This document shows, piece after piece, positions 1 through 64,000 of a DNA stretch of 64,000 nucleotides (the stretch's first letter is position 1; every line of letters starts with the position of its first letter). Under the pieces are notes generated by a model, which was not told the DNA's origin, did no database searches, and saw only the letters and a program-made list of their open reading frames with translations. The position numbers and the translations under genes were made by a program. The stretch is from Candidatus Staskawiczbacteria bacterium RIFOXYB1_FULL_38_37 (GTDB lineage: Bacteria; Patescibacteriota; Minisyncoccia; Minisyncoccales; Staskawiczbacteraceae): NCBI GenBank assembly GCA_001822075.1, contig MHPK01000004.1, positions 7,979 through 71,978 of the forward strand, written 5' to 3'.

Positions 1-856
1 CTGCCCTTTCTTGCTGTATCATTTGCCAAAAGGTGTTTGATGTAGACACAATCCTGGAAAAAGCAGGGGCTGACCATATATTGTTGTTGTAAATGGGAAC
101 TGGCTGGTAGCTTGCCCTTTCAGGATTTTCTTCTGTTAAATAATGCCATGCAAGGCAGGCAAAATACTGGCTGTAAACTTTTGTGTCAATATCAAAAATA
201 GAAACCAAAATGTTTTTATAAGGAATTTTTAATTCGTCAACAAGCTTTTTTACCTCTCTGCCAGCATGCGCCACATTTGAGCCCTTGCCCCCAATCTCGC
301 CTGAAACATTATCTGGGTGCGCAGTAAGCAAAAATTTATAAAACTTGCCAGTATATTCTTTTTCAATTTCTTTTGCAATTTTTTTAGCATTGTCTCCCGC
401 TCTCGCCTCTATGGCCAAAACCACCATTATTTTTTCTTTTGGATAATTTGCAGATTCCAAAGCATCTAAACTTTCTTTTATTATTTGTTTTGACTCCTTG
501 TAACTGGGCAGAATAACTATGTGGTAAACATCTTTCCATGTTATGCCGAGAGAGGATGAGGGCTTTAGTTTTTTAAGCTCTTTTAGCCAGTCTTTTTTCA
601 AATAACTTTTTATCTTAAAATATCCTATAATCTGATGCAAAGAAAAATATATTATCCTAAAAAGATAATAAAAGCAAAAGCATATAATAAAAATTGCAGC
701 CCATGAAGGAAGCAGCCACGAAAGAAGAAAAACTAAAAAAATAGTGCCCAGGCTCAGAATTCCGGGCAAAGTTTCGAATATCCGATAAACTCTTCTTTCT
801 TTTGGATTTTTTAAATCGCTTGCTTTTGAAATATCTAAGTAATCTTTTTTATCCAT
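1..856 (-). CDS. Glycosyltransferase family 2-like membrane protein, 5' part (gene runs off left edge)
   Basis: Not in ORF track because there is no stop in the window. Reverse translation from ATG at 856 gives MDKKDYLDISKASDLKNPKERRVYRIFETLPGILSLGTIFLVFLLSWLLPSWAAIFIICF... then ...TWKDVYHIVILPSYKESKQII. This is TM helices followed by a GT2-type core. Confidence 0.6.
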   Translation of the reverse strand, partial: MDKKDYLDISKASDLKNPKERRVYRIFETLPGILSLGTIFLVFLLSWLLPSWAAIFIICFCFYYLFRIIYFSLHQIIGYFKIKSYLKKDWLKELKKLKPSSSLGITWKDVYHIVILPSYKESKQIIKESLDALESANYPKEKIMVVLAIEARAGDNAKKIAKEIEKEYTGKFYKFLLTAHPDNVSGEIGGKGSNVAHAGREVKKLVDELKIPYKNILVSIFDIDTKVYSQYFACLAWHYLTEENPERASYQPVPIYNNNIWSAPAFSRIVSTSNTFWQMIQQERA

Positions 857-868
857 CTTTTTATTAGG

Positions 869-946
869 TGGTGGCCCCAACCGGATTTGAACCGGTGTTC
901 TTGGCTTGAAAAGCCAGTGTACTAAACCAGGCTATACGATGGGGCC
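869..946 (-). tRNA. tRNA-Glu (anticodon UUC), CCA encoded
   Basis: Reverse complement folds as a cloverleaf: acceptor GGCCCCA/TGGGGCC, anticodon loop TTTTCAA, T-arm CCGGTTCAAATCCGG. Confidence 0.85.
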
Positions 947-1013
947 AATTATAAATTTAAATTCACTTTACCTTAAAAATTGAAATTTTTCAAGTTTTTG
1001 GTATAATTTATTC

Positions 1014-2237
1014 ATGAAAATTTTAGCAATAGAAACTTCGTGCGACGACACGGGAATTGCAATTTTGGAGGTAAAAGGAGATAAAAAATCTCCTATTTTT
1101 AACGTGCTTTCAAATATAGTTTCTTCACAGATTGAAGTTCACAAAAAATATGGCGGAGTATACCCAGCTTTGGCTAAACGTGAGCATCAAAAAAACCTTG
1201 TACCTGCATTAAAATTAGCTTTGCGTAAGGCGAGAATGCTGGAAATTTTTAATTTTCAATTTTCAATTTTCAATCAATTTTCAATGACTAAATTTTCAAA
1301 AGTGAAAACAATTTTAGAGCGAGAACCGGAGCTGGAGAAAAAACTTGCGCCATTTTTGCAAAAATATGAAAAACCGGACATTGATTTGATTGCTGTAACA
1401 AACGGGCCTGGTTTAGAGCCTTGTTTATGGGTTGGAGTTAATTTTGCCAGAGCTTTATCTTATTTTTGGGATATTCCAATTGTGCCTGTAAATCATATTG
1501 AGGGCCATATTCTTGTAAATTTTTTTCAGAATAAAAATATTGAATTCCCTTCTATTGCATTAGTTGTTTCCGGCGGACACACGCAAATAATTTTAATGGA
1601 AAAAATTGGAAAGTATAAAATTTTAGGAGAAACAAGAGATGATGCAGCCGGCGAGTGCTTTGACAAATGCGCTAAAATTTTAGGGCTTAACTATCCCGGC
1701 GGGCCAGCTGTCGCCGCCATGGCAAAAAAATTCGAAATTCGAAAGAACCCTACGGGGAATCCGCCAGCGGGCGTCAAATCGAAATTCGAAATTCGTTTGC
1801 CCAGGCCCATGATAAATACAAAGGACTATGATTTTAGTTTTTCAGGATTAAAAACAGCAGTGCTTTATGCTTGGCAAAAAATAGAACTAACTCTTAACTC
1901 GAACGACCGCTCGGAAAGAGAGTTAGCGCAAAAACAAATGTCAGCTGAAATCCAGCAGGCTGTAATTGACGTTTTGCTTAAAAAAACCTTGAAAGCCGCA
2001 AAAAATTATAATGCAAAATCTCTGATTTTGGGCGGAGGAGTTTCAGCCAACAAAGAATTACGTCGGCAATTTAAACAAACGTTTAATAACTCAACAGCTG
2101 TTGAGTTATTCATTCCGCCACCAGACCTTTCAACAGACAACGCTTTAATGACAGCTGTTGCGGGTTATTTTAGATGCAAAAACAGCAAAACAGGCAACTG
2201 GAAAAATCTGAAAGCTAAAGCAAATCTGCGAATTTAA
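1014..2237 (+). CDS. tsaD: tRNA N6-adenosine threonylcarbamoyltransferase TsaD, carrying two repeat-derived in-frame insertions
   Basis: Motifs GPGLEPCLWVG, VNHIEGHIL, VSGGHTQI, GETRDDAAGECFDKCAKILGLNYPGGP. At 407 aa it is longer than usual because of the segments FNFQFSIFNQFS and FEIRKNPTGNPPAGVKSKFEIR. Confidence 0.9.
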   Translation: MKILAIETSCDDTGIAILEVKGDKKSPIFNVLSNIVSSQIEVHKKYGGVYPALAKREHQKNLVPALKLALRKARMLEIFNFQFSIFNQFSMTKFSKVKTILEREPELEKKLAPFLQKYEKPDIDLIAVTNGPGLEPCLWVGVNFARALSYFWDIPIVPVNHIEGHILVNFFQNKNIEFPSIALVVSGGHTQIILMEKIGKYKILGETRDDAAGECFDKCAKILGLNYPGGPAVAAMAKKFEIRKNPTGNPPAGVKSKFEIRLPRPMINTKDYDFSFSGLKTAVLYAWQKIELTLNSNDRSERELAQKQMSAEIQQAVIDVLLKKTLKAAKNYNAKSLILGGGVSANKELRRQFKQTFNNSTAVELFIPPPDLSTDNALMTAVAGYFRCKNSKTGNWKNLKAKANLRI

Positions 2238-2329
2238 TTTGCTGCTGAATTTGCTGCTGAGCTTGCTCAGCAGCAAAAAAAAGCAGAGCAAATCATTTGT
2301 TCTGCAAAAGCCCGCTGGGCCTATATTTT

Positions 2330-2875
2330 TTAAAAGGACTCTAAGTTGCCAGAATTTATGTCCGAAAGAAAACAGACAAGGTAAAATGCGCCGCCAGAAA
2401 CAAAGAGCAATGTTGCAATTCCCGGATTCGGCAAAAGCCATACGCAAAACACGGAAGCTGAAGCTGTTATGCCAGAATATGGCAAGCGCAAAATTCCATT
2501 CCAGCTCAATTTTCCCGCGCAAGGATAGCGCGTATTTGGCTTATGCTCTTTGGCAAGACCAATCATAGCAAAGTCTGCCATAAAAAATATTGATAAAACA
2601 CAAAAAACCGACCAGTGCCGAAGTTCAAAACGATAAACAGCAACGTGCAGGAAAGCCGCCCATATCAAAGAAACTCCGACTGGGTCTCCCCATGAAAAAG
2701 TCCAAAAATCCTTCATGTAGAGGAATTTTTGATTTGTGTTCGGGATAATGGAATTCTGTTCCGGCAGGGTTTTATCAAAAAACTCTGCCAAAAACATAAG
2801 CATTATCCAAAATAAATTTCCAGCCACAGCAATAGTATAAAACGTCCAGGAAAATTTCATTTTATGCCCTTTCAA
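2330..2875 (-). CDS. Hypothetical polytopic membrane protein
   Basis: 181-aa ORF with several hydrophobic helices and no recognisable motif. Overlapping ORFs in other frames are shorter and low-complexity. Confidence 0.45.
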   Translation of the reverse strand: MKGHKMKFSWTFYTIAVAGNLFWIMLMFLAEFFDKTLPEQNSIIPNTNQKFLYMKDFWTFSWGDPVGVSLIWAAFLHVAVYRFELRHWSVFCVLSIFFMADFAMIGLAKEHKPNTRYPCAGKLSWNGILRLPYSGITASASVFCVWLLPNPGIATLLFVSGGAFYLVCFLSDINSGNLESF

Positions 2876-3018
2876 AAAATGTTGTCAAAGAGCTTCAAAA
2901 TATAAATTACAATATCACAATAAAAATATAGCGTCAACATTTACCCATCGCTAACTTTTGATTATAATAAAGTATTCGCATTTTCGCGTTATTAGCATAA
3001 AATTTGTAGATTTGTATT

Positions 3019-5103
3019 ATGCCGTACGAACCAAAAAAAGTTGAAAATAAAATTTATCAGTTCTGGGAAGAGTCTGGCTTTTTTAATCCCGATAAACTGC
3101 CCGCCCGTCATAAAAAGCCATACACTATTGTTATTCCCCCGCCGAATGTTACGGGCGAACTTCATATCGGACACGCTCTAAACGCAACAATACAGGATAT
3201 TTTGATAAGGCAGAAAAGAATGCAGGGGTTTAAAACTTTATGGCTGCCGGGAACAGACCATGCTGGAATTGCAACCCAAAATGTTGTTGAAAAAAAATTG
3301 AGGAAAGAGGGAAAAACAAGGTTTGACTTGGGCCGTGAAAAATTTATTGAAGAAGTATGGAAATGGAAAGAAGAATACGGAAATAAAATTTTAAACCAAT
3401 TTAAAAAACTTGGCTCTTCGTGTGACTGGTCAAGAACAAGGTTTACAATGGACCAGGGGTATTCTGACGCAATCAAAGAAGCTTTTTTGCATTATCATAA
3501 AAAAGGCTGGATTTATAAAGGAAAAAGAATTGTTAACTGGTGCAAAAGGTGCGCCACATCGCTTTCTGATTTAGAGCTTGAATATAAAGAAGAAAAAGGA
3601 AATTTGTGGTTTATAAAATACCCTGTTAAAGACCCGCCCGCCGGCGAGGCAGGAGGCGGATTTATCACGGTGGCAACAACAAGGCCAGAAACAATGCTGG
3701 GCGACACAGCTGTTGCTGTAAACCCAAAAGATAAAAGATATAAAAATTTAATTGGCAAAACAGCTGTCCTGCCTTTGGTAAACAGGGAAATTCCAATAAT
3801 ATCTGACATTTTAATTGATTCTAAATTCGGCACAGGGGCTGTAAAAGTAACGCCAGCCCACGACATAACCGACCAAGCAATCGGAGAAAAGCATAAATTA
3901 GAGGCAATACAAGTTATTGATGAAAAAGGAAGAATAATAAACAGTCCTGAAAAACCTGCCCGCAGCGGCTTCGCCACAGGCGATGCAGGCGGGTATAACG
4001 GATTGAAAATAGACGAAGCGAGAGAAAAAATTATTGAATATTTAAAATGCCAAAATCTTTTAGAAAAAACAGAAAATTACACCCGCCAAGTGCCAAAATG
4101 CTACAGGTGTTCAACAACAGTAGAGCTTATTCCCTCTATGCAATGGTTTTTAAAAATGTCAGAGCTGGCAAAATTAGCTGAAAAGCCTGTAAAAGCTGGA
4201 AAAATAAAATTTCACCCTAAAAATTTTGAAAAGCCATATTTTGATTGGCTAAAAAACATAAAAGATTGGTGCATTTCAAGGCAAATTTGGTGGGGCCATA
4301 AAATTCCAATAGAAGGAGAAACCGATGTTTTAGACACATGGTTTTCTGCGGCCTTGTGGCCTTTTGCAACTTTGGGCTGGCCCGAAAAAACAAAAGATTT
4401 AAAAAATTATTATCCCACTGCTGTTTTGAGCACAGCCAGAGATATTATAAATTTATGGGTTGCCAGAATGATTTTTTCCGGAATGGAATTTATGAAAGAA
4501 ATCCCCTTCAGCCATGTTTATGTGCACGCCACCGTTTTAACCCGCGACGGCCAAAGAATGTCAAAAAGCTTAGGGACAGGAATTGACCCTGTAAAATTAA
4601 TTGAGGAGTTCGGAGCTGACGCTGTAAGATTTGGGATTGCCTTCCAAATTATGGGAAACCAGGACATAAAATTTGTCACAGACAATATTTTAATGGGCAA
4701 AAAATTCTGCAATAAAATATGGAATGCTTCAAAATTTGTTGAATTAAAAAACGGAAAAGAAAAATATGACGGTAAAAAGCCTTATGCTAAAAATAAAGCT
4801 GATAAAGCAATTTTAAAATCATTGGAAAAAACAGAAAAATCAGTTAGCAAGTGCTTGGAAAATTTTGAATTCGGAAAATCAGCCCATATTTTGTATGATT
4901 TTTTCTGGCATGATTTTTGCGACAAATACATAGAAGAATCAAAAAAACAGGAATCTGAAAACACAAACAAAATTTTAATGTACGTTTTGTTGGGCTCTAT
5001 AAAGCTTTTGCACCCGTTTATGCCCTTTATAACAGAAAAAATTTACCAGCAATTGCCCCTGAAAAATAAAAAAGAGTGTATAATGATAGAAGAATGGCTT
5101 TAA
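3019..5103 (+). CDS. valS: Valine--tRNA ligase (short form lacking C-terminal coiled coil)
   Basis: PPPNVTGELHIGHALN (HIGH), KMSKSLGTG (KMSKS), VATTRPETMLGDTAVAVNPKDKRY. Confidence 0.9.
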   Translation: MPYEPKKVENKIYQFWEESGFFNPDKLPARHKKPYTIVIPPPNVTGELHIGHALNATIQDILIRQKRMQGFKTLWLPGTDHAGIATQNVVEKKLRKEGKTRFDLGREKFIEEVWKWKEEYGNKILNQFKKLGSSCDWSRTRFTMDQGYSDAIKEAFLHYHKKGWIYKGKRIVNWCKRCATSLSDLELEYKEEKGNLWFIKYPVKDPPAGEAGGGFITVATTRPETMLGDTAVAVNPKDKRYKNLIGKTAVLPLVNREIPIISDILIDSKFGTGAVKVTPAHDITDQAIGEKHKLEAIQVIDEKGRIINSPEKPARSGFATGDAGGYNGLKIDEAREKIIEYLKCQNLLEKTENYTRQVPKCYRCSTTVELIPSMQWFLKMSELAKLAEKPVKAGKIKFHPKNFEKPYFDWLKNIKDWCISRQIWWGHKIPIEGETDVLDTWFSAALWPFATLGWPEKTKDLKNYYPTAVLSTARDIINLWVARMIFSGMEFMKEIPFSHVYVHATVLTRDGQRMSKSLGTGIDPVKLIEEFGADAVRFGIAFQIMGNQDIKFVTDNILMGKKFCNKIWNASKFVELKNGKEKYDGKKPYAKNKADKAILKSLEKTEKSVSKCLENFEFGKSAHILYDFFWHDFCDKYIEESKKQESENTNKILMYVLLGSIKLLHPFMPFITEKIYQQLPLKNKKECIMIEEWL

Positions 5104-5107
5104 AAAA

Positions 5108-5911
5108 ATGGACTTCATTATAATTTTATATATTATTTTAGGCATACTGCCGAGCTTAGTCTGGCTTCTGTATTATTTGAGAAAAGACGCGCACCCAGAG
5201 CCCAGAAGAATGATTTTAGCTGTATTTTTTTGGGGAGCTTTGTCAACCATCCCTGTGCTTTTTCTGCAATTGGGGCTTAACAAAATTTTAGATTTTTCTT
5301 TAAAAAATCTCCAGCTTCCAGCATTAGAAAAAATTCTTGACTTATCATGGAGCTCGCTTAACCCGTCTTATTTGGCTGTTGCTTTAATATATTGGTTTTT
5401 GATAATAAGCTTTTCAGAAGAGCTGTTTAAATACCTTGTAATAAGAATAAAAGTCGTTGGCAGCCAGCACTTAGACGAGCCATTAGACGTAATGCTTTAT
5501 ATGGTGGTAGCTGCCTTGGGATTTACTGCTGTAGAAAACATTCTTTATCTATTTTTGCCTGCCAGCCAGCTTTCTCTGGAGCTTTTGATAAACAGAAGCC
5601 TTGTTATAAGTTTTACAAGGTTTATAGGAGCCACTTTTTTGCACACTCTGTGCTCAGCCACTGTGGGATATTACATGGCTCTTTCTTTATGCCGGACAAA
5701 AAATAAAGCAATGTACATTTTTAGCGGAATGTTTATAGCTGTGGCCTTGCATGGTTTGTATGATTTTTCTATAATGACATTAGAGGGCAGTTTAAAAATT
5801 GCTCTGCCGGCTGCAATTTTAATAATACTTGCCTTTCTTGTATTCTCGGAATTTGAAAAGCTTAAAAAATTAAAGAGCGTTTGTCAATTAAGCAAAAAAT
5901 TAAAAAAATAA
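5108..5911 (+). CDS. PrsW-family intramembrane protease
   Basis: Polytopic protein with SEELFKYLV and ALHGLYDF motifs typical of the PrsW family. Confidence 0.65.
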   Translation: MDFIIILYIILGILPSLVWLLYYLRKDAHPEPRRMILAVFFWGALSTIPVLFLQLGLNKILDFSLKNLQLPALEKILDLSWSSLNPSYLAVALIYWFLIISFSEELFKYLVIRIKVVGSQHLDEPLDVMLYMVVAALGFTAVENILYLFLPASQLSLELLINRSLVISFTRFIGATFLHTLCSATVGYYMALSLCRTKNKAMYIFSGMFIAVALHGLYDFSIMTLEGSLKIALPAAILIILAFLVFSEFEKLKKLKSVCQLSKKLKK

Positions 5912-5917
5912 AAATCT

Positions 5918-6343
5918 ATGGTAAACAAACCAAGAACTAAGAGTGCGGCTGCGCAAACATTGGAAATTGAAGAAGAAAAAGAAGCGCCATCTGAACCTGC
6001 AATTTTTGACCAAGAGGGAGAGCTGGTGATTGATGTTTTTGAAACAGACGTTGATTTTGTTGTTTTAGCTGCCATAGCTGGCATTCAAATTAAAGACATA
6101 GACATATCTTTAGAAAAAGATATGATGGTTATAAAAGGCAGCAGGCCAGACCCCCATGAAAATTCTAACAAAAAATACTTTTACCAGGAGTGCTATTGGG
6201 GCCCGTTTTCAAGAAAAATAGTTTTGCCTGAAAACATTGATATTGATAAAGCTGACGCTCAAATGGACAAAGGGGTTTTAAGCATTAAAATTCCAAAAAT
6301 AGAGAACAACGGAAGAAACAAACTGGGAGTAAAAATATCGTAA
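5918..6343 (+). CDS. Hsp20/alpha-crystallin small heat-shock protein
   Basis: Alpha-crystallin domain pattern: VIDVFETDVDFVVLAAIAGIQIKDIDISLEKDMMVIKGSR...GVLSIKIPK. Confidence 0.8.
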   Translation: MVNKPRTKSAAAQTLEIEEEKEAPSEPAIFDQEGELVIDVFETDVDFVVLAAIAGIQIKDIDISLEKDMMVIKGSRPDPHENSNKKYFYQECYWGPFSRKIVLPENIDIDKADAQMDKGVLSIKIPKIENNGRNKLGVKIS

Positions 6344-6363
6344 AATAACAGCAAAAACATAAA

Positions 6364-6390
6364 AAGCTCTTCATTGTGAAGAGTTTTTTA
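6364..6390 (+). terminator. Rho-independent terminator after hsp20
   Basis: Stem CTCTTC/GAAGAG with loop ATTGT, followed by TTTTTT. Confidence 0.6.
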
Positions 6391-6398
6391 TGTTTTTG

Positions 6399-6480
6399 TG
6401 CGGACGGTGGGAGTCGAACCCACAAGCCTTACGGCATACGGTCCTAAGCCGTACACGTTTGCCAGTTTCGTCACGTCCGC
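6399..6480 (-). tRNA. tRNA-Leu (anticodon UAG), long variable arm
   Basis: Reverse complement: acceptor GCGGACG/CGTCCGC, anticodon stem TACGG/CCGTA with loop CTTAGGA, T-arm GTGGGTTCGACTCCCAC. Confidence 0.85.
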
Positions 6481-7097
6481 AAATATTTTTTTGCAAATAA
6501 AAATTTACGACTAAGTGAGGATGGGAAATTTTTATAATAAATTCTATTCAATAAATTTATTGAATCGGCCATCGCGTATTCAAGAATATAACAACGTGTA
6601 GCAGTTTTTAAATATCCTTTTACTTTAAATGGCTCATTCATTCTCTTTATCCAGATAAGAAAATTTTTGCTTGCGGAACAAATTCTTATTCTAAGTTGAG
6701 GGTTTTTACTTTCTGGATGTTTGAACGCTCTAATATTGCCATCTCCATCGATACATCCTCTTAAAAAATCGAGAAAATAATCCTTTGGTATTTTTAATAC
6801 TCCTATTGTTTTTGACTTATGGGGCGTTAAACCAATGTCTAATAAAAATTTATAAAAAGCGACATCGCCAAATTGAATACGAAAATATTTCTTTTCTTTT
6901 TCCCCGCCTCTCGCTTTCTTTGAAATTTTATTTTGTAAGTTTAGATAATTTTTAAAAATTTCAACTAAATCCAGATCTTTAGAGGTAAATTCCATATGAT
7001 GCCCGTCAATAGAAAGATTACCATCGGTTGCCATTAATCCGATTACATAAGCAAACTTTGAAGACCACAAAATTTTTACTTTATTAAGGGGTCGCAT
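6471..7097 (-). CDS. LAGLIDADG homing endonuclease, double-motif, free-standing
   Basis: Two motifs, YVIGLMATDGNL and FLRGCIDGDGNI. The last 10 nt including the stop overlap the 5' end of tRNA-Leu(UAG). Confidence 0.8.
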   Translation of the reverse strand: MRPLNKVKILWSSKFAYVIGLMATDGNLSIDGHHMEFTSKDLDLVEIFKNYLNLQNKISKKARGGEKEKKYFRIQFGDVAFYKFLLDIGLTPHKSKTIGVLKIPKDYFLDFLRGCIDGDGNIRAFKHPESKNPQLRIRICSASKNFLIWIKRMNEPFKVKGYLKTATRCYILEYAMADSINLLNRIYYKNFPSSLSRKFLFAKKYLRT

Positions 7098-7233
7098 AAA
7101 ACGCTTTATCTAAAATCTTTTTTGTTTCGCCATACCCGCATTCAATTCCTTGCTGCCGGCAGACAGGCGCCACAAGAGCAATTTTTATAATTTATTATAT
7201 ATTTATCGTAAAATATAATTAGTTCACTCGCTC

Positions 7234-7261
7234 GAAAAAAGGAAAATTGTTTCCTTTTTTC
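7234..7261. terminator. Perfect 12-bp palindromic hairpin (bidirectional terminator candidate)
   Basis: GAAAAAAGGAAA-attg-TTTCCTTTTTTC, located downstream of the minus-strand pilin-like array. Confidence 0.5.
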
Positions 7262-7363
7262 TCACTCATTGCCAATTATAACACAAAAGCCAAGCTTTTT
7301 CCAGCTCAGCTAAATATAACAAAATCAGTATAAGCCCAGCATAACACTACCTTTGTTAAAATC

Positions 7364-7681
7364 TTACTTGCCCTGAAAAATATTACCTAAAATTCCCTTT
7401 AGTGATTCGTAGCCTGAATTCGCTAAAATTATTAATATCGTTCCTATTACTGCGGCAATTAAGGCTTTTTTAGCAGTTCCAGTTTTTTCAGGACTTCCAG
7501 CGGAAATCAAATATAAAATACCAGCAACGACCCACCCTACAACCACTATTGCTGTTCCTATACTAAGGGCAACTGTTTTCACCCCATCGACCATTTCTGG
7601 AAGAGATTGGGTAGCACTAACAATTGTAGGAAATACCGAAACAATCGCTGTCAAAATTAAAAATAATGTTTTTTTATTCAC
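7364..7681 (-). CDS. Small secreted two-TM protein, TrbC/VirB2-like pilin family (paralog 1 of 4)
   Basis: Signal peptide, hydrophobic helix, loop SAGSPEKTGTAKKAL, second helix. The GTG start lies inside the tctaacgggg repeat. Confidence 0.6.
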   Translation of the reverse strand: MNKKTLFLILTAIVSVFPTIVSATQSLPEMVDGVKTVALSIGTAIVVVGWVVAGILYLISAGSPEKTGTAKKALIAAVIGTILIILANSGYESLKGILGNIFQGK

Positions 7682-7789
7682 CCCGTTAGAGGTATGTCTT
7701 TATATAACTAAAATAGTTATTTTCAGACAACCTATTTATTATATTATGAAGTCCCGTTTTGCCAGCGCAGAAGGAGCTCTAACGGGGTT
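7678..7789. repeat. ~110-bp intergenic element bounded by inverted tctaacgggg termini (copy 1)
   Basis: tcaccccgttagag at 7678 and ctctaacggggtt at 7777. The interior is related to the copy at 56842..56943. Confidence 0.6.
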
Positions 7790-7805
7790 CATGTGTTTAT
7801 TTTTA

Positions 7806-8114
7806 TCAAACGCCTCTGAATATGGCGTTTTCAATTATACTGGCAGCTGAAAATGCTAAAATAATTATTACTGTCCCTCCTATAGATGTAAACAAAGCAG
7901 TTTTTGCGGTTTTTAACTTACCTGGATCGCCCTGGGCCGCCAAAAACAAAACACCAGTGATAACCCAAAGTATTATTACTATTATGGTTCCAACAGTCCA
8001 TACTACCCTTGCTACATTTTGCACCATTCCTGTAATGGTTATGCCTTGGGCCAATGCCATAGCGGGCAGAACTAAAACTCCAAGCAAAACTAAAAATAAT
8101 GTTTTTTTGTTCAT
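7806..8114 (-). CDS. TrbC/VirB2-like pilin family protein (paralog 2)
   Basis: Same architecture as paralog 1, with loop AAQGDPGKLKTAKTAL. AGGAGGGGGA RBS upstream. Confidence 0.6.
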   Translation of the reverse strand: MNKKTLFLVLLGVLVLPAMALAQGITITGMVQNVARVVWTVGTIIVIILWVITGVLFLAAQGDPGKLKTAKTALFTSIGGTVIIILAFSAASIIENAIFRGV

Positions 8115-8173
8115 CTTTATTCGTCCCCCTCCTAAAAGGAGGGAGACGATTATTTATCTAAAAACTAAACTTA

Positions 8174-8482
8174 TTAAAGCGCGCTTTCTATTATTGCTAC
8201 TATCGAATACGCAATAATACCCACAACAATTCCAACCACTCCCCACAAGAATGCAGTTCTTGCCAACGCTATTTTTTCAGGGTTTCCGGCTGCTGAAAGG
8301 AATAATATGCCAGAAATAACAAAAGCTATTAATGCAATCAATCCAAATATTGTCCAAAGAGGCCTTTTTATGGCATCTACCAATCCTTCGATACTGCCTA
8401 TAGTTACGCTTGGCTGGGCAAAAGCCACAACTGGCAAAGCCACTAAGGTTAAAAGAATTAAACTTGCTATAATTTTTTTCAT
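8174..8482 (-). CDS. TrbC/VirB2-like pilin family protein (paralog 3)
   Basis: Same architecture, with loop SAAGNPEKIALARTAF. Confidence 0.6.
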   Translation of the reverse strand: MKKIIASLILLTLVALPVVAFAQPSVTIGSIEGLVDAIKRPLWTIFGLIALIAFVISGILFLSAAGNPEKIALARTAFLWGVVGIVVGIIAYSIVAIIESAL

Positions 8483-8540
8483 TTTTATTTTATAGTTAAA
8501 ATTCGATTTAAATTAATCGACCTTTTAAAAATATTATTTG

Positions 8541-8873
8541 TCATTTTAAAACCCATTGTATGGTCTGCACTATTGCAGTTGCCGATATGCCAATTACAAT
8601 GCCAGCTATCGCATAAAATAAGGCTTTCTTTGCAGTACCCATTTTTTCAGGACTGCCTGCTGAAGTCAAGTAAAGAATGCCAGCCACTATAATCATTATT
8701 GTGCCCAATGAACCGATTAAAATGCCTATTCCTCCAGCTATTTTTAATAAAAGCGCTCCAAAATTATCAACATTTAATGGATTAGGAATAATAACAGGAG
8801 CCGCAAAAGCAAAACATACAAATCCAAATAAGCCTAAAAGCGCAAATAAAGAAACTATTTTTTTATTCATCAT
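8541..8873 (-). CDS. TrbC/VirB2-like pilin family protein (paralog 4)
   Basis: Same architecture, with loop TSAGSPEKMGTAKKAL. Confidence 0.6.
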   Translation of the reverse strand: MMNKKIVSLFALLGLFGFVCFAFAAPVIIPNPLNVDNFGALLLKIAGGIGILIGSLGTIMIIVAGILYLTSAGSPEKMGTAKKALFYAIAGIVIGISATAIVQTIQWVLK

Positions 8874-8937
8874 TATCCCATTATATCAAATAAATTGAAA
8901 AACAAGGTGTGGATAACTGCCAGTCCCTTTCGGGACT

Positions 8938-9047
8938 GAAATTTTCAATTTTAAATTATAAATTTTAAATGAAATTATAATGTTTAAATGTTTTAAAATT
9001 TAAGAATTTAGTTTTGAATTAAAATTTAAAATTTGTTATTTAAAATT
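8938..9047 (+). repeat. AT-rich intergenic repeat, long copy, ending in a conserved 27-mer
   Basis: gaaattttcaattttaaat...ttaaatgttttaaa...aaaatttaaaatttgttatttaaaatt. Related to 45691..45791, and its 27-mer recurs at 12241. Confidence 0.7.
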
Positions 9048-11574
9048 AGTCGCGCAGGCATGCCCCCGAGGCAACATGGTCTTTGTCTTCAAGGCGCATT
9101 ATTCTCACTCCCTGCGTTGCCCTGCCCAGCAAAGAAATAGATTTTACTCCTGTTCTTATAACCTGGCCTTTTCTTGAAATTACAATTAAATCTTCTTCTT
9201 CCAACGGCTCATGCAAAATACATGCCATCATTATGCCTCCTGTTTTTGCTGTTATTTTGGCAGTTTTAACTCCAGACCCTCCTCTGCCCTGCACTTTATA
9301 CTGGCTTATATCTGTCCTCTTGCCATATCCGTTTTCCATTACAACCAAAAGATATCTTCTTGCGGACTTTTTTCCTGCCTGTCCTGCAGGCAGAGTTTTT
9401 GGGTCTTCAAAAACATCTTTGCTTATAACATCCATGCCCACCACTTCATCTTCTTTTTTTAAATTAATGCCCTTGACTCCAGCTGCCGTTCTCCCCATGG
9501 GCCGTATATCTTTTTCTTTAAATCTTATCGCAGCCCCGTTTTTAGTGGTTAAAATAATGTCGTCTTCGCCTGTTGTTTTAACAACTTTTTCTAAAGCATC
9601 TCCTTTTTCAAGCTTTATTGCAATAATTCCGCTTTTTCTTACATTTTTAAATTCGTCTAAAGCTGTTTTCTTTATTCTGCCCTTTTTTGTAACCATAACA
9701 AGATATTTAAATTTTCCTTCCTCTTCTTTTTTAACCGGCACTAAAGACAAAACTTTTTCTTCTGTAGACAAATCCAAAAAGTTTAAAATGCCTCTTCCTC
9801 TGGCAACCCTTGTTCCCTCTGGAATTTCATAAACCTGCGTTTGCAGAACCTTGCCAGAATCTGTAAAAAACATCAAATTATCATGTGTTGAGGCGCACAA
9901 AAAATGCTCAACAATATCGTCTCCCATTGTTTTCATTCCCATTATTCCTTTTCCTCCCCTCTTTTGAATTTTGTAGGTGGCAGGATTTATTCTTTTGATA
10001 TATCCGCCGGTTGTAAGGGTGACAATTGTTTCTTCCAAAGGGACCAAATCAACTTCGGTTATTTCTCCTAGTTTGCCTTTTACAACTTTTGTTTTTCTTT
10101 GGTCTCCAAACTTTTCTTTCAGCTCCTGAAATTCTTTTTTAATAATCTCTTTTAATTTTTCGGGGCTCTTTAAAATTGCCATCAGCTCCTTTATTCTTTC
10201 TAAAATTTCTTTCAGCTCGTCTTCAATCTTTTTTCTTTCAAGGCCGGCTAGAGTCTGCAGCCTCATTTCTAAAATGGCCACTGCCTGTTTTTCAGAAAGC
10301 TTAAATTTTTTTATTAAATTCGTTTTTGCCTCTTCTTTGTCGGCTGACTTTTTGATTGTCTTTATGACCTCATCAATATTTTTTAAGGCAATCATTAACC
10401 CTTCTAAAATATGCGCCCTGTCCTTTGCTTTTTCAAGTTCAAATTTTGTTCTGCGGGTTACAACTTCTTCTCTGTGTCCAATAAAATATTTTAGCACTTC
10501 AGCCAAAGACAAAATTTCAGGCTGTATGCCGTCAACCAAAGCCAGCAAATTCAAATGGAATGTTTTTTGCAGATTCGTGAACTTGTAAAGCCTGTTTAAT
10601 ATCCTGTTTGGCTGGAACCCTCTTTTAATATCAATAATAATTCTCATGCCTTCCCTGTCTGACAAATCTCTGATGTCTTTTATGCCTTCAATTTTCTTTT
10701 CAGAAACCAATTTTGCCATTTCTTCAACTAAGCTTGATTTTAAAACTTGATATGGAATTTCTGTAATAACAATTCTTTGCTGGCCGTCTTTTTTCTCCAC
10801 AATATCTGCTTTCCCGCGTATTAAAATAGAACCCTTGCCCTGTGAATAAGCTGTTATTATCTCTTTTCTATCATAAATTATGCCTCCTGTTGGAAAATCA
10901 GGGCCCTGCACAAATTCAAACAAATCTTCTGTTTCGGCCTTTGGATGCAAAAGCATATAAATTAAAGCATCCATTACTTCAGTAAGGTTGTGCGGAGGAA
11001 TATTTGTTGCCATTCCAACAGCAATTCCTAAACTCCCATTCAAAAGGAGCTGAGGCGCGGGCGACGGGAGAACTGTGGGCTCTTTTGTCATGCCGTCATA
11101 ATTGTCTACGAAATTTACAGTGTCTTTATCAATATCTTGGAGCATTAACTCGCCGATTTTAGACATTCGGCATTCAGTATAACGGGCCGCTGCAGCCCCA
11201 TCGCCGTCGATTGAACCAAAATTGCCCTGGCCGTCCACCAAAGTATACCTCATGTTAAAATCTTGCGCCATGCGCACCAAGCTGTCATACACAGCTGTAT
11301 CTCCGTGCGGATGGTAAGATTTCAAAACTTCACCAACAACAGACATTGACTTTCTGTGTTTTGAAGAAGCCCTTAAACCTGTTTCTCCCATTGCATATAA
11401 AATTCTGCGGTGCACAGGCTTTAAGCCGTCTCTTACGTCGGGAAGCGCGCGGGACACAATAACCGACATTGCATAATCAATGTATGATTCTTTCAATTCA
11501 GTCACCAACTCCCTTTGAACAATTTTTCCTCCGCCAGCTGGCGAATTCTTTTGTTTTGATTTTTCCTCCGCCAT
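9046..11574 (-). CDS. gyrA: DNA gyrase subunit A
   Basis: [46 protein letters not shown]-terminal beta-pinwheel repeats. Confidence 0.95.
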
Positions 11575-11585
11575 TTTTTAAAAAC

Positions 11586-12236
11586 TTAAAAAGCTTTAAA
11601 TGTTTTCACAATATCAACTGCCTCCTGCCATCCTAAAGCATCTGTAAATCCATACCAGCGAGGAGGAGTAGCAAAAATATATTTTTTATTCTGGCCAATT
11701 CTTTCAGGGCCTATTGGTGCTGCGCTTACTGCAACTCTGCCTTGCAATATTAAATCCCAAACATCCGGGGTTATAATCATTATTGGTATATTTTGCCATG
11801 CTTCTCCCGGATTTTTTTTAGCATTCGGGTTTGTAAAAATAATTTTAACACCATAATATTCGCTGGCCGAAGAAGAGCTGTTAATATCCCATGCTCTCCA
11901 TAAATCGCTAATCACAGAATAACCCTCCCACGAGTCAGGAAAAACTAATTCAAAGCCGTATTCTTCATTTTTATAAGTTTTCCAATCTAAAGTTTCGACT
12001 GGCACTTGGTTTATCAAATTATTTATTGCATCTGAGACGTCTGTATCTTGAGTTTCAATATTTGGCAGTTGCACATTTCCCATTTGACTTCCCAAATTTG
12101 ATAGGGCATTACCGGCCCCTTTTATCCAAAAAAATCCCATCATTAATCCTAAAACAACAACAATTGTCCATAGGACAATTTTTTTGTTTTTGTCAGATAA
12201 TCCTCTAAGCTTTTCTAAATAAGCGCGGAAATCCAT
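11586..12236 (-). CDS. Hypothetical protein with N-terminal TM anchor
   Basis: 216-aa ORF with a single N-terminal hydrophobic helix and no recognisable motif. Confidence 0.5.
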   Translation of the reverse strand: MDFRAYLEKLRGLSDKNKKIVLWTIVVVLGLMMGFFWIKGAGNALSNLGSQMGNVQLPNIETQDTDVSDAINNLINQVPVETLDWKTYKNEEYGFELVFPDSWEGYSVISDLWRAWDINSSSSASEYYGVKIIFTNPNAKKNPGEAWQNIPIMIITPDVWDLILQGRVAVSAAPIGPERIGQNKKYIFATPPRWYGFTDALGWQEAVDIVKTFKAF

Positions 12237-12240
12237 TTTT

Positions 12241-12267
12241 AAAATTTAAAATTTGTTATTTAAAATT
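12241..12267 (+). repeat. 27-mer aaaatttaaaatttgttatttaaaatt (short copy)
   Basis: Identical to 9021..9047 and 45765..45791. Confidence 0.8.
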
Positions 12268-12274
12268 CAGCCAT

Positions 12275-12934
12275 TTATGGCTGTAATACTACTATTTCCA
12301 TGCCGTCTTTGGACAATGCGCTGGCTTTTACTGTAAGTTTATCTTGCGGAACAACTGAATTTTTTCCCATTGCTTTCAAAAATTTTGAAACATCGTCTAT
12401 CTCTATTTTAAGTTTTGGCAGGCTATAGTGCATTGGAATTACAATTAAGGGCTCAATCTGAGAAATTATTTTTTGCGCTTCGGTTGAAGAAATTGTATAA
12501 CCTTGGCCGCCGACAGGAATCATTAAAATATCAATAGAGTCTATTTTCTCTAATTGCTCGTCAGAAAGCTGCTTCTGGCCCAAATCTCCCAAATGGCAAA
12601 ACCTCATATCTTCTGCCTCTATTGTATAAATTGTATTTTGCCCTTTTTCTTTTCCGTCTTTATCGTCATGAAAAGAAGGTATGCCTTTTATAAAAACATC
12701 TTTTACCTCGTATTCTCCAGGGCCTTGTACTAAAAAAGGCTCGCCCTTCACGGCCTTTATATTATTATGGTCGTAATGATTATGGGTTACCAGTAAAATA
12801 TCAGCTGAAAGATTGGGGAGTTTTAAGCCAACTGAGTCCTCATAAGGGTCAATCACAATGTCAGCTGAATGCCCCTTGGAATTAGAAACTGAAATCTGAA
12901 AGCAGGAGTGCCCTGCCCATGAAATTTTTGCCAT
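12275..12934 (-). CDS. MBL-fold metal-dependent hydrolase
   Basis: WAGHSCFQI and LVTHNHYDHNN motifs. Confidence 0.7.
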   Translation of the reverse strand: MAKISWAGHSCFQISVSNSKGHSADIVIDPYEDSVGLKLPNLSADILLVTHNHYDHNNIKAVKGEPFLVQGPGEYEVKDVFIKGIPSFHDDKDGKEKGQNTIYTIEAEDMRFCHLGDLGQKQLSDEQLEKIDSIDILMIPVGGQGYTISSTEAQKIISQIEPLIVIPMHYSLPKLKIEIDDVSKFLKAMGKNSVVPQDKLTVKASALSKDGMEIVVLQP

Positions 12935-12937
12935 ATT

Positions 12938-13312
12938 TTATATTAATTTTTTATCTTTGTTCGCTTCGTCAATTTCATTTAGTATTTTTGCTACTTTATT
13001 TTTTAAATCAGGAATATCTTCTTTTATTGTTTTCCATAACTTATCTTTATTAACTCCAAAATATTCATGTATTAAAATATTTCTCATTCCAGCCATCTTT
13101 TTCCATGCAATTTTAGGATATTTTCTTTTAATTTTTGCAGGAACATGTTTTGTTGCCTCGCCAATTATTTCAAATCTTCTCATAACTGCGTCGTTAACTT
13201 GTTCATTAGAACAAAATTTTATTTCAGAAAAACCTCTAGTATATTCTTCTATATTTTTAGCGCTTTCAAGTATATCCTCCAAAAACATTATATAATCTCT
13301 ATCTTTTTTCAT
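12938..13312 (-). CDS. hepT: HepT-like HEPN RNase toxin (DUF86)
   Basis: R-x4-H motif RNILIHEY. Paired with an upstream nucleotidyltransferase. Confidence 0.7.
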   Translation of the reverse strand: MKKDRDYIMFLEDILESAKNIEEYTRGFSEIKFCSNEQVNDAVMRRFEIIGEATKHVPAKIKRKYPKIAWKKMAGMRNILIHEYFGVNKDKLWKTIKEDIPDLKNKVAKILNEIDEANKDKKLI

Positions 13313-13319
13313 AAAATAT

Positions 13320-13616
13320 TTACATAATAAAAACTTGCTCTCTTAATACCCTGTCTTTTATCCTGGGACGGATAGCGGAGTACTCTACCAAATCTACTTG
13401 TTTTTTCAATTTCTCTTCTAAGTCCAGCTTTAGTCCGACAAAATCAAATAAGCTTTTATCGTCTCTTTTATATTCTATCAAAATATCTACATCACTTTTT
13501 TTCTTTTCTTCTCCCCTTGCGTACGAACCAAAAATCGCCGCTTTTTTTACATCGTGGCGTTTTAAAATCGGCGTGATTTTCTTTTTTATGTTTTTAATTT
13601 TTACAGAATTTCTCAT
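13320..13616 (-). CDS. mnt: MNT-type nucleotidyltransferase antitoxin
   Basis: FGSYARGEEKKKSDVDILIE (GS...DxD). Confidence 0.7.
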   Translation of the reverse strand: MRNSVKIKNIKKKITPILKRHDVKKAAIFGSYARGEEKKKSDVDILIEYKRDDKSLFDFVGLKLDLEEKLKKQVDLVEYSAIRPRIKDRVLREQVFIM

Positions 13617-13729
13617 CGGTTATTAATGGGTTATTATATGTTATTTTATTATTTTATCACAAACTGCTTCCGTCTTCAATAGTTGCAAAAATATAAGAAT
13701 AGTGTATATTAAACATATCATTCTTAATA

Positions 13730-13765
13730 CTGCTGGCCCCGCAGAACGGGGCAAACCTGCAGCAG
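13730..13765 (+). promoter_or_regulatory. Nested GC-rich hairpin in the rpsA leader
   Basis: ctgctg-GCCCCG-cagaa-CGGGGC-aaac-ctgcagcag. Inner 6-bp stem inside outer ctgctg/cagcag pairing. Confidence 0.4.
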
Positions 13766-13816
13766 AACCTCGCCAAGCGGGGGAGACAAATAAACAGGTG
13801 TTTTATTTTATAATTT

Positions 13817-14935
13817 ATGAGTATTATTAAAAAAAATAAAGAGTCGGGCAATTCTTTACAGGTAGGCTCGACCATAGAAGGCAAGGTTGTGGCAAGAGAC
13901 CGCTCGTCTCTTTTTATTGATTTGGGAATTCAAGGTACTGGCATAATATTTGGCAGAGAGTTTTACAGAGCAAAAGACGTCATAAAAAGCCTGACAGCTG
14001 GTGACAAAATATATGCAAAAATAATAGAATTAGAAAACGAAGACGGGTATATAGAACTTTCTTTGAGAGACGCCACCAAAGAAATAAGCTGGCAAAAACT
14101 TGAAAAAATAAAAAACAGCGGAGAAATTTTAAATGTTAAAATAACCGGCGTAAACAAAGGCGGACTTTTAACCACCCTAGACGGCATACAGGCATTTTTG
14201 CCTGTTTCACAACTGGCTCCAGAGCACTATCCAAGAGTGGCTGATGCTGACAAACAAAAGATATTAAAAGAATTGCATAAATTTGTCGGCAAAACAATGG
14301 AAGTTAAAATTCTTGATTTATTGGCCCAGGAAAATAAACTGATACTTTCTGAAAAAGCAAAATCAGAAGAAAAATTAAAAGAGATATTAAAAGATTTCAA
14401 AAAAGGAGACACCATTGAAGGAGAGATCACCGGCATTGCTGATTTTGGGGCATTTATCAAATTTCCTTTGCCCGCCGAAGCTTTAGCGAAGGAAGGCTCA
14501 TCCGATGAAGAACCCTCAAAATCTTCGCAGATAGAAGGGTTAATCCATATTTCAGAATTAGACTGGCAATTGGTTGAAAATCCTGCCGAAGTTGTAAAAG
14601 TCGGAGAAATTGTAAAAGCTAAAATTATAGACATAAATAATAACCAGGTTTTTCTTTCGTTAAAGGCCTTAAAACAAAATCCGTGGGAAGAAATTGAAAA
14701 GCAGTATAAAAAAGGAGACACAATAAAAGGAAAAGTGACAAAGTACTCAACTTTCGGAGCTTTTGTGGAAATTATGCCGAAAATAAGAGGATTGTGCCAT
14801 ATATCAGAATTTAGTTCTAAAGAAGAAATGGAAAAATCTCTTGAAATAGGAAAAACATACGACTTCCAAATTTTATTGATAGAACCAAAAGAACATAGAA
14901 TGAGCTTAAAATTAGCAAGCCATGGAAAGGAGTAA
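13817..14935 (+). CDS. rpsA: 30S ribosomal protein S1 (four S1 domains)
   Basis: Repeated S1 motifs: G.IVEGKV, GLIHISELDW, GDTIKGKVTKYSTFGAFVEI. Confidence 0.85.
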   Translation: MSIIKKNKESGNSLQVGSTIEGKVVARDRSSLFIDLGIQGTGIIFGREFYRAKDVIKSLTAGDKIYAKIIELENEDGYIELSLRDATKEISWQKLEKIKNSGEILNVKITGVNKGGLLTTLDGIQAFLPVSQLAPEHYPRVADADKQKILKELHKFVGKTMEVKILDLLAQENKLILSEKAKSEEKLKEILKDFKKGDTIEGEITGIADFGAFIKFPLPAEALAKEGSSDEEPSKSSQIEGLIHISELDWQLVENPAEVVKVGEIVKAKIIDINNNQVFLSLKALKQNPWEEIEKQYKKGDTIKGKVTKYSTFGAFVEIMPKIRGLCHISEFSSKEEMEKSLEIGKTYDFQILLIEPKEHRMSLKLASHGKE

Positions 14936-16340
14936 AATAAAAGAAGAAGAAGTAAAATTTTTAATAGATGAGAGCAAGAAAAATCCCGAGCTTTTCAAAA
15001 GGGAAACTTTTATAGACTCCCCCGATTTTCTGGAAAAAATCGGGATTTTTTTTGGAAAAAATAAAAATTTTCCAATGGGATACTTAAAGCTTTGGCCACA
15101 GGATTTTATTGTTGAAGAAAAATCAATGTATGGCGCGCTTGAAACCGTGGATTCCGGAAATTTATTCGACAGCGAAAAAAACTTTTCCGAGAACGACCCG
15201 ACAATTTATGCCACTTTGGTAAAATGCAAACTGCCCACTTTCGAGGCAACCAAAGATCTGGCGCATTTTTTAAAAATTGACCAAAAAAAAATACAATATG
15301 CCGGAATAAAAGATACTGATGCAATAACCTCGCAATTAATAAGCATAAGAGGAGCAAATGCAGAAGAAATAAAAAATGCTGCCTCGGCATATTATTTTCT
15401 AAAAAATATCTATTCGGGCAAGGGCGTTGTTGAAGTCGGGTCCCTGCGCGGTAACAAATTCACTGTTTTAATAAGAACCGGCTCTGATTTTGATAAAAAT
15501 CAATTTAAGCAAAATTTAGAGGAAATAAAAAAACAAGGATTTTTTAATTTTTTTTACTTGCAAAGATTTGGAAGTCCGAGATTTATAAACTGGTTTTGGG
15601 GGCTTTTAATTTTAAGAGGGGATTATAAAAATGCTGTTTTAAGTTTTTTATGCTCCTGCGGCCAGAGAGAAATACCTTATTTTAAAAATCTGAGAGACGC
15701 AATTAAAAAAAATGCAGATAATTGGGATAAAATAGCAGAAATTATGAAGCCGTTTCCATTATCCCTGCAGAACGAAACAAGGGTTGTAAAATATCTTCAA
15801 AAAAATCCGGAAGATTTTGTTGGGGCGTTGAATCAAATTCCAGACCAGATACAGCTTTGGGTTTTTGCTTATGCATCTTTGCTTTTTAACAGAAAAATTT
15901 CTGAATATATAGAGAATAGCGCATCTTTGCCGGAAAAATTACCACTGATATTAAGCAAAGACAAAAATGACTGGCTTCCATATTATGACTTTCTCAAAGA
16001 AGATAAAATTTCTTCTCAGGATTTAAAAAATCTTACGCCATTTTCTGATATACAATGGAAAAAAAGAGAAATAAAAACAAGGGAAAAAGTTGAAATATAT
16101 AAAACAAAATTTGTGCCAGAAGGCGTAATTTTAAGTTTCTTTTTGTCTAAGGGATGTTATGCCACTGCTTTTTTATCCCATCTTTTTCAGTTAACTACGG
16201 GGCTTCCGTCTGAAGATATATCAAATGAAATAATAGATACAAAAGAAATTTTGGGCGGCGGATCTATAAAAAATTTAATAGAAAAATTTAAGGAAGTGAC
16301 ATTTTCAAAATCAGAAGACATTTTCGGAAAATCAGAGTAA
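14922..16340 (+). CDS. truD: tRNA pseudouridine synthase TruD-like
   Basis: LWPQDFIVEE near the N-terminus and catalytic-type YAGIKDTDAITSQ motif. Confidence 0.7.
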   Translation: MERSKIKEEEVKFLIDESKKNPELFKRETFIDSPDFLEKIGIFFGKNKNFPMGYLKLWPQDFIVEEKSMYGALETVDSGNLFDSEKNFSENDPTIYATLVKCKLPTFEATKDLAHFLKIDQKKIQYAGIKDTDAITSQLISIRGANAEEIKNAASAYYFLKNIYSGKGVVEVGSLRGNKFTVLIRTGSDFDKNQFKQNLEEIKKQGFFNFFYLQRFGSPRFINWFWGLLILRGDYKNAVLSFLCSCGQREIPYFKNLRDAIKKNADNWDKIAEIMKPFPLSLQNETRVVKYLQKNPEDFVGALNQIPDQIQLWVFAYASLLFNRKISEYIENSASLPEKLPLILSKDKNDWLPYYDFLKEDKISSQDLKNLTPFSDIQWKKREIKTREKVEIYKTKFVPEGVILSFFLSKGCYATAFLSHLFQLTTGLPSEDISNEIIDTKEILGGGSIKNLIEKFKEVTFSKSEDIFGKSE

Positions 16341-16343
16341 AAT

Positions 16344-16374
16344 AAAAGTCCCAACAACAAAGTGAAGTTGGGAC
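16344..16374 (-). terminator. Terminator of the island's minus-strand ORF
   Basis: On the minus strand: GTCCCAAC-ttcactttgtt-GTTGGGAC followed by TTTT. Confidence 0.6.
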
Positions 16375-16383
16375 ATAAGCAAT

Positions 16384-16410
16384 AGCGTCCCGTTCAGCGG
16401 GACGCTTTTT
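16384..16410 (+). terminator. Terminator of truD
   Basis: AGCGTCCCG-ttca-GCGGGACGCT followed by TTTTT. Confidence 0.7.
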
Positions 16411-16435
16411 GCATGGTCCGCATAAAGCGGATATA

Positions 16436-17137
16436 CTAATAGTCGAGCTCGGGCTCGACATAGGGCTCGGTGGACCACAGTCCGCCATTCAGTCGCAGAA
16501 CCAGCTCGGGTTGCTTATCAACCTCGCGATGGGACGAATTGATCGTGTGAACAATCCGTCCATCATCTTGCGGAGGATTTGCCCAAACGTGGCAAAAACC
16601 CCAGCACGACGAAGACAAGAACTCCAATGTCGTATCAAGTGCCGGCTGGTTGCTGATACTCCTCCCGCCATGGGAAAAATTGATAACCAGCACGCTAATC
16701 CAGCGCGTTCCATCACGCCGAGGCCGGATATGGATATCCACGACCTCGTATTCAGCCAGAAGATCCTGGAGCGTCTCGTACAACGAGACATTCTGGATTC
16801 CTTCCTTGCCGAATACTGGCACGCCCGAATCCGCGACCTCTTTGCGGATGGCATAGGCCTCACGACCAAACTGCTGGGCATGAGCCACGTGCTTTGCCTC
16901 TTTGGCTCCGAAATCCGGATCTTTTTCCGGAATGCCAAGCTCCAGCAACTTGTCCCTCCACTTTCCGTTCAAATTGAACTTGTAGAGGGCCACATCCGGC
17001 TTTGGAGCGATTTCGACAGCCTCACCTGCATCCTTGCGTTGTTGGTGTAAAGAACAAAATACCTTCGCTCTCTGGTCTCCGACCCAGTGTCTGCACCGAG
17101 CATTCCGTTCTGTCGCTGCTGTGCATGCATATTGCAT
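16436..17137 (-). CDS. ORFan in GC-rich island, N-terminal C-x9-C-x12-C-x2-H cluster
   Basis: Longest frame in this part of the island. AAGGAG lies 7 nt before the second ATG (17137). A consensus promoter sits upstream and a terminator downstream. N-terminus MQYACTAATERNARCRHWVGDQRAKVFCSLH. Confidence 0.55.
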   Translation of the reverse strand: MQYACTAATERNARCRHWVGDQRAKVFCSLHQQRKDAGEAVEIAPKPDVALYKFNLNGKWRDKLLELGIPEKDPDFGAKEAKHVAHAQQFGREAYAIRKEVADSGVPVFGKEGIQNVSLYETLQDLLAEYEVVDIHIRPRRDGTRWISVLVINFSHGGRSISNQPALDTTLEFLSSSCWGFCHVWANPPQDDGRIVHTINSSHREVDKQPELVLRLNGGLWSTEPYVEPELDY

Positions 17138-17187
17138 ATGCATACTCCTTTCTGAAAATGGGAAAATTTACATCCACCTATACTTTA

Positions 17188-17216
17188 ATTATATCATATA
17201 CAAAAAACCTTGTCAA
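17188..17216 (-). promoter_or_regulatory. Consensus sigma70-type promoter for the 16436..17137 ORF
   Basis: On the minus strand: TTGACA - 17 nt - TATAAT (perfect hexamers). Confidence 0.7.
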
Positions 17217-17227
17217 TACCAAAGCAC

Positions 17228-17256
17228 TTGACAAATACATAATAACTTTATATGAT
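17228..17256 (+). promoter_or_regulatory. Sigma70-type promoter for the NYN operon
   Basis: TTGACA - 17 nt - TATGAT. Confidence 0.7.
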
Positions 17257-17313
17257 ATAGTCAAATCCAAACAGAAAAAGAAAAGAACCAATACCACACA
17301 GAGGAGTATTCTT

Positions 17314-18105
17314 ATGCTCTCGATCCTTGTTGATTTGATGAATCTGCAAAAAGCTGCTGAAAAAATTTCTCTGGAAACTATTATCGGAGAAATTATCCAA
17401 AAAGCGCAAAGCAGAGATGAGATTCAGGAGGTCATATTATTCGTTCCGTGCTACCAAAGTTCGGCGCCATGGCAAACGATAAATGAGCTCCAATGCAAAT
17501 ACGGCGTTCAAGTTGTTGCTTGCGCAGTATTAAGGAATGGAGGCAATGCGTGGAAAGACACGGTTGATCTTCAATTCCTTTTGTGGGTTAAAAACCACAT
17601 GCATCGCAACGTCGGTCCTAACCTTCTGGTTTTTGTAACTGGAGACAGCCATTACATGGTTGCCGCCAGAGAAGCAGAAAAAAAGGACAAGACAGTTGAA
17701 TTCTGGTTTCTCAAAAAGAGCCCCAATGTCAGCGCAGGGATACGTTACCAGGAAAATTTCCAGGAGATAATCATTGCTCCTGCAAGTAATCCTTCTGGCG
17801 AAAATCCATTTTTGGATGCTTTAGGGAAACTTGTTTCCAGCGGCGAAAGCTCACTCGACCAAGAAGACAAGCGAAGGATAAGAATGGTGTCTGACTTTGC
17901 AAAAGCAGATATCAAAAACGGACTGACAAGAGAGGGGTTGGCAGAATCCGCCAGTAAAAAACTGGGTTTTGAACTGGCTGATACTAAAATGTTAGTCGAA
18001 GCTTTAATGGTTGCAGACATCGCGCGGATTTATCCGGCGATAAACTTAGCCATAAGCCTAGACCGAAGTTCTGATCTTTTGCAGTGGATTTCCAGGATTG
18101 ATTAA
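17314..18105 (+). CDS. NYN/LabA-like (PIN-fold) nuclease with ~110-aa C-terminal extension
   Basis: MLSILVDLMN... and LVFVTGDSHYMVAAREAEKKDKTVEFWFL match the NYN pattern (xxxD.xN ... sGDsDf...G..V). GAGGAG RBS 7 nt upstream. The ORF-track start at 17002 was rejected because it crosses both promoters. Confidence 0.65.
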   Translation: MLSILVDLMNLQKAAEKISLETIIGEIIQKAQSRDEIQEVILFVPCYQSSAPWQTINELQCKYGVQVVACAVLRNGGNAWKDTVDLQFLLWVKNHMHRNVGPNLLVFVTGDSHYMVAAREAEKKDKTVEFWFLKKSPNVSAGIRYQENFQEIIIAPASNPSGENPFLDALGKLVSSGESSLDQEDKRRIRMVSDFAKADIKNGLTREGLAESASKKLGFELADTKMLVEALMVADIARIYPAINLAISLDRSSDLLQWISRID

Positions 18106-18219
18106 ACAAGAAAGGAGGAAAGCACTTTGAAACAATCAAGATGACACAAGTTTTTTTGGAAAGATTAGGATGGTCCTAAATTTCACCAAAGGAACAACCA
18201 CAGGAAAAAAGGAAAACCA

Positions 18220-19734
18220 ATGTCAAACTCATTCAAAAAAGCCATGGAAGAGGCTAAGCCCATGAGGCAAAATGGCCAGAAACCAGACAAAAAGGGGGAT
18301 GTGAAGCCCGCAAAGGCCGAACACCAACCTGCCACAACGGCGCGAGACAGGTGGCTTCGAGCCACCAAAGATGTGGCTAGTGCCACCGGTTTACGACAAA
18401 AGATCGGCGATGCGAATAGCCTGCTGGATGACCCAGAGTCTGTTCGACAATTCGCAACCATTGTTGGAGAACTGGATGTTCTCGCCGTTTACAAGCTCAG
18501 CCTCGAAGTGCTCCCTGGCGGAAAACCGGTGCACTCGTCAGAGAGAGACGTTGAGGAAGCATGGCTCGCAATGTCTTGGGATGACCAAGAAGCAAGGCTT
18601 GCCAAATGGCCCGAGGCAGGAAAACTCCTGGAGGCATTCCATTTTTGGAAGAACCAGGAAGAAAACGCTTTTGCCCAGGACTCGTTGTGCAATGTCGTAG
18701 GCCGGTTCTATCGGCCTCTTCGGCATGTCAATGCATTCGGGGGACTTAAAAACTTCCTCGAAGAAGCAGTCACTGAGGGGCTCTTGACCAAGGTTTCCAG
18801 ACCTGACCCAAGGCAAAAAAGCGAATTCGGAGTTTATGTCCCTGGTCAAGACGACCGAGGACCGATTCTTTATCTCCCCAGAAAGGGAGTAAAGCTCGCG
18901 GCTGCCGGCTGGATTTTCGTTAAGGAAACGGAAGCCCGCGCCCTCGGAACACAGTCGGCTTTAGATGAACTCCGCGCCAAGGAAACGCCCGGCATTACGC
19001 CAGTTAAGATTTCCAACGGCTTTAAAGGATGCATGTTTGTGCAGCTTGGCGCTACGCAAGCCGTTCTGCTGGAGTCTAATAAACAGAGCGGCTGGCCCAC
19101 AGTCAGAGTCACTGATTCGGTCAATATGAGGCCAGACCAAATCCCCGACGACGAAACAGAGTGGGACGAAAGGTTGCACAAGCCAAGAGGCAACGGCAAA
19201 TGGGCATGGATCGCCAAGGGTATCGAGGAGTGGAAGAATCGAAGGTCCGCGCTGAAGCGGACTCAGAGGCAGGAAGCGAACGATCGCACTTTGCCCCTGA
19301 CAAAGCTCGCCACTTTCTCAACTCACTTTGATGACCAGGGTCTGACCCAAATGCTCAAGGGCGAGCCTGGAGTGATGGCAATGTGGGTTGACCATTTTAA
19401 GTGGGGAAAAGAGGAACCAAAGAAGGAAGCGTTTTTTGGCGCGGCTATTGAACGTCGGCCAGACGGAACGTTTTTCCTTTTAGAGGTGGTCTCCCGCCAT
19501 CCCTTTCCGATAAAAAAACTCATCGGCAGCCAGCTTCCGCTGGATGTGGATAAGGAGAAACCGGATGTCCGGCTTCAGCAAATCGCCATCAGAGATGGGG
19601 CAGTTTATGCCGGTCTGAAAATGGTCGAGGTTCTGATGAGGCTTCGCCTCCATGCCGAGACTCCGGCAGAAGACCCTTACGACCAGGACAACGTTACCGA
19701 CAAGGTGGATGAAGTCCAAAAAAACAGCGCGTAG
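18220..19734 (+). CDS. 504-aa ORFan, basic low-complexity N-terminus, no recognisable domain
   Basis: Longest frame, same strand and composition as the NYN gene, followed by a strong terminator. Confidence 0.55.
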   Translation: MSNSFKKAMEEAKPMRQNGQKPDKKGDVKPAKAEHQPATTARDRWLRATKDVASATGLRQKIGDANSLLDDPESVRQFATIVGELDVLAVYKLSLEVLPGGKPVHSSERDVEEAWLAMSWDDQEARLAKWPEAGKLLEAFHFWKNQEENAFAQDSLCNVVGRFYRPLRHVNAFGGLKNFLEEAVTEGLLTKVSRPDPRQKSEFGVYVPGQDDRGPILYLPRKGVKLAAAGWIFVKETEARALGTQSALDELRAKETPGITPVKISNGFKGCMFVQLGATQAVLLESNKQSGWPTVRVTDSVNMRPDQIPDDETEWDERLHKPRGNGKWAWIAKGIEEWKNRRSALKRTQRQEANDRTLPLTKLATFSTHFDDQGLTQMLKGEPGVMAMWVDHFKWGKEEPKKEAFFGAAIERRPDGTFFLLEVVSRHPFPIKKLIGSQLPLDVDKEKPDVRLQQIAIRDGAVYAGLKMVEVLMRLRLHAETPAEDPYDQDNVTDKVDEVQKNSA

Positions 19735-19782
19735 CGCTCTGATGTCATCAAATTAATCGCCATTGCGGCGATTGAACACAAA

Positions 19783-19830
19783 ACGCCCTTGCAGATTTCA
19801 CTATCTGCAAGGGCGTACTTATTTTATTTT
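19783..19830 (+). terminator. Strong rho-independent terminator closing the island
   Basis: Perfect 14-bp stem ACGCCCTTGCAGAT/ATCTGCAAGGGCGT with loop ttcact, then a T-rich tail. Confidence 0.8.
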
Positions 19831-19848
19831 GCTTAAAATTTCAAATAA

Positions 19849-19870
19849 AATACGTATTGTAATACGTATT
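19849..19870. promoter_or_regulatory. Two tandem 10-nt palindromes AATACGTATT upstream of ftsH (operator candidate)
   Basis: aatacgtatt-gt-aatacgtatt, about 40 nt before the ftsH start. Confidence 0.35.
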
Positions 19871-19910
19871 AATTTATGGTAAAGTATTAAATATAAAAAC
19901 ATAAAATTAT

Positions 19911-21734
19911 ATGATGAATCCGCTTTTGAAAAACTTTATTCTTGTAGTTTTTATACTTCTTTTAATAGGGGCTATTTTCAGTTTTCTTTATTATCCAAGT
20001 TCTCCTGTAAACCAGATATCTTTAACCCAGCTTGTTGCTGATATAAACCAAAATAAAATCAAAAAAATTATAACAAACGGAGACAGCCTGTCTATAACTT
20101 ATATAGACGAAACTGGAGCTGAATCAATGAAAGAGTCTGGCGTAGGAATTGCAGAATCGCTTGATAACCTTGGGGCTAATAAAGATAACTTGCAAAAAAT
20201 TGAAATTAACATACAGCCGGCTGAAGAAGATTTGTGGTCGTGGCTCACTCCAGTTTTGATTTTTGGCATACTGCCCCTTGTGGTTTTTGGCTGGTTTTTT
20301 TGGATGATGCTAAGGCAGGCAAAAACAGGGGCCATGCAGGCCTTTGATTTTACAAAAGCCAGGGCAAGAATTTTTGGAGCTGAAGGCCACGGAAAAGAAA
20401 AAATAACTTTTAAAGATGTTGCCGGATTAAAAGAGGCAAAAGAAGAGCTTGTTGAAATTGTTGACTTTTTGAAATTTCCAAAAAAATATCTGGCAATGGG
20501 AGCTAAAATCCCAAGAGGAGTTTTGCTTTTAGGGTCAGCTGGCATAGGAAAAACTTTGCTGGCAAGGGCTGTGGCAGGCGAGGCAAATGTGCCGTTTTTC
20601 TCAATTTCGGGGTCTGAATTCGTTGAAATGTTTGTGGGGGTAGGGTCAGCCCGCGTAAGGGATTTGTTTTCAACGGCAAAAAGGTCAGCCCCATCAATTA
20701 TTTTTATTGATGAATTAGACGCTATAGGAAGACACAGGGGAGCTGGAATTGGCGGGGGGCATGACGAAAGAGAACAAACCTTAAACCAGATATTAGTTGA
20801 AATGGACGGCTTTGAAAGGGAAACAAATGTGATTATAATGGCGGCCACCAACAGGGGAGACATTTTAGACCCTGCCTTATTAAGGCCCGGCAGATTTGAC
20901 AGAAAAATTATTTTAGACCCTCCGGATGTAAACGACAGAGAAGAGATATTAAGAATACACTCTAAAGAAAAACCTCTAGACAAAGATGTTAATTTTAGAG
21001 AAATTGCAGAACGCACTCCCGGTTTTTCAGGAGCTGATTTGGCGAATGTAGCAAATGAAGCAGCTCTTTTGGCAGCCAGAATAAACAAAACACAAATTAA
21101 CCAGAAAGAATTTTTAGAGGCAATTGAAAAAGTTCTGTTGGGGCCTGAAAGAAAATCGCATATTTTATCAAAGAAAGAAAAAGAAATTGCGGCTTTCCAT
21201 GAAGCCGGCCACGCCTTGGTGTCTGCTTTTTCGCCTGAAACAGAGCCTGTAAGAAAAATTTCCATAATAGCAAGAGGCATGGCGGCAGGATACACTTTGC
21301 AAATGCCGTCTGAAGAAAGAAAAATGAAAACTAAAAAAGGATTTATTTCAGAGATAGCCACGCTTTTGGGAGGATATACAGCTGAAAAAATAAAATTCGG
21401 GGAAATGACCACCGGAGCTTCAAATGATTTAAGCAGGGCATCGGAGCTTGCCAGAAAACTTGTAAAAGAATATGGGATGTCTTCTTTGGGCCCAATTTCA
21501 TTTGGCGAAAAAGAAGAAATGATTTTTTTGGGAAAAGAAATTTCAGAGCAGAGAAATTATTCTGAAAAAGTTGCTGAAAAAATTGATAAAGAAGTTGATA
21601 TGATAATAAAAGAAGCCCAACAGCAGGCGGTGGCAATTTTGTCAAAACGCAAAGCATTGCTGGAAAAAGTTGCCAAAAGATTAGTTGAAAAAGAAATAAT
21701 AGAGCGCGAAGAATTTGAAAAACTAATAAAATAA
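19911..21734 (+). CDS. ftsH: ATP-dependent zinc metalloprotease FtsH
   Basis: Walker A GSAGIGKTLLA, SRH region, HEAGHAL zinc motif. Confidence 0.95.
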   Translation: MMNPLLKNFILVVFILLLIGAIFSFLYYPSSPVNQISLTQLVADINQNKIKKIITNGDSLSITYIDETGAESMKESGVGIAESLDNLGANKDNLQKIEINIQPAEEDLWSWLTPVLIFGILPLVVFGWFFWMMLRQAKTGAMQAFDFTKARARIFGAEGHGKEKITFKDVAGLKEAKEELVEIVDFLKFPKKYLAMGAKIPRGVLLLGSAGIGKTLLARAVAGEANVPFFSISGSEFVEMFVGVGSARVRDLFSTAKRSAPSIIFIDELDAIGRHRGAGIGGGHDEREQTLNQILVEMDGFERETNVIIMAATNRGDILDPALLRPGRFDRKIILDPPDVNDREEILRIHSKEKPLDKDVNFREIAERTPGFSGADLANVANEAALLAARINKTQINQKEFLEAIEKVLLGPERKSHILSKKEKEIAAFHEAGHALVSAFSPETEPVRKISIIARGMAAGYTLQMPSEERKMKTKKGFISEIATLLGGYTAEKIKFGEMTTGASNDLSRASELARKLVKEYGMSSLGPISFGEKEEMIFLGKEISEQRNYSEKVAEKIDKEVDMIIKEAQQQAVAILSKRKALLEKVAKRLVEKEIIEREEFEKLIK

Positions 21735-21817
21735 AAATAGATTGTTCTTTTCAATAATAAGCGGTATAATTGAACTAAGGATTATTAATCAAAAATATAA
21801 TAATTCAAGGTTCATTT

Positions 21818-22492
21818 ATGGCAAGATTTAAAGATAAAGAAAAAGCTTTAGCTCTTAGAAAACAAGAAATGAGCTACAGCCAAATTAAAAATATTTTAGG
21901 AGTAAGCAAAAGCACACTAAGCGGGTGGCTTAAAGATTATCCTTTATCCAAAGAGAGAATAGATGCTCTGCGAGGTAAAAATGAAAAACGGATCGAAAGA
22001 TATCGTGAGACGAGAAGACGAACAAAAGAAAAAAGATTAAATGAATTTTATCTTGAAGAAAAAGGCAAAGTTTTTCCTTTAACAAATAGAGATTTTTTTA
22101 TTGCCGGACTCTTTTTATATTGGGGGGAAGGAGCAAAAACATTATCTAAAGAAGTTTCTGTATCCAACACAGACCCGTCAATGATTAATTTTTTTATAGA
22201 TTGGGCTATTAAATATCTAAAAGTCTCCAAAGAAAAATTATGCATTACATTACATTTATATAATGATATGGACATTGATAAGGAAATAGAATTTTGGTCT
22301 AAAAAAATAGACATACCAAAAAATCAATTTAGCAAACCATATATAAAGCAGACTTCTTTAAAATCAATAAATTACAAAAGAGGATTCGGACATGGAACAT
22401 GCAATGCAAGAATAAATAATGCGCGTCTTTCCGAGAAAGTTTTGATGGCAATAAAATCAATATCAGATAAATATTCAAATGCGGGCCTGTAG
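21818..22492 (+). CDS. HTH + single-motif LAGLIDADG-like endonuclease (putative)
   Basis: N-terminal HTH SYSQIKNILGVSKSTLSGWL, then FFIAGLFLYWGEGAK. The stop codon lies 10 nt inside tRNA-Ile. Confidence 0.5.
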   Translation: MARFKDKEKALALRKQEMSYSQIKNILGVSKSTLSGWLKDYPLSKERIDALRGKNEKRIERYRETRRRTKEKRLNEFYLEEKGKVFPLTNRDFFIAGLFLYWGEGAKTLSKEVSVSNTDPSMINFFIDWAIKYLKVSKEKLCITLHLYNDMDIDKEIEFWSKKIDIPKNQFSKPYIKQTSLKSINYKRGFGHGTCNARINNARLSEKVLMAIKSISDKYSNAGL

Positions 22493-22554
22493 CTCAGTGG
22501 TAGAGCACCGCCCTTATAAGACGGCCGTCGCAGGTTCGATCCCTGCCAGGCCCA
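22483..22554 (+). tRNA. tRNA-Ile (anticodon UAU)
   Basis: Acceptor GGGCCTG/CAGGCCC, anticodon loop CTTATAA (one C-A mismatch in the stem), T-arm GCAGGTTCGATCCCTGC. Confidence 0.75.
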
Positions 22555-22573
22555 CCCACATTGAAATTAATTC

Positions 22574-22646
22574 GGGCGGTTAGCTCAGTTGGTAGAGCAT
22601 TTACTTGACGTGTAAAGGGTCATAGGTTCGAGTCCTATACCGCCCA
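22574..22646 (+). tRNA. tRNA-Val (anticodon GAC)
   Basis: Acceptor GGGCGGT/ACCGCCC, anticodon stem TTTAC/GTAAA with loop TTGACGT. Confidence 0.85.
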
Positions 22647-22647
22647 C

Positions 22648-22701
22648 ATGGATATAAAAATAATCTACGAAGATAATGATGTTTTGGTTGCTTTTAATTG
22701 A
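22648..22701 (+). pseudogene. Duplicated 5' fragment of the rluD-like gene (17 codons then stop)
   Basis: 22648..22690 matches 23191..23233 at 40 of 43 positions. It translates MDIKIIYEDNDVLVAFN*, against MNVKIIYEDNDVLVVDKP in the full gene. Confidence 0.8.
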
Positions 22702-22747
22702 GGAATATGATATTCTTAAATCGTGATAAAACATAAAAACAAAAAAT

Positions 22748-22981
22748 ATGTTTAATGAATTTATTGAAAAAAAATTAAAATCGGCGCGATATAAAATTCT
22801 CAAAGACGGGAGTTATTTTGGCAAAATTCCAGAGGTGCAGGGAGTATGGGCCAACGCTAAAAACTTGGAAGATTGTCGGCAAGAATTGAGAGAAGTTTTA
22901 GAAGACTGGTTTCTTCTAAAACTTCAAGCGAGAGAAAAAATACCTGATTTCGAAATTAGAATTGGATGCCGTCATGCTTAA
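22748..22981 (+). CDS. hicB: HicB-like antitoxin (UPF0150 type)
   Basis: YKILKDGSYFGKIPEVQGVWANAKNLEDCRQELREVLEDW pattern. Overlaps the next ORF by ATGCTTAA. Confidence 0.65.
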   Translation: MFNEFIEKKLKSARYKILKDGSYFGKIPEVQGVWANAKNLEDCRQELREVLEDWFLLKLQAREKIPDFEIRIGCRHA

Positions 22982-23186
22982 AAATATTTCTTGGCGAAAA
23001 TTCATTCAGAAATTTAAACGGCTCGGATTTGATGGCCCCTATTCAGGCGGCCGTCATTTGTTTATGATTAAAAAAGAATTAAAAGTTCATATTCCCAATC
23101 CTCATCGTAGCGACATTTCAAAACACCTTGTTTCAGAAATTTTAAAACAAGCAGGCATTTCAATTAGCGATTGGGAAAACGCTTGA
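22974..23186 (+). CDS. hicA: HicA-like mRNA interferase toxin
   Basis: FKRLGFDGPYSGGRHLFM...HIPNPHRSDISKHLVSEILKQAGI. The in-frame ATG at 22974 was chosen over 22962. Confidence 0.65.
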   Translation: MLKNISWRKFIQKFKRLGFDGPYSGGRHLFMIKKELKVHIPNPHRSDISKHLVSEILKQAGISISDWENA

Positions 23187-23190
23187 TTAA

Positions 23191-23937
23191 ATGAATGTAA
23201 AAATAATCTACGAAGACAATGATGTTTTGGTTGTTGATAAACCTGCTGGAATTGTTGTTTTTCCAGAAGGAGATATAAGTGGAGAAAAAACCTTAATTGA
23301 TTATCTGGTAGAAAAAAATCCTGAGTTAAAATTAGCCGGTGAAACACCAAGATACGGAATTGCGCATAGATTAGACAAAGACACTTCCGGAATTTTGTTA
23401 GTGGCAAAAAACAGCGAGGCCTTGATTTTTTTTCAAAAACAGTTTTCCGCCGTCGCTAAAGCTTTGGCGGACAAGAAAAATAGCCAAACACTTGAAAAAA
23501 GCATAGAAAAAAGGTATATTGCATTAGTTGAGGGCGATATAAAAGAAGATAATAGGACAATCCACACTCTAATTGGACGCTCGCCAAAAGACCCAAGAAA
23601 ACAAAAAGCATATTCTTTAAACGAAGCAAAAACCGGCAGAAGAGAAGCAGTCTCAGAATATAAAGTTTTACAGCGCTTTAAAGACTATACTCTGCTTGAG
23701 GTTCAAATAAAAACAGGAAGGCGACACCAGATAAGGTGCCATTTATCTTATTTGCATCACCCGATTGCAGGCGACAAACTATATGGATTTAAAAACTCAA
23801 AAACTCCTGAAGGCCTGACAAGGCAATTTCTGCACGCATCATACCTAAAAATCCAATTACCCAATGGAAAAACCGAAGAATTTAAATCGGATTTGCCAGA
23901 GGGATTACAAGTAATACTTAAAAACCTAAAAACATAA
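23191..23937 (+). CDS. rluD: RluA/RluD-family pseudouridine synthase
   Basis: HRLDKDTSGILLVAKN and TGRRHQIRCHL motifs. Confidence 0.85.
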   Translation: MNVKIIYEDNDVLVVDKPAGIVVFPEGDISGEKTLIDYLVEKNPELKLAGETPRYGIAHRLDKDTSGILLVAKNSEALIFFQKQFSAVAKALADKKNSQTLEKSIEKRYIALVEGDIKEDNRTIHTLIGRSPKDPRKQKAYSLNEAKTGRREAVSEYKVLQRFKDYTLLEVQIKTGRRHQIRCHLSYLHHPIAGDKLYGFKNSKTPEGLTRQFLHASYLKIQLPNGKTEEFKSDLPEGLQVILKNLKT

Positions 23938-23940
23938 AAT

Positions 23941-24423
23941 ATGGCAAAATTATTAGAACAATTCAATAAATCGCAGTTGAAAAAATTGCCCGAAATAACT
24001 ACGGGTGATATTATTAAAGTGCACCAAAAAGTAAAAGAAGGGGGTAAAGACTTGCCTGCCGGCAGGCAAGGAAAAATACAAATCTTTGAAGGTTTGGTTA
24101 TTGCCAAAAAACACGGCAAGGGAATTTCAGCTACAATTACTGTAAGAAAAATTGCAGGCGGGGTGGGCGTTGAAAGGATTTTTCCCATACATTCACCCTT
24201 AATAGATAAAATAGAAGTTTTAAGGCACGGAAAAACAAGAAGGGCAAAGCTTTATTATTTAAGAACAGCCAAGGGTAAAAAATCAAAATTAAAAAATAAG
24301 GAATTTGCAGAGGTTATAGCCGACGAACCAGAAGAATCACCAGCAGAAGAACCCGCCGAAAATTCTGAAGATAATCAGGCGGGCGAGATGCCAGCAGAGA
24401 CAGAACAGGAAAAAACAGAATAG
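23941..24423 (+). CDS. rplS: 50S ribosomal protein L19 with acidic C-terminal tail and an in-frame palindrome insertion
   Basis: [13 protein letters not shown]...[26 protein letters not shown]...[10 protein letters not shown]. Confidence 0.9.
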
Positions 24424-24440
24424 CCACAAGAGTAAAATTT

Positions 24441-24523
24441 GCCCTCGTGATGGAACTTGGTATACATGTACGCTTGAGGTGCGTATGCCGCAAGGCTTGT
24501 GGGTTCGAATCCCACCGAGGGCA
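24441..24523 (+). tRNA. tRNA-Leu (anticodon GAG)
   Basis: Acceptor GCCCTCG/CGAGGGC, anticodon stem TACGC/GCGTA with loop TTGAGGT, long variable arm. Confidence 0.85.
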
Positions 24524-24545
24524 CACTGGGCTCGCCCAGTTTTAC

Positions 24546-24620
24546 GGACGGCTAGCTCAATGGCAGAGCGTCTCGTTTACACCGAGAAGGTTATAGGTTC
24601 GAGTCCTATGCCGTCCACCA
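24546..24620 (+). tRNA. tRNA-Val (anticodon UAC), CCA encoded
   Basis: Acceptor GGACGGC/GCCGTCC, anticodon stem TCTCG/CGAGA with loop TTTACAC. Confidence 0.85.
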
Positions 24621-24695
24621 GCCGGGATAGCTCAGTGGTAGAGCACTTCTCTGAAAAAGAAGGGGTCGAGAGTCCGATTCTCTCTCCCGGCACCA
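24621..24695 (+). tRNA. tRNA-Phe (anticodon GAA), CCA encoded
   Basis: Acceptor GCCGGGA/TCCCGGC, anticodon stem CTTCT/AGAAG with loop CTGAAAA. Confidence 0.85.
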
Positions 24696-24753
24696 AAAAT
24701 ATTTTGGTTTCTGCAGCTAAAGCGGGCTTGCCCGCCGAAGCTCGCAAGCGTAG

Positions 24754-24827
24754 GCGGGTGTAGCACAGTGGTAGTGCATCTGGTTGCCAATCAGAGTACG
24801 TGGGTCCGATTCCCATCACCCGCTCCA
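24754..24827 (+). tRNA. tRNA-Gly (anticodon GCC), CCA encoded
   Basis: Acceptor GCGGGTG/CACCCGC, anticodon loop TTGCCAA. Confidence 0.85.
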
Positions 24828-24933
24828 CAAAAACGACCCACTAATACGTGTATTTTAAAAGGCTTTAACCATTGACTTTGGGGCTTTTACATGATAAGAT
24901 TAAGAATACTCCTTTGAGGGAGTTTTTTAATAT

Positions 24934-25425
24934 ATGAGTATAAAAAACCTGTTAAAATATATATCTGTTTTAAGAGGAAAAACACTGATACTCGGTTCTG
25001 GCGCGGGCGTTATTGCCGGCATATGCCTTTTGGGCGTAGTCATGCCCCAAGCCACAAATGCTGATTTTGAGAATAACGCATACGTTTCTTACGTTACTAA
25101 AGTTGACATCCAGACAATAGAAAAAATTGTTAAAACAATAAAGGTTGTTGTTACAGCTTACTCAAGCTGTCCTGAAGAAACAGACGATACGCCCTTTATA
25201 ACAGCTTCCGGAAAATCGGTTGCTGACGGGGTAGTGGCAAACAACCTGCTTCCTCTTGGAACAAAAATAAGAATCCCTGAATTATACGGAGATAAAGTTT
25301 TTGTGGTAGAAGACAGAATGAACAGCAAAAAAAGCGACTATCATGTTGACATATGGCTCCCAAGCAAAACTTTAGCCTTAAACTTCGGCGTGAAAACAGC
25401 TGAAATAGAAATCTTAGAAAACTAA
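24934..25425 (+). CDS. 3D-domain (MltA/RlpA-like DPBB) cell-wall protein with N-terminal anchor
   Basis: VVVTAYSSCPEETDDTPFITASGKSVADGVVANN...HVDIWLPS. Confidence 0.7.
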   Translation: MSIKNLLKYISVLRGKTLILGSGAGVIAGICLLGVVMPQATNADFENNAYVSYVTKVDIQTIEKIVKTIKVVVTAYSSCPEETDDTPFITASGKSVADGVVANNLLPLGTKIRIPELYGDKVFVVEDRMNSKKSDYHVDIWLPSKTLALNFGVKTAEIEILEN

Positions 25426-25435
25426 ATTATACACA

Positions 25436-25469
25436 AAAAGCCCCTGCCGAAAGGCATAGGGGCTTTTTT
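25436..25469. terminator. Bidirectional terminator between convergent genes
   Basis: aaaAGCCCCT-gccgaaaggcat-AGGGGCTtttttt. Confidence 0.7.
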
Positions 25470-25474
25470 GGTTC

Positions 25475-26215
25475 TTATGCTTCCAAAAATTTTAAAAGAT
25501 ACATTGCTAAAATACCTAAAAATATGATTGCAAAATTTATAAAAGATTTTTTAACGTCGTTTTCTTTTCTTATTTCCGGTATTAAGTCGGATGCGGCAAT
25601 GTAAATAAATCCTCCGGCGGCAAGAGCCAGCAAATAGTGCGAGATATTCTGGGCAAAGCCCAAAAGATAAAAACCAAAAATGCCCCCTGCAACTGATGTA
25701 ATAGCTGTTAAAAAATTCAGCATAAGGGCTCTTTTTTTACTTACGCCTCCGTGTATTAAAACTCCAAAATCCCCGATTTCCTGCGGTATCTCGTGCAAAA
25801 ATATTGCAGCCGTTGAAGCAAAACCTACAGCTGGGCTTACTATAAAACCCGCTGCGATTATTATGCCGTCTATAAAATTGTGTATTGCGTCTCCAATTAA
25901 ATTCATATAAGCAAACGAGTGGACAGGGCAGTTATCTTTATGGCAATGCCTCCAATGTATGGTTTTTTCTATTATTAAAAATAAAAAAAATCCTAAAAGC
26001 ACGATTAAAAATGAAATCCCGTTTTCAAATTTTTCAATTGCTTCCGGAAAAAGATGCAAAAATGCCCCGCCCATAAGCCCTCCGATAGAAAGGGAGACCA
26101 AATAAAATATTATTTTTTTTAGAACTTCTTCTCTTAGCGCCAGCACAAAAACGCCCGCGAAAGAAACCAAGCTTACTAAAAAAGTAAATAAAATTATTAA
26201 AAAAAGAGTTGCCAT
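25475..26215 (-). CDS. ZIP-family divalent metal transporter (ZupT-like)
   Basis: HNFIDGIIIAAGF and FLHEIPQEIGDFGVL motifs. Confidence 0.8.
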   Translation of the reverse strand: MATLFLIILFTFLVSLVSFAGVFVLALREEVLKKIIFYLVSLSIGGLMGGAFLHLFPEAIEKFENGISFLIVLLGFFLFLIIEKTIHWRHCHKDNCPVHSFAYMNLIGDAIHNFIDGIIIAAGFIVSPAVGFASTAAIFLHEIPQEIGDFGVLIHGGVSKKRALMLNFLTAITSVAGGIFGFYLLGFAQNISHYLLALAAGGFIYIAASDLIPEIRKENDVKKSFINFAIIFLGILAMYLLKFLEA

Positions 26216-26245
26216 AAATTAGTTTACACTGAACGCAGTGAAGTG

Positions 26246-26328
26246 TGCCCAGGGCGGGAGTCGAACCCGCATGAGCTTTCGCTCAAAGGATTTTAAGTCC
26301 TTCGTGTATACCATTCCACCACCTGGGC
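26246..26328 (-). tRNA. tRNA-Leu (anticodon UAA)
   Basis: Reverse complement: acceptor GCCCAGG/CCTGGGC, anticodon stem AAGGA/TCCTT with loop CTTAAAA, long variable arm. Confidence 0.85.
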
Positions 26329-26346
26329 AAAAATTTATTAAATCTG

Positions 26347-26417
26347 AGGCCTAGGTGGGATTTGCACCCACGTTGGCGCTTTTGCAGAGCGCTCCCTAGC
26401 TTCTTGGGTACTAGGCC
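26347..26417 (-). tRNA. tRNA-Cys (anticodon GCA)
   Basis: Reverse complement: acceptor GGCCTAG/CTAGGCC, anticodon stem GCGCT/AGCGC with loop CTGCAAA. Confidence 0.85.
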
Positions 26418-26418
26418 A

Positions 26419-27195
26419 TTAATATGAATTCCTTAACAATTCAGCTATCTCTAAATTAATTTTTTGTGGAGCCATTTGAAAATACTCACTAAAAATATCA
26501 AATTTACGCTTTAAATACAAGCCATCAGAGCAATTTTTATACATAAATCCGAATATTTTTACACTATCTCCCGTTGAATACCTTAATTGAAACGCTCTAC
26601 TACTATTATAAATTTTGTCGTGATTAATTAATAACTTATTTTTCAATACCTCCGCCAATCCTTGAAGAAAAGCACTGCTGCCAGAAGTAAAAATTGCTGA
26701 TAATTTTTTGATAATTATGGGCTTAGTAATTCCTTTTGCTTTTTGAAAAAAAGCACAACCATCACCGTCAAAATAACCTCTTATAAAATGGTTTAAACAA
26801 TCGTCTGGAATATTTTTTGGAAATTTGATTATTAAAGACTTTCTTGGAGTTAGACCAAGTTTGATTAAATCTTCAAATAATTTTTTGCTACCAATTCTGA
26901 TACGATAAGATTCTGCACTTTCGTAAACTTTACCATTTTGGAACAAAGCTTTTCGACGAGGACGATACTGGATAGGATGACTAGACCCAATAACCTTTTT
27001 AATGGATTCTAAAATATCCCTGTCTTTACTCGGAAAAGTTATATACTGGGTTCTTGATGATTTTTTTACATCTTCAATGTCTCCATCAGCATATAAAAAG
27101 CCTAAAACATAAGCCATTTCTGGTGACCATTTTTCAAAAAAATCTACTTTAAATTTATAGCGATTGTGTCCTCCACGAGGGTCTAATGAAAACAT
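26419..27195 (-). CDS. LAGLIDADG homing endonuclease, double-motif, free-standing
   Basis: YVLGFLYADGDI and FIRGYFDGDGCA. The stop codon ends 1 nt before the tRNA-Cys 5' end. Confidence 0.8.
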   Translation of the reverse strand: MFSLDPRGGHNRYKFKVDFFEKWSPEMAYVLGFLYADGDIEDVKKSSRTQYITFPSKDRDILESIKKVIGSSHPIQYRPRRKALFQNGKVYESAESYRIRIGSKKLFEDLIKLGLTPRKSLIIKFPKNIPDDCLNHFIRGYFDGDGCAFFQKAKGITKPIIIKKLSAIFTSGSSAFLQGLAEVLKNKLLINHDKIYNSSRAFQLRYSTGDSVKIFGFMYKNCSDGLYLKRKFDIFSEYFQMAPQKINLEIAELLRNSY

Positions 27196-27241
27196 AAAAT
27201 TTATATGTTTTCTTCTATTTTACCCTATTTTTCCCCTTTTT

Positions 27242-27589
27242 TCAATCTTTATTTTCATTCTTGGCTTTGTACAAAAGCTCCTCAATTTTTCCTGCCCTGC
27301 TTAAAACTTTATCTTTTACAAACTTAATTCTTGGAACTGGCCTCATTCTCATGGTTTTATTAACTTTTTGCTGGATATCAAAAATGTTTTTATCAAGCAT
27401 TTTTATCATCTCGTCTGCTTTGTCATCAGGAAACACAGAAATAAAAACCTTTGCCTCAATTAAATTTGCTGTTGTGTCCACGTAAGTTAAAGTAACCAAA
27501 ACATCAGGAGAATAGGCAAAATCCCTAAAAATAATTTTACTTATCTCTTTTTCTAACAGCGAATTAACTTTTTCAATCCTATTTGACAT
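27242..27589 (-). CDS. rbfA: Ribosome-binding factor A
   Basis: RIEKVNSLLEKEISKII and PVPRIKFVKD pattern. Located downstream of infB. Confidence 0.8.
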   Translation of the reverse strand: MSNRIEKVNSLLEKEISKIIFRDFAYSPDVLVTLTYVDTTANLIEAKVFISVFPDDKADEMIKMLDKNIFDIQQKVNKTMRMRPVPRIKFVKDKVLSRAGKIEELLYKAKNENKD

Positions 27590-27660
27590 TATATTATTTA
27601 TTTGATATTATATTTGTATTCAGCTTTTTGTCAATTTGACCTACTTTCAGGAGAACAAAC

Positions 27661-27903
27661 GTGAAAGTCAACCTACTAAAATGTAATATGTCCGAAATTG
27701 GAACATCAAGAGCAACCATTGAATTTGTTGCAGAAAATGACCAAGATATGGAAATTCTACAAAAGTTATACGATGCAAAACTTTTAGACGAAGCTTGGGC
27801 TGAAGCAGATGGCAGAGCATGCAAAGGACAAGTTCATCTGAAAGGATTAAATTTGGAAACTTTCTTACCTCCCCACTTGCTACAAACTCCTAACCCCTTA
27901 TAA
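27661..27903 (+). CDS. Hypothetical 80-aa protein antisense to the infB-rbfA operon spacer
   Basis: AGGAGA 6 nt before GTG at 27661. Own plus-strand hairpin and T8 at 27921..27952. Confidence 0.4.
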   Translation: MKVNLLKCNMSEIGTSRATIEFVAENDQDMEILQKLYDAKLLDEAWAEADGRACKGQVHLKGLNLETFLPPHLLQTPNPL

Positions 27904-27920
27904 ACACGAAAAGAATATCC

Positions 27921-27952
27921 AAGCCTTGGTAGTGATACCTCGGCTTTTTTTT
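27921..27952 (+). terminator. Plus-strand hairpin + T8
   Basis: AAGCCttGG-tagtgata-CCtcGGCTT followed by TTTTTTTT. The T-run is only on the plus strand. Confidence 0.5.
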
Positions 27953-29465
27953 ATAGTTCGCCTTTTTTGCGTTCTTCTGTATATGCCTGCAAAATATCTC
28001 CTTTTTCAATTTTTACATTTCCTTCAAATAAAATTCCTGCTTCCTGGCCTTTTGACAGCTTATCTATATCTTTTTTGTCTCGCTGGAGGTTTATTATGCG
28101 ACCTGTCCCAATTTTTTTATCATCACGAAAAATTTCTAATTTCAATCCTTTTTTTAGTTCTCCCTCTGTTATTTTGCCGCCCACAATCTGCCTATTTTTT
28201 TCTCCCCAAAAAACCAAAAGAGTTTTTAATTTTCCAATATCTTCTCTTACAACTTCTGCTTCGAGCGTTTTTTCTAAACTTTTTCTTACCTCCTGTATCA
28301 GCTCATAAATCACGTTAAATGTCTTGATTCTCAACTTTTTTTCAATGTCTGCCTTCATAAATTTTGAAACAGCCGTGCTCACCTGCACCCTAAACCCTAT
28401 AATCTGCGCATTAGACATTGAAGCTAACTTCGCATCTGATTCATTTATATCTCCAACTTCTGACTTTAAAATTCTTAAAATAACTTTTTCCTGGGGCAAA
28501 CTTTTCAACATTCCTTCTATGGCTTCCAATGACCCAAAAACATCTCCTTTCAAAATTATATTTAAAACTTTTTTATCTGGGTCTGAGTCTAAAACAGAAG
28601 ACCCGATTTCTCTTTTGGGAATTTCCTTTTTTATTTCTTCTTCAGCTGCCTCAACGTTATTATAAGTTTTAAATTTTTCTCCAACAGCCGGCACCTTGTC
28701 AAAACCCAAAATAATAACAGGCTTTGAGGGCTGGGCTTCTTCTATTTCTTTTCCCAAAAAATCTTTTATTGATTTTACTTTAGCCAAAGCCAGGTCTGTG
28801 GCTATAATATTTTTTTTGCTTAAAATTCCTTTTTTTACTATTGCTGTGGCCACGGGCCCCTTTAACCCATCCATGTATGACTCTATTATCAGGCCTTCGG
28901 CCAGCGAGGCTGTATCTGAGCTTAAATCCTGCAAATCAGCCACCAGTAAAATCATTTCCAAAAGCTCGTTTATGCCTGTTTTTTCTTTTGCTGAAATTTC
29001 AACGCAAGGCACGTTCCCTCCCATTGATTCTGCAATAACTTCTATTTGCGAGAGCTCTCTCTTTATTTTTTCAGGATTGGCCGATGGCAAGTCTATTTTA
29101 TTTAGAACAACAATCATTGGAATTTCAGCCCTTTTAATAGCTATTACAGCTTCTTTTGTCTGGGGCTGCACTGACTGGGCAGAATCCACAACAAGCAAAG
29201 CAATGTCAGCCACTTCAGTTCCTCTGGCGCGCATTGCAGAAAACGCCTCGTGCCCCGGAGTATCAATAAAGGTTATTGTTTTGCCTTTTTCTTCTACTTC
29301 ATAGGCTCCGATGTGCTGGGTAATGCCGCCTGATTCTTTTGAGGTAATTTTAAAATCCTTAATTGCTTCCAGCAAAGAAGATTTTCCATGGTCAACATGG
29401 CCTAAAACGACCACCACAGGCGGCCTTTTTGTTTCTTTTTTAGTTTTCTTTTCTTTCTTAATCAT
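27951..29465 (-). CDS. infB: Translation initiation factor IF-2 (short N-terminus)
   Basis: VVVVLGHVDHGKSSLLEAI, DTPGHEAF, NKID GTPase motifs. Confidence 0.95.
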   Translation of the reverse strand: MIKKEKKTKKETKRPPVVVVLGHVDHGKSSLLEAIKDFKITSKESGGITQHIGAYEVEEKGKTITFIDTPGHEAFSAMRARGTEVADIALLVVDSAQSVQPQTKEAVIAIKRAEIPMIVVLNKIDLPSANPEKIKRELSQIEVIAESMGGNVPCVEISAKEKTGINELLEMILLVADLQDLSSDTASLAEGLIIESYMDGLKGPVATAIVKKGILSKKNIIATDLALAKVKSIKDFLGKEIEEAQPSKPVIILGFDKVPAVGEKFKTYNNVEAAEEEIKKEIPKREIGSSVLDSDPDKKVLNIILKGDVFGSLEAIEGMLKSLPQEKVILRILKSEVGDINESDAKLASMSNAQIIGFRVQVSTAVSKFMKADIEKKLRIKTFNVIYELIQEVRKSLEKTLEAEVVREDIGKLKTLLVFWGEKNRQIVGGKITEGELKKGLKLEIFRDDKKIGTGRIINLQRDKKDIDKLSKGQEAGILFEGNVKIEKGDILQAYTEERKKGEL

Positions 29466-29468
29466 ATT

Positions 29469-29966
29469 TTAGGATTTTAAATTTCTCGAGCCCATGGCTC
29501 GGACTATGGCTTCTTTTTCTTCATTTGACAACAAATAGTCTGATTTTCCATCTTTTACTGCTTTTGCATAAACTCTGTTTCCCTCCTTGATAAAAAGGCT
29601 TGAAATTACAAATCCGTTGTTTTTATTGTCCAGCAAAGCAATAGCAAAACTCTGGTTGCCCCCCATATCTGAAAACGGATTAAATCTCACAACTCCTATA
29701 TTTTGGACTGATTTTTCTGACAGCTTCCGTAAATTTTCAACATCTCCAAAAATTTTTTCTATGCTATCTTCCAGTTTTTTATTTTTTTCAGCATGTGAAA
29801 GCAAAACATCTTTTAAATCTTTTATCTTGCCCTTTTCAAGCAGTTTGTCTATGTTTTTATTTGTTTTATAAAAATACCAAACTAAAAATAGGTTTATTAA
29901 AAATAAAACTAAAAACACTGCCGCAACTCCCAATAATAATAAAAAATTATCCAGCTGTAAAGCCAT
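29469..29966 (-). CDS. DUF4446-family protein
   Basis: N-terminal TM, then VVRFNPFSDMGGNQSFAIALLD...RVYAKAV...LSNEEKEAI. Confidence 0.65.
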   Translation of the reverse strand: MALQLDNFLLLLGVAAVFLVLFLINLFLVWYFYKTNKNIDKLLEKGKIKDLKDVLLSHAEKNKKLEDSIEKIFGDVENLRKLSEKSVQNIGVVRFNPFSDMGGNQSFAIALLDNKNNGFVISSLFIKEGNRVYAKAVKDGKSDYLLSNEEKEAIVRAMGSRNLKS

Positions 29967-30023
29967 TTTAAAACATATAGATTATTTTACCACGCCTCTG
30001 CAAAAATGCAATTATCTTATTTT

Positions 30024-31013
30024 CTATAAGACGTCCCATATCTCAGAGTCTTCAGAACCTAAAACCCATGCAGAAAACCCTCTCAAATTATTTTGTTTCA
30101 CAATATTAAGCTTGAGTTCAAAGCTTTTTCTGTTTTCGTACCAAATTTTATAGCTTGCGCCCCAAACAGAATAACTCAGCCACGGCGCTCCCAAAAGCCG
30201 GTCAAACCCGTATTTGCACAAAAAGTTATCCATTGTGTATTTTACTAAGCTATAATTCCCGCTGGAAACTCTTTTTAAAGTTTTTTGATTCCAACCCCAA
30301 TAATAAAAGGGGATTCCCATTGATAATTTTTCTGAAGAAATTTTGTCTTTTACATAATTTAAAACCCATTTTGTGTACAGCACAGAAGAGGTGGGCCCGT
30401 ATGACTTTGGGTCGTCGTAGGTCATTAAGCTTATAAAATCAACTGCATCTGAAATTCTTTTATAGTCAAAAGCTCCGCCCCAATTATAATAAAAATCGCT
30501 GTCTTCGTAAGCTGAAGTCCTTGAAACAGCAGCTATGCTCAAAATTAAATTATTTTTATGCAGTTCTTTGGATGTTTTTTCAACAAAGGCTGAATAAAGG
30601 TCTTTGTCTTTGTAATTTATATGTTCAAAGTCAAATTGCCAGCCAATGTAATTGTTTTCTTTAGCTAACTCAACCATGCTTGCAATAATCTTGTCTTGCG
30701 CCTCGCCAGACAAAAGCAAGTTGTGTATTATTGGCTGCAAAAATTTAGAGTTTACCACCAGGGGCATTACTTTTAAATTATTATCTGCAATAACTTCTTT
30801 TAATTCTTTGCTCAAAGACCCGTATAAGTTCAAATCAGATTTTACAGCATAAGCCTGCGGAGCTAAAATATCAATCTTTTTTGCATTTTTTTGTATTATT
30901 GGAATAGATATTTCTTCATTTTTCTCTGACAAATAAAAAATCTTCTCCATGCCAAAGGCAGAAACAGGCGTTAAAAACAAAAACAATATTAAAAAGTATA
31001 TAATTTTTTTCAT
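30024..31013 (-). CDS. Secreted glycoside hydrolase family 18-like protein
   Basis: Signal peptide. GWQFDFE resembles the GH18 DxDxE catalytic strand. Confidence 0.6.
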   Translation of the reverse strand: MKKIIYFLILFLFLTPVSAFGMEKIFYLSEKNEEISIPIIQKNAKKIDILAPQAYAVKSDLNLYGSLSKELKEVIADNNLKVMPLVVNSKFLQPIIHNLLLSGEAQDKIIASMVELAKENNYIGWQFDFEHINYKDKDLYSAFVEKTSKELHKNNLILSIAAVSRTSAYEDSDFYYNWGGAFDYKRISDAVDFISLMTYDDPKSYGPTSSVLYTKWVLNYVKDKISSEKLSMGIPFYYWGWNQKTLKRVSSGNYSLVKYTMDNFLCKYGFDRLLGAPWLSYSVWGASYKIWYENRKSFELKLNIVKQNNLRGFSAWVLGSEDSEIWDVL

Positions 31014-31261
31014 AATAAATGTTTTTTAATAAAAGCTCTACCAGACCCAGATTTTAAATATTTTTCAAATTCAAATGCTTTGTATTGATTACTAAATGCT
31101 ATATAAAAATCCAATTCAACAGGCAGTCTATCTTTTGTTGCATCAACTTGTCCTTTTGTATGTCTATTAATTCTGTCTTTTAAATTATTTGTGCAACCCA
31201 CATAGAAACCATCTTTACATTTTAAACTATAAACGCGTAATACATAAAATTTTAGGCGGAT
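31010..31261 (-). CDS. GIY-YIG nuclease (UPF0213-like) without a canonical start codon
   Basis: The ORF track starts at GTG 31201, but the GIY-YIG N-terminus (IRLKFYVLRVYSLKCKDGFYVGCTNNLKDRINRH) continues upstream to an in-frame stop at 31262 with no ATG, GTG or TTG. Confidence 0.5.
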   Translation of the reverse strand: MRLKFYVLRVYSLKCKDGFYVGCTNNLKDRINRHTKGQVDATKDRLPVELDFYIAFSNQYKAFEFEKYLKSGSGRAFIKKHLL

Positions 31262-31336
31262 TTATCACGCCGAAGCCACGCCAAAAGGGCGAAGCCCGCC
31301 ATCGCTTTGTAAAGCAAAGCTTTGGCGTGGCGAAGG
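31258..31336. repeat. Intergenic GC-rich composite palindrome (largest member of the GC-rich element family)
   Basis: ccacgccaaa...tttggcgtgg outer arms and gctttg-taaa-gcaaagc inner arms. Contains cgccgaagcc, gaagcccgcc and caaagctttggcg cores. Confidence 0.6.
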
Positions 31337-31421
31337 CGGAGGGGGTGAGATTCGAACTCACGAGGCCTGTAAAGACCGCGGTTTTCGGGACCGCTCCGTT
31401 AAACCACTCCGGCACCCCTCC
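31337..31421 (-). tRNA. tRNA-Ser (anticodon CGA)
   Basis: Reverse complement: acceptor GGAGGGG/CCCCTCC, anticodon stem GCGGT/ACCGC with loop CCCGAAA, long variable arm. Confidence 0.85.
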
Positions 31422-31499
31422 ATAAAATAATAATACTTTATAAATATTGTCCGCGCAACTAAAATGCGGCCAAAGAGCCGCATTTTGAAGGTGATTTAA

Positions 31500-31874
31500 T
31501 TAACTATTTTTGATTTCGCAGGGTTGTTTTTTTATCAAAACCTGATGCCAATCATCAAAGTCATAAATATCATGGGCAATAACTCCGGCTACAGCTCCCA
31601 TAAAAAAGCTTGGCAGATAAAGAAAATCCACAACCCAGACAATCAGTAATAATACAGCTCCCATAATCCAGTGATGAAGATGAAATTTCCACTTTCCGCA
31701 GTCTATAAATATAAGGTCAACTTTACCTGATTCAACAAACTTTTTATGATATAATTTACAGGCAAGGTATCCTAAAACCAGTCCAAGACAAAGCAAAGAA
31801 GAATAATAAAATGTGGTGGTTAAAACTAAAACTGGCAGGACTTTTTTAACGTTACTTTTACTGTTTTCCGGCAT
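31500..31874 (-). CDS. Hypothetical membrane protein
   Basis: 124-aa ORF with three hydrophobic helices. Confidence 0.5.
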   Translation of the reverse strand: MPENSKSNVKKVLPVLVLTTTFYYSSLLCLGLVLGYLACKLYHKKFVESGKVDLIFIDCGKWKFHLHHWIMGAVLLLIVWVVDFLYLPSFFMGAVAGVIAHDIYDFDDWHQVLIKKQPCEIKNS

Positions 31875-32094
31875 ATATTAATGGGTAAACCGCTTATTTC
31901 TTCGCAATTTAAGCTTAATAATAAACCTTTCTTAAACTTCCTTAATAGTATCATAAACAAGACCCCCTGTCCATAGTAAAGCATGTCTTTTATACACACC
32001 CTAAAACAGCTATTTGGCGGCAAATTTTCGACTATTTTTACCTCATACTAATGCGCAGTATTCTTAAATTAGTCCGAACGCATTTTGGTGGTAT

Positions 32095-33090
32095 TCAAAA
32101 CCAATTGAAAAGTTTCGCGATAAAGAGAACATAGACCGAAAGATAAAACGCGCCTTCCCACATATGGATTCTTCTCGAAATACCGGAAATGACGAAAAGA
32201 AACGTTGCGAGCGCCATTGTTGGAACGCCAATCGCAAAGGTTTGGTTATCTACCGGGAGTATACGAAACAATCCAGGCAAACCTATGACGACTAAAGCAT
32301 TAAAAACATTTGAGCCGAAAATATTTCCAAGCGCGATTTCTGACTTTTTTTGGAAAGCCGCCTTCGCGGAAACAAGAAGTTCAGGCAAAGAAGTTCCAAC
32401 AGCCACGGCAGTAATAGCAATAACTCCAGTTGCGATGTTCAACATCGTCGAAAGATTTACTAATGCGTCAATGAGATATTTTGCGCCAAAAACTAAACCA
32501 AGAACACCAACAACCAAAAGAATAAAATCTTTTGCAACGAGTTTTGGGCGAGTAAATTCTTCTTTTTTGCGGGTGGCGATATTTTTTCTTCTTTCTTGTC
32601 GCGATGGTAAAAATTCAGCAATTTCACCAGAACCCTCTGCGTCTTTGTGCAAAACCGTATAAAGCAGATATACGCCGTAAGTAACAAGCATTAGGATAGA
32701 TTCGCCAAGAGTAATTTGTTTATCCCATACAATGCCCAAAAGTAAAACCGTGCTAATAGCGAGAAGCGGAAGATCTAAATCTATTAAACTTTTTGTAACT
32801 ATGAGCCGTTTACCGATGACAGCAGAAACCCCGACGATAAGTAAAATATTTGCGATATTTGACCCTATCGCGTTTGCGGCAACAACATCTGGCACGCCCT
32901 TGAATACCGCAACAAAAGAGGAAATAAGCTCCGGAAAAGATGTTCCAACGCCGACAATGGTAACGCCGACAATAAAGGGCGACAAACCGAGAGCGAGTCC
33001 TATTTTTTCCGCGCTTGCAATTAACCAATCAGCGCCTTTTACCAACGCCCCCAACGAAACAATAAATATAATTATCCAAAATATGACCAT
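32095..33090 (-). CDS. CaCA-family cation/calcium antiporter (YrbG-like)
   Basis: Duplicated alpha-repeats GTSFPELISS and GTSLPELLVS, plus GNIFGSNVFN. Confidence 0.8.
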   Translation of the reverse strand: MVIFWIIIFIVSLGALVKGADWLIASAEKIGLALGLSPFIVGVTIVGVGTSFPELISSFVAVFKGVPDVVAANAIGSNIANILLIVGVSAVIGKRLIVTKSLIDLDLPLLAISTVLLLGIVWDKQITLGESILMLVTYGVYLLYTVLHKDAEGSGEIAEFLPSRQERRKNIATRKKEEFTRPKLVAKDFILLVVGVLGLVFGAKYLIDALVNLSTMLNIATGVIAITAVAVGTSLPELLVSAKAAFQKKSEIALGNIFGSNVFNALVVIGLPGLFRILPVDNQTFAIGVPTMALATFLFVISGISRRIHMWEGAFYLSVYVLFIAKLFNWF

Positions 33091-33140
33091 AAAAGTTATT
33101 GTTAAGATTTATAAAAATTTTTCTGTTTAAAATTCCTTTC

Positions 33141-33215
33141 TGGTGCCCCCACCAGGAATCGAACCTGGATTTCAAGTTTAGGAAACTCGCGTCCTATCCG
33201 TTGAACGACAGGGGC
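33141..33215 (-). tRNA. tRNA-Arg (anticodon CCU), CCA encoded
   Basis: Reverse complement: acceptor GCCCCTG/TGGGGGC, anticodon loop TTCCTAA, T-arm CCAGGTTCGATTCCTGG. Confidence 0.8.
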
Positions 33216-33320
33216 ATATATTTATTATTAATTTAACACATTTTTTACTCTCTCGCAAGATAGCATTATAATATAGATTTTGCTATAATAGCCATAATAA
33301 TCTTAATAATAAAATAAAAA

Positions 33321-34364
33321 ATGAACTCTTCTATTATAGAAATCGCAAAAAAAGTTTGCCCGGCTGTAATTACTGTTATTGTTTCAAAAGACCTGCCAAA
33401 AATTGAAAATTTTTATTCTTTTCCGTTTGGCGGAAAAGAATTTATTATGCCCACTCCAAAATCTGGAAAAGAAAAAGACCAAAAAATGAAAACCCAAAAA
33501 ACCCAGATAGGAGGAGGCTCGGGATTTATTATTTCAAAGGACGGCTATGTTTTAACCTCAAACCACGTGGTTTCAGACACAACAGCTGACTATACTGTGA
33601 TTATAAGCCCCAAACACAAGCTTCCTGCAAAAGTTTTATCAAGAAACCCTATAAATGACACAGCTGTCTTAAAAATAGACGGCCAAAATCTTCCCTATAT
33701 TGAAATGGCAGATTCAAATAAAATACAGCTTGGCGAAGAAGTGGTTGCTGTGGGAAATGCTTTGGGCGAATTTACAGACACTTTGTCAGCTGGCATTGTT
33801 TCCGGACTTTCAAGATTTATTACAGCTTTCGGCGGAGTTGACCACCAAATGCAAAACTTAAGAGGTTTGATACAAACAGACGCTGCAATTAATCCCGGAA
33901 ATTCAGGCGGGCCCTTGGTAAACATGGAAGGCAAAGCAATTGGAATTAATACTGCCATGATAATGGGAGCGCAAAATATAGGATTTGCAATACCTGTAAA
34001 TTATGCAAAAAAAGATTTGGAAGAAATTAAAAAATACGGCAAAATAATAGTGCCTTTTTTGGGAGTAAAATATGTTTTAATTTCAAAAGAAATGGCAGCC
34101 ATAAATAAACTGCCAGTAAACGACGGAGCATTGGTTGTAAGAGAAGCGTTAGGCGAGTCGCCTGTTGTAAAAGGGTCCTCGGCCGATAAAGCTGGCATTA
34201 AGGAGTGGGATATAATTATAGAATGCAACAACGAAGGAATCACGATTAAAAACCCTTTGGCCCACATTTTGCAAAAATGCAAAATTGGAGGAGAAATAAC
34301 AATAAAGGTTCTAAGAGACGGCAAAAAGCTTGAGCTAAAAGCAAAACTGGAAGAAAAAGTGTAA
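33321..34364 (+). CDS. HtrA/DegP-family serine protease with PDZ domain
   Basis: GSGFIISKDGYVLTSNHVV, TDAAINPGNSGGPLVN. Confidence 0.85.
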   Translation: MNSSIIEIAKKVCPAVITVIVSKDLPKIENFYSFPFGGKEFIMPTPKSGKEKDQKMKTQKTQIGGGSGFIISKDGYVLTSNHVVSDTTADYTVIISPKHKLPAKVLSRNPINDTAVLKIDGQNLPYIEMADSNKIQLGEEVVAVGNALGEFTDTLSAGIVSGLSRFITAFGGVDHQMQNLRGLIQTDAAINPGNSGGPLVNMEGKAIGINTAMIMGAQNIGFAIPVNYAKKDLEEIKKYGKIIVPFLGVKYVLISKEMAAINKLPVNDGALVVREALGESPVVKGSSADKAGIKEWDIIIECNNEGITIKNPLAHILQKCKIGGEITIKVLRDGKKLELKAKLEEKV

Positions 34365-34379
34365 ATACAAATTTTATTA

Positions 34380-34604
34380 TTATCCTAACAGCTTTTTTTT
34401 AAGTTCAGAATAAATAGTTTTTTTTGTAATTAGCTCAAAAATAAAAAGCGGCCAAAAAATAAACAGGTCGATAGAACCTATCAAAGACGTAAAAAAAAAT
34501 TTTGCGCCTTTGTTTTTATAGGCAGAAACAAAAGCAGAAATTATTACCACTGCAAACCCTATTCTGCCGTACCAGCCCAAAATAAAAGCTAAAATATTTT
34601 CCAT
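34380..34604 (-). CDS. Small membrane protein
   Basis: 74-aa ORF with two hydrophobic helices. Confidence 0.4.
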   Translation of the reverse strand: MENILAFILGWYGRIGFAVVIISAFVSAYKNKGAKFFFTSLIGSIDLFIFWPLFIFELITKKTIYSELKKKLLG

Positions 34605-34706
34605 ATATTTTTATTATACCTGAATTTTTTAAAAAAAGACAAGCGCAAAATAATACTGCAATTAAATTTCTAATTTGAATTCAAAACAGCCTCTTTTGTA
34701 TAAATG

Positions 34707-35108
34707 CTATTCCGAGAGCCTGCCGTCAAATTCTACCTCGTTGGCTTCGGCCTCAGCTTTTGTGGCTCTTGCAATTCCGTCTTTGTGGTGGGCAGGCGAG
34801 TAAATTGTATACATATTCAGCCTTTCAGAGTTTGAGATGTTTATCACATTATGCTGGCTGCCTGCAGGCACCACTATTGCTGCGCCATCTTTAACTTCAT
34901 ACTCGTTTCCGTCAATAATGCATTTTCCCTGGCCTTTTTCAAAGCGGAAAAATTGGTCATTATCTTTATGGACTTCCATGCCAATTTCCTCGTTTGGAGC
35001 CAAAGACATTAAAACTAATTGGCTGTGCTTTCCGGTATATAATACTTTGCGAAAATTTTCATTTTCTAAAGTATCTTTTTCTATATTTGAACAAAATCCT
35101 TTTGCCAT
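34707..35108 (-). CDS. Cupin-domain protein
   Basis: GMEVHKDNDQFFRFEKGQGKCIIDGNEYEVKDGAAIVVPAGSQHNVIN. Confidence 0.7.
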   Translation of the reverse strand: MAKGFCSNIEKDTLENENFRKVLYTGKHSQLVLMSLAPNEEIGMEVHKDNDQFFRFEKGQGKCIIDGNEYEVKDGAAIVVPAGSQHNVINISNSERLNMYTIYSPAHHKDGIARATKAEAEANEVEFDGRLSE

Positions 35109-35198
35109 ATTTTTAAAAAAAATTAATAATTATAATAGCTTATTATAACTCAAATAACTCATAATATAAACGCCCCATTAAGGGGATTTTGTTAAATG

Positions 35199-35270
35199 GG
35201 GGATCGACGGGAATTGCACCCGCGACGACTCTGCCACAGAGAGTTGTGTTGCTGCTACACCACGATCCCC
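35199..35270 (-). tRNA. tRNA-His (anticodon GUG) with encoded G-1
   Basis: Reverse complement: G-1 + GGGATCG/CGATCCC + C73, anticodon stem ACTCT/AGAGT with loop CTGTGGC. Confidence 0.8.
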
Positions 35271-35304
35271 ATATTATTGCTTGCACTGAACGCAGTGAAG
35301 TGTG

Positions 35305-35376
35305 TGCCCTCGAGAGGAATCGAACCTCTATTCTAGGTTTAGAAAACCTATGTTCTATCCATTGAACTACGGGGGC
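35305..35376 (-). tRNA. tRNA-Arg (anticodon UCU)
   Basis: Reverse complement: acceptor GCCCCCG/CGAGGGC, anticodon stem TAGGT/ACCTA with loop TTTCTAA. Confidence 0.85.
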
Positions 35377-35410
35377 TTCTTACATAAAATATTATCATAC
35401 TTTTTTCTCT

Positions 35411-35439
35411 TTGACAATATGAATTTTTTGCATTAGAAT
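35411..35439 (+). promoter_or_regulatory. Promoter of the tRNA-Pro/tRNA-Gly pair
   Basis: TTGACA - 17 nt - TAGAAT, ending 10 nt before tRNA-Pro. Confidence 0.65.
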
Positions 35440-35448
35440 ATATCATAT

Positions 35449-35519
35449 CGGGGTGTCGTATAGTGGTAGTATAAACGCTTTGGGAGCGTTTGGTCTGAGT
35501 TCGATTCTCAGCACCCCGA
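35449..35519 (+). tRNA. tRNA-Pro (anticodon UGG)
   Basis: Acceptor CGGGGTG/CACCCCG, anticodon stem AACGC/GCGTT with loop TTTGGGA. Confidence 0.85.
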
Positions 35520-35531
35520 CCAAAAACTAAT

Positions 35532-35605
35532 GCGGGCATGGTGTAGCAGCAGCACGAAACCCTTCCAAGGTTTGAGCACGGGTGCAAATCCCGTTGCCCG
35601 CTCCA
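35532..35605 (+). tRNA. tRNA-Gly (anticodon UCC), CCA encoded
   Basis: Acceptor GCGGGCA/TGCCCGC, anticodon stem AAACC/GGTTT with loop CTTCCAA. Confidence 0.85.
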
Positions 35606-35615
35606 TAAAAACAAA

Positions 35616-35642
35616 AGCCCCTGTTCAGGGGCTTTTGTTTTT
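35616..35642 (+). terminator. Terminator after the tRNA pair
   Basis: GCCCCTG/CAGGGGC stem followed by TTTTGTTTTT. Confidence 0.7.
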
Positions 35643-35702
35643 ATCTTTATTTATGATAAAATAATATAAGAACAATAAAAATTAAAGATAAACACTTATC
35701 TT

Positions 35703-36263
35703 ATGTCAGAAAATTTTAAAGATTTATATCATTTTATAGACTTGGCTAGGGCCAATAGAAAATACCCGGATAATACAGCAAACAATTTAAAGTCTGCCTT
35801 AAAAATTTTTGAGAAAGAGCTTAATGCAGACGAGTCAAAATCAATAAGTATGATAGAAAACAGCATAGAAGAGATATTCAGAGATGTTGCTATTGCAAAT
35901 AAAAACAAAAGCATCTTATCTTTAAACACCTATAAAGCCCGCCTGCTAAAAGTTATAAATGACTACAAAAAATACGGCGTAGATCCTACAAAAATACAAA
36001 AGTGGACTCCAAAATTAAGGCCTGCCCGCCATAATGCGCCAGCTTTAGGCGGGAAATCCACAGGGGTGTTAATTAAAAAAGATAAAACAGATAAAGAAAA
36101 TATAAACATATCTAATTTTATCGACTCTCCTGTGGAAAGCTCCCACAAAATAGAAATTGTTTTAGAATCTGGGGCAAAAGCTGCCCTATCAATCCCCCGC
36201 GAATTAAATAAAAGCGATGCCGAAACCATAAAAGCTGTGATAAACTCTTTGACTAAGCTGTAA
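35703..36263 (+). CDS. Hypothetical protein carrying an in-frame GC-rich element
   Basis: 186-aa ORF with no recognisable domain. Contains PARHNAPALGG, encoded by the 33-nt element. Confidence 0.5.
   Translation: MSENFKDLYHFIDLARANRKYPDNTANNLKSALKIFEKELNADESKSISMIENSIEEIFRDVAIANKNKSILSLNTYKARLLKVINDYKKYGVDPTKIQKWTPKLRPARHNAPALGGKSTGVLIKKDKTDKENINISNFIDSPVESSHKIEIVLESGAKAALSIPRELNKSDAETIKAVINSLTKL
36021..36053 (+). repeat. 33-nt GC-rich palindromic element (copy A, in-frame)
   Basis: cctgcccgccataatgcgccagctttaggcggg, with terminal cccgcc/ggcggg pairing. Confidence 0.8.
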
Positions 36264-36266
36264 AAC

Positions 36267-36294
36267 TAAAAGCCGCGGCAATGCCGCGGCTTTT
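36267..36294. terminator. Bidirectional terminator between convergent genes
   Basis: aaaAGCCGCGGC-aat-GCCGCGGCTttt. Confidence 0.75.
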
Positions 36295-36301
36295 GAACAA
36301 A

Positions 36302-37834
36302 TTACCTTGCGTATTCGACTACGCGGGTCTCTCTCATTACTGTCACCTTGATTTCGCCAGGATATTTTAGCTCTTCTTCAATTTTTTCAGCAATCTGCTT
36401 TGCTATTTTTGCAGTTCCCAAGTCATCAACCCTGTCAGACCTCACGAACACCCTTATTTCTCTGCCTGCCTGAATAGCATAAGTTTTTTCAACGCCTTCA
36501 AACTTGTTTGCGATATCTTCTAAGTCCTTCAGCCTTTGCAAATAGTTTTCCAAAGTGTCTTTCCTTGCCCCGGGACGCGACCCTGAAATTGCGTCAGCAA
36601 CTTTTACAATTACAGCTTCTAAGGTTTCGGCAGGGTAGTCGTCGTGGTGGGCTTTCATGGCTTTTATAACAGCTTCCGACTCCCCAAATTTTTCTAAAAT
36701 TTTAATTCCAATGTCAATGTGAGAGCCCTGAACCTGCTGGTCAATTGCCTTTCCTATATCGTGCAAAAGCCCTGCTCTTTTTGCCACCTGGCTGTTGGCT
36801 TTTAACTCTTCAGCAATGGCTTCTGCAATCAAAGCTACCTCCATTGAGTGAAGCAAAACATTCTGGCCATAAGATGTTCTGTAATAAAGCCTGCCTAAAA
36901 TTTGCACCAGCTTGTCGTTTAAGCCAATCACTCCTATATCGTAGGCTGCTTTGTCGCCGGCTTCTTTTATTTTTTGTGCAATTTCTGTTTTTGCCTCTTC
37001 AACCTTCTCTTCAATTTTTGCAGGCTGTATTCTGCCGTCTTGTATCAGCTTATCTAAAGCCACTTTTGCAATCTGCCTTCTTATTGGATTAAACCCTGAA
37101 ATCACAACAGACTCAGGGGTTTCGTCAACAATAAGCTCAACTCCTGTAAGCTTTTCAAAAGCCCTTATATTTCTGCCTTCTTTTCCTATAATCCTGCCTT
37201 TTATATCTTCATTCTGAAGCACAATTGTGGTGGTTGTGATTTCTTGCGTTTGGGGCACAGCGCACTTTTGTATGGCAAGCGCCACAATTTCTTTTGCCCT
37301 TGCTTGAAGCTTCTCTTGGCCCTTTTCTTCCAGTTTTTTCATTCTTTCTAAAATTTCTTTTTCTTTTTCTATTTCAACAAGCTTCATAAGCTCTTTTTTG
37401 GCGTCTTCCCTTGAAAGGTCGGCAACTTTTTCTAATTTATCTTCTGCTTCGCTCCTTAATTTTTCCAAATCTTCCTTTATAAGTTTTAATTTTTCGCCCT
37501 TGTCCTGCAAGTCTTTTTCTTTTTGCTCAAAAGAAGAAATTCTTTCGTTTAAAATGCCTTCTCTGTTAAGCAAAACCTGCTGGGCTTTCAAAAACTCTCT
37601 TCTTCTTTCATCAATTTCGTTTTGAGCCTTGTCTAAAATGTCAGATGCTTTTGCCTCAGCTTTCTTAATCATTGCAGACGTTTCTTCTTTAACTTCAGCA
37701 ACTCTTTTCTGCAGTTTTGCCTCCAAGGTTCCTGCTCTTCTTTTCGCTATGTTTTGCCTGATATAATAGCCCAAAATAGAGCCTACTATCAGGCAGAGAG
37801 CTATGCCGGCTGTGTAAAAAATAATTTGATTCAT
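36302..37834 (-). CDS. rny: Ribonuclease Y
   Basis: N-terminal TM, coiled coil, KH (IIGKEGRNIRAFE) and HD (LLHDIGKA) domains. Confidence 0.9.
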   Translation of the reverse strand: MNQIIFYTAGIALCLIVGSILGYYIRQNIAKRRAGTLEAKLQKRVAEVKEETSAMIKKAEAKASDILDKAQNEIDERRREFLKAQQVLLNREGILNERISSFEQKEKDLQDKGEKLKLIKEDLEKLRSEAEDKLEKVADLSREDAKKELMKLVEIEKEKEILERMKKLEEKGQEKLQARAKEIVALAIQKCAVPQTQEITTTTIVLQNEDIKGRIIGKEGRNIRAFEKLTGVELIVDETPESVVISGFNPIRRQIAKVALDKLIQDGRIQPAKIEEKVEEAKTEIAQKIKEAGDKAAYDIGVIGLNDKLVQILGRLYYRTSYGQNVLLHSMEVALIAEAIAEELKANSQVAKRAGLLHDIGKAIDQQVQGSHIDIGIKILEKFGESEAVIKAMKAHHDDYPAETLEAVIVKVADAISGSRPGARKDTLENYLQRLKDLEDIANKFEGVEKTYAIQAGREIRVFVRSDRVDDLGTAKIAKQIAEKIEEELKYPGEIKVTVMRETRVVEYAR

Positions 37835-37842
37835 AAATAACT

Positions 37843-37915
37843 AAATTCGAAATTCGAATTTCGAAATTCGAAACTTTAAATTTGTTTCGGATTTCGGATT
37901 TCGCGCTTCGGATTT
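37843..37915. repeat. ttcgaaattcgaa dyad repeats plus tttcggat x3, upstream of rny
   Basis: aaattcgaaattcgaatttcgaaattcgaaac...tttcggatttcggatttcgcgcttcggatttt. The same ttcgaaattcgaa unit occurs inside tsaD. Confidence 0.6.
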
Positions 37916-37985
37916 TCTAACAAAATAAGCCCACTTCTCAGTGAGCGCGCACAAAACGTATTTTCAATTTAATTTTTAGAAGATT

Positions 37986-38570
37986 TTATTTGGTTGCCCC
38001 TATAACCTCGTCAATCAAGCCGTATTTCTTTGCCTCTTCAGCTGACAAATAAAAATCCCGGTCGGTGTCTTTTTCCACCTTAGATAACGGCTGGCCTGTG
38101 TGTTTTGCCAAAATGCTATTTAGCTTTTCTTTCATTTTTACAATCTGTTTTGCAGTAATCTCAATGTCTGCAGCCTGTCCTTGCATTCCTCCGGCAACCT
38201 GGTGCAAAAGTAGTTCTGCATTTGGCAAAGAAAACCTTTTACCTTTTGTGCCTGACGCCAAAATTACAGCTGCCATAGAGGCTGTAAGTCCGATGCATAT
38301 GGTAGAAACTGGGCATTTTAAATACTGCATTGTATCATAAATTGCCAGTCCTGCTGTAACCGAACCTCCGGGGCTATTAATGTAAAGCTTAATATCTCTT
38401 TTTGGGTCTTTTGACGCTAAATAAAGCATCTGGGCTATAACCACATTTGCATTTAAATCAGTAACTGCGCCCGCAAGAAAAATTATACGCTCTTCTAAAA
38501 GCCTTGAAAATATATCGTATGCGCGCTCACCGCGCTGTGTTTTTTCTACAATAGTTGGTACTATTGGCAT
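37986..38570 (-). CDS. clpP: ATP-dependent Clp protease proteolytic subunit
   Basis: [36 protein letters not shown]. Confidence 0.95.
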
Positions 38571-38587
38571 TTAAATTTTTATTAGTA

Positions 38588-39892
38588 TTATTCAGAAAAA
38601 CTTTCCAATTTTTGGAATACTTTTTCATTATATAACACGCCTTTAGTATACTCTTTTAATTGCTCAATGTCAAACTCATTTTTTGTTGATTTTGATACTT
38701 CTTCTTCAACTTCTGCATCTGAAACTTCAATATTTTCTCTTTTGCCAAGCTCTCTTAAAACTAAAAAACCTTTAAGCCGTTTTTCGGCTTCTTTTTGAAA
38801 AGTTTGGGTTAATGCTTCTTCTGTTTGTTTTACAGCCGACAAATACTGCTCAAAAGTAATTTTCATATTCTGGGTAACTTTATTTTTTAAATCTTCCATT
38901 AGTCTTTGTTTTTCGTAATCTACCATTGATTCTGGCAACTCAACTTTTACTTTTCCTGAAATTTTTTCTAAAATTTCTCCTCTTTTTCTTTGTTTTTCCT
39001 GTTCTGTTTTTTCTATTATAATGCCTTCTTTCATGCTTTGTTTTAAAGTAACTAATGTGTCAAAATTACCCATGCCTTTTGCAAACTCATCATTAATTTC
39101 AGGCAATTCCATTTTTTGAACTGATTTTAATTTCACTTTAAAAATTTTACCCGCCTGATTGCCCGAAGGGCTTTCGGCGGGCGACTTCTTTTCCCCGCCC
39201 AAAGCTTCGGCATTATGGCGGGCAGGCTGCCAATCCATTTCAAATATTTTTTCTTCACCAGCTTTCATTCCAACAATTGCATCTTCAAAGCCTCTTATAA
39301 ATCCGCCCTCTCCTAAAACAAAGTGGTCGCGCACAGATTTACCGGCATTTATATCTCTATTTTCATAATTTATTTCAACAAAGTCGCCTTTTTCAGCCGG
39401 CTCATTTTTTAAAGTCATTTTTGCCCTGCTTTTTTGCAGATATTTTAAGGAATCTTGCACTTCTTCTTCTGTAACAGAGATTTCTTTTCCCGCCGACTGG
39501 CGGATAATTTTTTTTGCGATTTCTTTGTAATTTTCTGGTAATTCAACGTCCGGTAGAACAGTAATCACGGCTGTAAAAATAAACGGATTTCCTTTTGCAA
39601 TTTTTACAATCTTAACTTCCGGCTGGCCTATTGGCTCTAAATTATTATCTTTTACATAATCAGAATAAACATGCCTTACAGCATGGTCGCCAGCTTCCAT
39701 TAACAAACTTTCCGGCTTTATTTTTTCTTCAACCAATTTATTCGGCGCCTGCCCGGGCCTGAACCCGTCAACTTTTACATGGCTTTTCATATGCGACAAA
39801 GCATGCTCAAAATGGCGCTCAAATTCTTCCGAAGTTAATTCGAATGTTATTTCTATCTGTGACTTTTCTAATTTTTTAGATTTTATATCCAT
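38588..39892 (-). CDS. tig: Trigger factor, with ~26-aa GC-rich element insertion in the PPIase region
   Basis: MDIKSKKLEKSQIEITFELTSEEF..., FKBP-type core GFEDAIVGMKAGEEK. Inserted segment PARHNAEALGGEKKSPAESPSGNQAG. Confidence 0.85.
   Translation of the reverse strand: MDIKSKKLEKSQIEITFELTSEEFERHFEHALSHMKSHVKVDGFRPGQAPNKLVEEKIKPESLLMEAGDHAVRHVYSDYVKDNNLEPIGQPEVKIVKIAKGNPFIFTAVITVLPDVELPENYKEIAKKIIRQSAGKEISVTEEEVQDSLKYLQKSRAKMTLKNEPAEKGDFVEINYENRDINAGKSVRDHFVLGEGGFIRGFEDAIVGMKAGEEKIFEMDWQPARHNAEALGGEKKSPAESPSGNQAGKIFKVKLKSVQKMELPEINDEFAKGMGNFDTLVTLKQSMKEGIIIEKTEQEKQRKRGEILEKISGKVKVELPESMVDYEKQRLMEDLKNKVTQNMKITFEQYLSAVKQTEEALTQTFQKEAEKRLKGFLVLRELGKRENIEVSDAEVEEEVSKSTKNEFDIEQLKEYTKGVLYNEKVFQKLESFSE
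39194..39226 (-). repeat. 33-nt GC-rich palindromic element (copy B, in-frame in tig)
   Basis: The minus strand reads cctgcccgccataatgccgaagctttgggcggg, which is 29 of 33 identical to copy A in the same reading frame. Confidence 0.8.
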
Positions 39893-39963
39893 AAAGCTAA
39901 CGCGTTTAATATTAAAAAAGACGCGATTTTAAATTTGCGCCTTCCCAGAAAAGATAAAAACCT

Positions 39964-40248
39964 TTATGTCAGATCTACTCCTAATTTTTGTTTTATAACA
40001 TCTTTAACTCTGTTGATATCGGCTCGCATCATCGCGAACTCATCTTCTATATCTGTCATTCTTTTTAAAAAATTATCAAGTGTTGTAGTAAGTTTATCAA
40101 ATTTTTCACTAAATTTTAAATCCAAAGCTTTGATTTTTTCCTCTAACGAGCTCATTTTTTCATCAACGGCAGTTAAGATAACTGTCGTCTGCTCGCTCAA
40201 AAGCTCTTGAATGTCTTTTTTTGTAATTTGTTGCGTTTCTTCTGCCAT
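39964..40248 (-). CDS. Small coiled-coil protein (paralog-like to 40736..40987)
   Basis: 94 aa, heptad-rich, C-terminus IKQKLGVDLT resembling IAEKLGIKLEY of the neighbour. Confidence 0.5.
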   Translation of the reverse strand: MAEETQQITKKDIQELLSEQTTVILTAVDEKMSSLEEKIKALDLKFSEKFDKLTTTLDNFLKRMTDIEDEFAMMRADINRVKDVIKQKLGVDLT

Positions 40249-40265
40249 ATTTTTATTGCTTATAT

Positions 40266-40440
40266 TTTTATCTTATCAGCTTAAAATCCATTGTCAATTA
40301 TACGCATTAAATCACCTATAAATAACTCATCGACAACTGTCGGTGAGTTATTCGAGCTTTAATCGCTCAGACGCATCTGAGCGATTGGATTTAGAGCCGA
40401 AAAAGGTACCTGACCCCTTTATCTTTGACCCCTTTATCTT
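40266..40440 (-). repeat. ~170-bp intergenic module R1 copy 1 (two hairpins + promoter)
   Basis: Near-identical to 41171..41340 (about ten substitutions). Hairpins aataactcatcgaca/tgtcggtgagttatt and aatcgctcaga/tctgagcgatt. On the minus strand: TTGACA-16-TAAGAT. Confidence 0.8.
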
Positions 40441-40478
40441 ACACTATTAAAATTTTTTTCATAGATTTTATTTTTTAA

Positions 40479-40574
40479 TTTTAATAATAATTACCTAATT
40501 ATACCACAACTTTTAACGGCTCACCCTCAAACAGGTTGAGCCGTTGGATTAAAAAGAATGGTGGCTGACCCCAT
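40479..40574 (-). repeat. Intergenic module R3 copy 1 (hairpin + extended -10)
   Basis: tttaataataattacctaattataccacaa...acggctca..gttgagccgttggatt, matching 41807..41910. The minus strand reads TGGTATAAT. Confidence 0.75.
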
Positions 40575-40664
40575 TTACACAATGTAATGCTCAAATTCTT
40601 CCGAAGTCAGTTCAAAAGTTAATTCTATCTGTGACTTTTCTATTTTCTTTTGTGTAGCTTTCAT
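40575..40664 (-). pseudogene. Duplicated 5' fragment of tig (29 codons then stop)
   Basis: Translates MKATQKKIEKSQIELTFELTSEEFEHYIV*, against tig MDIKSKKLEKSQIEITFELTSEEFERHF. DNA 40589..40733 aligns to 39817..39958 including the upstream region. Confidence 0.8.
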
Positions 40665-40735
40665 AATATATATTTATTTTAATATTAAAAAAAGACGCGA
40701 TTTAAAATTTGCGCCTTCCCAGAAAAGACAAAAAA

Positions 40736-40987
40736 TTAATATTCTAATTTTATCCCAAGCTTTTCAGCGATCTGTAAAAGCCACTTATCGTGCCGATTAA
40801 CTTTTTCAGATAGCATGGTCATTTCCTGAAAATAAGTGTCAGCTTTTGTTGCATAAGCGTCAACCGATGCCTGAAGATTGCTGAAATCTTTTCTATATTC
40901 ATCTCTAAAGTTTTCAAAATCAAGCTTTGTGATAAAAACTTCTTCCTGCGCCTTTATTAATTTTTGTATATCTTCGTTATCCAACAT
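40736..40987 (-). CDS. Small coiled-coil protein
   Basis: 83 aa. Its ATG lies 2 nt after the stop of the upstream zinc-ribbon ORF. Confidence 0.5.
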   Translation of the reverse strand: MLDNEDIQKLIKAQEEVFITKLDFENFRDEYRKDFSNLQASVDAYATKADTYFQEMTMLSEKVNRHDKWLLQIAEKLGIKLEY

Positions 40988-40989
40988 AT

Positions 40990-41166
40990 TTAATTTGTTT
41001 CAACTTTATTTTTTTCTGGTTTTATAAATTTATGCTTCTTCAAAAAATTTATAATTGGCAAACCACATTTGTCGCACAATTCGGCTTTTGACCAATATCC
41101 AAATCCAGCCGTTATCGGCTTCTCTTTAATTTCTTTTTTACACAGATCGCACTTTACAATGTTCAT
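40990..41166 (-). CDS. 58-aa zinc-ribbon protein (CxxC...CxxC), not in ORF track
   Basis: Hand translation: MNIVKCDLCKKEIKEKPITAGFGYWSKAELCDKCGLPIINFLKKHKFIKPEKNKVETN*. Translationally coupled to 40736..40987. Confidence 0.5.
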   Translation of the reverse strand: MNIVKCDLCKKEIKEKPITAGFGYWSKAELCDKCGLPIINFLKKHKFIKPEKNKVETN

Positions 41167-41170
41167 ATGC

Positions 41171-41340
41171 TTTTATCTTACCAGCTTAAAACCCATTGTC
41201 AATTATACGCATTAAATCATCTATAAATAACTCATCGACAACTGTCGGTGAGTTATTCGAGCTTTAATCGCTCAGACGCGTCTGAACGATTGGATTTAGA
41301 GCTGAAAAAGGTACCCGCCCCTTTTATCTTCTTTTATCTT
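41171..41340 (-). repeat. Intergenic module R1 copy 2
   Basis: See 40266..40440. Confidence 0.8.
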
Positions 41341-41347
41341 TTATGCA

Positions 41348-41797
41348 TCAACTAAAAAATAAAGCTTTGAAAATAAGAAAAAATAAAACAACGACAACAG
41401 CTATTGTGGTATAAATCCATATTCTTTTTTGGGCTGGTTGATTTTCGTGACGATCTGAGAACGAACCGATTAGATATCCTATAAAAAAATAAATTAAAAG
41501 ATTTATAATAACTACACCAATAAAACTAGACCAATTATCACAACCCATAAAACTTGATGGATGACAATATTCTTCTGCAAAAGAACTTCCAAAAACAGCA
41601 AAAAAATATGGGGAAAGAAGAACGCCAATAATACTTATTAATAATGAGATTAATACAAGTATAGCTGGTGCCGTGGGTATTAAATCTATTTTGAGAGATT
41701 GCAACCCAAGACTTACGGGTATTATATAAAAAGCAACGATAGCTATAACTAAATAAATAGACGCCGTAATTAATCCGAACTTTAAGGATTTTTTCAT
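41348..41797 (-). CDS. Hypothetical four-TM membrane protein
   Basis: 149-aa hydrophobic ORF lying between R3 copy 2 and R1 copy 2. Confidence 0.5.
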   Translation of the reverse strand: MKKSLKFGLITASIYLVIAIVAFYIIPVSLGLQSLKIDLIPTAPAILVLISLLISIIGVLLSPYFFAVFGSSFAEEYCHPSSFMGCDNWSSFIGVVIINLLIYFFIGYLIGSFSDRHENQPAQKRIWIYTTIAVVVVLFFLIFKALFFS

Positions 41798-41806
41798 AAA
41801 ATTACA

Positions 41807-41910
41807 TTTTTAATAATAATTACCTAATTATACCACAATTTTAACGGCTCAACCTGTTTTAAGTTGAGCCGTTGGATTTAGAGCTGAAAAAGGCTCCTGC
41901 CCCCATTTAA
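41807..41910 (-). repeat. Intergenic module R3 copy 2
   Basis: See 40479..40574. Confidence 0.75.
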
Positions 41911-41938
41911 CATTTAACACATTTAACACAAAGGAGGG

Positions 41939-42265
41939 TTATTTTTCGTATCTTTTGTCTATTTTTTCCATTTTTTTCTCCAAAGCTTTTTCAATATCAA
42001 CATTCATAGCATTTGCAAGCAACAAACTTGTAATAATAACATCGGCAAATTCTTCTGCTAAATTGCCTTCTACAATATTATCTAATTTATCTTTTCTTTG
42101 CATAGAATTATATGCTAAAACTTCATCACATAGCTCACCAAACTCTTCTGCCAGCTTCACCGTTCTGGCAAGTATACGTTTTTCTTCGTCAGGATAATTT
42201 CCATATCTGTTTCTCAACCTTTCATCTTCCTTTTTTATAAAACTTATTAAATCTTTAAACTCCAT
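41939..42265 (-). CDS. MazG-like nucleotide pyrophosphohydrolase
   Basis: LAEEFGELCDEVL and EEFADVIITSLLLANAMNVDIEKAL (EExxE/D pairs). Confidence 0.7.
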   Translation of the reverse strand: MEFKDLISFIKKEDERLRNRYGNYPDEEKRILARTVKLAEEFGELCDEVLAYNSMQRKDKLDNIVEGNLAEEFADVIITSLLLANAMNVDIEKALEKKMEKIDKRYEK

Positions 42266-42341
42266 AAATTTATTTTTTATATTAAAAAATTAATAAAACT
42301 TTACGCCCCGTCCCGATTTTATCGAGGACGGGGCGATTAAA

Positions 42342-44360
42342 TTAAACTAGAAATGGAATAATTAGTAATGCAACTATATTGAGAACTTTAATCATTGGGT
42401 TTATTGCTGGTCCCGCTGTGTCTTTATATGGGTCGCCCACTGTGTCGCCGGTAACGGCTGCTTGATGGGCAAAACTTCCTTTGCCTCCGTAAGCTCCGCC
42501 CTCAATGTATTTTTTGGCATTGTCCCAGGCGGCTCCGCCGGTTGTCATTGAAATTCCAACAAACAATCCTGTAACTATGCTTCCAATTAATAATCCGCCC
42601 AAAGCTTCAACTCCCAAAAATACTCCAACTAAAATTGGCGCTAAAATAGGAATTAAAGCCGGCAACAACATTTCTTTAATGGCTGACTTTGTAACAATAT
42701 CAACGCATTTTCCGTATTCTGGTTTTCCTGTTCCTTCCATTAAGCCCGGAATTTGTTTAAACTGCCTTCTTACTTCTTCTACAACTTTTCCTGCTGTTTT
42801 TCCGACAGCTCCCATTAAAAACGATGCAAACAAATAGGGGAGCAGTCCGCCAATTAAAAGCCCTGCAATAACTTTTGAATTATCTAAAGAAAAACTTACA
42901 GCTCCGTTTATGCTTGCTTCCTGCGAATAAGCTGCAAACAAAACTAAGGCCGCTAGGCCAGCCGAAGCAATTGCATATCCTTTTGTTACAGCTTTTGTTG
43001 TGTTTCCAACTGCGTCCAATGCATCTGTAATTTTTCTTACTTCTTCTGGCATTCCTGACATTTCTGCAATTCCGCCGGCGTTGTCTGTTATGGGCCCGTA
43101 TGCGTCAACTCCCACAACAATTCCAGAAACCGAAAGCATTGCCATTACAGCTAACGCCACTCCGTAAATTCCGGCAAACCAAAAACTTATAATAGTTCCA
43201 AAAGCAATTAATAAAACAGGCATGGCTGTTGACTGCATTCCCAGCCCCAAGCCCCTAATTATATTTGTTGCGTGCCCTGTTTCTGACGCTTTAGCAATTG
43301 ATTTTACCGGGCCGTAACTTTTTGAAGTGTAATATTCTGTGATAACAAACATTCCTCCGGCAATTGCCAAACCAACCAAGCATGCAAAGTACAAATTATT
43401 TGTTGCAATTGCCTGGCCTGCCATTAATTTTAAAATTACAGGATAAAATCCGATTGCTGACAAAATTACAGAAGCCGCAATTCCTTTGTACATAGCCCCC
43501 ATAATTGACTGCGTTTCTTGCCCGCCTAAATTTTTTCTAAAAATTTTGGTGGGTGAACCCAATTTTACAAAATAACTGCCCACAATTGAGGTTAAAATTG
43601 AAACAGCTCCCAAAACTAAAGGAAGTAAAACAAATTGGGGCGAGGCTGGAAATAACAAACCTCCCAAAATCATTGTGGCTACTGTTGTTACGGCGTAAGT
43701 TTCAAAAATGTCAGCTGCCATTCCTGCGCAATCTCCAACGTTGTCGCCAACCTGGTCAGCTATTACAGCCGGGTTTCTTGGGTCGTCTTCGGGAATTCCC
43801 TTTTCAACTTTTCCAACCAAGTCAGCTCCCACGTCAGCTGCTTTTGTGTAAATGCCACCGCCAACTCTTGCAAAAACCGAAATTAACGAAGCCCCAAATC
43901 CCAAAGCCACCAATCCTTCCATTCCGGTTAAAAGGTAATAAACCGAAACAGCCAAAAGCCCCAAGCTCACAACCATTAAGCCTGTAATTAATCCTCCTTT
44001 AAAAGAAATGTCTAAAGCTTTTACCATTCCTTTTTTTGCTGACTCGGCAACTCTTGTGTTTGCCTGTGTTGAAACAATCATTCCAATAAATCCCGAAACT
44101 CCCGACAATACGGCTCCCAATAAAAATCCTATTGCAATTTTCCAGCCCAAAAAGAAAAGTAAAATAAATAAAACAACTCCAACTATGGAAATTGTTTTAT
44201 ACTGCCTTTTCAAATACGACATAGCTCCTTCCTGAACAGCCAAAGTAATTTCAACTGCCTTGCCTCCCGCAACCGGGGCTTTTCTAATTTGCATTACCAA
44301 AAACCAAACATAGGCAATTGCAAACAGCGAAATAATTATCGGATAATATATTAACTGCAT
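42342..44360 (-). CDS. hppA: Membrane-bound ion-translocating pyrophosphatase
   Basis: [54 protein letters not shown]. Confidence 0.95.
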
Positions 44361-44382
44361 AATTTTTCTTTTTAATTATTTT

Positions 44383-45675
44383 TTATTCTTTTTCAGATTT
44401 TTCTTCGGCAGGGGATTCTTCTGTTTTTTCTTCTGATTCTTCAGAAGCTTCTTTTTTAGATTTTTTTGTTTTTTTGGCTTTCTTCGGTTTTTTCCCTAGG
44501 TCGCCTTCGGCGTCGGCGGGTTCTGCTGGAGTTTCACTTGTTTTAATGTCTATTTTCCAGCCGGTTAAATTGGCTGCGAGGCGGACATTTCTGCCGTCTT
44601 TGCCAATGGCTAAACTCAACTGGTCTTCTGGCACAAAAACAACAGCTGTATTTTTCTCTCCAACTTTTACTTCAACAATTTTAGCCGGAGCCAGAGCATT
44701 TGCAATAAATTTTTCCGGCTTTTCCTGCCATTGTATCACATCAATCTTTTCTCCGCCAAGCTCATTAATTACTGCCATAATTCTTGTGCCTCTTTGCCCA
44801 ACGCAAGCGCCAATGGGGTCAACTCCTTCTTCTTCTGAAACAACTGCAATTTTTGTGCGAAAACCGGGCTCTCTGGCAATTGATTTTATGACAACTGTGC
44901 CAGAAGCAATTTCAGGCACTTCAAGCTCAAATAATTTTGAAATTAGTTTTGGATAAGCTCTTGAAAGCATAACAACAGAGCCTTTTGGGGTGTCTTCAAC
45001 TTTTAAGATATAAAGTTTTAATCTTTGGCTGGGCCTATAAAATTCCCCTGGAATTTGCTCTTCTCTGCTTAAAATTCCCAAAGTTTTTCCAATATCAATA
45101 AAAACCGTGTGGCCCTCAACTCTCTGCACAATGCCCGAAATTATTTCGCCCTCTCTTGAGCGGTATTCTATGGAAATTGTTTCTTTTTCTGCCTCTCTGA
45201 TTTTCTGTAAAATAACCTGCTTTGCTGTTTGGGCGGCAATTCTGCCATAATCCTGTTTTGACACCAAAGGAATTTCTATTTCTTCTCCAATTTTAATTTT
45301 AGGATAATCTTTTTTGGCGTCTTCTGCCATTATGTGTTTTTCTCCGTTAAAAACAAACTTTTTAGGCGCTTCGCCCTCGCGGACTTCTTCTGCATCTTTT
45401 CCCGCCGCAGCGGGATCCCGCCCATGGCGGGACATCTCTTCAATTTCTTCTTCTGTATAAAGCATTGATTTATCTACAACCAGCTTTACCTGCCAAAACT
45501 TGCAGTCTCCTGAGACCGGGTTAAATTTTGCCTTAATTTTCTGGCCTTTTTTGCCATAATCTTTTTTGTAGGCCGTAGCAATGGCAGCCTCAATTGTTTC
45601 TATAATTTTTTCAGGCGAAATTCCTCTTTGCTCGGCAATCTGCCCCAAAGCGCCTTTAAATGATTTTATATCCAT
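44383..45675 (-). CDS. nusA: Transcription termination/antitermination factor NusA with acidic C-terminal tail
   Basis: S1 and KH domains (GACVGQRGTRI, AIGKDGRNVRLA). The ATG at 45675 is preferred over the TTG at 45690, which lies in the repeat. Confidence 0.9.
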   Translation of the reverse strand: MDIKSFKGALGQIAEQRGISPEKIIETIEAAIATAYKKDYGKKGQKIKAKFNPVSGDCKFWQVKLVVDKSMLYTEEEIEEMSRHGRDPAAAGKDAEEVREGEAPKKFVFNGEKHIMAEDAKKDYPKIKIGEEIEIPLVSKQDYGRIAAQTAKQVILQKIREAEKETISIEYRSREGEIISGIVQRVEGHTVFIDIGKTLGILSREEQIPGEFYRPSQRLKLYILKVEDTPKGSVVMLSRAYPKLISKLFELEVPEIASGTVVIKSIAREPGFRTKIAVVSEEEGVDPIGACVGQRGTRIMAVINELGGEKIDVIQWQEKPEKFIANALAPAKIVEVKVGEKNTAVVFVPEDQLSLAIGKDGRNVRLAANLTGWKIDIKTSETPAEPADAEGDLGKKPKKAKKTKKSKKEASEESEEKTEESPAEEKSEKE

Positions 45676-45690
45676 AAAAATTAATTTCAA

Positions 45691-45791
45691 TTTTAAATTT
45701 TCAATTTTAAATGAATGCTTAAATTTTTAAATGTTTTAAACATTTTGGCATTTGAATTTGATTTAAAATTTAAAATTTGTTATTTAAAATT
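45691..45791 (+). repeat. AT-rich intergenic repeat, long copy
   Basis: Shares attttcaattttaaat, ttaaatgttttaaa, tttgaatt and the terminal 27-mer with 8938..9047. Confidence 0.7.
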
Positions 45792-45889
45792 TTCAAAAAA
45801 ATATGCCCGCGGTCAGACGGACATTGCTTTCTATCGTTTAATTATTATATTAGTTTACCAAAACAAAAACCCCTTGTCAACCTCACACC

Positions 45890-46270
45890 TTAAGCTGAAA
45901 TAATGTTTTCGTGGTGGGTAAGCCTGGAGACTGTGTGGTTTGGGTTTAAAACAATGCAAATAGCATCAATTCTTGCAGGACCCTGCCAATTTTTAAAAGC
46001 TGAATATGATTTAGCATTTTGCAAAACTTTCCAGAGTTTTTGCTTGTTAAGGGTGTCTTCAGGGCTGCCAAAACTTTCGCCCACCTTTGTCCTAACTTCC
46101 ACAAACACCAGCTTTTTTTTAGAAAACAAACCGTCAGATTTTTCTGCCACCAAATCAATTTCAGCATATTTTGTCCTGTAATTTTGCTCTAAAATTTTAT
46201 AACCTTGGTTTTTCAAATACTCTCTTGCCAAATCTTCCCCGATTTTTCCTACAAAATTATGTTGTGCCAT
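45890..46270 (-). CDS. YraN-family (UPF0102) endonuclease
   Basis: GEDLAREYLKNQGYKILEQNYRTKYAEIDLVAEK...LVFVEVRTK. Confidence 0.75.
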   Translation of the reverse strand: MAQHNFVGKIGEDLAREYLKNQGYKILEQNYRTKYAEIDLVAEKSDGLFSKKKLVFVEVRTKVGESFGSPEDTLNKQKLWKVLQNAKSYSAFKNWQGPARIDAICIVLNPNHTVSRLTHHENIISA

Positions 46271-46721
46271 AGTTTATTAATTCTATTTCTCTTTTATTTT
46301 CGTCAATAAATTTAAAATTTATCAAGATTGCGTTTTTAGGCAAAATACCTTTAATGCGCTCGGGCCATTCTACAGCTACAATGTTTTTTGGATTTAAAAT
46401 TATTTTCTTAAAGCCTAATTCTAAAATATCTTTCTCATTTTTGAGCCTATAACAATCAATATGATAAAAATTTTCAAACTTGGAATTTGCTGGAATTTTA
46501 AATCTTTTCATTATCACAAAAGTCGGGCTTAAAATTTTTTCTTTAATTTTTAATCCTTTTGCAAACCCCTGCGCAAAGCTGGTTTTTCCAGAGCCAAGCT
46601 CTCCCTGCAAACCCAAAACCACAGCTGCGCTAACTGGCGGCATGCTTAAAATCTTTTTAGCCAATTCCTTGCCTAATTTTTGAGTTTCTTTAAAATTTTT
46701 CGTTGTATATTTATTCTCCAC
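46257..46721 (-). CDS. tsaE: tRNA threonylcarbamoyladenosine biosynthesis ATPase TsaE
   Basis: LQGELGSGKTSFAQGFAKGL, SPTF. GTG at 46721 was chosen because the longer track ORF (to 46841) would overlap the divergent gene. Confidence 0.75.
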   Translation of the reverse strand: MENKYTTKNFKETQKLGKELAKKILSMPPVSAAVVLGLQGELGSGKTSFAQGFAKGLKIKEKILSPTFVIMKRFKIPANSKFENFYHIDCYRLKNEKDILELGFKKIILNPKNIVAVEWPERIKGILPKNAILINFKFIDENKREIELINYGTT

Positions 46722-46788
46722 AGGGCAAAGGGTTGATTTATTTTTTAAAATCGAATAGGGTATAGTAAGTATTTTATGACTAAAAGCT

Positions 46789-47517
46789 ATGACAGACAAC
46801 TTGCAAGAAGCTAAAAACCTGATAAGCAATTCAAAAAACATTTACATTGTCTCGCAGGAAGAGCCAGAGGCTTTTGCCTGTTCTTTGGCTCTTTTTTATA
46901 CTTTAAAAGAATTAAGCAAAAATGTAAACTTAATTATAGGCGAACTGCCTGAAAACCTCAAATTTTTAGCCCCGTCTTTAGACTTTGTTTCTTACCCTAA
47001 AAATTTTGTAATTTCAATACCAAACAGAATTGCAGACATTTCCCAAATTTATTACGAAAAGAATGATAACGATTTAAAAATACATCTGACTTTAGACAAG
47101 GGAATAATAAAAAAAGACGATGCATCTTTTTATTTTTCAGAGCCAAAACCGGATTTAATTATAACCTTGGGCGTAAAAGACTACAAAACTCAGCTGAAAG
47201 ACAAAATGGATTCTTTTGGGTTTTTGCTCGATTCTCCTATACTAAACATTGACAGCGGCGAGACAGATAATAAAAATTTTGGTAAAATTAACTTATTAAG
47301 CAGCCAGCCTATTGCAAAAACAACAACAGACCTCATTAAAAGCATTTCTGACAATCCTATAAAAAAGGAGGCTGTTGAATGCCTTTTAACAGGGCTTGTA
47401 ATTTGCACTGAAAATTTTAAAAACTCCAAAGTGACTGCAGATATTTTTGAACTGGCCGGCAGCTTGATGAAGCAAGGGGCCTCTTTTAAAAAAATCATAG
47501 AAAATATTTACAAATAA
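46789..47517 (+). CDS. NrnA/DHH-like fold protein, catalytic motifs not evident
   Basis: The layout resembles the DHH N-domain (IYIVSQEEPEAFACSLALFYTL), but the DHH residues are not seen. Confidence 0.35.
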   Translation: MTDNLQEAKNLISNSKNIYIVSQEEPEAFACSLALFYTLKELSKNVNLIIGELPENLKFLAPSLDFVSYPKNFVISIPNRIADISQIYYEKNDNDLKIHLTLDKGIIKKDDASFYFSEPKPDLIITLGVKDYKTQLKDKMDSFGFLLDSPILNIDSGETDNKNFGKINLLSSQPIAKTTTDLIKSISDNPIKKEAVECLLTGLVICTENFKNSKVTADIFELAGSLMKQGASFKKIIENIYK

Positions 47518-47616
47518 ATGCGATGCCAATATGCAAATGCATACTAATTATGCAAATAAATAAAATTAGTATCATTAGAATGAATTAGCATATTAGTATC
47601 GCACTTAGCGAAGCGC

Positions 47617-48966
47617 ATGCCTGAAATAAAAAAAATATTAGGGTCCGTAGCAATTTCAAAAAAAATAATTGATGAACTGAACTTAGAGGCAAAAAACATA
47701 GCAGGCTATAAAAAGAAGATTGACGAATACATGGGCCAGGATGTTACTTCATTTTTAGAAGTTATTTTGTTTGGCGCAATACTTCTGGATGCTTCTGACA
47801 TCCATATAGAGCCGCAGGAACAAAACGCAAGGCTGAGAATAAGATTAGACGGCATCTTACAGGATGTTGTTTTTTTTGACCATCAAACCCGCCATCATTT
47901 GCTTTCGCGTTTAAAGCTTTTGTCAAAATTAAAGTTAAATATCACAGACAAGCCCCAAGACGGCAGATTTTCAATAGAAAGCGGAGGCCAGCTGATAGAA
48001 ATAAGAACTTCCTCTTTGCCGGCAGAATACGGAGAATCAATTGTAATGAGAGTTTTAAACCCAAAAAATTTAATTGCTTTAGACGACCTAGGTTTGAGAA
48101 AAGACCTTTTAAAAACTTTTGAAAAAGAAATTAAAAAGCCAAATGGAATGATAATTGTAACAGGCCCCACGGGCTCTGGAAAAACAACCACTCTTTACGC
48201 ATTTTTAAAAAAAATACAAAACCCAGAAATTAAAATTATAACAATTGAAGACCCTATTGAATACCATTTAAAAGGGGTTTCCCAAACCCAAGTTTCTCCT
48301 GAAAAAGGATATACATTTGCTGAAGGATTAAAATCAATTGTAAGGCAGGACCCTGATGTGATACTGGTTGGCGAAATAAGAGACCTTGAGACAGCTAAAA
48401 TTGCCCTACAAGCAGCTTTAACGGGCCATCTAGTGCTTTCCACCTTGCACACAAATGATGCAGCAGGAACAATACCAAGGCTTGTAGATTTAGGAGCTAA
48501 TGCTTCTTCTGTGGCGCCCGCCTTGAAAATGGCAGTTGCCCAAAGGCTTGTAAGAAAAGTGTGTAAAAAATGCTCAACATTATCAAAGCCAACAGAAAAG
48601 GAATTGTCAGAAATTAAAAAAGGATTAAAAAGCCTGCCATCTGCAATAAAAATTCCCGATTTAGATAAAGCGCAAATTGCAAGAGTCAAAGAAGGAGGTT
48701 GCGAGGCCTGCAATTTTACAGGCTATAAGGGCAGGCAAGGGCTGTTTGAAGCATTTTTGGTAAACTCTAAAATGGAAAAATTTATTTTAACCAACCCGCC
48801 TGTTTCTTCTGTAAGAGAGCTTGCTGTAAAAAGCGGCATGGCAACAATGTACCAGTCAGGGTTAATAGATGTTGTAAACGGAATCACAACTTTAGATGAA
48901 GTTTTAAGAGTCGTCGAAGAAGACGAAGAACAGGCAAGCCCCGTCATTGCGAGCGAGTCAAAGTAA
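47617..48966 (+). CDS. GspE/PilB-family secretion/pilus ATPase
   Basis: Walker A GPTGSGKTTT, IITIEDPIEY, ILVGEIRD, C-terminal CxxC...CxxC cluster. Confidence 0.85.
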   Translation: MPEIKKILGSVAISKKIIDELNLEAKNIAGYKKKIDEYMGQDVTSFLEVILFGAILLDASDIHIEPQEQNARLRIRLDGILQDVVFFDHQTRHHLLSRLKLLSKLKLNITDKPQDGRFSIESGGQLIEIRTSSLPAEYGESIVMRVLNPKNLIALDDLGLRKDLLKTFEKEIKKPNGMIIVTGPTGSGKTTTLYAFLKKIQNPEIKIITIEDPIEYHLKGVSQTQVSPEKGYTFAEGLKSIVRQDPDVILVGEIRDLETAKIALQAALTGHLVLSTLHTNDAAGTIPRLVDLGANASSVAPALKMAVAQRLVRKVCKKCSTLSKPTEKELSEIKKGLKSLPSAIKIPDLDKAQIARVKEGGCEACNFTGYKGRQGLFEAFLVNSKMEKFILTNPPVSSVRELAVKSGMATMYQSGLIDVVNGITTLDEVLRVVEEDEEQASPVIASESK

Positions 48967-48981
48967 TCTTAATTTTTTGAA

Positions 48982-49509
48982 ATGGAAAAGCCGAAAGTAA
49001 AAATATACATTGACGGAGCAAATATGTTTTACACTCAAAAAAGATTGGGTTGGTTCATTGATTGGAAAAAAGTTAAAAATTATATTGAACAAGAAAAAAA
49101 TGTAATAGAGTGGCGATATTATGTGGGTGTTAAAGATAATGATGAGAAAATGCTAAAGTATTTAAAATATCTAAATTTGGTTGGTTTTAATACAATAACT
49201 AAACCCCTGAAAAAGATTAAAATTGGCGATAGTGAAATTATTCCCCAAAATTCAGAAAGAAGCTTTATTTATAAAGCGAACTTTGATGTAGAAATGACGA
49301 CGGATATTTTATTAGAAAAGTTTAAATTAGACGAAATTATTATATTTAGCGGGGATAGCGATTTTAGATATTTGGTTAAAAAATTAAAAGACGCCGGATT
49401 AAAGGTTGTCGTATTTTCTTCAAGAAAAACAATTTCTTGGGAATTAAAAATTGAGTGCGCAAAAGTTATTTATTTTGAAGGCGCAAAAGATAAAATAATG
49501 AGAGAATAA
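48982..49509 (+). CDS. NYN/LabA-like nuclease (native AT-rich copy)
   Basis: VKIYIDGANMFY and IIIFSGDSDFRYLVKKLKDAGLKVVVF. Confidence 0.75.
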   Translation: MEKPKVKIYIDGANMFYTQKRLGWFIDWKKVKNYIEQEKNVIEWRYYVGVKDNDEKMLKYLKYLNLVGFNTITKPLKKIKIGDSEIIPQNSERSFIYKANFDVEMTTDILLEKFKLDEIIIFSGDSDFRYLVKKLKDAGLKVVVFSSRKTISWELKIECAKVIYFEGAKDKIMRE

Positions 49510-49600
49510 AAAACCCACCCCAGCTTTCGCCGAGGTGGTTCTGTTAAACTAACTTTAGTATAGCAAGTTGAAACCAGATGTCAATAGATCGTAAAAAAAA

Positions 49601-49731
49601 GCGGCTCTAGAGTTGGAGGTAGCTTTATGTCTGGGACATAAACAAAGATTTGTCCGAGGAATATCCGAGCCGGAGCAAGGATACCCGAAGCTGGGACAAA
49701 CCCAAAAATTTACCTCCAACTCTAGAGCCGC
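49601..49731. other. 131-nt element closed by a perfect 21-bp inverted repeat (candidate structured RNA or MITE)
   Basis: gcggctctagagttggaggta (49601..49621) pairs with tacctccaactctagagccgc (49711..49731). Inner helices are tttatgtc/gacataaa, tttgtcc/ggacaaa and tatcc/ggata. An A8 run lies on the left, which is a U8 tail on the minus strand. Confidence 0.6.
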
Positions 49732-49805
49732 TTCGCCTATATTGCTCAATACGTATTTTAGATATATTTCATCAATATTTTTCAGTGTAGCATTTTTTAG
49801 TGTAT

Positions 49806-50813
49806 ATGTCAAGTATCCTAAATAAAAAACCGGAGAGGGAAGATGAGGTTTTAGATTCCGCTTTAAGGCCAAAAAAATGGTCAGATTATGTTGGGCAAGA
49901 CAAAATTAAAGAAAATATAAGAATTATTATAACAGCCGCAAAGCAAAGAAGCCAGAGCCCAGACCATTTATTATTTTATGGCAATTCTGGGTTAGGAAAA
50001 ACCACTTTAGCCTATCTCGTGGCCCAAGAAATGGGAAAAGAAATAAGAATCACGGCTGGCCCTGCAATTGAAAGGGCCGGAGATTTAGCGGCAATTTTAA
50101 CAAATTTGTCAGAGGGCGATGTCTTGTTTTTAGATGAAATACATAGAGTGGGCGCAACGGTTGAAGAATATCTTTATCCTGCAATGGAAGACTATAAACT
50201 GAATTTAATTTTGGGCAAAGGGCCTATGGCCCGCACAATGGAATTAAAACTTCCTAAATTTACCTTAATAGGAGCCACCACAAGGCCTGCTTTGCTGTCT
50301 TCTCCTTTGAGAAACCGCTTTGGCGCAATTTTCCAGCTCAATTTTTATACACCAGAGGATATGGAAAAAATAATTAAAAGGTCCTCGGACCTTTTGAAAA
50401 TAAAAATTGAGCCAGAAGCTTTAAAAATAATTTCAAACCGCTCTCGCTTCACCCCAAGAGTTGCCAACAGACTTTTAAAAAGAGTAAGAGATTTTGCCCA
50501 AGTGCAAGGCAACGGCCTTGTCACAAAAGAAATTGCAGAGCATGCATTAAATTTTTTGGAAGTAGACAAAATGGGTTTGGAGTCCGGAGACAGAAAAATT
50601 TTGCTTGCTTTAATTGAAAAATTCAATGGCGGGCCTGTGGGCCTGCAATCGCTGGCTGCAGCTTCCATGGAAGAAGAGGGCACTATTTTAGATATTTACG
50701 AGCCCTATTTAATGCAATGCGGGTTTATAGAGCGCACCCCCAAAGGCCGCATCGCCTCTCGCTTAGCCTACGAACACTTAGGTTTATTGCATATGCGAAA
50801 ACAACTGATATAA
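49806..50813 (+). CDS. ruvB: Holliday junction branch migration helicase RuvB
   Basis: LRPKKWSDYVGQDKIKENI, GNSGLGKTTLA, LFLDEIHR. Confidence 0.95.
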   Translation: MSSILNKKPEREDEVLDSALRPKKWSDYVGQDKIKENIRIIITAAKQRSQSPDHLLFYGNSGLGKTTLAYLVAQEMGKEIRITAGPAIERAGDLAAILTNLSEGDVLFLDEIHRVGATVEEYLYPAMEDYKLNLILGKGPMARTMELKLPKFTLIGATTRPALLSSPLRNRFGAIFQLNFYTPEDMEKIIKRSSDLLKIKIEPEALKIISNRSRFTPRVANRLLKRVRDFAQVQGNGLVTKEIAEHALNFLEVDKMGLESGDRKILLALIEKFNGGPVGLQSLAAASMEEEGTILDIYEPYLMQCGFIERTPKGRIASRLAYEHLGLLHMRKQLI

Positions 50814-51775
50814 TGAAAAAATATTTTATATTTTTATTTTGGCTTGCCTTTTTTCCAGCCCTTGCCTTTGCATCAGAAAAAGTAGACATTAACACGGCTT
50901 TGTTAGAGCAATTAGACCAGATAACAAACGTGGGGCCGATAACTGCGCAAAAAATAATTAATGCAAGGCCTTATTCTTCGCTTGATGACTTGCTAAAGGT
51001 TAATGGGATAGGACAAAAAACTTTAGACAAAATAAAAGAGCAAGGCATAGCTTGCGTTAATTGCGGAGCAAGCAACGAGGAGGCCCGACCTCCTGAGCCC
51101 GCCGCAGCAGCGGCGGGCGAAACTGCAGTTTCAAGTTCTGGGGAGGTCGGGCCTCCAATTAGCTATCCTGCGGGAGTTTTTATTAACGAGGTTTTGGCGA
51201 ATGCCGAAGGCCCGGACGAAGAAAACGAATTTATTGAGCTTTATAATTCAAATAATTTTGAAATTGATTTGTCTGGCTGGAAAATATCAGATTCTGCTGG
51301 CAGTATAACAAATTATATTTTTCCAAATGATAAAAAAATGGGGCCTTTTGGATTTTTGGCGCTTAAAAGGCCTGAAACAAAAATAACTTTAAATAATGAC
51401 CAAGACCAGTTAACTCTTTATTCTCCAGATAAAGCTGTAAAAGATACTATGTCTTACAATTCAGCTCCCAACGGCCAGTCTTATAATAAAACCGCCCCTG
51501 GTTGGCAATGGAGCTTAAACTTAACTCCAGGATCTGCCAATTCAATAGCCCGCCAGGCCCTGAGCGAAAGCGAAGGGTTGCTAAAAGACAAAAAAAATGA
51601 TAATAATATCATAGAAGACAGCTTAGCAGGCTTAGGCTATCCTTTAAACCAAGAAGGCATAAAAACGCAAAATCCTTGGTTTTTATTTTTTATGGCTTTA
51701 GCTATAACAATATTCTCTGCGGTTGTCGTATTATTTATTAAACTAAAATTTAAAAAGAACCATGTCAGGACATAG
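50813..51775 (+). CDS. Secreted ComEA-like HhH DNA-binding protein fused to a lamin-tail domain, C-terminal TM
   Basis: Signal peptide MKKYFIFLFWLAFFPALAFA. HhH VDINTA...LDQITNVGPITAQKII...VNGIGQKTLDKI. LTD VFINEVLANAEGPDEENEFIELYN. Start set at the ATG overlapping the ruvB stop (TAATG). Confidence 0.7.
   Translation: MKKYFIFLFWLAFFPALAFASEKVDINTALLEQLDQITNVGPITAQKIINARPYSSLDDLLKVNGIGQKTLDKIKEQGIACVNCGASNEEARPPEPAAAAAGETAVSSSGEVGPPISYPAGVFINEVLANAEGPDEENEFIELYNSNNFEIDLSGWKISDSAGSITNYIFPNDKKMGPFGFLALKRPETKITLNNDQDQLTLYSPDKAVKDTMSYNSAPNGQSYNKTAPGWQWSLNLTPGSANSIARQALSESEGLLKDKKNDNNIIEDSLAGLGYPLNQEGIKTQNPWFLFFMALAITIFSAVVVLFIKLKFKKNHVRT
51079..51156 (+). repeat. 78-nt nested GC-rich palindrome inside the ComEA-like gene
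   Basis: ggaggcccgacctcc...ggaggtcgggcctcc outer arms (15 nt), inner gcccgccgc-agca-gcggcgggc, then gaaactgcagtttc. Confidence 0.8.
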
Positions 51776-52487
51776 TCATGCAAAAACAATCATGGCCACA
51801 AAAATGGCTAATGATGCAAAAAAGGGCAAAATATATTCCAAATACGGCAGATTGATTGCAATAGCTGTTAAAGACGGCGGGGGCTCCGGCGACCCTGTAA
51901 AAAATGCCAAGCTCAAAGCTGTTATAGAACAAGCCAAAAGCATGAATATGCCGAAAGAAAATATTGAAAGAGCGATTAAAAGAGGCACTGGGGAATTGGC
52001 TGGAGAAAATTTAGAAGGAGTGTCTTATGAGGGTTTTGGCCCAGGCGGAATTGCCTTGATAATTGAAGGCATCACCGACAACACTAATAGAACTCTTACT
52101 GACGTAAAAGTTATTTTAAACCAAAACGGAGGCAAAATGGCAGGCGAGGGGGCTGTAAAATGGATGTTTGACAGAAAAGGAGATATAGCTATTGCCACAG
52201 AAGGAAAATTAAAAGAGGAGTTAGAGCTTCTTGCAATAGAGCTGGGGGCTGAAGATGTAAGGTGGCGCAATAATTTTTTGGATATTTATACAAAGCCTGA
52301 AGATTTAGAAAAAGTTAAAAAATCTCTTGAAGAAAAACAGATTAAAATAGAATCTGCTTCTTTGGACTGGGTTGCAAAAGAAGAAGTTGAAATTTCAGAA
52401 AAAGAAAAAGAGCAAGCTGAAAAACTTTTTGAAGCATTAGACGAAAACGACGCCATAAATAATATATACTCTAATATAAAAGCATAA
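51762..52487 (+). CDS. YebC/PmpR-family transcriptional regulator
   Basis: MSGHSHAKTIMATKMANDAKKGKIYSKYGRLIAIAVKDGGG...ENIERAIKRG. Confidence 0.9.
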   Translation: MSGHSHAKTIMATKMANDAKKGKIYSKYGRLIAIAVKDGGGSGDPVKNAKLKAVIEQAKSMNMPKENIERAIKRGTGELAGENLEGVSYEGFGPGGIALIIEGITDNTNRTLTDVKVILNQNGGKMAGEGAVKWMFDRKGDIAIATEGKLKEELELLAIELGAEDVRWRNNFLDIYTKPEDLEKVKKSLEEKQIKIESASLDWVAKEEVEISEKEKEQAEKLFEALDENDAINNIYSNIKA

Positions 52488-52502
52488 AATTTTCTCTAAA
52501 TT

Positions 52503-52994
52503 ATGATAATTTTGGGAGTAGACCCAGGGTCTGTGCTGGCAGGATATGCCGTACTCAAAAAAGACAAAAATAAAAAATTAGAGGTTTTGGATTTTGGTTG
52601 CATAAATGTGGAAAAAAGCCTTTCAACTGGAGACAGGCTAAAAAACGTTCACAAAGAAATAACTAAAATCATAGAAAAATACAGGCCAGATGCAATGTCT
52701 GTTGAAAATTTGTTCTTTTTTAAAAACTTAAAAACAGTAATGCCCGTAAGCCAGACAAAAGGAGTTATTTTGCTGGCTGGAGCCCAAAAAAATATTCCTG
52801 TTTTTGAATTTACCCCTCTTCAGATGAAAATGGCAATTGCAGGATATGGGAGGGCTGAAAAAAAACAAATTAAGGAAATGATAAAAAAAATCCTTGATTT
52901 AAAAGGTTTTGACCTTAAAAAAAACCATAGAAAAAAAGACGACGCTTTTGATGCCTTGGGTATGGCAATCTGCGCTGCAATAAAAGCATATTAA
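52503..52994 (+). CDS. ruvC: Crossover junction endodeoxyribonuclease RuvC
   Basis: IILGVDPGSVLAGYAVL, MSVENLFFFKN, DDAFDALGMAICA. Confidence 0.9.
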   Translation: MIILGVDPGSVLAGYAVLKKDKNKKLEVLDFGCINVEKSLSTGDRLKNVHKEITKIIEKYRPDAMSVENLFFFKNLKTVMPVSQTKGVILLAGAQKNIPVFEFTPLQMKMAIAGYGRAEKKQIKEMIKKILDLKGFDLKKNHRKKDDAFDALGMAICAAIKAY

Positions 52995-53025
52995 ACTTAT
53001 TCACAGAGACTCGCTTCTAACGGGG

Positions 53026-53053
53026 TTGACAATAATTCTTGAAAAAATATAAT
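53026..53053 (+). promoter_or_regulatory. Promoter of the small acidic ORF
   Basis: TTGACA - 16 nt - TATAAT. The -35 hexamer is fused to a solo tctaacgggg motif. Confidence 0.6.
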
Positions 53054-53149
53054 TAGTTCAACGGGATAAAATTTAAGAATAAAAAGCTTAATTTTATTTA
53101 GCTAAATCCAGAGGACAACTGAGTTTACTAAAAAATTAAGCTTCAAAAA

Positions 53150-53314
53150 ATGGAAGAGGAATTTTTAACCAGATTAATCAACGAAGACGATGATTTTGAC
53201 GAAGAAAATTGGAGCGATGACGCAGACACAGATTCAGACGACGACGAAAAAGAACAAGACGATGACATGCTTGCCGATGACGACGACGTAGAAACAGGCG
53301 CAGGAGATGAATAA
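53150..53314 (+). CDS. 54-aa extremely acidic protein (not in ORF track)
   Basis: Hand translation: MEEEFLTRLINEDDDFDEENWSDDADTDSDDDEKEQDDDMLADDDDVETGAGDE*. Has its own promoter and terminator. Confidence 0.5.
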   Translation: MEEEFLTRLINEDDDFDEENWSDDADTDSDDDEKEQDDDMLADDDDVETGAGDE

Positions 53315-53335
53315 AAAATCTAAATTATAAAACAA

Positions 53336-53365
53336 AAACCCCGCCCGTCGGCGGGGTTTTTGTTT
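53336..53365 (+). terminator. Terminator of the acidic ORF
   Basis: AAAACCCCGCC-cgtc-GGCGGGGTTTT followed by TGTTTT. Confidence 0.8.
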
Positions 53366-53377
53366 TATGCTTAAATC

Positions 53378-53406
53378 TTGAAAATCAAACAAATTGCGTC
53401 TATAAT
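53378..53406 (+). promoter_or_regulatory. Promoter of the PBP1A gene, implying a leaderless or near-leaderless mRNA
   Basis: TTGAAA - 17 nt - TATAAT. The ATG lies 9 nt after the -10 hexamer, with no SD. Confidence 0.55.
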
Positions 53407-53414
53407 GTATAAAT

Positions 53415-55640
53415 ATGAGAAAAAAAATCACCATAAAAAAAAGCGGGACAAAAAAACCGCTTGAACATCAGTTTTCTCGGCTAAAAAATAAAACATTCAG
53501 CATTATTAAAAAAATATTTTCGCAGAGGATAGTTCTAATTGCTGGAAAGGTTCTCGGCTTTTTATTTATAGCAGGGTGCATATTTGTTTTGTTTTTGTTT
53601 TTTTATTATACCTATGACCTCCCAAAGCCAGAAAAATTTACAGAAACCCCGTTTATAGAGTCAACTAAGATTTATGACAGAACAGGAGAAGTTCTTTTAT
53701 ATGACATATATGGAGAAGAAAAAAGAGAAATCGTGCCTTTTGACAAAATTTCAGATAATATAAAGCATGCTGTTTTAGCCACAGAAGACGCTAATTTCTA
53801 CCAGCACGGAGGCATATCTATTGAGGGGCTGATAAGGTCCGTAATGATAGATTTAAAATTGCAATCTACAAATTACGGCGGCTCCACAATCACTCAACAA
53901 CTCATAAGAACTGTTTATCTTTCAACCCAAAAAACAATTTCAAGAAAAGTAAGAGAGCTTGTCTTAAGCATAGAGTTAGAGCAAAGATATTCTAAAGACC
54001 AAATTTTTGATTGGTACTTAAATGCTATTCCTCTTGGAGAAAATTGCTATGGGGTGGAGGCTGCAAGCAGAACATACTTTAATAAATCAGCCGCTGATAT
54101 TTCTGTGCCAGAGGCCGCCATATTAGCTGCTGTAATACAAGCTCCCAGCAGATATTCGCCGTACGGGCCGAATATAGATAAATTAATGGCAAGAAAAGAT
54201 TATGTCATAGATAGGATGGAAAAAGTCGGCTATCTCACAAAAGAAGAAGCTGAACAGGCAAAAAAAGAAAAAATAGAGTTTGAAAAATCAACAATACCTA
54301 TAAAGGCGCCTCATTTTGTAATGTATATAAAAAAATATTTAGATAATAAATACGGGGAAGATTATTTAAAAGAAAAAGGATTAAGGGTTTATACTACTTT
54401 AGATTGGGATATTCAGGAATATGCAGAACAGGTAGTGAAAGACGCAGATAAAACAAATATCAGCAAGGGTTCAAACAATACAGCAGTGGTTGTTTTAGAC
54501 CCCAGAACAGGAGAAATTTTAGCCTTAATGGGCTCAAAGGATTATTTTGCCGGCCCATATCCGGAAACTGGCGGCGTCTTGTTTGACCCAAAATATGATG
54601 TAGCCACAATGGGGCAAAGGCAGCCCGGGTCTGCTTTTAAGCCTATTGCATATGCTGCTGCTTTTAAAAAAGGATATACGGCAAACACTGTGTTGTGGGA
54701 TGTAAAAACCGAATTTAACCCTGCTTGCGACCCGAGCGGAAATGCTGCATTCAGCGCAAATGGCGCTGCCTGTTACAACCCCCAAGATTATGACGGCAAA
54801 AACAGAGGCCCAGTAACCTTGCGAAAAGCTTTGGCATGCTCATTAAACATACCTGCTGTAAAAGTTCTTTATTTGGCAGGACTCCAAGACACATTGCAGA
54901 CAGCAAAAGATTTTGGCATATCAACCCTTACTGACACCGATAATTATGGGCTGTCTTTGGTTTTGGGCGGAGGAGATGTAAATTTATTAGAGCTCACATC
55001 AGCTTATGGAGTTTTTGCCACAGAAGGAATGTACACTCAGCCTGTGAATATACTAAAAATAGAAGATTCAAGCGGAAATATAATTGAGCAAAATCAAAAA
55101 CAATCCAGAAAAGTTTTAGACACGCAGATTGCAAGACAAATTAGCAGTATTTTATCTGACAACGCGGCAAGAGCTCCTCTTTTTGGAGAAAACTCTCCTC
55201 TGCATATCCCTGGATATGAGGTCGCAGCTAAAACAGGCACTACGCAAAATGCGCGAGACGGCTGGACTATGGGATATACGCCGTTTATTGCTATAGGCGT
55301 ATGGACAGGAAATAATGACAACTCTCCCACAAGAGATGTGGGCGTAGGGATTGCGGCTCCTATGTGGAATAAAATTATAACAAAAATATTAGAGTCTCAC
55401 GATGCTGAAAGTTTTACCCCGCCAGAGCAAATAGCAAATAGAAGCCCTGCTTTATTAGGACAGTTGCAACCAGGCGACTCTAATACTATTTTATATTATA
55501 TTGATATAGATAACCCCTTGGGCCCCCAGCCGACATATCCAGCAAATGACCCGCAATATTCTTTATGGCAAATAGGAATTAACAACTGGCTGATTGGAAC
55601 TGGCCAATACCAATCTTCTATTGCGCCTCCAAATAATTAA
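53415..55640 (+). CDS. Bifunctional penicillin-binding protein 1A (GT51 transglycosylase + transpeptidase)
   Basis: ATEDANFYQHGG, GGSTITQQL, SAFKP (SxxK), KTGTT. Confidence 0.9.
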   Translation: MRKKITIKKSGTKKPLEHQFSRLKNKTFSIIKKIFSQRIVLIAGKVLGFLFIAGCIFVLFLFFYYTYDLPKPEKFTETPFIESTKIYDRTGEVLLYDIYGEEKREIVPFDKISDNIKHAVLATEDANFYQHGGISIEGLIRSVMIDLKLQSTNYGGSTITQQLIRTVYLSTQKTISRKVRELVLSIELEQRYSKDQIFDWYLNAIPLGENCYGVEAASRTYFNKSAADISVPEAAILAAVIQAPSRYSPYGPNIDKLMARKDYVIDRMEKVGYLTKEEAEQAKKEKIEFEKSTIPIKAPHFVMYIKKYLDNKYGEDYLKEKGLRVYTTLDWDIQEYAEQVVKDADKTNISKGSNNTAVVVLDPRTGEILALMGSKDYFAGPYPETGGVLFDPKYDVATMGQRQPGSAFKPIAYAAAFKKGYTANTVLWDVKTEFNPACDPSGNAAFSANGAACYNPQDYDGKNRGPVTLRKALACSLNIPAVKVLYLAGLQDTLQTAKDFGISTLTDTDNYGLSLVLGGGDVNLLELTSAYGVFATEGMYTQPVNILKIEDSSGNIIEQNQKQSRKVLDTQIARQISSILSDNAARAPLFGENSPLHIPGYEVAAKTGTTQNARDGWTMGYTPFIAIGVWTGNNDNSPTRDVGVGIAAPMWNKIITKILESHDAESFTPPEQIANRSPALLGQLQPGDSNTILYYIDIDNPLGPQPTYPANDPQYSLWQIGINNWLIGTGQYQSSIAPPNN

Positions 55641-55719
55641 CCAGATAAAAAATAACCGCCGCAAAATCTTCTCTGCCTGTCCAAAGCGGGTCTTCTTTTT
55701 TTATTTTGATTTAAGCATT

Positions 55720-56844
55720 CTACGTAGACTTTATGGGCATTACAACATAAATATAACTGGCATCTCCCACGGGTTTTAATATGCAAGGGCCCTCTTCTTT
55801 GCTTAAATCAAAGGCAACCTCAGAGCTTTTAATATTAAGCAGGCCATCTGCTAAAAACTTATGATTAAATGAAACCTCTATAGGGTCTCCTTCTATTTTT
55901 GCTTTTATGTTAGATTGGCTCTGGCCAATGTCTGGGGCTTGGGCTGATATCTGGATTTCTCCTTTTTGCGCATCTACTTTGATTTTAATTTCATTTATTT
56001 TGCCTGAAAAAAGCGACGCTGTTTTGACTTGGCTTAAAAACTCATCTCTGTTTAAAATAACATGGGTTTTAAATTTTTTAGGGATAATCTCTTCATAATT
56101 TGGATATTCGCCCTCAATAAGCCTTGATATAACCTGAACTTGAGGGCGGGGGGATTCTTGCATGGGAAATTCAAACATTGTTTGATTGGGCAGAAAATAT
56201 ATTTTTAAATTGCCCTCTTTTTCATCTAAAATATTTATTATTTCTCTGGCTGGCTTTTGAGGGAGAATAAAAGAAATATCTCTTTTTACTGGTTTTTCAA
56301 GCGAGATAGTTTTTTCTGCCAGCCTAAAACTGTCTGTGGCAACTATTTTAATTTGATTTTTAGAAAACATAAAATAAATGCCAGAGATTTCCGGCCTGCT
56401 TTGCGATGGAGACGCAATGTCCACTATTTGAGCTAAACCCTCGCATAGTTTTTTATTATCAACATCTAAACATTCTGAATCTTTAAATTCTGGAATTATA
56501 GGAAATTCTTCTGTATTAAATCCTTGTATTTGATTTTTAAAACTCTTGCACTCAATATATAAATCTTGGTTTTTTTTCTCCAACACAATTTTTTCATTAG
56601 GCAGCAAAGACACAAAACTTGAGAGAAATTTCACTGGCACGGCCACTTCTCCTTTTTCTATAATTTTAGTTAAAATCCATATTTTTACCGCAGTCTCTAA
56701 ATCAGTCGAGCTTAAACTCAAAAAATTTTCCTCGGCGCTTATTAAAACATTGTCTAAAATAGGCAAAGATAAATTCTTGCCAGCCGCTCTTTCTGTAATT
56801 TGCAAACCATTTTTAAAATTTTCTTTTAATATTTCAACTTTCAC
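55720..56844 (-). CDS. dnaN: DNA polymerase III beta sliding clamp
   Basis: MKVEILKENFKNGLQ...LPILDNVLISAEENFLSLSSTDLE. The GTG start lies inside the tctaacgggg motif. Confidence 0.9.
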   Translation of the reverse strand: MKVEILKENFKNGLQITERAAGKNLSLPILDNVLISAEENFLSLSSTDLETAVKIWILTKIIEKGEVAVPVKFLSSFVSLLPNEKIVLEKKNQDLYIECKSFKNQIQGFNTEEFPIIPEFKDSECLDVDNKKLCEGLAQIVDIASPSQSRPEISGIYFMFSKNQIKIVATDSFRLAEKTISLEKPVKRDISFILPQKPAREIINILDEKEGNLKIYFLPNQTMFEFPMQESPRPQVQVISRLIEGEYPNYEEIIPKKFKTHVILNRDEFLSQVKTASLFSGKINEIKIKVDAQKGEIQISAQAPDIGQSQSNIKAKIEGDPIEVSFNHKFLADGLLNIKSSEVAFDLSKEEGPCILKPVGDASYIYVVMPIKST

Positions 56845-56943
56845 CCCGTTAGAATTTGTTTTTATATAATTTTTATATAATTAATTTCAAACAATTTCTA
56901 CTTTAATTAGATTTCCCCCGTTTAAGCGATTTCTAACGGGGTT
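56842..56943. repeat. ~100-bp element bounded by inverted tctaacgggg termini (copy 2)
   Basis: caccccgttagaa at 56842 and tctaacggggtt at 56932. Confidence 0.6.
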
Positions 56944-57168
56944 CATATTTTAGTAATATATTAAATTAAATAATTAATAAACTTATTGTTATTAGTGTTT
57001 GTGTTTTTTGTATTTTTTTATTATTTTTTAAACACTTTTCCTTGGTAAATCGTAAAAAATCACTTGTGAAAATTTTGGGGATAAGGCGGCGGTTTGGTTT
57101 ATTAAATTTTTGTGAATTTTTCTTTTGTTTTTTAATATTATATTTTTAAATACTTTTTATAGTGTCCA

Positions 57169-58527
57169 TTATCCACTATATATCCTCTGCTTTATCAAAT
57201 TTAATTCTTCGGTTAATTTGTTGTTTTCTTCGTTTTCCTGGAGGATTTTTTTGTACGCATAAATTGCTGTTGTGTGGTCTTTGCCGCCGAATTTTCTTGC
57301 AATAGCTGGAAAAGAATATTTTAATTCTTTTCTTAGCAAATACATGGCTATTTGCCTTGGTTTTACAATTTCCTTGCGCCTGGTGGGGTCAAAAAGGTTT
57401 TTTTCTTCCAAATTATAAAACCTAGCGACTGTTTCTATAATTTTTTTATAATTAGCCACGTCAAAAGGAGAAAACACAAAACCTTTTAATAATTTTTTTG
57501 TTGTTTCTATGTCTATTTTTCGGTTTATTTTTTCGTATATAAGCAGTTTATTCAACGCGCCCTCCAGTTCTCTTATATTTTTTTTTACGTTTGCGGCTAT
57601 ATATTCTAAAATTTCTTCAGGCATATTTATGTTTTTTTCCTGAAGTTTTGTTTTTAAAATAACCAATCTTGTTTCATAATCTGGCAGGCTCACATCAGCT
57701 ATCATGCCTCCCTCAAACCTTGATCTCAGCCTGTCTTCAAGCTCTGGTATGGCATTTGGGGGCCTATCTGAGGAAAGCACTATCTGTTTGTTTTTTTCGT
57801 ATAAGGAATTAAAAACATGAAAAAATTCTTCCTGGCTTTTGTTTTTTCCTGCGATAAATTGTATATCGTCAAGTATCAAAATATCTATAGGGGCCAAGCT
57901 CGCCTTAAAAGATTCCATGCTGTTATTTCTTATTGCAGAGACAATTCCAGAAACAAATTTTTCTGAAGAAATATACCTTACTTTCTTTTTTTTAAGATTT
58001 TCTGTTATTTTATTCCCAATAGCCTGCATAAGATGGGTTTTTCCTAACCCCGTGCCTCCATAAATAAATAAAGGGTTATAGGTAAGTCCCGGATTTTCAG
58101 ATACGGCCAGCGCGGCTGCATGAGCCAGCTCATTAAAAGAACCAACCACAAAGCTTTCAAAAGTATAGCGGGGATTAAGATTGGTCTCTTTATTTATTTT
58201 AAATTCATCAAACCTTAATTGGATTTCTTCAGATACTTTATTTTCCTCATCAGCAACCTTAAAAGAGGAGTTTTTGGCTGAATTCGGCCTTATAATAAAT
58301 TCCAAATCTTTTATTGAGTCGTCTATATCGTGCAGTATTTTTAAAATAAGCTTGTTATATTTATTGCTCAGCCACTCCTTAGAAAAAGCATTTGGCACAG
58401 ATATTACTATTTTTTCATTTTCCTTTATTATAATCTCAGTATTTTGAAACCATGTGGCAAAATTAGCCTTAGAAATATGAAATTGCATCTGAGCTAAAAC
58501 TGACTGCCAAAGCTCGATATTGTTCAT
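57169..58527 (-). CDS. dnaA: Chromosomal replication initiator DnaA
   Basis: NPLFIYGGTGLGKTHLMQAIGN, LILDDIQF, C-terminal DNA-binding GGKDHTTAIYA. Confidence 0.95.
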   Translation of the reverse strand: MNNIELWQSVLAQMQFHISKANFATWFQNTEIIIKENEKIVISVPNAFSKEWLSNKYNKLILKILHDIDDSIKDLEFIIRPNSAKNSSFKVADEENKVSEEIQLRFDEFKINKETNLNPRYTFESFVVGSFNELAHAAALAVSENPGLTYNPLFIYGGTGLGKTHLMQAIGNKITENLKKKKVRYISSEKFVSGIVSAIRNNSMESFKASLAPIDILILDDIQFIAGKNKSQEEFFHVFNSLYEKNKQIVLSSDRPPNAIPELEDRLRSRFEGGMIADVSLPDYETRLVILKTKLQEKNINMPEEILEYIAANVKKNIRELEGALNKLLIYEKINRKIDIETTKKLLKGFVFSPFDVANYKKIIETVARFYNLEEKNLFDPTRRKEIVKPRQIAMYLLRKELKYSFPAIARKFGGKDHTTAIYAYKKILQENEENNKLTEELNLIKQRIYSG

Positions 58528-58612
58528 TTGTTGAAACTTGGAACCCTAAACGTAAAACTATAATGTTTTATGTTTTATGCTTCAAGTTTTATGAAGATAA
58601 TATTATATTTTT

Positions 58613-58644
58613 CCCTTTTATTTGATGATTGTCAAATAAAAGGG
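58613..58644. promoter_or_regulatory. Perfect 13-bp inverted repeat between dnaA and rpmH
   Basis: cccttttatttga-tgattg-tcaaataaaaggg. Confidence 0.5.
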
Positions 58645-58668
58645 AAAACACATTAACTGTTATTAAGT

Positions 58669-58677
58669 TGTGTATAA
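58669..58677. promoter_or_regulatory. DnaA box (TGTGTATAA)
   Basis: Matches TGTGNATAA, the complement of TTATNCACA. Confidence 0.5.
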
Positions 58678-58772
58678 CTTGTGAGGCTGGTTTGAATACA
58701 GACGCACAATAGAAAGGGCTTGTATTTCGGCATTTTTTAGGCTATACTGATTGTATTATACTATCTTTAATT

Positions 58773-58781
58773 TTATACACA
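58773..58781. promoter_or_regulatory. DnaA box (TTATACACA)
   Basis: Matches TTATNCACA. Confidence 0.5.
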
Positions 58782-58783
58782 AT

Positions 58784-58918
58784 ATGAGTTTTACATATAA
58801 ACCCAAAAAGAAAAAAAGAGCAAGAGTGCATGGTTTTTTACGTAGAAAAAAGACTAAAACTGGCCGCAATGTGTTGAAAAGAAGGAGGAGAAAAAACAGA
58901 AAAAGGCTGGCCTTATAA
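58784..58918 (+). CDS. rpmH: 50S ribosomal protein L34 (not in ORF track)
   Basis: Hand translation: [44 protein letters not shown]. Confidence 0.9.
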
Positions 58919-58926
58919 TATATAAA

Positions 58927-59268
58927 ATGTTGCCCGAATCAAATAGGATAAAGAAAAAAAAGGATTTTGAGCAAATTTTTAAAAATGGGAAAAGCTTTAA
59001 GGACGGCTTTTTGGTTTTAAAGAAAATAAAAAACAATTTGCCTCAAAGCAGATTTGTTTTTATTATAAGCCAGAAAGTTTCTAAAAAGGCGGTTGTAAGA
59101 AATAAAATCAAAAGGAGGCTGGCGCAAATTATAAGGTCAAACTTCAAAAATATAAAAGGCGGAGCAGATATAGTTTTAATTATTCTGCCCGGAGCGGAAA
59201 AAGAAGATTTTTTGAGCATTAAAAAATCTCTGAATAATCTTTTAGCTAAGGCAAAAATGATTTTTTAA
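58927..59268 (+). CDS. rnpA: RNase P protein component
   Basis: Position after rpmH. Motifs FVFIISQKVSKKAVVRNKIKRRL. Confidence 0.85.
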   Translation: MLPESNRIKKKKDFEQIFKNGKSFKDGFLVLKKIKNNLPQSRFVFIISQKVSKKAVVRNKIKRRLAQIIRSNFKNIKGGADIVLIILPGAEKEDFLSIKKSLNNLLAKAKMIF

Positions 59269-59284
59269 ATAGTATTTTTTTATA

Positions 59285-60013
59285 ATGTTTAATTATATAG
59301 TAAATATCTTTAATATCCTGTTATATAAGCCATTATTTAATTTTTTGGTGTTATTATATAATTATGTGCCGGGACACGATTTTGGCATATCTATTATACT
59401 TTTAACATTGGTTATCAGATTTATACTTTATCCCCTTTCTCTAAAAGCTGTAGAATCGCAAAAAAATATCCAAAGAGTACAGCCCAAAATAAAAGAAATA
59501 CAAGAAAAATATAAAGATAATAAAGAAAAGCAGGCAAAAGAAATTTTAGAGGTTTATAAAACAGAAAAAATTAATCCTTTCGGCGGTTTGCTCTTTCCTA
59601 TAATTCAGCTGCCCATATTGATTGCTTTGTACCAGGTTTTTTGGCAGGGATTAAATCCGCAGGAGCTTTTAAATCTTTACAGCTTTGTTTCAAATCCAGG
59701 ACACATAAACTCTATGTTTTTAGGCGTAATAGACCTATCAAAGCCCAATGCAATTATTGCTATTTTGTCGGGGCTGGCGCAGTATTATCAGACAAAGATG
59801 CTCTTGCCTAAAAAAGACCGCTCAAAAACAGGCAAAGATTCTGATTTTTCGCGAATAATGCAAACACAAATGACTTATTTTCTTCCCGTGTTTACAATTA
59901 TAATACTTTTTGGCCTGCCTTCTGCTCTAGGTGTTTATTGGACAGCCAGTGGAATTTTTTCTATAGTTCAGCAATATTTTATTTTAAAGAAACCTGAAGA
60001 AAAAAAACTATAA
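59285..60013 (+). CDS. yidC: Membrane protein insertase YidC (short form)
   Basis: Position in the rnpA-yidC-jag order. Motifs YPLSLKAVESQKNIQRVQPKIKEIQEKYK, PILIALYQV. Confidence 0.85.
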   Translation: MFNYIVNIFNILLYKPLFNFLVLLYNYVPGHDFGISIILLTLVIRFILYPLSLKAVESQKNIQRVQPKIKEIQEKYKDNKEKQAKEILEVYKTEKINPFGGLLFPIIQLPILIALYQVFWQGLNPQELLNLYSFVSNPGHINSMFLGVIDLSKPNAIIAILSGLAQYYQTKMLLPKKDRSKTGKDSDFSRIMQTQMTYFLPVFTIIILFGLPSALGVYWTASGIFSIVQQYFILKKPEEKKL

Positions 60014-60015
60014 AA

Positions 60016-60522
60016 ATGTTAAACCAAGAAGACATTGAAAAAATTAAAGAGGCCGCAGGGGCGTTTTTTTGCAAGATGACAATTGAACCCTCAAAAATAG
60101 AAGCTGTTTTGTCTTCTAAAAAAATAGATGCTTTGTCCACGGAAGTATCAGGCTATGAAGATAAAGATGTGATTGATTTAAATGTAAAAATAGACGAACC
60201 CCAGATTTTGATTGGAGAAAAAGGCCAGACTCTTTTTGAAATTCAGCGCCTTTTGAGGATGATTTTAAATAAAAGCCTGCAAAAAGTTTTTTATTTAAAT
60301 TTGGATATCAATGATTATAAAAAAAAGAAAGTAGAATATTTAAAATTTTTAGCAAAAGATTCAGCAGATGAAGTTTCTTTTTCAAAAGAAGAAAAAGTTC
60401 TTTTGCCTATGTCGTCCTACGAAAGAAGAATTATCCATACAGAATTATCCCAGAGAAGCGATATTATTACAGAAAGCCAAGGAGATGGCTTTGACAGGCA
60501 TGTGGTGATAAAACCAAAATAG
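60016..60522 (+). CDS. jag: Jag/KhpB-like RNA-binding protein (KH + R3H)
   Basis: LIGEKGQTLFEIQRL and SSYERRIIHTELS. Confidence 0.75.
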   Translation: MLNQEDIEKIKEAAGAFFCKMTIEPSKIEAVLSSKKIDALSTEVSGYEDKDVIDLNVKIDEPQILIGEKGQTLFEIQRLLRMILNKSLQKVFYLNLDINDYKKKKVEYLKFLAKDSADEVSFSKEEKVLLPMSSYERRIIHTELSQRSDIITESQGDGFDRHVVIKPK

Positions 60523-60552
60523 ATTAAAAATTAAATTTGTAAATGCAAAATT

Positions 60553-61749
60553 CTATTTTTTCGCCACAGGGATAATTGCTATAAAATTTGGGTCGTGTCC
60601 TCTAGCCCTTATAGCATCCCATTTTATTTGCTGAGGGCCGTCTTTATTTACATCTGCCAAAGATGGATATGCCTGGCAGTAGCTCCAAGTGCCGTAGGTT
60701 GTGTCTGTGGGCGAAAAATAAATCAATATAACCAGATAATCGCCAGCTATTTGTATTGAAGAAAGGTTCTCTCCATACAGATTAGGGCATTGTTTTTCAA
60801 TGCACTTCATATTTTCATCATATTTTGAACAAATCCAGTCTTCTTCTGGCACCGTACAGGCTTTTGGATTATTAAAATCTAAAGAATGGCCTGTAAATTT
60901 TAACTGCCTTAAATCTGCAATTACAATTTTTGAGTTTTTAATTTGCCAGTTCGGAATTTTTAAAAATCCGCCTTTTTTATTATCTTCTTTGCCTGAGATT
61001 TGGGTTGAAGATTGGCGGTATAAATATACTCCGTCTCCGTCAGGATAAAAGTCATATTGGTATATAGATGCAGAGGCCGTAAAAGGCTTCACGGGCGTAC
61101 ATGACGTATTAGGGTCAATATACTGGCACATGCCCCAATAATTATCATTGTCGTATAAAATGGCGATATAATAGATTTTTTGGTCTGGATTTTGGACAAT
61201 GCCGACAGAATTTATTTTATTTTTTAAACCATCGCCCACGTCGGCAATGCTTGATAAATTTGTGTCAGCGGTTCCCGAACAGTTTTTAGATTGATAAAAA
61301 TTAACGCCGGGCGATTTGGTGTTCGGCTCTGGAGGCGGAATTTTATCAAGCTTATTAAGGTTAAAAATAGACAGATAAGGGTTTAACGTTGTTATAATTA
61401 AATATAAAAGAGCTAAAATAAGCAATCCTGAAATAGCTCCTGAAATTCTGTCTTTTGCCGCAGCCAGCGCGCTCGGAATTGCCGGAGATAAAAAATAAAG
61501 AACGCCCGCCCAAATTAATGATAAAAAAACAGAAAAAAATCCTATAAAAATTCCAATGTCAAAAACATCTTTCAAGTATTGGGCAAGGTCTGATTGAACG
61601 GTCACAAAAGTTCCTTTTTGCAAGCTTGGATACGGAACTTCCAACGTTGCCGCCAAAATTTTGTTTGCCGGCAGGCATGTAAAAATAATTAAGCAAACAA
61701 AAAATCCGATGAAAAAAAATGCTGAAAATTTTATATATATTTTTTTCAT
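60553..61749 (-). CDS. Surface protein: VirB2-pilin-like N-terminal two-TM module fused to a ~270-aa Cys/aromatic-rich extracellular domain
   Basis: Signal peptide. GIFIGFFSVFLSLIWAGVLYFLSPAIPSALAAAKDRISGAISGLLILALLYLI parallels the small pilin-like proteins. Confidence 0.55.
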   Translation of the reverse strand: MKKIYIKFSAFFFIGFFVCLIIFTCLPANKILAATLEVPYPSLQKGTFVTVQSDLAQYLKDVFDIGIFIGFFSVFLSLIWAGVLYFLSPAIPSALAAAKDRISGAISGLLILALLYLIITTLNPYLSIFNLNKLDKIPPPEPNTKSPGVNFYQSKNCSGTADTNLSSIADVGDGLKNKINSVGIVQNPDQKIYYIAILYDNDNYWGMCQYIDPNTSCTPVKPFTASASIYQYDFYPDGDGVYLYRQSSTQISGKEDNKKGGFLKIPNWQIKNSKIVIADLRQLKFTGHSLDFNNPKACTVPEEDWICSKYDENMKCIEKQCPNLYGENLSSIQIAGDYLVILIYFSPTDTTYGTWSYCQAYPSLADVNKDGPQQIKWDAIRARGHDPNFIAIIPVAKK

Positions 61750-61785
61750 CGGATTTTTAAAATATAAAATAAAAGCTTCAAAAGA

Positions 61786-63072
61786 CTATTTTGTTGGAAT
61801 CACGACCACGGCATCTACATTGTTTTTTTGGGCGACAAATTCCATTTCATTTAAATTAGGCACATCCGCCAAAAAAACCTGGCAATACCAATTTTGCGAA
61901 TAAAGCGCCGCCAGATAGCTTCCTTTAACTCTTATAGAGCCTGGATGCAAATGAAAATTGGTGTATAATTTTTTATATTGCTCCGGCCTGTCAACATTAT
62001 CATAATTAAAAACTAAATTTTCAGCCCAAGCTTCCCAAAAATTCTTTATTGCAGATTTATCAAGAAAATTTTTACCGGCTTTAGCTCCTGAATTCCAGCC
62101 AAACGGTTCTGAATAAAATTCAATTCCATCTCCCGAAGATTCAGGAGTATTTTCATTCCAGACAAAAATAGTGGCAGAAAATATAGGGAAGGTGGCGTCA
62201 ACGCAAAATCTTTCTTTATTTGCCGCGAGCGGCCTTGAACACGCGCCTCCCCGTTTTGGGTCAGTTTGCTGATGAAAAACAGCGCCGTAAGAAATATTAT
62301 CAGCTGAATTATTAAGAATCATAACAGACCCTAATTTTCCTTTAAAGGGTTCTGGCAGTTCTCCGCTTGCTAAATTTTCTTGAGACATATAACCTGAACA
62401 AAAATCTCCATTGCATTTGCCCAGGCAATAATAAATGCCGGGTGATTCAAAAGCAACTTTAAAAGACGCCACTCCGTTAAGGCTTGAAGTCTGGCCGCAA
62501 GTTATTCTGTGGACTACAGCGCCCTCATATCCGCTTAAATTTTCCTGCGGAAACTTCCAGATTAAAAGCGCAGGCCCTGTGTTGCATCTGTAGGCTATAT
62601 TCGCATAACCTGGCGGTATGTCTGATGTGTTTCCCGATGGGGCTGCTGGCTTAAAATCTTGGCCATTATAATAAAAAATTCCAGCTCCAGCTAATAAAGG
62701 GGTAGTTGTTGGCGTAACAAGAGAAAGATTGATTGTTCTTAGTATTATAAAAGCAGAAAGGGTTAAAACCAGGCCCAAAATAGAACCCTTTACCCTATCT
62801 ACGGCGTCTTTATGGGTTTCAGGGCTTGGGTACATCATTTGGATAAATCCAATAGCCATAGAGATAAGAGCTAAAATTACAGCCGCCATTATTCCCAGTC
62901 CAAAAAAATAACTTACATAATCTTGAAGTTCTGGGTTTGCCATTGAAGGAAGGCCTAAAAAAGTAAGGTTAGGATACTTTGCTTCAAGGGCAAGAGCAAA
63001 AGAACTGCTTAATAAAAACGACAGCAGTATAAATACAAAAAAGAATGATTTAAGATATTTTATTTTTAACAT
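61786..63072 (-). CDS. Surface protein paralogous in N-terminal module to 60553..61749, with a different C-terminal domain
   Basis: GLGIMAAVILALISMAIGFIQMMYPSPETHKDAVDRVKGSILGLVLTLSAFII. C-terminus VVVIPTK, against IAIIPVAKK in the neighbour. Confidence 0.55.
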   Translation of the reverse strand: MLKIKYLKSFFFVFILLSFLLSSSFALALEAKYPNLTFLGLPSMANPELQDYVSYFFGLGIMAAVILALISMAIGFIQMMYPSPETHKDAVDRVKGSILGLVLTLSAFIILRTINLSLVTPTTTPLLAGAGIFYYNGQDFKPAAPSGNTSDIPPGYANIAYRCNTGPALLIWKFPQENLSGYEGAVVHRITCGQTSSLNGVASFKVAFESPGIYYCLGKCNGDFCSGYMSQENLASGELPEPFKGKLGSVMILNNSADNISYGAVFHQQTDPKRGGACSRPLAANKERFCVDATFPIFSATIFVWNENTPESSGDGIEFYSEPFGWNSGAKAGKNFLDKSAIKNFWEAWAENLVFNYDNVDRPEQYKKLYTNFHLHPGSIRVKGSYLAALYSQNWYCQVFLADVPNLNEMEFVAQKNNVDAVVVIPTK

Positions 63073-63090
63073 ATTCTTTTTTTCATTTTG

Positions 63091-64000
63091 TTACTCTTCT
63101 TTTTTGCGGTCTTCACAGCAGAACCAATTATCTGCCAAAGGCTCTGAATTTTGTAAAATTTTACCCAATGATTTTCCATAGCAGTAAGATGAAAAAGTTT
63201 TGTTTCCTATTATTGTTTTGCTGTATTTATCTACTTGAGGAGAAATAATTTCGTCTTGCACCCTTGTGCAGCTCAATAACCTTGTTTGGGCGCCGTAATT
63301 ATTTTGCACAGCGCTGCAAGTATTGGTCTGTTGCCTTGAATATTCCAATTCTTTTACAATGTCTGACCTGTTTTGCTCAATTGTAAAAATTAAAAAGTCT
63401 TTTTCAGCAATATTCACCTGGTTGCGAAAATAAGGCACTCCCTCTCCTTTTTTGCAGGCATCTTTGCACATAGCTCCCAATAAAAAATCAATCATAGTCT
63501 GGCAGGCATTTCCTTGGCACGAGTTGAAGGAGCAAGAAACAGTTGTTGTAGAATTGCCGCTAGAATCTGTTGTGGTGCTGGTTGATTGGTCGCAGGTAGC
63601 TTTGCAAACAGGGTCTCCATTTTCGCATTTGCTGTCGCACTTGCAATAATTTTTTTCTTGTCCTATTCTTTGCATATATTGTATCATATTTTTGATTTTT
63701 TTTGTAACTTCATCAACCTTTTTTATTAAATCATCTGCCCATTTTTCTGAGTCATCAATTGTCTGGCCCACAGGAATTTCTTTTTCTTTGGGGCAAATTC
63801 TGTCATGGCCTATTGGCGTTGTATTTTTTGTTTCATCTTTCAGCCACCAGTCCTGCTGGCAGTAAAAAGTCAAAGGGTCGTCGTTATAAGACAAATCATC
63901 GCATGTTCCGCTGCAAATTCTGTATTGCGATATGGTTTTTGAAGACCCTATATCTGTGGCCCCTGCATCAGAACTCGCCGCGCAGCTTGTGCTCGGTTGT
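63091..64000 (-). CDS. Cys-rich secreted protein, 3' part (the frame stays open upstream to the right window edge)
   Basis: The track start at 63894 is a TTG. The same frame continues without a stop to 64000 (QPSTSCAASSDAGATDIGSSKTISQYRICSGTCDDL...). There are many CxC/CxxxC spacings. Confidence 0.5.
   Translation of the reverse strand, partial: QPSTSCAASSDAGATDIGSSKTISQYRICSGTCDDLSYNDDPLTFYCQQDWWLKDETKNTTPIGHDRICPKEKEIPVGQTIDDSEKWADDLIKKVDEVTKKIKNMIQYMQRIGQEKNYCKCDSKCENGDPVCKATCDQSTSTTTDSSGNSTTTVSCSFNSCQGNACQTMIDFLLGAMCKDACKKGEGVPYFRNQVNIAEKDFLIFTIEQNRSDIVKELEYSRQQTNTCSAVQNNYGAQTRLLSCTRVQDEIISPQVDKYSKTIIGNKTFSSYCYGKSLGKILQNSEPLADNWFCCEDRKKEE

Follow-up and report, generated by a model that had tools for sequence, protein, structure and literature searches.

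We identified a putative small-RNA gene upstream of ruvB in Candidatus Staskawiczbacteria, an uncultivated lineage of the Parcubacteria/CPR. The analysed DNA (the window) is a stretch of 64 kb, which identical proteins assign to this lineage (one matching assembly is GCA_003518025.1). The element at 49593-49733 very probably encodes the structured core of a small RNA whose gene, on the minus strand, is independent and has a promoter and a terminator of its own, and the RNA product would act in trans. With no match in Rfam 15 or in the literature searched, the element is a new family of small structured RNA; the kind to which it belongs, the independently transcribed structured bacterial small RNA, is already known. 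The RNA is present in every Staskawiczbacteria-type relative sampled, as a single copy in fixed synteny.

CPR bacteria have tiny genomes and are uncultivated, and our literature searches found no non-coding RNA described from them. The strong covariation, the consensus-grade promoter and the presence in all relatives sampled make this a likely major RNA of the organism, of relevance to both RNA biology and CPR biology.

The element folds into a three-way junction

An earlier reading, made from the sequence alone, had described a perfect 21-bp inverted repeat closing the element. Both arms are present: gcggctctagagttggaggta occupies 49601-49621 and its complement 49711-49731. Once the AA/TT on either side is counted, the closing helix comprises 23 bp (49599-49621 with 49711-49733), and an inverted-repeat search reported the closing repeat with 31-nt arms at 90% identity. 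When up to three mismatches were allowed, the two arms were the sole matches to the 21-mer in the 64-kb window, with 0 expected from 100 shuffles.

Two hairpins lie inside the closing repeat. The first, tttatgtc-tgg-gacataaa (49624-49642), has 8 bp and a 3-nt loop, while the second (49646-49703) is longer and interrupted and contains a tttgtcc/ggacaaa helix enclosing a tatcc/ggata helix with the loop gagccggagcaa. The sequence-only reading had pointed out all of these helices, and we recovered them in the sequence and in the predicted fold. It was also right about the A8 run that abuts the left arm (49593-49600) and about the GC content, which is 0.47 in the element versus 0.35 in the surrounding 2 kb. 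Together, the closing helix and the two inner hairpins form a three-way junction, and the RNA core measures 131-137 nt among relatives.

The minus strand folds with an energy of -77.2 kcal/mol (z = -10.3), and 0 of 200 shuffles folded as well. The plus strand reaches -67.5 kcal/mol (z = -7.95), again with no shuffle equally stable, which leaves the minus strand ~10 kcal/mol better.

As noted before, only short ORFs run across the element. These frames are mechanical, and one of them, of 105 aa, matched no Pfam family. The region is taken as non-coding because homologues are separated by 1-nt and 2-nt indels within the element; these frame-breaking indels and the missing Pfam match ruled out a protein-coding reading.

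Compensatory changes maintain all four helices

We built a covariance model, R1, and aligned 85 distinct sequences to it, giving 50 pairs and 4249 cells. Standard pairing was found in 98.7% of the cells. Covarying secondary structure, a general mark of small-RNA genes, is evident: compensatory double changes occur at 29 of the 50 pairs, in all four helices and in 275 cells, and 0 of 500 shuffles reached any of the five measures used. Sliding the pair partners by 1-3 columns lowered the pairing to 31-50%. This alignment is fitted to R1, and an independent MAFFT alignment shows the same picture. Moreover, RNAalifold returned the three-way junction from 22 sequences with 13 doubly compensated pairs, a covariation value reached by 0 of 500 shuffles.

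Conservation is spread over the whole molecule, with a mean column identity of 89% in the 22-sequence alignment, and the flanks are unalignable. The segments UCCUC and CUUGCU...GGCUCG do not vary in the 22 sequences and hardly vary across 81.

The 5' arm of the closing helix (49711..49733, minus strand) reads AAGCGGCUCUAGAGUUGGAGGUA in the RNA. Fourteen of the 22 modelled pairs of this helix are doubly compensated, and 98.9% of its cells pair across the 85 sequences. The joiner J1 (AAUUUUU, 49704..49710), which leads from the closing helix to helix A, is unpaired in both the MFE fold and the consensus; among relatives it is 7-11 nt long, A/U-rich throughout and followed by an invariant UUGG.

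Helix A, the long arm (49646..49703), emerges from the MFE fold, the consensus and the covariation. Its lower part has 10 bp, the first of which is an invariant G·U pair, and 7 of these 10 pairs are doubly changed. An asymmetric and conserved internal loop (CAGCUUC versus UC) follows, in which AG(C/U)UUCGG on the 5' strand faces UCCUC on the 3' strand, with the GG and the first UCC paired. The upper part consists of 8 bp, a 2x2 loop (UU/UC) and a 2-bp GC helix, and five of these ten upper pairs, the apical GC helix included, are doubly changed. The cap is a C(UCCG)G tetraloop (49671-49674), for which relatives have only UCCG, UUCG, UUUG, UCUG, UUAG or UCAG, plus a single CUCG (locus L086). The apical region as a whole, CUUGCU-CCGG-CUCG, is near-invariant.

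The short arm, hairpin B (49624..49642), is UUUAUGUC-CCA-GACAUAAA, with 8 bp and a CCA loop. Its core UGUCCCAGACA is nearly invariant, three of its eight pairs are compensated, and locus L160 has UAUC/GAUA. The 3' arm of the closing helix, UACCUCCAACUCUAGAGCCGCUU (49599..49621), is defined by the inverted repeat, the fold and the covariation. It runs into a U8 tract (49593..49600), which shares the last two pairs of the closing helix and presumably forms an intrinsic terminator with it.

Four independent signs point to the minus strand

The strand was assessed by counting wobble pairs in 81 sequences. On the minus strand we found 128 G·U cells, or 47 if the invariant pair is left out, and only 15 A·C cells. 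A G·U pair of a plus-strand RNA would appear here as A·C, and the count of 128 versus 15 thus favours the minus strand. At one pair, 62 sequences have A-U and 23 have G·U. In the first 22 sequences, the count without the invariant pair was ambiguous (19 versus 9), and it became clear once 81 were used. Additionally, R1 scores the element at 164 bits on the minus strand versus 50 bits on the plus strand.

Read on the minus strand, the apical loop (UCCG, UUCG, UUUG or UCUG, closed by C-G) is of the UNCG type, whereas the plus strand has CGGA. The U-run that follows the closing helix has a median of 7 U in the first 8 nt on the minus strand versus 4 on the plus strand among 22 relatives; on the plus-strand side the helix is followed by at least UU. 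Wobble asymmetry, apical loop, U-run and the promoter described below are four independent signs in the sequence, all pointing to the minus strand. G·U pairs are rare overall (~1.6 per sequence over 50 pairs), and this rarity, together with an almost perfect DNA palindrome, leaves room for some constraint on both strands.

A consensus-grade promoter precedes the RNA in all loci with enough flank

A consensus scan placed a promoter on the minus strand at 49784..49812, kept in all 78 relatives with enough flank. It comprises a -35 element, TTGACA (49812-49807), a 17-nt spacer ending in TGC (49792-49790), which gives an extended -10, and the -10 element TACACT (49789-49784). All of the 78 related loci have the form TTGACA-17 nt-TGnTAnnnT ahead of the RNA: the spacer is always 17 nt, TTGACA is always perfect, and the -10 is TATAAT in 40 of the 78. 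Only four strict promoters of this form exist in the 64-kb window. The -35 overlaps the ATG of ruvB on the plus strand (49806-49808), an arrangement (ATGTCAA read backwards) that recurs in 74 of the 78 loci. The non-coding stretch is therefore framed by its own promoter and terminator, as is general for small-RNA genes.

From the promoter geometry, transcription would start at ~49777, 7 nt past the -10, which predicts a 5' leader at 49736..49777. The leader lacks sequence conservation except for its first motif, ATATTGA, which may be initially transcribed sequence; read on the other strand as TCAATAT, it may be a weak -35 of a leaderless ruvB mRNA. Inspection of the plus strand by eye gave only weak candidates for a separate ruvB promoter, compatible with a leaderless mRNA. 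Among relatives, between 10 and 112 nt (mode 23-24) lie between the -10 and the start of pairing, so the structured core is probably the mature RNA, and the variable leader may be trimmed.

Two loci, L007 and L008, depart from the usual arrangement. A GIY-YIG gene has been inserted past a 7-codon remnant of the ruvB start, and the promoter stayed with the RNA; moreover, a 256-nt palindromic, MITE-like insertion separates the promoter from the RNA. In these loci, the RNA must be cut out of a long precursor, unless the gene is impaired.

The element is single-copy at a fixed position

In the window, a protein without a Pfam family (46789-47517), a PilB-like ATPase of the Pfam family T2SSE (47617-48966) and an NYN-domain protein (48982-49509) are encoded on the plus strand before the element, and ruvB (49806-50813), a HHH_3/lamin-tail protein (50813-51775), YebC (51762-52487) and RuvC (52503-52994) follow on the same strand. 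The element, with its RNA on the minus strand, lies between the NYN gene and ruvB. About 3 kb from the element, the GC skew reaches a minimum and gene orientation switches. A terminator hairpin of its own (49515-49538) follows the NYN gene, and the element beside it is unchanged. Relatives with a RuvB 74-94% identical to that of the query carry the same element at the same place and lack the NYN gene; where relatives have no insertions, the T2SSE gene ends with its stop codon directly at the U-tract side of the element.

The model R1 gave a single match in the 64-kb window. A pattern scan with one genome per species found the element in 18 Staskawiczbacteria-type genomes, with one copy each. 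Five matches in GC-rich genomes (Akkermansia, PVC, Pseudomonadota) were rejected as coding sequence without the repeat, and the three of these tested with the model (L016, L023 and L028) had no match to it. Among metagenome contigs, 68 of the 80 loci listed hold exactly one copy, and the other 12 were discarded as chance pattern matches that the model did not match. A second RuvB search, started from the most divergent member, added four further relatives. All four keep the RNA, indicating that the limit of the family has not been reached. In total, 89 loci carry a single copy each, the metagenome share being drawn from the listed matches. On one side the neighbour is ruvB in 82 of 82 loci, and on the other side it is the T2SSE gene in 85 of 87. 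The viral contigs searched contained no copy, and a phage origin of the element was dropped for that reason.

The RNA matches no catalogued family

The sequence-only reading had found no resemblance to SRP, 6S, tmRNA or RNase P and had recommended a covariance-model scan. That scan has now been run, and its result agrees. With the 4227 families of Rfam 15, nothing passed the gathering threshold on the window element or on 11 diverse relatives, and at E<=10 the element region gave chance matches to long hairpins only. On the whole window, Rfam 15 found 15 tRNAs elsewhere and nothing at the element, and ARAGORN recognised no tRNA or tmRNA in 49300-50000. The 6S models RF00013 and RF01685 were likewise without a match, at E<=10 in the window region and at gathering in the 11 diverse loci. 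None of the SRP models of Rfam matched the element, and the GGAA...AGCA motif is absent from the sequence. Literature searches for small RNAs or 6S in CPR, Patescibacteria or Parcubacteria returned nothing relevant.

Further classes were considered and rejected. Retron msr-msd and Y RNAs found no footing, as the neighbours are only T2SSE, NYN, RuvB, HHH/LTD, YebC and RuvC, with no reverse transcriptase or Ro60/Rsr gene among them, and no Rfam model matched. A TIGR-Tas guide RNA was set aside too, with no box C/D motif visible and no tas gene among the neighbours; tigRNAs are arrays of box C/D units beside tas genes and have been treated for Staskawiczbacteria in a preprint (bioRxiv 10.64898/2026.09.09.750476).

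A model for the RNA and its alternatives

Taken together, we propose the following model. The consensus-grade, sigma-70-type promoter (49812..49784) would start transcription at ~49777, and a short, non-conserved leader would precede the structured core. The RNA would then fold into the almost perfect closing helix of 22-24 bp, the long arm with its UNCG-type tetraloop and the 8-bp CCA hairpin, and transcription would stop at the closing helix and the U8 tract (49593-49600). The closing helix may also end the convergent transcript of the PilB-like ATPase (T2SSE), which arrives from the opposite direction. Because the T2SSE stop codon abuts the element in most relatives and the plus side of the helix carries at least UU, we consider that the helix is probably a bidirectional terminator for the RNA and the T2SSE transcript. 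Polymerase on the strong minus-strand promoter would cover the ruvB start, and expression of the RNA may thus hinder transcription of ruvB.

The RNA product would work in trans, bound by a protein. This role is deduced from the pattern of conservation: the constraint spans the whole length rather than a short seed, which is typical of the RNAs of ribonucleoproteins and not of seed-type sRNAs, and a trans-acting, protein-binding RNA is the most likely role on these grounds. The promoter and terminator motifs further suggest that the RNA is made and abundant. The sequence-only reading had put a compact multi-helix ncRNA on the minus strand first of its two options, and single-copy synteny, covariation, G·U asymmetry, the promoter in 78 of 78 loci and the U-tract now all speak for it. 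Pushed further, the model would make this RNA the missing global regulator of a CPR lineage, either as a ~135-nt miniature 6S-type RNA that would sequester RNA polymerase with a perfect closing duplex or as the RNA subunit of a new ribonucleoprotein universal to Staskawiczbacteria, although we regard this extension as rather improbable.

The leading specific version of the model is the 6S-like one, in which the RNA would mimic an open promoter and occupy the housekeeping RNA polymerase holoenzyme. We regard it as rather unlikely and do not file the RNA as 6S. Under this version, release would depend on the synthesis of a short product RNA, for which the A/U-rich 5' joiner and the closing helix's 5' arm would serve as template, and such products would begin with about AAAUAAAUACC. 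6S RNA is a rod of ~200 nt in which a central bubble lies between a closing stem and an apical stem, and its imperfect arms are interrupted by bulges that are thought to give a DNA-like shape (PMC8876501). In 6S-1 of B. subtilis, the bubble has an open 5' strand, and its 3' strand already carries a small hairpin (PMC8876501). The parts of the present RNA come in the same order as in Bacillus subtilis 6S-1: the closing stem is followed by an open 5' strand, the apical stem and a hairpin on the 3' strand. A truncated 6S-1, reduced to the bubble and two short arms, still works and cycles in vitro (PMC8876501), and homology searches have in the past missed divergent 6S RNAs, 6S-Flavo among them (PMC2864571).

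The very strong promoter and the occurrence as a single-copy RNA in all lineage members sampled also fit a 6S-type RNA. In addition, once the 3' arm is displaced, its UCCAA could pair anew with the invariant UUGGA located distally in the 5' joiner, a pairing that would resemble the 'central bubble collapse helix'; however, it comprises 5 nt, shows no covariation and could be due to chance. Against the 6S-like version, RF00013 and RF01685 stay unmatched even at E<=10, the RNA has 131-137 nt versus ~200, its closing helix forms 22-24 bp of continuous A-form duplex without the bulges of 6S, and the open 5' strand has only 7-11 nt. The probability that lies outside the 6S-like version falls mainly to some other protein partner.

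A regulatory sRNA that pairs with mRNAs through the C-rich unpaired UCCUC loop and the CCCA of hairpin B is unlikely. Such an RNA would be expected to have its own promoter, its own terminator and invariant unpaired segments, all of which are seen here. Moreover, sRNAs of Hfq-poor Gram-positive bacteria are known to target ribosome-binding sites through C-rich loops. However, a match to the Shine-Dalgarno sequence, even of just 4 nt, precedes only 2 of the 51 genes in the window, which is below the random background, and the obvious class of targets is therefore missing and pairing with ribosome-binding sites unlikely. Furthermore, conservation that extends over the whole molecule, helices included, is unusual for seed-type sRNAs, and no target was found, the 5-nt seeds being too short for a meaningful search.

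It is also quite improbable that the element is a device in cis, that is, a bidirectional terminator or insulator between the T2SSE unit and ruvB, possibly with antisense transcription from the promoter occluding the ruvB start, for which the RNA product itself would be unimportant. The T2SSE stop codon that adjoins the U-tract end in relatives without insertions, the UU or longer U-run that follows the helix on the plus strand too, and the -35 seated on the ruvB ATG with no convincing separate ruvB promoter in sight would all suit such a device. However, neither a terminator nor an insulator needs 87 nt of interior sequence that forms a three-way junction, keeps its loops near-invariant and compensates changes in its inner helices. 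For the same reason a simple intrinsic terminator was rejected, although the U-tract is there: its interior would be a conserved and covarying junction of 87 nt. Furthermore, the G·U asymmetry indicates selection on the fold of the minus-strand product, and in the window the NYN gene is equipped with its own terminator hairpin (49515-49538) while the element is still unchanged.

We consider it very improbable that selection acts on the DNA itself, as a cruciform palindrome, a protein-binding site near ruvB or a single-stranded DNA structure. The palindrome is nearly perfect, G·U pairs are few, and the element adjoins genes for Holliday-junction processing, with the GC-skew minimum and the orientation switch ~3 kb away. 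However, a duplex site would not give a strand-asymmetric wobble of 128 versus 15, a UNCG-type loop on one strand only would be unexpected, and the promoter and the U-tract are precisely placed to frame a transcription unit.

Finally, two readings can be dismissed as having next to no probability: a riboswitch-like leader of ruvB on the plus strand, which the position upstream of ruvB in all loci would allow but which has wobble, tetraloop, promoter and U-tract all on the opposite strand and is parted from ruvB in L007 by the insertion and the GIY-YIG gene, and the MITE with 21-bp terminal inverted repeats that the sequence-only reading had kept as its other option, which has the repeats but is single-copy in the window and in each genome scanned and whose arms change in a compensatory and not an independent manner. 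The count of copies had been named beforehand as the means of telling a MITE from an ncRNA, and it gave one copy in the window and one per relative locus, with covariation. There are no extra or dispersed copies (in the window, 18 species-level genomes and 89 loci), no variable insertion sites or positional polymorphism (ruvB 82/82, T2SSE 85/87) and no target-site duplication, the flanks being A8 and TTCGCC.

The small-RNA model lends itself to direct testing, as the RNA is ~135 nt long and its promoter should work in E. coli. Should the RNA prove to be an analogue of 6S, it would show to what size a promoter mimic can shrink; otherwise it would mark a new ribonucleoprotein. Additionally, the covariance model R1 could be used to annotate the family in metagenomes.

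Comparison with known systems

Like a MITE, the element is short, non-coding and bounded by perfect 21-bp inverted repeats; it differs in being single-copy and syntenic, in lacking a target duplication and in having arms that co-vary. The 256-nt palindromic insertion of L007/L008 provides the contrast, as a real MITE-like neighbour. With bidirectional intrinsic terminators the element shares a G+C-rich helix that is flanked by an A-run and a U-run and lies between convergent units. However, what would be the loop is a conserved three-way junction of 87 nt, the helix has 22-24 bp, and there is a dedicated promoter.

The small bacterial SRP RNA (4.5S), an abundant hairpin RNA of the housekeeping type, resembles the present RNA in its paired ends and in the internal loops of its long arm. 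The present RNA differs in its loop, which is UNCG-type and not GNRA, in lacking the GGAA/AGCA motifs of helix 8 and in having an extra hairpin, to which it owes its three-way junction.

6S RNA (B. subtilis 6S-1, RF00013; 6S-Flavo, RF01685) is likewise encoded by a single-copy gene under a strong promoter of the housekeeping type, and its apical stem, which bears internal loops and ends in a loop, has a counterpart in the present RNA. In contrast, the present RNA is shorter, its closing helix is free of bulges, its open strand is short, and the 6S models do not match it.

Lineage-restricted orphan RNAs, such as the motifs of Weinberg et al. 2010 (PMC2864571), form the remaining comparison. The present RNA shares no sequence or model similarity with any Rfam 15 family, and it comes from the CPR, where literature searches found no small RNAs described. 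It is like those motifs in being intergenic, in having its own promoter and terminator, in its covariation and in its restriction to one lineage.

Insertions at the RNA and in ruvB

In three relatives that carry the predicted structured small RNA, the same 256-nt palindromic element lies beside it (2375-2630 in locus L007, 1859-2114 in L008 and 531-786 in L133). The element is inserted at the exact 5' edge of the RNA, with the promoter on one side and the closing helix, in which the two RNA ends pair, on the other. It ends in imperfect terminal inverted repeats of 24 nt, has a fold energy of -107.7 kcal/mol and is flanked on both sides by a duplicated GCTCT(A)GAGCCGC. It looks like a true MITE, whose target would be the palindromic stem end of the RNA.

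L007 also carries a small GIY-YIG gene (2758-2997) within an insertion at 2708-3020, directly past ruvB codons 1-7. A 13-nt inverted repeat borders this cassette (AGTCTTCACCCAT ... ATGGGTGAAGACT). The L007 ruvB has gained a new start, and the remnant of its old ATG is still together with the promoter of the RNA.

An NYN-domain gene next to the RNA

On the other side of the RNA, an NYN-domain gene (48982-49509) separates it from the PilB-like ATPase gene and is confined to the window's own lineage; relatives lack this gene, and their ATPase stop codon adjoins the U-tract of the RNA. The NYN-domain gene has its own hairpin (49515-49538; minus-strand tail GUUUUUUAUU), which looks like a better terminator in the minus-strand direction. 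Moreover, a near-consensus promoter-like site, TTGACA-16-TATACT with TG, lies on the minus strand at 49584..49557; together with the hairpin, it would yield a transcript of only ~40 nt.

Genomic setting

Besides the promoter of the RNA, strict TTGACA-17-TGnTAnnnT sites occur in the window only at 17188-17216, at 45852-45880 and as a back-to-back pair at 27583-27634. Rfam detected no RNA families other than tRNA in the 64 kb, and three clusters (22483-24824, 26246-26417 and 35199-35602) hold 12 of the window's 15 tRNAs. The cumulative GC skew is lowest at ~44-46 kb, and gene orientation changes at ~46.8 kb, where the minus-strand genes for TsaE, UPF0102, NusA and H+-PPase give way to the plus-strand ATPase-ruvB block. 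Both features would fit a replication origin in this region, ~3 kb from the RNA.

Shine-Dalgarno sequences and the closing helix

Shine-Dalgarno sequences are nearly absent from the genes of the window: with ORF starts crudely called, only 2 of 51 long ORFs had so much as a 4-mer at most 20 nt from their start, versus ~9% of random positions. The window's ruvB lacks a Shine-Dalgarno sequence; its mRNA may be leaderless, or ruvB may be reached by read-through from upstream.

The RNA contains two copies of UUGGA, one in the 5' arm of the closing helix and one where the 5' joiner ends, and therefore a partner switch by the 3' arm is possible. In this organism, whose genes lack Shine-Dalgarno sequences, the closing helix (49599-49733) pairs a perfect Shine-Dalgarno-like GGAGGU in its 5' arm with ACCUCC in its 3' arm, the latter resembling the 16S 3' end.

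What the first reader, a model, noticed from the sequence alone, without database searches (positions are those of the whole stretch)
51079..51156. 78-nt triple-nested GC-rich palindrome translated inside the ComEA-like/lamin-tail protein
**Seen.**
- The outer arms ggaggcccgacctcc (51079..51093) and ggaggtcgggcctcc (51142..51156) are perfect reverse complements.
- Inside them lies the perfect 9-bp hairpin gcccgccgc-agca-gcggcgggc (51097..51118).
- Next comes the 14-nt palindrome gaaactgcagtttc (51119..51132).
- The length is 78 nt, exactly 26 codons.
- It encodes the linker EARPPEPAAAAAGETAVSSSGEVGPP, which joins the HhH domain to the lamin-tail domain.

**Inference.** This is either the most elaborate in-frame member of the GC-rich element family, or an mRNA structure with a regulatory role such as ribosome pausing between domains.
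Basis: partly seen in the sequence, partly recalled or inferred. Interest (0 to 1): 0.55.

Follow-up and report, generated by a model that had tools for sequence, protein, structure and literature searches.

The report
In-frame REPIN-like palindromic repeat in ComEA gene
The 78-base palindrome is a copy of a small hairpin repeat that is scattered through the genomes of ultra-small (CPR/Patescibacteria) bacteria and clusters around a tyrosine-transposase gene; here it sits in frame inside a gene and is translated as a floppy linker between two protein domains.

Summary
In detail: there are perfect 15-nt arms, two inner hairpins, RNA fold -61.4 kcal/mol (z = -9.4), in a 37 % GC genome.

It is neither a by-product of Pro/Ala/Gly codons nor unique to this gene. 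The arms GGAGGYCCGACCTCC / GGAGGTCGGRCCTCC define a dispersed repeat:
- 62 loci were found by exact-pattern scans (51 distinct copies counting the window and five ortholog loci), and all 16 hits in named genomes are Patescibacteria.
- About 60 % of copies are intergenic.
- About 40 % lie in frame in unrelated genes: DprA, RNase HII, MiaB-like, ComF-like, an intein, Wzy-like, and other ComEA-LTD genes.

The variable arm position covaries (U-A 22, C-G 14, G-U 1). In three independent genomes, single units of the same palindrome cluster immediately upstream of a Patescibacteria Y1 (IS200/RAYT-like) transposase gene and lie inside it; in one they also lie downstream, the REP-RAYT ("REPtron") layout.

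The window copy is a REP doublet (REPIN-like). Its family spacer lies in reverse orientation and carries an extra 22-nt GC hairpin.

ComEA orthologues either carry the element, with compensatory arm changes, or have unrelated linkers. AlphaFold predicts the encoded segment to be disordered.

A regulatory mRNA role is untested. Verdict: a new variant of a known kind (REPIN/RPE-like), of moderate interest.

The parts
50813..51775 (+). Host gene: secreted or membrane-anchored ComEA-like protein (signal peptide, HhH domain, linker, lamin-tail domain, C-terminal TM helix). It lies in a conserved ruvB - comEA/LTD - yebC - ruvC gene order.
   Evidence: ORF list. Pfam HHH_3 at residues 21-76 and LTD at 119-216. 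The same gene order is seen in L001-L007. The AF2 model has two confident domains joined by a disordered segment at residues 87-113.
51079..51093 (+). Left arm, one REP-like unit: GGAGGCCCGACCTCC ('C variant'), read as (E)EARPP.
   Evidence: It is identical to the arm of 19 of the 51 distinct family copies. It forms model helix positions in CM R1.
51094..51141 (.). Spacer of the doublet. It contains the family spacer in reverse orientation (minus strand: CCAGAACTTGAAACTGCAGTTT...), interrupted by an extra GC hairpin.
   Evidence: The CM R1 alignment scores 41.5 bits on the minus strand with a 27-nt insertion. Compare with the canonical loops.
51097..51118 (+). Inner 9-bp GC hairpin GCCCGCCGC-AGCA-GCGGCGGGC, encoding PAAAAAG. 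This extra module is absent from canonical copies and is polymorphic between assemblies of one strain (AGCA/CGCG loop; C>G at 51114).
51119..51132 (+). 14-nt palindrome GAAACTGCAGTTTC. It corresponds to the central CTGCA(T)G part of the family spacer.
   Evidence: It is conserved as GAAACTGCGGTTTC in L002 and L003.
51142..51156 (+). Right arm, the inverted REP-like unit: GGAGGTCGGGCCTCC, read as (G)EVGPP.

Best explanation
**What it is.** The 78 nt are a REPIN-like element: two inverted copies of a 15-nt near-palindromic unit (GGAGGYC-S-GRCCTCC) separated by a spacer. The element belongs to a dispersed repeat family of Patescibacteria (CPR bacteria).

**How it probably moves (inferred).** The family is most likely a non-autonomous mobile element. 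It would be moved as a single-stranded DNA hairpin by a Patescibacteria clade of Y1/HUH (IS200/RAYT-like) tyrosine transposases, whose own genes carry the same unit clustered just upstream and inside them (and downstream in one genome).

**What this copy does.** In this genome one copy lies in the inter-domain linker of the ComEA-like/lamin-tail gene. Its length and frame keep the ORF open. It is translated into a disordered Pro/Ala/Gly/Ser/Glu-rich linker (EARPPEPAAAAAGETAVSSSGEVGPP) and is tolerated there, as Rickettsia palindromic elements are in their host genes.

**Its composite form.** The window copy carries the family spacer in reverse orientation plus an added 22-nt GC hairpin of the CCCGCC...GGCGGG type that is common in this genome.

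**Shown:** family membership, hairpin covariation, in-frame insertion in many unrelated genes, clustering of the unit around Y1 transposase genes, and a disordered linker.

**Inferred:** actual mobilisation by that transposase, and neutrality or tolerance of the ComEA copy.
For: **Family.**
- An exact-pattern scan of 185,579 species genomes found 16 loci, all Patescibacteria, with several in the same genome.
- A metagenome scan found 46 more loci.
- This gives 51 distinct copies once the window and five ortholog loci are added.
- CM R1, built from 37 canonical copies, hits the window only at 51073-51167 (41.5 bits, E 6e-13).

**Hairpin.**
- The variable arm position pairs as U-A 22, C-G 14, G-U 1 and never C-A.
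- Further variants (GAGATCCGATCTC, GACGTCCGACGTC) keep the pairing.

**Context.**
- 31 copies are intergenic or in short ORFs, and 19-20 lie inside long ORFs.
- The host ORFs are unrelated proteins: Wzy_C, MiaB-like, DprA, ComF-like PRTase, an intein, an LTD protein, RNase HII and Y1_Tnp.
- The element-coded residues are clean insertions relative to an element-free DprA and to E. coli RNase HII.

**ComEA orthologues.**
- About 10 of the 115 orthologues analysed carry the element at the same linker position, with compensatory arm changes: GCC/GGG versus GTC/GGA, i.e. C-G versus T-A.
- The others have unalignable linkers.

**Transposase link.**
- In L074/L076/L077 (P0132), units ATGGAGGTCGGACCTCCAT lie upstream of the Y1 gene (9603, 9913, 9964), inside it (10162, ~10207) and downstream in inverted sense (10689).
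- In L078 (P0144) there are three units within 140 nt upstream and two inside the gene.
- In L052 there is one unit about 30 nt upstream and a doublet inside the gene.
- A paralogous Y1 gene in L074 is flanked by a different variant sharing the GGTCGGACC core. This matches the one-RAYT-one-REP specificity described in PMC3337134.

**Tolerance.** AF2 gives pLDDT below 50 and coil for residues 87-113, between two domains at pLDDT around 90.
Against: - Only one copy exists in this 64-kb window, and no Y1 transposase gene is present in it. The link to a transposase is therefore by family, not shown for this genome.
- The Y1 proteins score 27-43 bits on NCBIfam's RAYT equivalog model, below its cut-off of 80.
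- The GTAG/CGTC end tag typical of REPs is absent: 4 of 100 ends.
- No insertion polymorphism was seen among close strains. All four same-strain assemblies carry the element.
- No target-site duplication is evident.
- The composite 'type A' form occurs only in ComEA genes and is more conserved than the host gene. Amino-acid identity is 58-85 % against 52-58 % for the flanks. Identical codons at identical residues run 0.60-1.00 against 0.51-0.68. A purely neutral passenger does not predict this.
- The exact-pattern scans only recover copies with intact arms, so arm conservation among those hits is partly by construction.
Confidence: 0.72

Rival explanations
1. A selected cis-acting RNA (or DNA) structure of the comEA-LTD gene or the ruvB-ruvC operon. 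Possible roles are a ribosome pause between domains, an mRNA processing or stability signal, or an internal attenuator. The element would have been recruited from the repeat family, or would merely resemble it.
For: - The fold is very stable.
- The three-helix layout and arm pairing are kept, with compensatory changes, in orthologues whose proteins are only about 55 % identical.
- The element is more conserved than its flanks even at synonymous positions, and it keeps GC-rich rare codons in an AT-rich genome.
- Canonical intergenic copies sit tightly between co-oriented genes, where REPs are known to affect mRNA.
Against: - The nearest relatives (P0002, P0003) and most orthologues lack the element, and it is scattered on the protein tree.
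- Both spacer orientations occur in ComEA genes.
- The same arms occur in three reading frames, in unrelated genes and in intergenic DNA.
- There is no U-run after the stem, and no terminator-like call at 51079-51156.
- There is no Rfam family.
- Arm complementarity can be kept without selection, by hairpin-templated (quasipalindrome) correction.
Confidence: 0.13
2. A binding or recognition site for a conserved host factor rather than a transposon. Examples are a domesticated Y1 protein acting on hairpins for a cellular purpose, or a DNA-uptake or recombination signal in these naturally competent bacteria.
For: - The arms are nearly identical across deeply divergent CPR phyla: Saccharibacteria, Curtissbacteria and Paceibacterota.
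- Units cluster at the 5' end of, and inside, the Y1 gene, which suggests autoregulation.
- Copy numbers seen are low.
- Several hosts are competence or recombination genes: ComEA, ComF, DprA, and genes next to ruvB/ruvC.
Against: - At one copy per 64 kb the density is far too low for an uptake sequence.
- Near-identical copies lie in different flanks, and there is more than one copy per contig, which fits duplication or transposition.
- No experiment bears on this.
Confidence: 0.1
3. Incidental palindromy of a Pro/Ala/Gly-rich linker, or a peptide module selected at the protein level (E[AV]RPPE...EVGPP) that spreads by recombination.
For: - Poly-Ala (GCN)n tracts are intrinsically self-complementary.
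- 12 of 19 genic copies use the same E[AV]RP frame.
Against: - 31 copies are non-coding, and other genic copies are read as RSDL.. or GPTS...
- The covariation links a non-synonymous change in one arm (Ala/Val) to a synonymous one in the other (GGG/GGA).
- No GC-rich inverted repeat appeared in 100 simulated windows.
- Orthologues lacking the palindrome have unrelated peptides.
Confidence: 0.03

Closest known systems
REP / REPIN elements with their RAYT transposases ('REPtrons'), e.g. Pseudomonas fluorescens SBW25 and E. coli (PMC3337134, PMC3733652)
   Same: - A short near-palindromic unit.
- Two inverted units plus a spacer forming a long hairpin, with a variable spacer that still folds.
- Mostly between co-oriented genes.
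- A Y1/HUH transposase gene with the same unit clustered beside it, and paralogous transposases with their own unit variants.
- Occasional intragenic copies are reported for REPs (PMC3733652).
   Different: - No GTAG or CGTC end tag.
- The unit is shorter (15-19 nt).
- Observed copy number is low.
- About 40 % of recovered copies are intragenic and in frame.
- Units lie inside the transposase ORF itself.
- The arms are nearly identical across several CPR phyla.
- The Y1 proteins fall below NCBIfam's RAYT cut-off.
Rickettsia palindromic elements (RPE; Ogata et al. 2000, as summarised in PMC10969869)
   Same: - A palindromic repeat inserted in frame into many unrelated housekeeping genes of a small-genome, host-dependent bacterium.
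- It is translated and placed where the protein tolerates it.
   Different: - RPEs are about 100-150 bp, confined to Rickettsia and CGTC-tagged, and no transposase has been linked to them.
- This element is 49-78 nt, belongs to CPR and has a candidate Y1 transposase.
- Sequence relatedness to RPEs was not tested.
Bacterial MITEs with intragenic copies (ERIC, Correia, BOX; PMC10969869)
   Same: - Terminal inverted repeats of 14-15 bp.
- Non-coding size.
- Can create in-frame fusions.
   Different: - No target-site duplication is visible.
- It is much smaller.
- The ends are themselves palindromes, which suggests ssDNA hairpin chemistry rather than cut-and-paste by a DDE enzyme.
Sub-terminal hairpins of IS200/IS605 recognised by TnpA (established knowledge of the family)
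   Same: - A Y1/HUH enzyme family.
- Imperfect palindromes next to the transposase gene.
- Recognition as single-stranded hairpins (inferred here).
   Different: - Here the hairpins exist mostly as stand-alone doublets far from any transposase gene.
- The transposase genes look single and fixed rather than forming a complete IS.

Membership tests
REP/REPIN-RAYT system | Short imperfect palindromic unit (REP) | tested here: met
   Each arm is GGAGG-YCSGR-CCTCC. Next to Y1 genes it appears as the 19-nt unit ATGGAGGTC-S-GACCTCCAT. At 15-19 nt it is shorter than the usual 20-40 nt.
REP/REPIN-RAYT system | [quoted passage not shown] | tested here: met
   Fold of -61.4 kcal/mol. 13 invariant or covarying pairs in 37 copies. 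57 of 69 loci hold exactly two units.
REP/REPIN-RAYT system | Multi-copy, dispersed, mainly extragenic within a genome | tested here: inconclusive
   There are 51 distinct copies in all, up to 3-4 per contig or genome, and 31 of 51 are intergenic. Only one copy lies in this 64-kb window. Whole-genome counts could not be made.
REP/REPIN-RAYT system | A Y1/HUH transposase gene flanked by the same unit | tested here: met
   Units lie on both sides of the gene in L074/L076/L077. In L078 and L052 they lie upstream and inside the gene only. No such gene is present in the window itself, so this is shown for the family, not for this genome.
REP/REPIN-RAYT system | Transposase belongs to the RAYT subfamily by sequence | tested here: not met
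   NCBIfam NF047646 REP_Tyr_transpos scores 27-43 bits against a cut-off of 80. Pfam Y1_Tnp passes at 39.3 against 23. The HUH motif and conserved Tyr are present in alignment A4.
REP/REPIN-RAYT system | GTAG (or CGTC) tetranucleotide at one end of the unit | tested here: not met
   GTAG is found at 4 of 100 element ends.
REP/REPIN-RAYT system | Mobility (presence/absence between close strains; excision) | tested here: inconclusive
   Four assemblies of the same strain all carry the element. Near-identical elements occur in different flanks, such as L009 versus L047, and there are two copies in L042. That suggests duplication but does not prove transposition.
Rickettsia palindromic elements (RPE-like behaviour) | In-frame insertion into unrelated protein genes, with the ORF kept open | tested here: met
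   Insertions are shown against element-free homologues.
Rickettsia palindromic elements (RPE-like behaviour) | Sequence membership of an RPE family (about 100-150 bp, Rickettsia) | not tested
   No RPE sequences were compared. Size (49-78 nt) and host phylum differ.
MITE | Terminal inverted repeats plus target-site duplication | tested here: inconclusive
   TIR-like arms are present. No direct repeat flanks the 51 copies. Instead the flanks extend the palindrome (AAAGTT...AACTTT).
Intrinsic terminator | GC-rich stem followed by a U-run | tested here: not met
   The stem is followed by AATTAGC. The terminator scan of 49400-53500 does not list it.
Any curated RNA family (Rfam 15) | Score at or above the gathering threshold | tested here: not met
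   There is no hit at the gathering threshold. The best sub-threshold match is 26.5 bits against 41 for an unrelated eukaryotic intron model.

The most novel reading that the evidence does not exclude
This would be an active, Patescibacteria-wide RAYT/REPIN system that spreads between CPR phyla and routinely colonises coding sequence in frame. That would give the first mechanistic (Y1 transposase) handle on RPE-type 'coding' palindromic elements. The ComEA copy would be retained by selection on the hairpin itself, either as an mRNA/DNA structure or as a locally hypermutable linker. The second possibility is suggested because all four differences between two assemblies of one strain fall inside the 78 nt.
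Probability: 0.2. Interest if true: 0.75.

Novelty: new variant of a known kind. Interest (0 to 1): 0.55.

Why it matters
Small palindromic repeats that insert in frame into essential genes are best known from Rickettsia, where their means of movement has never been identified. Here a comparable behaviour appears in the Candidate Phyla Radiation, another group of reduced, host-dependent bacteria. It comes with a concrete candidate enzyme: a Y1/RAYT-like transposase whose gene has the same unit clustered beside it and even interrupting it.

This makes three questions testable:
- How such elements move.
- Why they are tolerated in protein linkers.
- Whether they contribute linker diversity in CPR surface and competence proteins.

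There is also a practical point. These GC-rich hairpins are places where short-read assemblies of AT-rich CPR genomes break or differ, which produces truncated gene calls.

Tried and rejected
- **Rfam.** Searches of the window, of the element region and of six family loci found no family at the element.
- **Second copy in the window.** A search for the arms with up to 3 mismatches, and a CM search with filters off, found none. The only extra hit is a weak 18-bit match to the small palindrome at 50376-50395 inside ruvB, taken as chance.
- **Intrinsic terminator.** Rejected: there is no T-run after the stem.
- **Codon-usage artefact.** Rejected.
- **Phage origin.** There were 0 hits in 2.9 million viral contigs.
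- **Literature.** No paper combined CPR terms with REP, MITE or RPE terms, and none contained the arm sequences.
- **GTAG/CGTC tag.** Absent.
- **Target-site duplication.** Not seen.
- **Single ancient insertion with clean vertical descent.** The NJ tree of 115 orthologues (linker removed) scatters the element-bearing genes, but the tree is star-like and poorly resolved, so gains versus losses remain open.
- **Hypermutation reading of the SNP cluster.** Not accepted as shown. Assemblies of the same strain also have N-gaps exactly at GC hairpins, so sequencing or assembly error at the hairpin is a live alternative. The AGCA/CGCG loop allele does recur in two independent assemblies.

Full report
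**1.
- The arms 51079-51093 and 51142-51156 are perfect reverse complements. They enclose a 9-bp GC hairpin (51097-51118) and the 14-nt palindrome 51119-51132.
- As RNA the 78 nt fold at -61.4 kcal/mol, against -33.0 +/- 3.0 for shuffles (z = -9.4).
- The window is 36.7 % GC, and this is its most GC-rich 60-nt stretch at 0.73.
- No GC-rich 12-mer inverted repeat arose in 100 simulated windows.
- The host ORF is 50813-51775, with a signal peptide, HHH_3 at residues 21-76 and LTD at 119-216. It lies between ruvB and a yebC-like gene.
- The element is one base out of register with codon boundaries, and the two inner hairpins lie side by side rather than nested.

**2. Orthologues.**
- The protein is a Candidatus Staskawiczbacteria-type ComEA-LTD protein. 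Apart from its own 90 %-identity cluster (nine members at 98 % identity or more), the closest relatives are about 60 % identical.
- In an alignment of 37 orthologues the linker is unalignable, except in a patchy subset. That subset shares E[AV]RPPE...(S)GEVGPP although the proteins are only 53-58 % identical. Among the 115 orthologues analysed, about ten carry it.
- The DNA of six element-bearing orthologues (L001-L003, L005-L007), all in the same ruvB-comEA-yebC gene context, shows that the conserved feature is the nucleotide palindrome. The window, L006 and L007 have GGAGGCCCGACCTCC / GGAGGTCGGGCCTCC. L003 has GGAGGTCCGACCTCC / GGAGGTCGGACCTCC, and L001, L002 and L005 have the same variant with one or two mismatches. 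This is a C-G to T-A double change that is non-synonymous in one arm (Ala/Val) and synonymous in the other.
- The interior varies. L006, L007 and L025 have a short spacer, TGAAAACTTGCATGCAGATTCCGT ('type B'). The window, L001, L002, L003 and L005 have a composite spacer with a GC hairpin ('type A').

**3. It is a dispersed family.**
- Scanning one genome per species (GTDB) for GAGGYCCGACCTCC-N25-55-GTCGGRCCTC gave 16 loci. All are Patescibacteria: Paceibacterota, Saccharibacteria, Curtissbacteria, Nealsonbacteria, Liptonbacteria and Parcubacteria. Several genomes contribute two or three hits.
- The metagenome scan gave 46 more loci. The viral scan gave none.
- With the window and the five ortholog loci that match the pattern, this gives 51 distinct copies.
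- The canonical form is about 52 nt: a 14-15-bp stem and a 21-25-nt A/T-rich spacer with the consensus yyGAAAACTTGnnTGCAGATTTTnr. The flanks often extend the palindrome (AAAGTT...AACTTT).
- The one variable stem position pairs as U-A 22, C-G 14, G-U 1 and never C-A. The search pattern did not force this covariation.
- A covariance model of 37 copies matches the window only at 51073-51167. The better score is on the minus strand (41.5 bits), with a 27-nt insertion in the spacer. The window copy is therefore a family member whose spacer is inverted relative to L006 and carries an added GC hairpin.
- Nested extra palindromes in the spacer also occur elsewhere, in L031 and L032.

**4. Genic copies.**
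- 31 copies are intergenic, typically filling the short gap between co-oriented genes.
- 19-20 copies lie inside long ORFs. The hosts are unrelated:
  - a Wzy_C membrane protein;
  - a MiaB-like enzyme, between its UPF0004 and radical-SAM domains;
  - DprA, between its two domains;
  - a ComF-like PRTase;
  - an intein;
  - a 1011-aa LTD protein;
  - RNase HII;
  - other ComEA-LTD genes;
  - a Y1 transposase.
- All three frames of the arms are used (EVRP.., RSDL.., GPTS..), and the EVRP frame is the commonest.
- Against an element-free DprA, and against E. coli RNase HII, the element-coded residues are clean insertions.
- In the window protein, AlphaFold gives pLDDT below 50 and coil for residues 87-113, between two confident domains. 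This is the behaviour described for Rickettsia palindromic elements (PMC10969869). Intragenic REPs have also been reported (PMC3733652).

**5. Link to a tyrosine transposase.**
- Four family loci contain Y1_Tnp genes.
- In L052 the gene carries a doublet in frame and has a single unit, ATGGAGGTCGGACCTCCAT, about 30 nt upstream.
- Its homologues form a large Patescibacteria family of about 220-aa proteins. They have a hypervariable segment in which many members show element-like peptides: RSDL..RWRSDL, or EVGP/QVGP..VRP.
- Two further members were fetched. Around P0132 (L074/L076/L077) the same unit lies three times upstream, twice inside the gene and once downstream in inverted sense. A second Y1 paralogue 3 kb away is flanked by a different unit, CTTAAGGGTCGGACCCTTAAG, sharing the GGTCGGACC core.
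- Around P0144 (L078) there are three units within 140 nt upstream and two inside the gene.
- Other Y1 genes (L024, L061, L037) are flanked by their own, different palindromes.
- Units on both sides of the gene (P0132), and one unit type per transposase paralogue, are the REP-RAYT ('REPtron') layout and specificity described for REPINs (PMC3337134).
- The proteins pass Pfam Y1_Tnp but not NCBIfam's RAYT equivalog cut-off, and the GTAG tag is absent. I therefore file the element as REPIN-like, not as a canonical REP.

**6. Why the ComEA copy persists is not settled.**
- Element-bearing orthologues are scattered on a (weak) NJ tree. Type B copies cluster, and the composite type A occurs only in ComEA genes.
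- The element is more conserved than the host gene. Amino-acid identity is 58-85 % against 52-58 %. Identical codons at identical residues run 0.60-1.00 against 0.51-0.68.
- This fits selection on the hairpin, homogenisation of the arms by hairpin-templated repair, or exchange by recombination in these competent bacteria. The data do not discriminate among these.
- There is no terminator signature and no Rfam family.

**7. Strain-level variation.**
- L070 is 99.98 % identical to the window over 20,203 nt. All four differences lie in the element: 51083 and 51091 in the left arm, and 51106 and 51109, which turn the loop AGCA into CGCG and make a perfect 22-nt palindrome.
- The CGCG allele recurs in an independent assembly, L071, and L073 has 51114 C>G.
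- Two other assemblies have N-gaps exactly at GC hairpins: L072 at 51115-51170 and L073 at 45365-45373 inside nusA. These gaps produced truncated gene calls.
- Real quasipalindrome mutagenesis and sequencing or assembly error at hairpins are both possible.

**8. Verdict.**
- The finding is real and is not an accident of codon usage.
- It is an in-frame copy of a REPIN-like palindromic repeat family of CPR bacteria, with a candidate Y1 transposase, behaving like Rickettsia RPEs.
- I found no description of it in the searchable literature.
- The kind is known, so I rate it a new variant of a known kind, with interest about 0.55.

Noticed in passing
window 49599-49733 (+), between the NYN-domain gene and ruvB: A 135-nt structured element closed by a ~23-bp stem. 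The fold of 49585-49750 is -67.5 kcal/mol (z = -8.3). It is 89-92 % identical in L005, L006 and L025 and 78 % identical in L003, species whose neighbouring proteins are only ~55 % identical. Nine pairs show compensatory changes. There is no Rfam match. It is a candidate conserved non-coding RNA.
   Followed up: partly
window 24352-24383, 24731-24758, 36025-36053, 39150-39222, 45401-45431, 53340-53355: CCCGCC-loop-GGCGGG hairpins occur 9 times (these sites plus 51098-51117 inside the element) against 0.02 expected. Several are in frame in housekeeping genes. In NusA the segment lies within a ~45-aa insertion relative to T. maritima NusA. Others lie in trigger factor and in the L19 C-terminal tail. 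Sites 36025 and 39194 share CCCGCCATAATGC..AGCTTT.GGCGGG. This looks like a second small repeat family.
   Followed up: partly
window 51083, 51091, 51106, 51109, 51114; L070, L071, L072, L073: All four differences between two 99.98 %-identical assemblies fall inside the 78-nt element. The AGCA/CGCG loop allele recurs in a second assembly. Other assemblies have N-gaps at this hairpin and at the nusA hairpin, giving truncated gene calls P0122 and P0123.
   Followed up: yes
L071 versus window 50858-51055: Of the 24 differences between L071 and the window over 10,969 nt, 22 lie at 50858-51055, just upstream of the element. The other two are the loop changes 51106 and 51109. There are none in the 10.6 kb downstream. 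L071 also lacks ruvB upstream. This is a recombination or assembly junction next to the palindrome.
   Followed up: no
L024 150-270 and 870-990; L061 1-140 and 715-830; L074 13623-13712 and 14360-14395: Other Patescibacteria Y1 transposase genes are each flanked on both sides by their own palindromes: GCGTTAGGCTTAGCCTAACGC, ATGGTGAAGGCGAGACCTTCACCAT and CTTAAGGGTCGGACCCTTAAG. Many distinct REP-RAYT-like pairs therefore exist in CPR genomes.
   Followed up: partly
ComEA-LTD orthologues P0032 and P0033 (alignment A1, linker): These two orthologues share a different linker, SLRGGQQSDAAI...IASSPEAPRND. It looks like the translation of another GC-rich palindromic repeat at the same permissive site.
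   Followed up: no
L030 1858-1909 and L038 2668-2719: A family copy lies in frame inside an intein, just before its C-terminal splicing block (VYDIEVEGTHNFIANGIVAHN).
   Followed up: no
window 50376-50395 (inside ruvB): The small palindrome AAAAGGTCCTCGGACCTTTT gives a weak 18-bit hit to the family model. It is probably chance.
   Followed up: no
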